A DNA stretch of 45,668 nt, taken from Reclinomonas americana ATCC 50394 (taxonomy: Eukaryota). Shown here piece by piece: positions 1 to 45,668 of this stretch; the first letter of the stretch is position 1; each line of letters starts with the position of its first letter. Where the stretch lies: the NCBI GenBank assembly GCA_048213135.1, contig PS015138.1, forward strand, positions 32,246-77,913, written 5' to 3'. A program made the position numbers and the translations under genes. Under the pieces are notes generated by a model that saw only the letters and a program-made list of their open reading frames with translations, was not told where the DNA came from and searched no databases.

Positions 1-1011
1 GAGAGACGAGAGAGACAGGAGAGAGAGAGAGAAGACAGAGAGAGAGGGAACGGAGAGAGAGAGAGAGAAACAAGAGGAGGATGAGCGAGATGAGCAGTAA
101 GGTACAGGGACAGAAAGCAAGAAGGAGAACTGGAGGAGAAAGGATCAAGGGCAGAAAGTAAGAGGGGAATGGCACGAGTGAGCGAGCGAGAGACAACAAC
201 GCAGTGCCATGGAGCGTGCAGGGAAGCAAGAAGCGAGTCAAAGGGAAAAGCGACTCAGAAGAGAGCGTAAGAAGAGAAAATGGAGCGCCCTCCTCTACTC
301 TCCTGTCACTCGCAGCTCATGCACTTTTGGAGGAAGAAGGAGAAGGCAAGTGAGTGTGAAAAGAGACAGTCACGCAAAGGATAGTACAGAGCAAACAGCG
401 ATTTAGAGGAGCTTGCAAGGAGTGAAAGAACAGAAAAGCTCTGCTCTCGTGCCCTGCATGCAGCTATGAGAGTTGAAGGAGTGCAGAAAAGAGGAGATAC
501 GAAACAAGAAGTGCAAGAGAGAGACGATGAGTGAACGATAGCGACTCAGAATTAGGAGAGAGCAAGGGAGAGAGAGTGCATGCTCTTCCGTGCCTTGCAG
601 CTCGCGAACAAAGGAGGAGTAAATCGCAGACGTGAGTGACGAGGAACGGGTGAGCAAAGGAGGCGACTCAGAAGAGCAAAAAGAGAAAGAGAGCGCACTG
701 CATTCCTCCTCTACTCTCCCGTGCTTTGCAGGTGCTGAGAAGAGGAGAAGAGGCAAGATTTGCAAGGGAGTGGAGAAGGTGAGCTTAAAGGTACTGCGAA
801 AGGAGTCTTCCTCTGCTTCTGAAGAATGCAGCGAAAAAGAGAGAAAAGACACGCGAAGGAGATGAGCAGAAGGCAAGAGAGGAACACAGCAGAGTGTGAG
901 GGAGAGACAGAGCGCACAGAGAGAGGACAGCACAGTCACGAGAAAGAGAGAAGAAGGTAAGTAAATCACTCTCGGAACAATCACAGTCTCACACACACAC
1001 ATGCACTCATT

Positions 1012-1071
<60 letters not shown>

Positions 1072-1380
1072 CGTACTACGTACTATACTACGTTACGTCT
1101 AACGTAGTACTACGTACGTACGTANNNNNNNNNNNNNNNNNNNNNNNNNNNNNNNNNNNNNNNNNNNNNNNNNNNNNNNNNNNNNNNNNNNNNNNNNNNN
1201 NNNNNNNNNNNNNNNNNNNNNNNNNNNNNNNNNNNNNNNNNNNNNNNNNNNNNNNNNNNNNNNNNNNNNNNNNNNNNNNNNNNAGAGAGAGACGACACGA
1301 CGACGAGAAGAAGAAGAAGAAGTAAGTAAGTAACGTACTACTACGTACGAACTACTACACTACTACACACACACACACTA

Positions 1381-1456
<76 letters not shown>

Positions 1457-1927
1457 ACACACACATGCACTCTCACACAAGCGGACAACCTCTCACAGAT
1501 ATCTCATTCTCTCTCACACACACAATGACGCACACTTCTCTCCCGCGCACACGCACACACACGTCTCTCTCTCTCTCTCTCTCTCTCTCATGTGCACTCA
1601 ACTTGACATGATCATGCATGCACACACTTACAATGACTGGCGACATGTCTCACTCACACAGACACACACACACACACTCAATACTCTCTCTTTCCTCTCC
1701 TCCCCTTCTCTCTCTCCTCTCCCCCCTCCACTCACCTTCTCTTTCTCTCTCACGCACTCACAAACAAGAAAAATGCAATACAAAAAGCTAATAATAGCCG
1801 TCATTTACTTGACTTGGTTTTCGATGTCGCCCAGCGAGAGATGGAGATTGAAGGAGAGTCGGAAGGGATGCATAGAGAGAAAGAGAGAGACTTGGTTTGC
1901 TGGGGCGTGCGCGTGCGCATCGCTTAC

Positions 1928-10444
<8,517 letters not shown>

Positions 10445-11189
10445 TCTCGAGCGAGATGAAAGTGTGTGGTAAGTGAGTGAGTCGATTGGTGCAATGGATG
10501 AGTGAACAACTTCAAGTGCAAGATGATCGCGTTCTTCCTTGATGGTGAGGTGAGAGCGCACACTGTGAGACACCGCCCTCCCTCGCAGACACAGTGCGCA
10601 GATCACGCAAGAGAAGAGAACGACAAGCAATTTGCATGCAAAATGCGTTTCTGTCATGAGAAACGGCTTTGATTGTGAGTCGCTTCATGCCATCCAGCTT
10701 ATCCTTGATGCTCGACGAGTCCAACAGTCGCCGACACTGGTCGGTCTTGGCCGCATTTTGCGTGAAAAAGTCTCCCGAGGCCGACGCACTTCCTCCTCCT
10801 CCGCGCGAGCCACTCGGAGAGGAGGCGGAGGAGGGTGAACCGAGACTGGAGGTGGGAGAGGCGAGGGGAGGAGGTGAGGCCATTCTCGAGCGAGGTGAAA
10901 GTGTGTGTAGAAGTGAGTGAGTCGATTGGTGCAATGGATGAGTGAACAGCTTCAAGTGCATGATGATGATGATCGCGTTCTTCCTTGATGGTGAGGTGAG
11001 AGTGCATACTGTGAGACACCGCCCTCCCTCGCAGACACAGTGCACAGATCACGCAAGAGCAGAGAAAGTCAAGCAATTTGCATGCAAAATGCGTTTTGGT
11101 CAGTGACAAACTGCACACCTGGCACAACAACATCGTACTTCTGACAATTAAAGCACATCTGCCATGAGAATGGAACCAACATACCGACT

Positions 11190-12284
11190 TCACAAACTGA
11201 GACCACCATCCGCGAAACATCTATGAACAACAACCTCCGCCTCCTCGACCAAGAAACACCGCAGCACAATCTCCACCAGGCAGCGTGGATCCTCTTCCTC
11301 CTCTTCTGCATCTTCCTCGTCCAGCATCTCTTGCACGATGAGCATCGCCGACCGAGCTTCAGCAAGCTCCTGCCGAGCCATTCCGCCAGGCGTGGACCAC
11401 ACCCGCACCACGCCATCATAGCTGCCGCTCACAATCCGCTGTCCATCGGGAGCCACGGCGACAGCAAGCACCGCATCCTCATGTCCCTCCAGTCGCCACA
11501 CCTCCTCACCACTTACCAGCGACCACACACGAACCGTGTTGTCACCGCTCCCGCTCACTACGTGCCGCCCGTCCGGCGTAACGGCGACGGACATGACCGG
11601 GAACCTGTGTCCCTCGAACCGTCGCACCACCTCTCCACTCGCCAGTGCCCACAGTTGCACACGTGAAGCTTCGCCGCCACTCACAATGTGCTGACCATCG
11701 AGCGTGACGGCCACACACCGCGCCGCCAACGTGCGCGTGTCCAATCGAAGCACCTCTCGCACCCACGCAACAGACCACACACGCACCGTCCTGTCCCCGA
11801 CCCCAAGCACGAGGTGCTGACTGTCGGGGGTGAAGTCGATGCACTGCACCGCGTCGATGAAGCCGGTCAACATCCGCACCAAGCTTCCGCTCGCGGCCGA
11901 CCACAGACGCACTATCTTGTCACGACCCCCGCTCACAATGAGCTCACCACTGGGTGAGACGGCGACAGCAAGTACCCAGTGCGCAGATCCCTTCAGCTGT
12001 CGCACTTCCTCTCCACTCGCCAGTGACCAAATGCGCACCGTCTTGTCACTGCTCCCACTCACCACGTGGCGGCCATCCGGTGTGACTGCGACACACCACA
12101 CGGAGTTTGTGTGTCCCTCCAGCCGGCGCACCTCTTCGCCACTTGCCAGCGACCACACACGGATGGTCATATCGAGACCTCCGCTCACAAGGTGTTGCGC
12201 GTCGGGAGTGACAACAACAGAGGTCACCCAAGACTTGTGCCCACGCAGGCATGTGCATGGGAGGGAGGGCGGGGAGGAGGTCAT
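11190..12284 (-). CDS. Intronless WD40 protein (7 repeats of about 42 aa) with conserved C-terminal tail, paralogue C
   Basis: 364-aa ORF. Repeats of GHx3VxxVAVTPDGxHxVSGSxDxTVRVWSLASGEEVRRLE. Tail GMARQELAEARSAMLIVQEML(acidic)PRCLVEIVLRCFLVEEAEVVV. Confidence 0.93.
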   Translation of the reverse strand: MTSSPPSLPCTCLRGHKSWVTSVVVTPDAQHLVSGGLDMTIRVWSLASGEEVRRLEGHTNSVWCVAVTPDGRHVVSGSSDKTVRIWSLASGEEVRQLKGSAHWVLAVAVSPSGELIVSGGRDKIVRLWSAASGSLVRMLTGFIDAVQCIDFTPDSQHLVLGVGDRTVRVWSVAWVREVLRLDTRTLAARCVAVTLDGQHIVSGGEASRVQLWALASGEVVRRFEGHRFPVMSVAVTPDGRHVVSGSGDNTVRVWSLVSGEEVWRLEGHEDAVLAVAVAPDGQRIVSGSYDGVVRVWSTPGGMARQELAEARSAMLIVQEMLDEEDAEEEEEDPRCLVEIVLRCFLVEEAEVVVHRCFADGGLSL

Positions 12285-12475
12285 GGGGTGCGCGCAAGAA
12301 GGGACCAGGAAGGAGGATGTCCGGAGGGACAGGCCGTGGGCGAAGCCACTTCCACGTTTCGAAGGCTTTCAATCACCAAGCACAGTTCACTTGTTGCAGG
12401 CAGGCAGGTAGCACAAGCATCACAAGGTGTCACGCAAGAGAGAGAAGAACGAGAGACGAAATAAGCACAACAACT

Positions 12476-13543
12476 TCACAAACTGAAACCGCCATCTGTG
12501 AGACTTCTATCAACTACGACCTCCGCCTCCTCGACCAAGAAACAGCGCAGCACAATCTCGATCAGACACCTCTCCCCCTCCAACTCCAGCATCTCTTGCA
12601 CGATGTGCATGGCGGAGCGCGCGATGAGGAGCTCACATCGAGCGAGGCCGCATCGCGTGGTCCACACTCGCACGGTGTGGTCTTCACCACCACACACGAT
12701 ATGCTGACCATCGTGAGCGACGGCGATCGACAACATTGTGCATTCGCGATCCTCCAGTCGTCGCACCTCGGCTCCGCTGGCCATGGACCACACGCGCACT
12801 GTCTTGTCCCAGCCTGCGCTCACGCTGTGCAGACCGTCGGAGGTGACAGCGACAGACGACACCCACGACATGTGGCCGTCGAACCATCGCACCTGATCAC
12901 CGAGCGTCGGCGACCACACTTGCACTGTGTAGGCAAGATCCCCGCTCACAATGTGCTGGCCATCTGGGGTGACGGCGACCGACGACACGGGCTGAACGTC
13001 TCCCTTTACACGCCGTACTTCGTCACCACTTGCCAGCGACCACATTCGCACCGTGGCGTCCCCACTGCCACTCACCACGTGCCGACCGTCGGGAGTGACG
13101 GCGACAGAGAACACTGCGTTTGTGTGCCCGTCCATCCGACGCTCTTCATCTCCATTGGCCAGCGACCACACTCGCACAGTGCAGTCTCTGCTGCCACTCA
13201 CAATGTGTTGACCATCGGGAGTGACAGCGACAGCCATCACCTCGCGTGTGTGTCCTCCCAGTCGCCGTTCTTCCTTGCCACTCGCCAGTGACCACACTCG
13301 CACTGTCAAGTCGCTGCTGCCACTCACGACATGCTCACCGTTGTGGGTCACGGCGACAGATGTCACCTCTTTCGCGTGCCCCACCAACCGCCGCACTTCC
13401 TTGCCACTCACGAGTCCCCACACGCGCACAGTGTTGTCACGGCTGCCGCTCACAATGTGCTCACCATCGCGGGTGATAGTGACACACAACACTGCTCCAC
13501 TGTGCCCGCGCATGCTTTTGCTGCAGAGGGAGGAGGAAGCCAT
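12476..13543 (-). CDS. Intronless WD40 protein (7 repeats) with conserved C-terminal tail, paralogue B
   Basis: Part of ORF 12476..13684. Start placed at ATG 13543 (MASSSLCSKSMRGH) by analogy with the paralogues. Tail GLARCELLIARSAMHIVQEMLELEGERCLIEIVLRCFLVEEAEVVV. Confidence 0.92.
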   Translation of the reverse strand: MASSSLCSKSMRGHSGAVLCVTITRDGEHIVSGSRDNTVRVWGLVSGKEVRRLVGHAKEVTSVAVTHNGEHVVSGSSDLTVRVWSLASGKEERRLGGHTREVMAVAVTPDGQHIVSGSRDCTVRVWSLANGDEERRMDGHTNAVFSVAVTPDGRHVVSGSGDATVRMWSLASGDEVRRVKGDVQPVSSVAVTPDGQHIVSGDLAYTVQVWSPTLGDQVRWFDGHMSWVSSVAVTSDGLHSVSAGWDKTVRVWSMASGAEVRRLEDRECTMLSIAVAHDGQHIVCGGEDHTVRVWTTRCGLARCELLIARSAMHIVQEMLELEGERCLIEIVLRCFLVEEAEVVVDRSLTDGGFSL

Positions 13544-13756
13544 GGCGTGCGGTGATACGAATAGAAGGGTCGCGCAGGACTCGACGTCTCGTGCCACGTC
13601 GCTCGGAGACTGGATGTGGCAAGACTGTGGCCTTTGCGCTTCCCATTCACGAACGATGTACATTTGCATTCCACCTGCTGACACCTAGAAAAAAACCAAG
13701 AAGGAACTGGAAGGCTAGGCGCTGCGATTTGAGAGAGCGAGCAAACCAGAAATGCT

Positions 13757-14839
13757 TCACAGACGCAGGCTGCCGCATCGAAAGAGGACAGCCTCCGCAT
13801 CCTCTACAATGAAGCAACGCAGCACGATCGCAACCAGGCAGCGCGGATCCGCCTCCTCTCTTTCTTCTTCCTCTTGCTGCAACTCCTGCACGATGCGCAT
13901 CGCCGAGCGCGCACAACTGAGTTCCCCGCGCGCGAGGCCGCATTGCGTGGACCACACACGCACAGTGCCGTCGTTGTTGCCACTCGCCATGTGCTGCCCG
14001 TCGGGACTGACAGCGACAGTGCGCACAGATCCCGCATACCCCTCCAACCGTTGCACCTCCGCGCCACTCGCCAGTGACCACACGCGCACGGTCTCATCCC
14101 GACTCCCGCTCACGACGTGCTGGCTCGCGGGAGTGATGGCGACACAATACACCCCATCGGTGTGTCCCTCCAACCGTCGCACTTCCTTACCACTCAAACG
14201 GGACCACACGCGCACTGTGTTGTCGGTACTCACGCTCACAACATGACGATTGTCGGGAGTGACGGCGACTGAAGATACTTGACTTGTGTGTCCCTCCAAC
14301 CGTTGTACCTCCTCACCACTTTCCAGTGACCACACTCGCACTGTGTTGTCAGCACTTCCACTCACGACGTGCTGACTATCACGCGTGACAGCGACGCACA
14401 TAACCCCATCTGTGTGACCCATCAACCGAAGCACCTCCTCGCCCGTTGCCAGTGACCACACGCGCACTGTTGAGTCAGCACGCGCACTGACAATGTGCTC
14501 ACCATTGGGAGAAATGGCGACACAATACACCGAATACTTGCGCCCCTTCAACAGGCGCACTTGATCCCCACTCGCCAGTGACCACACTCGCACAGTCCCG
14601 TCGTAGCTTCCACTCGCCACGTGGACGCCGTCAGAGGCGACGGCAACAGAGGACACTGGTCCAGTTTGTCCCTCCAACCGTCGTACCTCCTCGCCAGTCT
14701 GCAGTGACCACACGCGCACGGTGTTGTCCCAGCTGCCACTCACCACATGCTGAGTGTCGGGGGTGATGGCCACAGATGTAACCCATCCGGTGTGCCCTAG
14801 CAGGCGCATGCTAGGGAGAAAGAGAGGGGCAGAGTCCAT
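13757..14839 (-). CDS. Intronless WD40 protein (7 repeats) with conserved C-terminal tail, paralogue A
   Basis: 360-aa ORF with the same repeat consensus. Tail GLARGELSCARSAMRIVQELQQ(acidic)PRCLVAIVLRCFIVEDAEAV. Confidence 0.93.
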   Translation of the reverse strand: MDSAPLFLPSMRLLGHTGWVTSVAITPDTQHVVSGSWDNTVRVWSLQTGEEVRRLEGQTGPVSSVAVASDGVHVASGSYDGTVRVWSLASGDQVRLLKGRKYSVYCVAISPNGEHIVSARADSTVRVWSLATGEEVLRLMGHTDGVMCVAVTRDSQHVVSGSADNTVRVWSLESGEEVQRLEGHTSQVSSVAVTPDNRHVVSVSTDNTVRVWSRLSGKEVRRLEGHTDGVYCVAITPASQHVVSGSRDETVRVWSLASGAEVQRLEGYAGSVRTVAVSPDGQHMASGNNDGTVRVWSTQCGLARGELSCARSAMRIVQELQQEEEEREEADPRCLVAIVLRCFIVEDAEAVLFRCGSLRL

Positions 14840-14968
14840 GGTGTGTGCGTGAGAGAGTGACTAGACGGAAAAAAGGATGCAGGACGAGGACTCCAAATGC
14901 TGGCCACTGAGTATGAAGTCTCTCACTTGTAAACGATGCCACTGCCCTCCTTCCTTCATTCACCCTGC

Positions 14969-17900
14969 TCACCTCCCACCCGCCTTCCGGCCCCGCATCG
15001 CCATGGCCGACACCTTGGCCCTTGCCGACGGCGGCGTCTCCCTCATCTTGGCCTGATGCGCTGCCTCCAACGGCGACAGCCCGGCATTCACCAACGGACG
15101 ACTCTCCTGTCGCCACAACGTACCGCGTGAGGAGGAGCCGCCGCGTTGCATGCGTGGGCTGTCATCCGCGCCGTTGGGCGTGGCGACGGCGGCCTCATGC
15201 GCTGCTGCATTCGCATCATGGCTCTTCTCCTCCTCCTCCTCCTCATGCCCTGCTCTCTGCGTCGGTGACTCTGCATGCCCGTTGCTCCTCGACAGCGGCT
15301 CCACGGGCGGCGTCGGCTCGTCTTCCTCCTCCTCGGCGACAGCTTGCGACGTCCGCCGCTGCGCAAGAACAAACTGTCGAAACTGCGACAGCATCTGCTC
15401 CTGCTCTGCGGTCACCTCGGAGTCTGGTTGTGGTGCCGCTGCTGCTGCTGCTGGAGGGGGTGGCGGTGGCACTTGCGCAGGCGGAGGAGTCTTACCACCC
15501 ACGGCAGGTTTCCCCGTTTGCCGCCGCCCTCGTTGCTGTTGTGGTTGTTGCGGCTGCTGCTTCTGCGGTTGCCGCTGCCTTCTGGCCGGTGGTTGCGGCT
15601 CGGCCGATGGCCGTTGCCGCGGCACGGAGGACGTGCGTACCGATGGGGAGCGCGACGGGCGTTGCCGGGCAGGCGAGTGACTCACGGCACGACCGCGCCG
15701 ACCACGAGCTGGCGACGGGGCCAGCAGGTTGCGCACGACCGGTTCCGGCGAGCGAGCCGTGCCGCGTGACGATACTGATCCGTTGCGACTGTCGCGTGGC
15801 GGTGAGCGACGGCGTGGAGTCGACGCGCTGTGAGTGGTGCGTGGCGAGGTGACAGTGAGGGTGGCGCGGGGTGAGCGGGCCGGTCGCGCGGTGGCCGGTA
15901 CTTGCTTCTTCATCGCCGCGAATACGCTGACGAGGTTGGTGCCGGTGGTGGCGAAGGAGGGGATGCTGGGGGCGGATCTGCGAGAGAGGAAAAAGGGGTA
16001 AGGGAAAGGGGAAGGAAGAAAAGGGGAAGGAAGAAAAGGGGAAGGAAGAAAAGGGGGAAGGAAGAAAAAGGGGAAGGAAAGGGGAAGGAAAAGGGGAAGG
16101 AAAAGGGGGAAGAAACAGGGGGAAGGGGAAGGGGGGAGGAGAAGGGCAAGGAGAGGTGAGGAGGGGGAGGAGGGGGACAGGGGAGACAAGGCAACAAGAA
16201 CAGGGAAAGGAACGGAGAAGAAAAGGGAAGGAAAATGACGACGAGGTGGCCAAGGAATAGAAAAGAAAGAGGGGATAGAATGAGAGAGGATGGGGCCCAG
16301 GAAGAAAACAAGAGAAGGCCGGAAGAAATGAGAGGAAACGCAGAGCACGGAAGAGCGAGAGGAAAGATGAGGACAAGCGGGAAGCAACGCGCAAGGAAAG
16401 TGAAAGGGAACCAGGGAAGGAAACAAGCGGAAAGAGAAGGGAGAAAGAACGGGGGAAAGAGCGAAAGAGAAAGGCAAGCAGACCAAAAAGGGGAGAACGG
16501 AGGGGCAAGTACGGAGACTAGACGAGAAGAGAGGTCGCAGCACAGGAAGAATGCGAATGGAAATGGAGAAGCGAGGAAGAGAGGAAGGAAAATTGACGAC
16601 GAGGCGAATGACAGAGGTTAGGGAATGAGAAAGGATCAGGACGGGTGCAGGAAGATAGAGAGAAGGTAAAAGGAACAAGAGAAGGCAATAAAACCGGGGA
16701 AGGGACGGAAAGAGACGAGACAAGGAAAAGAGGTGGAAAAAACGAGTGTGGTCTGTTGCACGCACCTCGACAGCATAAGCGGTGGCACTGCCTTGGCCGC
16801 CACACTCTGTGACGACGCAGGTGCGCGTCGCACTGGTTTCCGTCCCAGCGGTGGTGCTGGTGGTGGATCGGGTACGCGCGAGCTCGGCACGTAGTCCATG
16901 GCCGTGCGAGGAAGCGTTAGCTTCTTGCGCTGCGAAGCATCGTCAGCAATCACAGGGTTTGCGACAGGAGCGGACGGTGAAGTACCTTTCTTGCCGTCGT
17001 CGACGAAGGTGGTGGTGGGTGTGACTCCTTGGCCTCCGCGGCCGACAGCATGGTTTGTCGCAGATCGCGAATGAGGTGCGATGCAGCCTGCCGAAAATTG
17101 GGCCTGGTGACGAGCAATGTGAGTACACGCCCATCTCAATATCAAGAAGCCTCCCACTGTCACGTACCCCGTGTCCTCCAGCACCGAGTTTGTCAGCAGC
17201 GGCGTACGCACCGACCGCGACCCGCGAATTGATGAACGGCGTGGCGGAGGCGAACCTGGTGATGGCGACGCCACACCATTCCCGGCCGCCGCGGTTGCCA
17301 TGGTGGTGGTGGTGGCCGCGGGATTGGAGCCAGTGAATCGACGAGCGGCAATGGGTCGCGGGGCGCCATTCAAGTACTATGGAGAGAGGAAGTGAGACGC
17401 AGCGCAAAAGGCAGAAAGACATTATCTCCATAACACCTCTGGTGTAGTCCCCGGCAACACCTTGTGCACGGTGGGTGGTGGTGAGCTGCCGCGCATGGAG
17501 CGCATTGCTGAACCCGACCGCATCGGTTGTGGCGAGTCCACTGTCGGTGGTGGAAGCGGCGGGCCGCCAACCACGCTGCCGCTGTTCGCGGTGCCGGGTC
17601 GCTGGCTGCGGGGTGAGGAGGCGCGGCTGGTGTGCGAGCTTTGCGTGCTGCTCGGCCGGCTTCCTCGGGTTGGTGGTCGTACGGCGCCGCGGCCAGGTGA
17701 TACAGTGTAGCGGGACATTGGGGGGCGAGTTGGTTGCTGTAGATGAGAAAGGGGGTGAGAAGGGGAGAAGGGGAGAAGGGGAGAAGGGGAGAAGGGGAAG
17801 GGGGAGGGGGAAGGAAGAAGGGGGGAGGGAGAAGGGGAAAGGGAAGGGGAAGGAATACGGGGAGGGCAAAGTGAGGGGAAGGGCACGAACAAAAGAAAAA

Positions 17901-20900
17901 AGTACAAGAAGCAGAAGAATCGAAGAAAAGATCCTTACGGGAAGGGTGAAGCTGGGACGCTGGCGAGAGAGAGGGAGAGAAACACACAATGGGAGCGTGC
18001 ATCGGAAGCAGGGGCATGAAGTGAATGGCACCAGCGAGTGTGATCATCAGTGGCAAAACAAGATAATGAGTGGATCATGAGAAGAGAAACGGCAAAGGAG
18101 AACACGGCAGGAGCACGACAAAGAGGCACGGGCAACAGTGAACATGGAACGTATGGAGAAGGGAGGTGAGGCAAGAAAGCGCGCAGATGGGGTGAGCGGC
18201 AGCGAGAGGGAGAGGTGGATTCCACGCTCACCTTTTTCTTGTCGGCGTGTTCGCGGATTCGCTCGATTGCCGTGGAGATGTCCTGAATGCGCTCGATGAT
18301 GGAGGCTGCGAGCGAAGGAACAGGAGGGAAATAGTGAGAGAGGGCGAGTAAAGGACAGAGAGAGGCGTGAGAACGAGTGAGCTAGGTGCGGGTGGACTCA
18401 ACATCATGGATGGATACAAGGCAGCGCATTTAACTGACTCTTCCGCCTCTCTCACGCACGCACGCACGCACTCAGATGCACACACAAACGCGCAAATTCG
18501 GATGCACATGCAGACAGCCAGAAACAACGCACACGCTTCCTTCTCTATCTCTTCTCTGTCATTCTCTCTCACTCACACAACTCGCTGTCTTGCATGCAGC
18601 CAGGAATAACGCAGAAAATCAACCATCCTATCATCCTCTCTCTCTCTCACTCACTCACTCTCGCTATCTCGGATGACTACGAATGCAGCCAGTGCCCACA
18701 CGTCGTACGCCTTCTCCCTCACCCTTCCCCTTCTCCCACACTCACATGCATCCTCCTCATCGCGCAACAACACGGGAGGCGGCGTCGGCGCTCTTTTCTT
18801 CCGCCCTGCCCCCTCCTCATCGCCGCCGCTACTGCTGTCACTGCTGCTCTCCGAATCGCTGTCCTCCGCCACCACCGCAGCCGCCGTCTCCTCCTTCGCC
18901 TTCTCCTCCGCCGCAGCCGCCGTCGCCGGTCTCGCCTTGCACGCTTCAATGTGACGCTGCAGGCGATCGCAGGTGCGCAGCGCGGCGTCCGTGTGATTGG
19001 TGGACACTTGCAGGAAGGCCAGCAGTTTGAGACAGAGCGAGGTGGTCAGGTCGACCAGCTCGCCTGGCACCGCGAAACCGTCCCACCCGATGCGTGCTTC
19101 GCCTGCCGTTCCACTGTCGGGCCAGTGGATGGATTTGAGCAATGTGATGCTCGTGCGGGCGACATCCAGGGCTTGGGATGCTCTGCAAAATAAGGAGAAT
19201 GAGCAAAGAGGGTAACAAGGGAGACTCGGTGGTAAAAGCGCGCAACTTGTGCTTGTGAAAGAGCACCACGGCCGTGTTGTGCAGGCATGCGGCTTGCAGG
19301 AGCATGCACAGACGGCGGGTGGGCGGAGTGGGTTTGGGCAGGAGCGACTTGGGGGGAGGGTTGTCGCCCACGTCCTCCAGGGCGTGCGCGCATTCTTGCA
19401 GGCTGTAGCGGCTGGCGTTGAGGCGGCGGATGCTGCGAATGGGGGGAAGGGTAATGAGGGGAAGGGTGATGAGGGGAAGAGAAATGAGGGGAAAGGAATG
19501 AGGAGAAGGGTACCTAGGGGTGAAGGAGGGTGAGGGGCAGGAGGAGAATGGTGATGAGGGGAAGGAGAAGACGGGTGAGTGGAAGGAGAGGAAGGGAGAG
19601 TGGAAGGGGAAGAGTGAGGATCACAGTGACGGGAGACAGAGCAAGAGATGAGGAGAAGGAGGACAATGGAGAGGGAAGTGAAGCAAGAGAGAGATTGGGG
19701 ACGAAGGGGGAGAAAAGGAGAAGAGAAGGACGAGGAGAGCACGAAGGAGGGGAGAGATGAGGAGATGGAAGACAGTGGAGAGGGAAGTGCAGCAGGAGAG
19801 AGATTGGGGACGAAAGGGGAGAAAAGGAGAAGAGAAGTACGAGATGAGGGATGGAAGACAATGGAGAGGGAAGTGAAGCAAGAGAGAGATTGGGGACGAA
19901 GGGGGAGAAAAGGAGATGAGAAGTACGAGGAGAGCACGAAGGAGGGGAGAGATGAGGAGAAAGAGGACAATGGAGNNNNNNNNNNNNNNNNNNNNNNNNN
20001 NNNNNNNNNNNNNNNNNNNNNNNNNNNNNNNNNNNNNNNNNNNNNNNNNNNNNNNNNNNNNNNNNNNNNNNNNNNNNNNNNNNNNNNNNNNNNNNNNNNN
20101 NNNNNNNNNNNNNNNNNNNNNNNNNNNNNNNNNNNNATTGGGGACGAAGGAGGAGAATGGAGAAGAGAAGTACGAGGAGAGCACGAAACACAAGACGGAT
20201 AGTGAAAGAATATGAGACTCGTGTCACGAACAGTGGAGCAGACAGAGTGGACACGAAAGACAACGGAGTAGGGCGAACATTAAAAAGAGCAAAGATCGAT
20301 GGCAAGAGAGTCGCTACAAAAAGTAAAGAGCATTGTCTCCCACCGCGAAGAGAGTTTCAGAACACGCTCCTTTCTTCCTGTTATCCCTTTTCTTCCTATC
20401 TTGCTATCTCTGTCTCAGTAAATTTGTGCATCTCACTCCTTCCCTTCACCCTCTCCTCACAGCATCCTCGTCTCCTTCCCTACTTCTCTCTCGATACCTC
20501 TGCGCGTACGTACAATTACGCCTCACCAAGTAAAACGAACCTCTTCTCCCTTTCCCCAACATCACTCCCTCCCCTCCCCTTCCCCCTCCCCCATCCACTC
20601 ACATGAAAAAATGCCTCGCCCTCAACGCCGCCAACAACGCCTTCCAAATCCCCGCGTGCGGAATCGGATGCGGTGGAAACGCCGCCTGCCGTCGCATGTG
20701 CGTGGGTGCACTGCGCGGATTCAGCCACGATTCCATGCGCATCAGCAGCTCCATGATCACGTCCGACAGCTCCTCGTCGGGCTCGGCGGAGCCACTGGCC
20801 GTGGGCGAGATGAGCAGGAGCAGGTCGCGGGCCAGGGCCCAGGTGGCGGCCAGCAGCAGATCGCACAGGGGGGAGGCCTTGTGCGGGCCCCACGCTGCCG

Positions 20901-21050
20901 TGACCATTTGTACGGCCATGGTGAGCTTGTCGACGGCGTTGATGTAGCGGGCCTGTGCGCGGAGTTTGACGGCTTCCTCCATGAGGTCGACAGAGTCGAG
21001 GACCACTTGGTAGCTGACGGGGTCGTAGGTGTCGGCGTCGAGGCAGGACC
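14969..21050 (-). CDS. Hypothetical multi-exon protein: helical (possibly TPR-like) N-terminal half, long Pro/Ser/Arg-rich disordered C-terminal half
   Basis: Phase-compatible exons at 21050-20603, 19432-19247, 19182-18746, 18305-18232 and 17736-17437. Further exons lie within about 17376-16766 and 15977-14969. These are GC-rich coding-like blocks bounded by GT/AG and separated by purine/pyrimidine-skewed introns. A first exon near 21215-21173 is possible but uncertain. No family recognised. Confidence 0.7.
19640..20185. repeat. Purine-rich intronic tandem repeat (about 110-120 bp units), interrupted by an N gap
   Basis: GGAGAGGGAAGTG(A/C)AGCA(A/G)GAGAGAGATTGGGGACGAA recurs at about 19668, 19777 and 19863, and partly at 20138. 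Confidence 0.8.
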
Positions 21051-21967
21051 CTGGAGGTGGGAGAAAGGGGAAGGGGTGTGAGGGGAGGGGCACAGGGAGA
21101 AGGGATGTGAGGGAAGGGAGATTAGGAGAAGGGATGTGGGGGGAAGGGATGTGACGGAAGGAGCTAGCACACACACTCTCTCTGTATCTGTGCAGTCTCT
21201 GTCGCTCTCGGTCATATTCTCTCGTTCTCTCCTTCTTCTTCTCCGCGCTCGCTGTCTGTGTGTATGTGTCGTATGAAGAACAAGTGGAAGCGTTCGCTGT
21301 GGTGGTGCTGGACTTCTTCTTTCTGCTTGCACTTCATGCTTCTTCTTCTTCGCCTGCTGTTGTTGCGCGCGCTCTCTCTCTCTCTCGCTCTGTGTGTGTG
21401 TGTGTGCGTGTGTGTGTGTGTGTATCAGTAAGTCTCCCTTCTCCCTCCGCATCCATTCCTCTCTCTTTCGCTCCCCCCTGTCTCTGCCGATAGCTCTGTC
21501 TCTCTTCCTTCTTCTGCCCTTTTCATCACTTTTCTTGCTGTCTCTGTGTGTGCACGTATGAGTAAGACAGTCGCTCTGTCTGCCTGTTTCTCCCTCTCTC
21601 TCTCTCTCTCAGCTTGTGTGTGCGATGAGAGGGTGTGTTGTGAGTGCAGTTTTCTGTCGCTCTCTGTTTTGATCTCTCTCTCGCTTTCCTATCCGCGAGT
21701 AGGTACGTGCGCGCATGCAGCATATGGCGCAGGGCTCTCTGTGGCTGCTTGTCTTCATCGTCTTCGTGCGCTACTGCTGTTCTGTCTCTCTATCTCTCGT
21801 CTCCTCTCATATTCATCACATTATCTTCACTTCCCTTCTCTCTCTGTGTGTATAAACGAATGTCGCTCTGTGTGTCTGTCTGTCAATCAGTGTGTCTCCA
21901 TCGCCTTCGTTCTCATACTCTCCCCTTCTCTTCCTCTTGTGTCTGTATGTGTACGTCTGCCTGTTTG

Positions 21968-22006
<39 letters not shown>

Positions 22007-23824
22007 GACACACACACTCTCTCTCTCTCTTCTGCCTTCTCCTCCCTTCTACGTCTGTCTATCTGTCTATCAGCCTGTCTCTCATCTCTGCGCCTCTCTC
22101 TCTCTCATACACACACACTCTCTCCGTCTATCTGTCAGTCTCCCGTCTCCGTCGTTCTCACTCTCCCATTCTTATCCTCTTGTGTATGAATGCGAGCGTC
22201 TTTCATCTCACTGACTTCTCCTCTTGTGTCTGTACATGTGTAAGTCTCTCTCTCTCTGTCTGTGTGTGTGTAGGTGTGAGTGTGTGTGCGTGTGTGTGTG
22301 TGTGTCGTCTCTCTCTATTCACTGCCTTCTCCTTTCTCCTCCCTACTTCTCCTCATGTGTGCTGTATGCATGTATTCGTCTCTCTATCTCAGTCTCTCCC
22401 TTCATCCCCTTCTCCTCCCCATCTCCTCCCCCTTTCCTCCCCCTCTCCTCACCAAGGAAATCGGCGACGCGCGCCGGTCCCGCCTGCCACAACCGCACCG
22501 CATCCAACACATCCGCCTCCACCACATCATCAAACGAAAACCACGCACACATGCTCACAGACGACGACGACGAAGACGGAAAACCATTCGTCGTCATAAT
22601 AAAATAAGAAAAATCAAAGCAACAACGATCAACGATGAATGAAATGAGAGAGAAATGAGAGAGAGAGAAATAAAGTAAAGATGAACAACTGCGCACACGG
22701 AGAGAGTGTGTGTGTGTCACAGTGTCAGAGTGAGAGAGCGCGCGCGCGACTGCTTCCCTCTTTGTCTCTTATTTTTCGTGCACGTGTCTTTCTCTGTTCT
22801 TTCTTTCTCTTTTCTGCGCGATTGTGTGTGTCTCTCTCTCTGTGCGTGTATGTGTAAGAGAGTGTGTGTGTGCACACCACGCTGCGTGTCGGTGTCTTTT
22901 TCGCAAACTGGCGGTGTCCTGCGTGTGTCCTGTTGTGATTTTTGCGTGTGCGATCGTTGTTGCACAGTGAGCGGGAGAATGTCGGAGAGAAGAAAACGCT
23001 GCCGGATGCAATTGCAACTTTTTCGGCAACTGTGGAGTTGAAGGCTTGCAACATGCAATCGACGTTGCCCAAGTCTCTGCAAGGCTTGCGCAAGTCAACA
23101 AAACACTTCATTCACCACATGCCAATAATGCGATAAACGCCCACAAATCCCTTGCCGACAATGACCTTGGCACACCAACAACATACAAACACATAACATT
23201 GCCAGTCCGCTGGCCACGTGCACGGGGGGGGCCTGTGTGACCAAGTACAACCCTATCCGAAACGTCAACACACCACTGCTTTTTGCATTGCCTGCTTCTC
23301 GGATCCGGACCCGGCTTTGCTTTGTACACGTGTTACTGTCTGGTGACGACGTCGACTCAGGCACAGCATGCATGCGCATGCGCATTCATATTGGCAATTG
23401 TTGCATTGTAGTTTTGACGTAACTTTAATTGCAAAGTGGACTCCACCTTGAAGCCACTCTTGCACACTAACACAGTCTTACATGATGTTCCTCGATGCTG
23501 CTTGCTTGCCAATACAACCTGGAATTTTCCGCGCACACATTGCACAAGTTTTCAGCGCGTGGGCGCGCTCTTTCTTTCCCTCTCTCTTTCTTTCTCTCTC
23601 ACTGACATGTGCGACCCTCTGTACACATGTCTGGTGACGACTCTGGCGCTGGTGCCGGCCACCGCCCTCGCCACACTCTCACTTGTATGGCACTTTTTGT
23701 GTGTCGACATTCCGTTGCGTGCTCCCTCACACAAGTGCACAAAGACAAGAGAGAGAGAGAGAGAGAATGAGAGAGAGAATGAGCTTTTGTTGCTGCATTC
23801 CTCTCAAATCTTTCAGTCACTCAC

Positions 23825-23864
<40 letters not shown>

Positions 23865-24704
23865 CACGTCACACGANNNNNNNNNNNNNNNNNNNNNNNN
23901 NNNNNNNNNNNNNNNNNNNNNNNNNNNNNNNNNNNNNNNNNNNNNNNNNNNNNNNNNNNNNNNNNNNNNNNNNNNNNNNNNNNNNNNNNNNNNNNNNNNN
24001 NNNNNNNNNNNNNNNNNNNNNNNNNNNNNNNNNNNNNNNNNNNNNNNNNNNNNNNNNNNNNNNNNNNNNNNNNNNNNNNNNNNNNNNNNNNNNNNNNNNN
24101 NNNNNNNNNNNNNNNNNNNNNNNNNNNNNNNNNNNNNNNNNNNNNNNNNNNNNNNNNNNNNNNNNNNNNNNNNNNNNNNNNNNNNNNNNNNNNNNNNNNN
24201 NNNNNNNNNNNNNNNNNNNNNNNNNNNNNNNNNNNNNNNNNNNNNNNNNNNNNNNNNNNNNNNNNNNNNNNNNNNNNNNNNNNNNNNNNNNNNNNNNNNN
24301 NNNNNNNNNNNNNNNNNNNNNNNNNNNNNNNNNNNNNNNNNNNNNNNNNNNNNNNNNNNNNNNNNNNNNNNNNNNNNNNNNNNNNNNNNNNNNNNNNNNN
24401 NNNNNNNNNNNNNNNNNNNNNNNNNNNNNNNNNNNNNNNNNNNNNNNNNNNNNNNNNNNNNNNNNNNNNNNNNNNNNNNNNNNNNNNNNNNNNNNNNNNN
24501 NNNNNNNNNNNNNNNNNNNNNNNNNNNNNNNNNNNNNNNNNNNNNNNNNNNNNNNNNNNNNNNNNNNNNNNNNNNNNNNNNNNNNNNNNNNNNNNNNNNN
24601 NNNNNNNNNNNNNNNNNNNNNNNNNNNNNNNNNNNNNNNNNNNNNNNNNNNNNNNNNNNNNNNNNNNNNNNNNNNNNNNNNNNNNNNNNNNNNNNNNNNN
24701 NNNN

Positions 24705-24741
<37 letters not shown>

Positions 24742-24793
24742 TAGTTGTTTCGTTTCGTTCGTCGTCGTCTCTACTACTACTTACTTACTACTA

Positions 24794-24863
<70 letters not shown>

Positions 24864-25060
24864 CGCACACTCTCTCTCTCTCACTCACTCACCCACTCAC
24901 TCTCCCTCTCACTCACTTACTCACTCACCCACTCACTCTCTCCCTCCCTCTCTTCTCACTGCACTCACTCACCCACCTACTCACATCCTTCCCTTTTCCC
25001 CTCTTCTCACCCTCCCTCCTCTCTCTCTCTCTCTCATACATTGACCCATTCTTTCTGCAG

Positions 25061-27960
25061 TCCAAAGAGGCCGACCCTCGCACGCAAGCGATTCTGGCTC
25101 TTACAGACATTACGAGCCTCGCTCATGTTAGAGGGCGTAAGTTGCGTGTCTCTTTGTCTCTCACTCCCTTTCTCTTTCTTTCTCTCTCTCACGGTTTGTT
25201 GGCGCAGTGTTGTTGACGTTGATTTGGTTGCCGGAGACTGCATCGTATAGCCTGGTTGTGGGCTTGCTTGGCACGGCGAATTGCTTCTTGGCGGCCTTGC
25301 TGGGCATCTTTTGCGTGTACTGGTGAGATTGCGATGCATGTTGCTCCCAGTTGGTGCTTTCGCTGCTCCTCTCTCCTTCCGTTGCTGCTTTGCTCTCCTT
25401 CCGTCGCTGCTTTCGCTGCTTTGCTCTCCTTCCGTCGCTGCTTTCGCTGCTCCTCTCTCCTCCCGTCACTGCTTTCGCTGCTTTGCTCTCCTTCCGTCGC
25501 TGCTTTCGCTGCTTTGCTCTCCTCCGTCGCTGCTTTGCTCTCCTCCGTCGCTGCTTTGCTCTCCTCCGTCGCTGCTTTGCTCTCCTCCGTCGCTGCTTTC
25601 GCTGCTCCTCTCTCCTCCCGTCGCTGCTTTCGCTGCTCCTCTCTCCCTCCCGTCGCTGCTTTCGCTGCTCCTCTCTCCCTCTCGTCGCTGCTTTCGCTGC
25701 TCCTCTCTCCTCCCGTCGCTGCTTTCGCTGCTCCTCTCCCTCTCGTCGCTGCTTTCGCTGCTCCTCTCCCTCTCGTCGCTGCTTTCGCTGCTCCTCTCTC
25801 CCTCTCGTCGCTGCTTTCGCTGCTCCTCTATCCTCCGTCGCTGCTTTCGCTGCTCCTCTCCCTCTCGTCGCTGCTTTCGCTGCTCCTCTCCCTCTCGTCG
25901 CTGCTTTCGCTGCTCCTCTCCCTCTCGTCGCTGCTTTCGCTGCTCCTCTCCCTCTCGTCGCTGCTTTCGCTGCTTTGCTCTCCTTCCGTCGCTGCTTTCG
26001 CTGCTTTGCTCTCCTTCCGTCGCTGCTTTCGCTGCTTTGCTCTCCTTCCGTCGCTGCTTTCGCTGCTCCTCTCTCCTCCCGTCACTGCTTTCGCTGCTTT
26101 GCTCTCCTTCCGTCGCTGCTTCTGCTGCTCCTCTCTCCTCCCGTCGCTGCTTTCGCTGCTCCGCTCTCCTCCCGTCGCTTTCGCTGCTCCTCTCTCCTCC
26201 CGTCGCTGCATTCGCTGCTCCTCTCTCCTCCGTCGCTGCTTTCGCTGCTCCTCTCTCCTCATGTCGCTGCTTTCGCTGCTTTGCTCTCCTTCCGTCGCTG
26301 CTTTCGCTGCTCCTCTCTCCTCCCGTCGCTGCTTTCGCTGCTCCTCTCCTCCTTTGCTGCTTTCGCTACTCCTTTCTCCTCCGTCGCTGCTTTCGCTGCT
26401 CCTCTCTCCCGCGTCGCTGCTTTCGCTGCTCCTCTCTCCCGCGTCGCTGCTTTCGCTGCTCCGCTCTCTCCTTTGCTGCTTTCGCTGCTCCTCTCACTCA
26501 CCCCTCACCCCACCTTTTCTCTTTGCCTCCTCTCGTCCCTTCCCACTCTCCCTTCCCCCTTCACAGGGTCACCGTGCTGGCGGCCCTCAGGATAAACTGG
26601 CGGGAAGACCGCCTCTACTTCATCATCCTCATCGTCATGTGGCTCATCATGGTCACGGCGGCCACGCTCGTCTTCACCGTGGTCCTCCAGTCGATTCTAT
26701 GTGACACGATCCTGAAGGCGATTGGCGGCCAGTGCATACAATTGCGACACGCAGTCGGATCGGTGCATCGAATCCCTGCGTGTGCCTTCTTTTCTTTCTA
26801 ATGCAGCTCACTCTTTGCGTCGCTGTGTGGCAGCTGTATGTCGTGCTGGCGACATTTATTTGCACGCAGAGTGTGCTGATGGCGTCGTACTTTTTGAAGA
26901 TTCACAAGACCAGCTACTTTGACGCCAGTCCACAGCTCAAGTCGGCGATTTGGAAGGTGCTGCCGAACGCTTCATTTTCTGTTGTCTGTGCACTCAGCAT
27001 TATCGCTGTCTCTCTCTGTGTTGCAGACGGTCATCATTGCCGTGACGACGTTCCTGTTGGCGCTGACGGTGTGCATCTCCTTTGTCGGCTCACTGCGACA
27101 AATCAAGTGGGCCAATGGCGACGAGATCCTCGTCACACGCGTGCTCGTGTTCTGCACGCTCACCATTGAAATTGTGGTGTTGCTGCACTCGTCGAGGAAG
27201 AATGACGGCACGCCCGGCTCGGCGGTGAGTGGGAAGGGGGAAAGGGGAAAGGGAGGAGGCAAGGGGGAAGGGGAAAAGGATGGAAAGGGTGCGAAGAGTG
27301 GGAAAGATCGCTTTCTTCATTTGACGTTTATGCCTGCCTCTTCTTTCGCTCGTGCCGCACTCCTCCTGCTGTCGCTCGTGCCGCGCTCCTCCTGCTGTCG
27401 CTCGTGCCGCGCTCCTCCTGCTGTCGCTCGTGCCGCGCTCCTCCTGCTGTCGCTCGTGCCGCGCTCCTCCTGCTGTCGCTCGTGCCGCGCTCCTCCTGCT
27501 GTCGCTCGTGCCGCGCTCCTCTCGTTTGTCGCTCGTGCCGCGCTCCTCTCGTTTGTTGCTCGCTCCTCTCGTTGTCGCTCGTGCCGCGCTCCTCTCGTTT
27601 GTCGCTCGCGCCCTGCTCCTCTCGTTTGTCGCTCGCGCCCTGCTCCTCTCGTTGTCGCTCGCGCCCCGCTCCTCTCGTTGTCGCTCGCGCCCCGCTCCTC
27701 TCGTTGTCGCTCGTGCCGCGCTCCTCTTGTTGTCGCTCGTGCCGCGCTCCTCTTGTTGTCGCTCGTGCCGCGCTCCTCTTGTTGTCGCTCGTGCCGCGCT
27801 CCTCTTGTTGTCGCTCGTGCCGCGCTCCTCTTGTTGTCGCTCGTGCCGCGCTCCTCCTGCTGTCGCTCGTGCCGCGCTCCTCCTGCTGTCGCTCGTGCCG
27901 CTCCTCCTGCTGTCGCTCGTGCCGCGCTCCTCTCGTTTGTCGCTCGTGCCGCGCTCCTCT

Positions 27961-28000
<40 letters not shown>

Positions 28001-28197
28001 CTCCCCCTTCCCCCCTCTTGCTCACCTCCTTTTCCATTATCTTGTCTCAGAGATCGAGCCACAACTCCCGCCAATTCAAATCCGCCATGGGTCCCTCCGC
28101 CCCATCACGCACCAAGGGACGCGGTTCGCATGACTCGCCTGCGCTAGCCGAGCTGAGCATACCACTGCACGATATGTCTTCCAGGAGTGACCAGTGA
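25061..28197 (+). CDS. Multi-pass (probably 7TM, GPCR-like) membrane protein; 5' exon(s) upstream or in the gap
   Basis: In-phase exons 25061-25136, 25208-25322, 26567-26762, 26807-26956, 27027-27224 and 28051-28197 (TGA). They give six hydrophobic helices (e.g. LVVGLLGTANCFLAALLGIFCVYW, LYFIILIVMWLIMVTAATLVFTVVL, TVIIAVTTFLLALTVCISFVGSL) and a Ser-rich tail. A candidate TM1 (LYTCLVTTLALVPATALATLSLVW) lies at about 23607-23720. Confidence 0.72.
25355..26492 (+). repeat. Intronic minisatellite, about 20-33 bp variant units (core GTCGCTGCTTTCGCTGCTCCTCTC)
   Basis: Dozens of directly visible tandem units that are almost A-free on the sense strand. Lies in intron 25323-26566. Confidence 0.95.
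27345..27960 (+). repeat. Intronic minisatellite, about 26-bp unit GTCGCTCGTGCCGCGCTCCTCCTGCT
   Basis: More than 20 tandem units, directly visible in intron 27225-28050. Confidence 0.95.
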
Positions 28198-28764
28198 ACT
28201 ACATAAAGAAACGGGGTGCTGCATGAAATCCGACAAACCCGCCGCCAGCGACAAGTGTCATAACTTGCAGTTGTCCATTCTTCCCAAGAGCAAGCAATGT
28301 CGGTGTGTGTGTGCGTGTGTGTGTGCGCGTGTGTGCCTCTCTCTATGTGCATCTCTGTCTCTCTCTCTCTCTCTCTCGCTTTCACGCACTCTCCTTCTCT
28401 CAGTTTCCAACGCACTCGAGCGCCGCGCATGAATCGTCGCTGCGCGGGAAGGGTGGAGAAGAGAAAGCGGGGAAGGAGACAACGACGCTGTGTGCTTTGG
28501 AGGCGGACGCAAGCGAATCACTAAGTGGCGGGAGTGGGAGTGCAAGGTGTGTGTGGGCTCTTGAAGAGGGCGTGCTCGTGCATTCGTCTCACGTTATGTT
28601 GATCAACGCACAGCATCGTGGAGCACGAGGAGGGGCGGTAAGTTGCTGTCGCTGTCTTGTTCTCTTCATTCCTTCGCTGGACGACGTTTCTGCATCGTCT
28701 TCCCTGGCCGCCGTACTTCCTCTCCTCCACGTGTGCTGACGGCGTTTTTTTGTGTGCGCACAGC

Positions 28765-31700
28765 ATGATCAACTCGCAGCGCATCATCATGGCCTTTGAG
28801 GTGGTGGAGGAGGCCGTGCGTCTGCGCTGTCAACGCGCACTGGCGCTGTTCAGTCGCGACCATTCCGACTTTGATGTGCGGGCGTGGGTGCCGAGTTTCA
28901 CGCCTGCTGGCATGGATGCAGTGGCCGTGAAGGCGTGGCGTGAGCGACATGCTCCACTCCACCCCTCTCGAGTCAAGTTGTTTGAGGAGAAGCAGCCGGT
29001 GGTGTTGGCCTGGCGTGCCGCCTTTGACGCCGACCCGTCGTCCGACCCTACATGTGACGGTTTCGACACGACGGCACTCACCTCCATCATGCTGTATGGT
29101 GGCTTCGTTCAGGATGACGGTCACAAGCTGCTGCTGATTGACGATGCTGATGTACGGAAGGCAGTGGAGGAGCTGAATGATGTGAGGAATACGTTGGCCC
29201 ACCATCGAGACCAAGCACTATGGACAGATGACACCGTACAGCAGTACCTTGGAGATGGTGGTGTCTTCCTCTCCATCATCTCTCGACTTCAGTTGACGGC
29301 TGATGAGCGAGGTCGATTCGCTGCTCGTGTCTGCGAGACACGCCACGTCCAGCACACCATCAGCACATTCGAGGAGCGTCTGCATCGGCTGGCGGTGCGT
29401 GAGCTCTCATTCTACCAGCACGACGAGAGTGTGCGCAAGGACATGCAGATGTATGTGCCACTGCTGTGCTCACGTGAGCGTGACATCTCGTCGAGAGACA
29501 AGATGATGGATCTGTTGACGGAAGTGGATGTTTTCCTCTCCGACGCCAACACCACCCAGCGTGTGTTGGTGCTCTTCGGCAACAGTGGGGCAGGCAAGAC
29601 CACCACCATGTCGATGCTGGCCGAGCGAGCGTGGCGGCAGTGGCAAACGAGAGAGAGTAGACGAGTGCCTGTGCGTGTGCCTCTCGGTGCACTGCGCAAT
29701 GCTGATGAGCGATTGTTGGCGGAGGCATGGAAGCGACTGTCGCTCGAGTTGGGTTTGGAGTCAGACGTGCGACGGTTGAAGGAAGAGCCGTTACTGTTGT
29801 TGCTTGACGGGTACGATGAGTTGTACCGTGGTGTGAATCTGTTTGTCAAGAACCAGCTGGATGTGTGTCGCGACTTGAAAGTGATTATCACCTGTCGAGG
29901 CGATTACGCACTGACGGCGCTGGGCGGTGTGACGCAGTATCGACGATACTTTGCACCAGTGGATTCACGTGGACAGTTGTGCATGCATCAGCTGATGGAG
30001 CGGCACATTGCGCCGTTCGACAAGGAGCAGATTGAGGAGTACTTTGGGCGGCTGGTGCAAGTGGGTGGAGACGATGATGATGACGGTGGCGAAAAGCGGT
30101 GGTCGACTGCCGAGGAGTACATTCGTGCACTGAAGAGTGTGCATGGTCTGGATGCGCTGGTGTCGAATCCGTTCCTGTTGTCGGTGGTGGCTCGTGTATT
30201 GCCGCAGTTGGTGGCGAGTGGCGTGCAGCGACCGACTCGGCGCGATGTGTTTGACCGTTTCATTCGACAGTGGATTGTGAGGGAGCAGGAGAGGCAGACG
30301 CGTCTTGGTGCGGAGCGTGTGCCGAGTGAAGAGACATGTCTTTCATTCTGTGAGGGACTGGCACGGTTGATGCACGAGAGGAATGTGGTGCGTGTGTCTG
30401 TGAGGGTGGGTCGGTCGGGTAATGATGAGGACGATGAAGAGGGAGTTGATGAATTTGGTGGTGCACCCCGCGGCCGCCGACTGCGAGCGGACGAGAGACC
30501 GATTGACAAGTTCCTCGGTCACAGGAACCAGCATGTGCGAGTGTGCTGCCCGATTGTGCGACGGTATGGGACGAGTCAGTCGGGATTCATGCATCTGTCG
30601 TTGCTGGAGCACTGCGTGGCACGGCATGTGTTTGCGTGGGAGACATGGGGTGAGGAGAGAAGATTGACGGTGCAAGATGTGCAGCAGCATGTGCTGGCAG
30701 TGCGGCTGCTTAATGATCGACCATCGTTGGTAGAGCAAATAGCCGAGGTGGTGCGACGGTCTCCTCGATTGCAAGAGAGACTGTGGGAGGTGATTTCGTT
30801 GTCACGGGAGGTGGACGAAGAGCGATTGGTGACAGCAGCCGCGAATGCGGCGATGATGTTGTGTGTGGCACAGGTGTCGTTCAGTGGGCGAGATCTGTCG
30901 TGTGTGCGAGTGAGGGGTGCGGATTTGAGGGATGCGGTGATGCACAGGACGGTGTGGAGGGGAGCGGATATGCGAGGGGTGAATGTGTGCATGGCGTTCG
31001 CGAGGGAGGCGGACTTTAGAGGGGCGGATGTGACGGAAGTGAAGTGGCCGAAGTTGCCGTTGGCTGTGGGCGCTGGACAGGTGAGATCGGTCGCCGTCAC
31101 TCCTGATGGTCAGCATGCTGTGAGTGGCAGTGACGACCAGACTGTACGGATGTGGTCGGTGGCGACTGGTGAAGAAGTGCGACGTTTGAAAGGGCACACA
31201 GCATCAGTGTTATCCGTCGCCATTACTCCAGATGGCGAACACATTGTAAGTGGGGGTGGGGACAAGACTGTGCGGGTGTGGTCGGTGGCGAGTGGAAAAG
31301 AGGTCCTGCGAATGGAGGGACACACTGGACGAGTGATGACTGTTTCCATGTGTCCTGATGGGCAGCATGCTGTGAGTGGGAGCGAGGACAGGACAGTGCG
31401 AGTGTGGTCACTGGCGAGTGGGAGACAACTGCGACTGTTGGAGGGGCACACTTCTGCGGTGACATCCGTTGCTGTCACTCCCGATGGCCTGCACTGTGTG
31501 AGTGGGAGCTGGGATAGGACTGTGCGTATGTGGTCACTGGCGAGTGGAGAGGAAATTCTTCGATTGAATGGTCACAGTAGCTGGGTGAACTCTGTCGCTG
31601 TCACACCCGATGGCCAGCACGTAGTCAGCGGGGGCAATGACAAGACGGTGAGAGTGCTTTCTGTCGCGGGCGGCGAGGAAGTAAGACGACTGGAGGGACA

Positions 31701-45668: not shown

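Follow-up and report, generated by a model that had tools for sequence, protein, structure and literature searches.

A putative divergent HEPN ribonuclease domain in an NLR-like NACHT-WD40 receptor of a eukaryote

RESULTS

The locus encodes an intact NACHT-WD40 receptor

The window, a 45,668-nucleotide stretch of DNA, contains an uninterrupted, intronless open reading frame (ORF) at positions 28765-33021 of the + strand, on which all features described below lie. Counted from the first ATG, the gene comprises 1418 codons plus a stop. Measured from stop to stop, the frame begins at 28642; its first ATG lies at 28765, and the next, at 28789, offers an alternative start. Translation of 28765-33018 gives 1418 residues without an internal stop, an intact frame of 4254 nt. 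From N to C terminus, the protein is composed of a putative HEPN domain, a helical linker, NACHT, pentapeptide repeats, WD40 repeats, and a tail. Neither the linker between the HEPN-like domain and NACHT (29305-29559, amino acids [aa] 181-265) nor the 72-aa C-terminal tail (32803-33018) matches any family.

The initial annotation of this DNA had placed a NACHT domain after the N-terminal region, and Pfam agrees. Within the NACHT-type STAND NTPase module (29560-30864, aa 266-700), NACHT (PF05729) scores 29.6 bits (cut-off, 26.7) over aa 266-359, with only profile positions 1-99 of 167 matched. The score above the cut-off is accompanied by a Walker A motif of the form GxxGxGK[ST] (GNSGAGKTT, 29578-29604) and a Walker B motif of the form hhhhDGxDE (LLLLLDGYDE, 29791-29820), and we assign the module to PF05729. 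It is followed by a pentapeptide-repeat segment (30868-31038, aa 702-758) that was absent from the initial annotation; here Pfam Pentapeptide (PF00805) scores 21.6 bits against a cut-off of 20.2, and pentapeptide-repeat proteins in the PDB match with a best E value of 1.5e-5. The WD40 region (31045-32802, aa 761-1346) matches PF00400 with an E value of 4.4e-120 in 12 stretches, and an eye-guided regular expression counts 14 repeats of ~42 aa each. Fourteen repeats are enough for two seven-bladed propellers, the presumed sensor, and the order proposed earlier of sensor (WD40), switch (NACHT), and effector is correct. The sequence establishes this domain order and an intact P-loop and Walker B motif, and we read the protein as a STAND (NACHT) receptor of NLR-like build. 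A leucine-rich repeat (LRR) appears neither among the best 25 of 64 Pfam families for the whole protein nor among the matches for aa 1-760, and the sensor is instead WD40. We therefore reject the label NLR in the strict animal sense (NACHT plus LRR); judged by its sequence, the protein is NLR-like in logic only.

The N-terminal domain carries a HEPN-like motif

The putative divergent HEPN domain, of Swt1/DZIP3/CXorf38 type according to profiles, alignments, and language-model neighbors, occupies 28789-29304 (aa 9-180). Both strings singled out previously are present in the intact ORF ahead of NACHT: FDTTALTSIM, the predicted helix 2 (29062-29091, aa 100-109), and KAVEELNDVRNTLAHH (29158-29205, aa 132-147). 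Their order is as described, and the gap between them measures 22 aa rather than about 25 aa. The second string includes RNTLAH (29185-29202), an R-x4-H motif that closes a predicted helix. [quoted passage not shown] R141-N142-T-L-A-H146 has this spacing and the polar residue after R, and D101 pairs, in the sequence alignments made by hhalign and MAFFT, with the family's conserved D in the W-D-x3-L-L-x2-M helix. The motif geometry likewise agrees with that description insofar as weak or circular models predict the helices: the helix around the motif spans aa 127-148 in a single-sequence model (pLDDT 39) and residues 120-138 of the aa 9-185 model, that is, aa 128-146, in a seeded, circular one. 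Relative to bacterial Swt1-like HEPNs, the domain has an insert of ~65 aa (aa 33-99) between helices 1 and 2, and its loop before helix 3 is 5 residues longer.

The 1418 aa contain a single RN...H pattern where composition predicts 0.075, so that the motif taken alone is no more than mildly improbable. What exceeds chance is the sequence around it, as none of 2000 shuffles of aa 1-220 matched the observed score with either of the two HEPN profiles that we built (see below). The likeness also reaches past the motif, to a D-containing helix 40 aa upstream and a DD 10 aa downstream.

Profiles, alignments, and language-model neighbors point to HEPN

We searched aa 1-220 against Pfam at E values up to 10, and only two families were returned, both HEPN: HEPN_Swt1 (E = 0.0063, 17.2 bits) and HEPN_Cthe2314 (E = 0.12). 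Trimming to aa 92-185 gave E values of 0.002 (18.8 bits) and 0.03, respectively. Over three trims HEPN_Swt1 (PF18731) scored 17.2, 17.5, and 18.8 bits, all below its gathering cut-off of 27.5, and the Pfam HEPN match covers only profile positions 75-102 of 115, the motif helix. Because the score lies under the cut-off, we file the domain as Swt1/DZIP3-like and not as a member of PF18731. HEPN_DZIP3 (PF18738) was not listed by Pfam for aa 1-220 at E values up to 10 or for the trims at E values up to 1. HET, HeLo, Death, and TIR were also considered for this region and ruled out, with no Pfam match to any of them.

Two profiles of our own also scored the domain. Profile 1, made from 30 planctomycete PF18731 domains, scored 13.0 bits (E = 5.5e-6 for one target; best of 2000 shuffles, 9.2), and profile 2, in which 11 proteobacterial domains bring the set to 41, scored 17.0 bits (E = 3e-7; best shuffle, 11.6); the score thus rose with greater profile diversity. 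The bacterial PF18731 examples collected lie in open frames of ~190-1200 aa, solo or with a large C-terminal region. Over aa 99-159, hhalign returned P = 3.3e-4 with a probability of 38% for profile 1 and P = 1e-4 with 58% for profile 2, pairing FD..L..IM with WD..LL..M, RNTLAH with RNrWAH, and DD with DD. In an unguided MAFFT alignment (A1) of aa 9-185 with 29 of the 41 bacterial domains, only the columns of R141 and H146 show no variation, that of A145 shows almost none, and the N-terminal helix pairs with family helix 1. L059, one of the 12 domains not included in A1, has an H instead of the motif R.

Language-model neighbors lead to the same families. With aa 1-235 as query, HEPN_DZIP3 and HEPN_Swt1 clusters rank first and second (0.80 each), and 9 of the 10 best named matches belong to a common family or clan. 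A third of shuffled proteins reach a score of 0.8, and the scores carry no calibration for parts of proteins. For aa 9-185 the top three scores are 0.95, 0.94, and 0.94, and the 30 neighbors include 13 in the HEPN_DZIP3 set, 7 in the DUF4559 set, 3 in a joint DZIP3 and DUF4559 set, and 4 in the HEPN_Swt1 set, with only 3 of the 10 best named matches sharing the family of the first. That first match (0.95) is a cluster with DUF4559 (PF15112), which we take to be the CXorf38-type HEPN, in 11% of its members; in general, the family labels are carried by 11-39% of cluster members.

The HMM, hhalign, and MAFFT results all rest on the same 30-60 motif-bearing residues and are therefore not independent of the original observation. 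The earlier assignment to HEPN is nonetheless supported in that Pfam, our own profiles, hhalign, MAFFT, and the language-model neighbors agree on it; it does not extend to formal family membership, every Pfam match being below cut-off. HEPN is the sole family signal found for the N-terminal domain, suggested by several weak, agreeing lines of evidence, none of them decisive.

The N-terminal domain is an orphan on a shared chassis

Searches for relatives of the N-terminal domain were negative. A word-indexed search of aa 1-260 returned no homologue, and phmmer, run exhaustively with aa 1-220 on 1.84 billion representatives, returned no true relative; its single match, of aa 166-213 to the tandem-repeat protein P0004, is spurious. 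NCBIfam gave 0 families for aa 1-220, phmmer gave 0 matches to the PDB at E values up to 10, and tblastn of aa 1-760 against the whole window found the gene itself only. With PADLOC, aa 1-220 matched CARF3--CARF alone (E = 0.05), and aa 1-760 gave nothing beyond P-loop-level matches. The A1 profile matched PDB sequences only weakly (a CRISPR-associated protein, E = 0.076; HepS, E = 0.69), and the PDB appears to lack a close solved relative of Swt1-like HEPN.

Structure models added little. An AlphaFold model of the N-terminal domain made with no alignment had a pLDDT of 39, too poor for a fold search. A model of aa 9-185 reached a pLDDT of 73, and it is circular because its alignment was seeded with HEPN domains. 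Foldseek found no significant PDB match for the seeded model (best E value, 1.5). In a wide VIA-align search the best Z score for this model was 6.6, on helical hairpins, and the HEPN of Csm6 (4rgp_B) scored 6.3 with an rmsd of 5.0 over 108 residues, within helical-bundle noise.

The chassis does have relatives. Two proteins, P0005 (JGI) and P0006 (from a Mycoavidus cysteinexigens metagenome-assembled genome [MAG]), share 28% identity over 95-99% of aa 225-700 together with the same NACHT-pentapeptide-WD40 chassis and domain order, whereas their N-terminal ~520 aa are unrelated to the N-terminal domain here and have no Pfam match. With the chassis the same and the N termini unrelated, the N-terminal module has evidently been swapped. 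The nearest relatives of the chassis lie in an endofungal bacterium, and the Mycoavidus cysteinexigens MAG contains five paralogous loci (L001-L005) of the NACHT-pentapeptide-WD40 type.

Interpretation of the N-terminal domain

We favor, with a probability of roughly two in three, the reading that the gene encodes an NLR-like STAND receptor with a very divergent N-terminal HEPN ribonuclease, a four-helix domain of the Swt1/DZIP3/CXorf38 kind with R141-N-x3-H146 and D101 intact. It is possible, if unlikely, that the region is instead an unrelated, lineage-specific helical domain, such as an adaptor or oligomerization module of the sort that many STAND proteins may carry at their unannotated N termini, in which the likeness of RNTLAH and the adjoining sequence to HEPN is coincidental. 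Such a coincidence would fit the lack of any HEPN family at the Pfam cut-off, the failure to find homologues, the nonsignificant fold searches, and the 0.075 occurrences of the bare motif expected in a protein of this size. Orphan N-terminal domains are moreover normal in this chassis family, since the N termini of the nearest relatives match nothing in Pfam. Coincidence accounts less readily for the fact that both Pfam families returned for aa 1-220 are HEPN, for the 0 of 2000 shuffles reaching the score of either of our profiles, for the likeness extending to the upstream D-helix and the downstream DD, and for language-model neighbors that are mostly HEPN-labeled clusters.

Should the domain be HEPN derived, it might still not be a nuclease and could serve in RNA binding or protein interaction, with the output coming from another partner; a role of this type has been proposed for the HEPN dyad of eukaryotic Swt1. 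The HEPN of Swt1 itself is probably inactive, and conservation is partial in the Swt1-like clade, according to PMC3710099. In the domain described here, the conserved E-R-S that opens family helix 3 is V-R-K, and the W of RNrWAH is L. However, inactive HEPNs are recognized by loss of the R, the polar residue, the H, and the acidic residue (PMC3710099), and this domain retains R, the polar N, H, and the acidic residue upstream. A noncatalytic HEPN is improbable.

The gene lies in a eukaryotic context

The initial annotation had taken the DNA to be eukaryotic, and this view is supported by split Adaptin_N and kinase ORFs, on which we reject a prokaryotic origin of the window, and by an EST-derived protein in EukProt that is 90% identical to the NACHT part. 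The further description of the eukaryote as microbial goes beyond this evidence; the host is not obviously an animal and may be a protist. It is very improbable that the ORF fails to be a functional gene of the eukaryote and is instead a decaying copy, a contaminant, or bacterial DNA inserted recently. Such a reading would fit its lack of introns and the presence of bacterial MAG proteins among its best NACHT-pentapeptide-WD40 relatives. Against it, the frame is intact with all NTPase motifs kept, the ORF lies between eukaryote-type features of the same contig (split Adaptin_N and kinase ORFs and minisatellites), its GC content of 58.3% is close to the 56.2% of the window, the EST-derived EukProt protein is a 90%-identical relative, and the bacterial proteins are only 28% identical to it.

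DISCUSSION

If the favored reading of an N-terminal HEPN ribonuclease on a STAND receptor is right, the domain order suggests how the protein could work. The C-terminal double WD40 propeller would be the ligand sensor, with the pentapeptide repeats as a short connector, and ligand binding by the propellers would release NACHT. As a nucleotide-driven oligomerization switch, NACHT would then assemble an oligomer in which the N-terminal HEPNs come to lie as the dimers on which HEPN RNases depend, and the active RNase may cut cellular and/or invader RNA, leading to growth arrest or cell death. Both the RNase activity and its activation by oligomerization are steps that we infer.

The same effector-switch-sensor plan is found in fungal HET-E-type proteins (HET-NACHT-WD40) and in the bacterial Avs/bNACHT antiphage STANDs, which combine an effector, a NACHT switch, and a repeat sensor and include highly regular WD40 repeats. 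The present protein shares this logic and the regularity of its WD40 repeats; in contrast to these systems, neither a HET domain nor any known Avs effector domain is detected in it, and its PADLOC matches are P-loop level only. Bacterial STANDs with WD40 sensors are mentioned in PMC13581612.

A receptor of this kind with an RNase output was implied to be novel, and that implication is not supported: HEPN-NACHT proteins are known in anthozoans and bivalves, and HEPN-STAND proteins are known in bacteria (PMC8260672, PMC9646362, PMC3710099). A DZIP3-like HEPN N-terminal to NACHT is reported to be common in anthozoans and bivalves, with 17-83 DZIP3/hRUL138-like HEPN-NACHT proteins per anthozoan and >50 in the pearl oyster, and the NACHT proteins of these animals may end in LRR, TPR, or WD40 (PMC8260672, PMC9646362). 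Their RNase or immune role is only proposed in these sources, in wordings such as "may be responsible" and "it is possible that" (PMC8260672, PMC9646362). With this architecture (PF18738 plus PF05729), the present protein shares an N-terminal HEPN-like domain, in whose R-x4-H motif the R is followed by N, and then NACHT and a repeat sensor, and its aa 9-185 language-model neighbors are mostly mollusc clusters with a HEPN_DZIP3 label. Unlike the animal proteins, it has no PF18738 match, no sequence-level relative, and a pentapeptide-repeat connector, and it is encoded by an intronless 4.3-kb ORF in a host that is not obviously animal, with 56% GC.

Two further HEPN groups invite comparison. The CXorf38-type HEPNs, members of the Swt1-like clade that are predicted to be active, have NACHT fusions in cephalochordates and cnidarians, and they are characterized by a Zn-ribbon insert and by dsRBD, Death, or CARD as partners (PMC3710099); Pfam detects none of the Zn-ribbon insert, dsRBD, Death, or CARD here. 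Bacterial HEPN-STAND proteins carry an N-terminal HEPN before the STAND NTPase (PMC3710099). The bacterial Swt1-like HEPN (PF18731) is the best profile match, with W/F-D-x3-L, E-L-x3-R-N-x2-A-H, and D-D in common, whereas the score below the family cut-off, the ~65-aa insert, and the longer helix-3 loop set the present domain apart.

A literature search for HEPN NLR proteins in unicellular eukaryotes found no papers, and a search for NACHT, pentapeptide, and WD40 found no eukaryotic HEPN receptor in titles and abstracts, a level at which HEPN-NACHT-WD40 proteins listed in oyster or cnidarian supplementary tables may not appear. What seems new, on present sequence comparisons, is an orphan HEPN subtype, itself putative, on a NACHT-pentapeptide-WD40 chassis in an intron-bearing eukaryote. 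We tentatively suggest that a non-animal eukaryote, probably a protist, has a working NLR-like receptor whose HEPN RNase output, on the NACHT-pentapeptide-WD40 chassis, may belong to an unsampled subfamily.

If true, STAND immunity with an RNase output would reach beyond bacteria and metazoans into a third lineage, where it would have arisen by independent effector swapping or by horizontal transfer. The compact, intronless gene would be a handy test case for whether NACHT oligomerization switches on a HEPN RNase, and a HEPN RNase triggered by NACHT would be a eukaryotic counterpart of bacterial STAND-nuclease defense. The protein would widen the known range of the HEPN-NACHT design and add a HEPN subtype missed by current profile libraries.

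Architecture of the receptor gene

The receptor gene lies on the plus strand, in a frame that runs from stop to stop between 28642 and 33021 and has its first ATG at 28765 and its second at 28789. From the first ATG, an uninterrupted reading frame encodes 1,418 residues, and the gene has a GC content of 58.3% compared to 56.2% for the window. Both peptide strings named in the initial annotation occur exactly in the translation, FDTTALTSIM at aa 100 to 109 (29062-29091) and KAVEELNDVRNTLAHH at aa 132 to 147 (29158-29205), the latter enclosing the motif R141-N-T-L-A-H146 (29185-29202). These are followed on the same strand by a NACHT domain (aa 266 to 359; Pfam 29.6 bits, cutoff 26.7) with intact Walker A (GNSGAGKTT, aa 272 to 280) and Walker B (LLLLLDGYDE, aa 343 to 352) motifs, a pentapeptide-repeat segment (aa 707 to 738; Pfam 21.6 bits, cutoff 20.2), and a WD40 arm (aa 761 to 1346; Pfam E 4.4e-120) whose 14 units of about 42 aa each are enough for two seven-bladed propellers. 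Solved pentapeptide-repeat proteins also match aa 702 to 758 in a search of PDB sequences (E 1.5e-5). Given this domain order, in which NACHT scores above the Pfam cutoff and the WD40 signal is very strong, together with the intact Walker motifs and the 14 WD40 units, the sensor-switch-effector layout originally proposed is right, and only the pentapeptide connector had been overlooked. The HEPN-like domain starts at the second ATG, which suggests that the gene model lacks no upstream exon.

The N-terminal domain is probably a divergent HEPN domain

The initial annotation also proposed that the N-terminal domain is a putative HEPN RNase. The main rival explanation is that it is an orphan helical domain unrelated to HEPN. 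A word-indexed protein search with aa 1 to 260 found no relative; an exhaustive phmmer search with aa 1 to 220 against 1.84 billion cluster representatives gave a single match, a chance one between the tandem-repeat protein P0004 and aa 166 to 213; and the N-domain matched no PDB sequence. Only two Pfam families matched aa 1 to 220 at E ≤10, and both are HEPN families: HEPN_Swt1 (E 0.0063, 17.2 bits) and HEPN_Cthe2314 (E 0.12). Trimming the query to aa 92 to 185 gave E values of 0.002 (18.8 bits) and 0.03, respectively, and the sole further family at E ≤1 was Vinculin (0.27). All of these HEPN matches fall below the 27.5-bit cutoff and cover the motif helix only (profile positions 75 to 102 of 115).

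We collected bacterial Swt1-like HEPN (PF18731) domains in two sets, one from planctomycetes (a match in 34 of 301 genomes; 30 loci taken) and one from the proteobacterial phylum of genome G001 (a match in 11 of 401 genomes; 11 loci taken). Profiles of 30 and 41 domains scored aa 1 to 220 at 13.0 and 17.0 bits, and none of 2,000 shuffles scored as high in either case (best, 9.2 and 11.6 bits). With the same two profiles, hhalign aligned aa 99 to 159 at P 3.3e-4 (probability 38%) and P 1e-4 (58%). In the alignment, F100-D101-x3-L-x2-I-M is paired with the family pattern W-D-x3-L-L-x2-M, E-L-x3-R-N-x2-A-H with E-L-R-x2-R-N-R-W-A-H, and D155-D156 with D-D. R141 and H146 are the sole two invariant columns of a plain MAFFT alignment (A1) of aa 9 to 185 with 29 of the 41 domains, from which the other 12 had been removed by hand as near-duplicates, including L059, whose motif R is replaced by H. 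In A1, the N-terminal helix (MAFEVVEEAVRL...) is aligned with family helix 1.

The line of evidence least bound to the motif comes from protein-language-model neighbors in the ESM Atlas. For aa 1 to 235, the top two clusters were HEPN_DZIP3 and HEPN_Swt1, both at 0.80, a score that one-third of shuffled proteins reach. For aa 9 to 185, with named clusters only, the top three hits scored 0.95, 0.94, and 0.94; about 1 in 100 shuffled proteins reaches 0.95, a calibration that does not extend to protein parts. The 30 hits comprised HEPN_DZIP3 (13), DUF4559 (7), HEPN_Swt1 (4), mixed DZIP3/DUF4559 (3), and clusters with no common family (3), with family labels carried by only 11 to 39% of cluster members, and only 3 of the 10 best hits share a family with the first.

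AlphaFold modeled the N-domain at a pLDDT of 39 without an alignment and at 73 (pTM 0.64) with A1, which consists of HEPN domains, so the latter model is not independent of the HEPN reading. Searched against PDB, the A1-based model gave no significant Foldseek match (best E 1.5), and its best VIA-align matches were to helical hairpins (Z 6.6). The sole long alignment among the matches listed was to the Csm6 HEPN RNase 4rgp_B (Z 6.3, rmsd 5.0, 108 residues), within the range in which the tool is uninformative for helical bundles. The A1 profile gave only marginal matches to PDB sequences (a CRISPR-associated protein, E 0.076; HepS, E 0.69), which suggests that this HEPN branch has no close solved structure.

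The motif geometry is consistent with that described in PMC3710099: the predicted helices place the motif where helix 3 ends, the residue after R is polar, and predicted helix 2 contains an acidic residue. Although the Pfam scores stay below the cutoff, the two families recovered are both HEPN, and the shuffled controls, the alignment, and the ESM Atlas neighbors point the same way. On all the evidence, we estimate a probability of about two in three that the domain has a HEPN fold and a competent catalytic motif; the original assignment is probable but unproven.

Relatives of the chassis and stand-alone WD40 genes

Only three relatives of similar length to aa 225 to 700 were found in the word-indexed library. 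Two of them, P0005 (JGI source) and P0006 (from a Mycoavidus cysteinexigens MAG), share the NACHT-pentapeptide-WD40 order with the receptor at 28% identity, and the third, P0007, carries TIR and FGE-sulfatase domains. The N-terminal regions of P0005 and P0006, about 520 aa long, are unrelated to the receptor N-domain and have no Pfam match. Because the chassis relatives carry unrelated N-terminal regions, the N-terminal module is exchangeable on this chassis, as expected of an effector position. MAGs of M. cysteinexigens, an endofungal bacterium, contain at least five paralogous NACHT-pentapeptide-WD40 genes (L001 to L005; about 1,650 to 1,710 aa, 65 to 100% identity to P0006), each of which begins with roughly 520 unannotated residues; such an expansion is unusual in a genome of 2.6 Mb.

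On the minus strand of the window, three stand-alone WD40 genes are arranged in tandem (11190-12284, 12476-13684, and 13757-14839), each encoding a protein of 360 to 402 aa with about seven repeats. They are 55 to 59% identical to the receptor WD40 arm and 56 to 58% identical among themselves, and all three have in common a C-terminal tail (ARSAM.IVQE...RCL..IVLRCF.VE.AE) absent from the receptor. These genes may represent paralogues consisting of the sensor alone, or they may act as decoys or partners for the receptor.

A proposed proximity-induced RNase

HEPN RNases work as dimers with a composite active site, and STAND NTPases oligomerize when their sensor binds a ligand. The position of the putative HEPN domain N-terminal to NACHT would therefore offer an obvious route to proximity-induced activation. 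Ligand binding by the sensor would trigger NACHT oligomerization, which would bring the N-terminal HEPN domains into proximity and activate them; the activated domains would then cleave RNA, leading to growth arrest or death.

Host and genomic surroundings

The attribution to a eukaryote held up, as features of the window argue for an intron-bearing eukaryotic host. An Adaptin_N-type gene on the minus strand spans two or more separate ORFs; those at 4617-5252 and 3410-4555 match the consecutive profile positions 344 to 465 and 468 to 523, respectively, implying that an intron interrupts the gene. Directly next to it lies a tRNA gene (5481-5554, minus strand; Rfam 70.8 bits). A 156-aa ORF at 40850-41317 (plus strand) matches only positions 54 to 147 of the protein-kinase profile and probably represents a single exon of an interrupted kinase gene. 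The window has a low coding density and contains long micro- and minisatellite arrays. The EukProt protein P0008 (178 aa; derived from EST EC799200.1 according to its source) is 90% identical to receptor aa 278 to 423, which places a close relative of this NACHT region in an EST collection from a eukaryote. Since P0008 aa 1 to 23 resemble window 29528-29600, in a +1-frame ORF (29528-29779; MFSSPTPTPPSVCWCSS...) rather than the receptor frame, the EST is probably frameshifted just upstream of the P-loop, and the true product would extend N-terminally.

Minisatellites occur both upstream (25355-26495, 31 bp x 37.6; 27346-27959, 26 bp x 23.8) and downstream (33141-34716, 416 bp x 3.8; 35616-36461, 138 bp x 6.1) of the receptor gene, and many long "ORFs" of the window are such repeats read in frame. 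The contig is a gapped scaffold with six N runs totaling 1,924 bases (1125-1283, 7924-8659, 19976-20136, 23877-24704, 37772-37791, and 39875-39894), which break some neighboring gene models.

Relation to known HEPN-NACHT proteins

The implied novelty of an NLR-like receptor with an RNase output had been overstated. According to Anantharaman et al. (2013, PMC3710099), animals have NACHT fusions with HEPN domains of both the DZIP3 and the CXorf38 type, and bacteria have STAND proteins with an N-terminal HEPN; the same work lists active Swt1-like HEPN domains that stand alone in Naegleria and dictyostelids and notes that DZIP3 has expanded in Capsaspora. Among cnidarians, according to PMC8260672, DZIP3-like HEPN is the commonest non-LRR NACHT partner in 9 of 15 species surveyed, and anthozoans have 17 to 83 HEPN-NACHT proteins each. 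In the pearl oyster, according to PMC9646362, more than 50 NACHT proteins carry HEPN at the N terminus, and R-x4-6-H is retained in 194 of 202 HEPN proteins, usually with N after R. Our literature search, with the supplementary tables of the animal surveys outside its scope, found no paper joining HEPN, NLR, and "unicellular eukaryotes."

Unlike the cnidarian and oyster proteins, the receptor evidently belongs to a host other than those animals and has a pentapeptide-WD40 sensor arm in common with proteins of an endofungal bacterium. Its N-domain is so far from known HEPN domains that neither library models nor sequence searches recognize it at threshold. The overall design was already known, and what is new here is the host, the highly divergent probable HEPN domain, and the pentapeptide-WD40 sensor arm.
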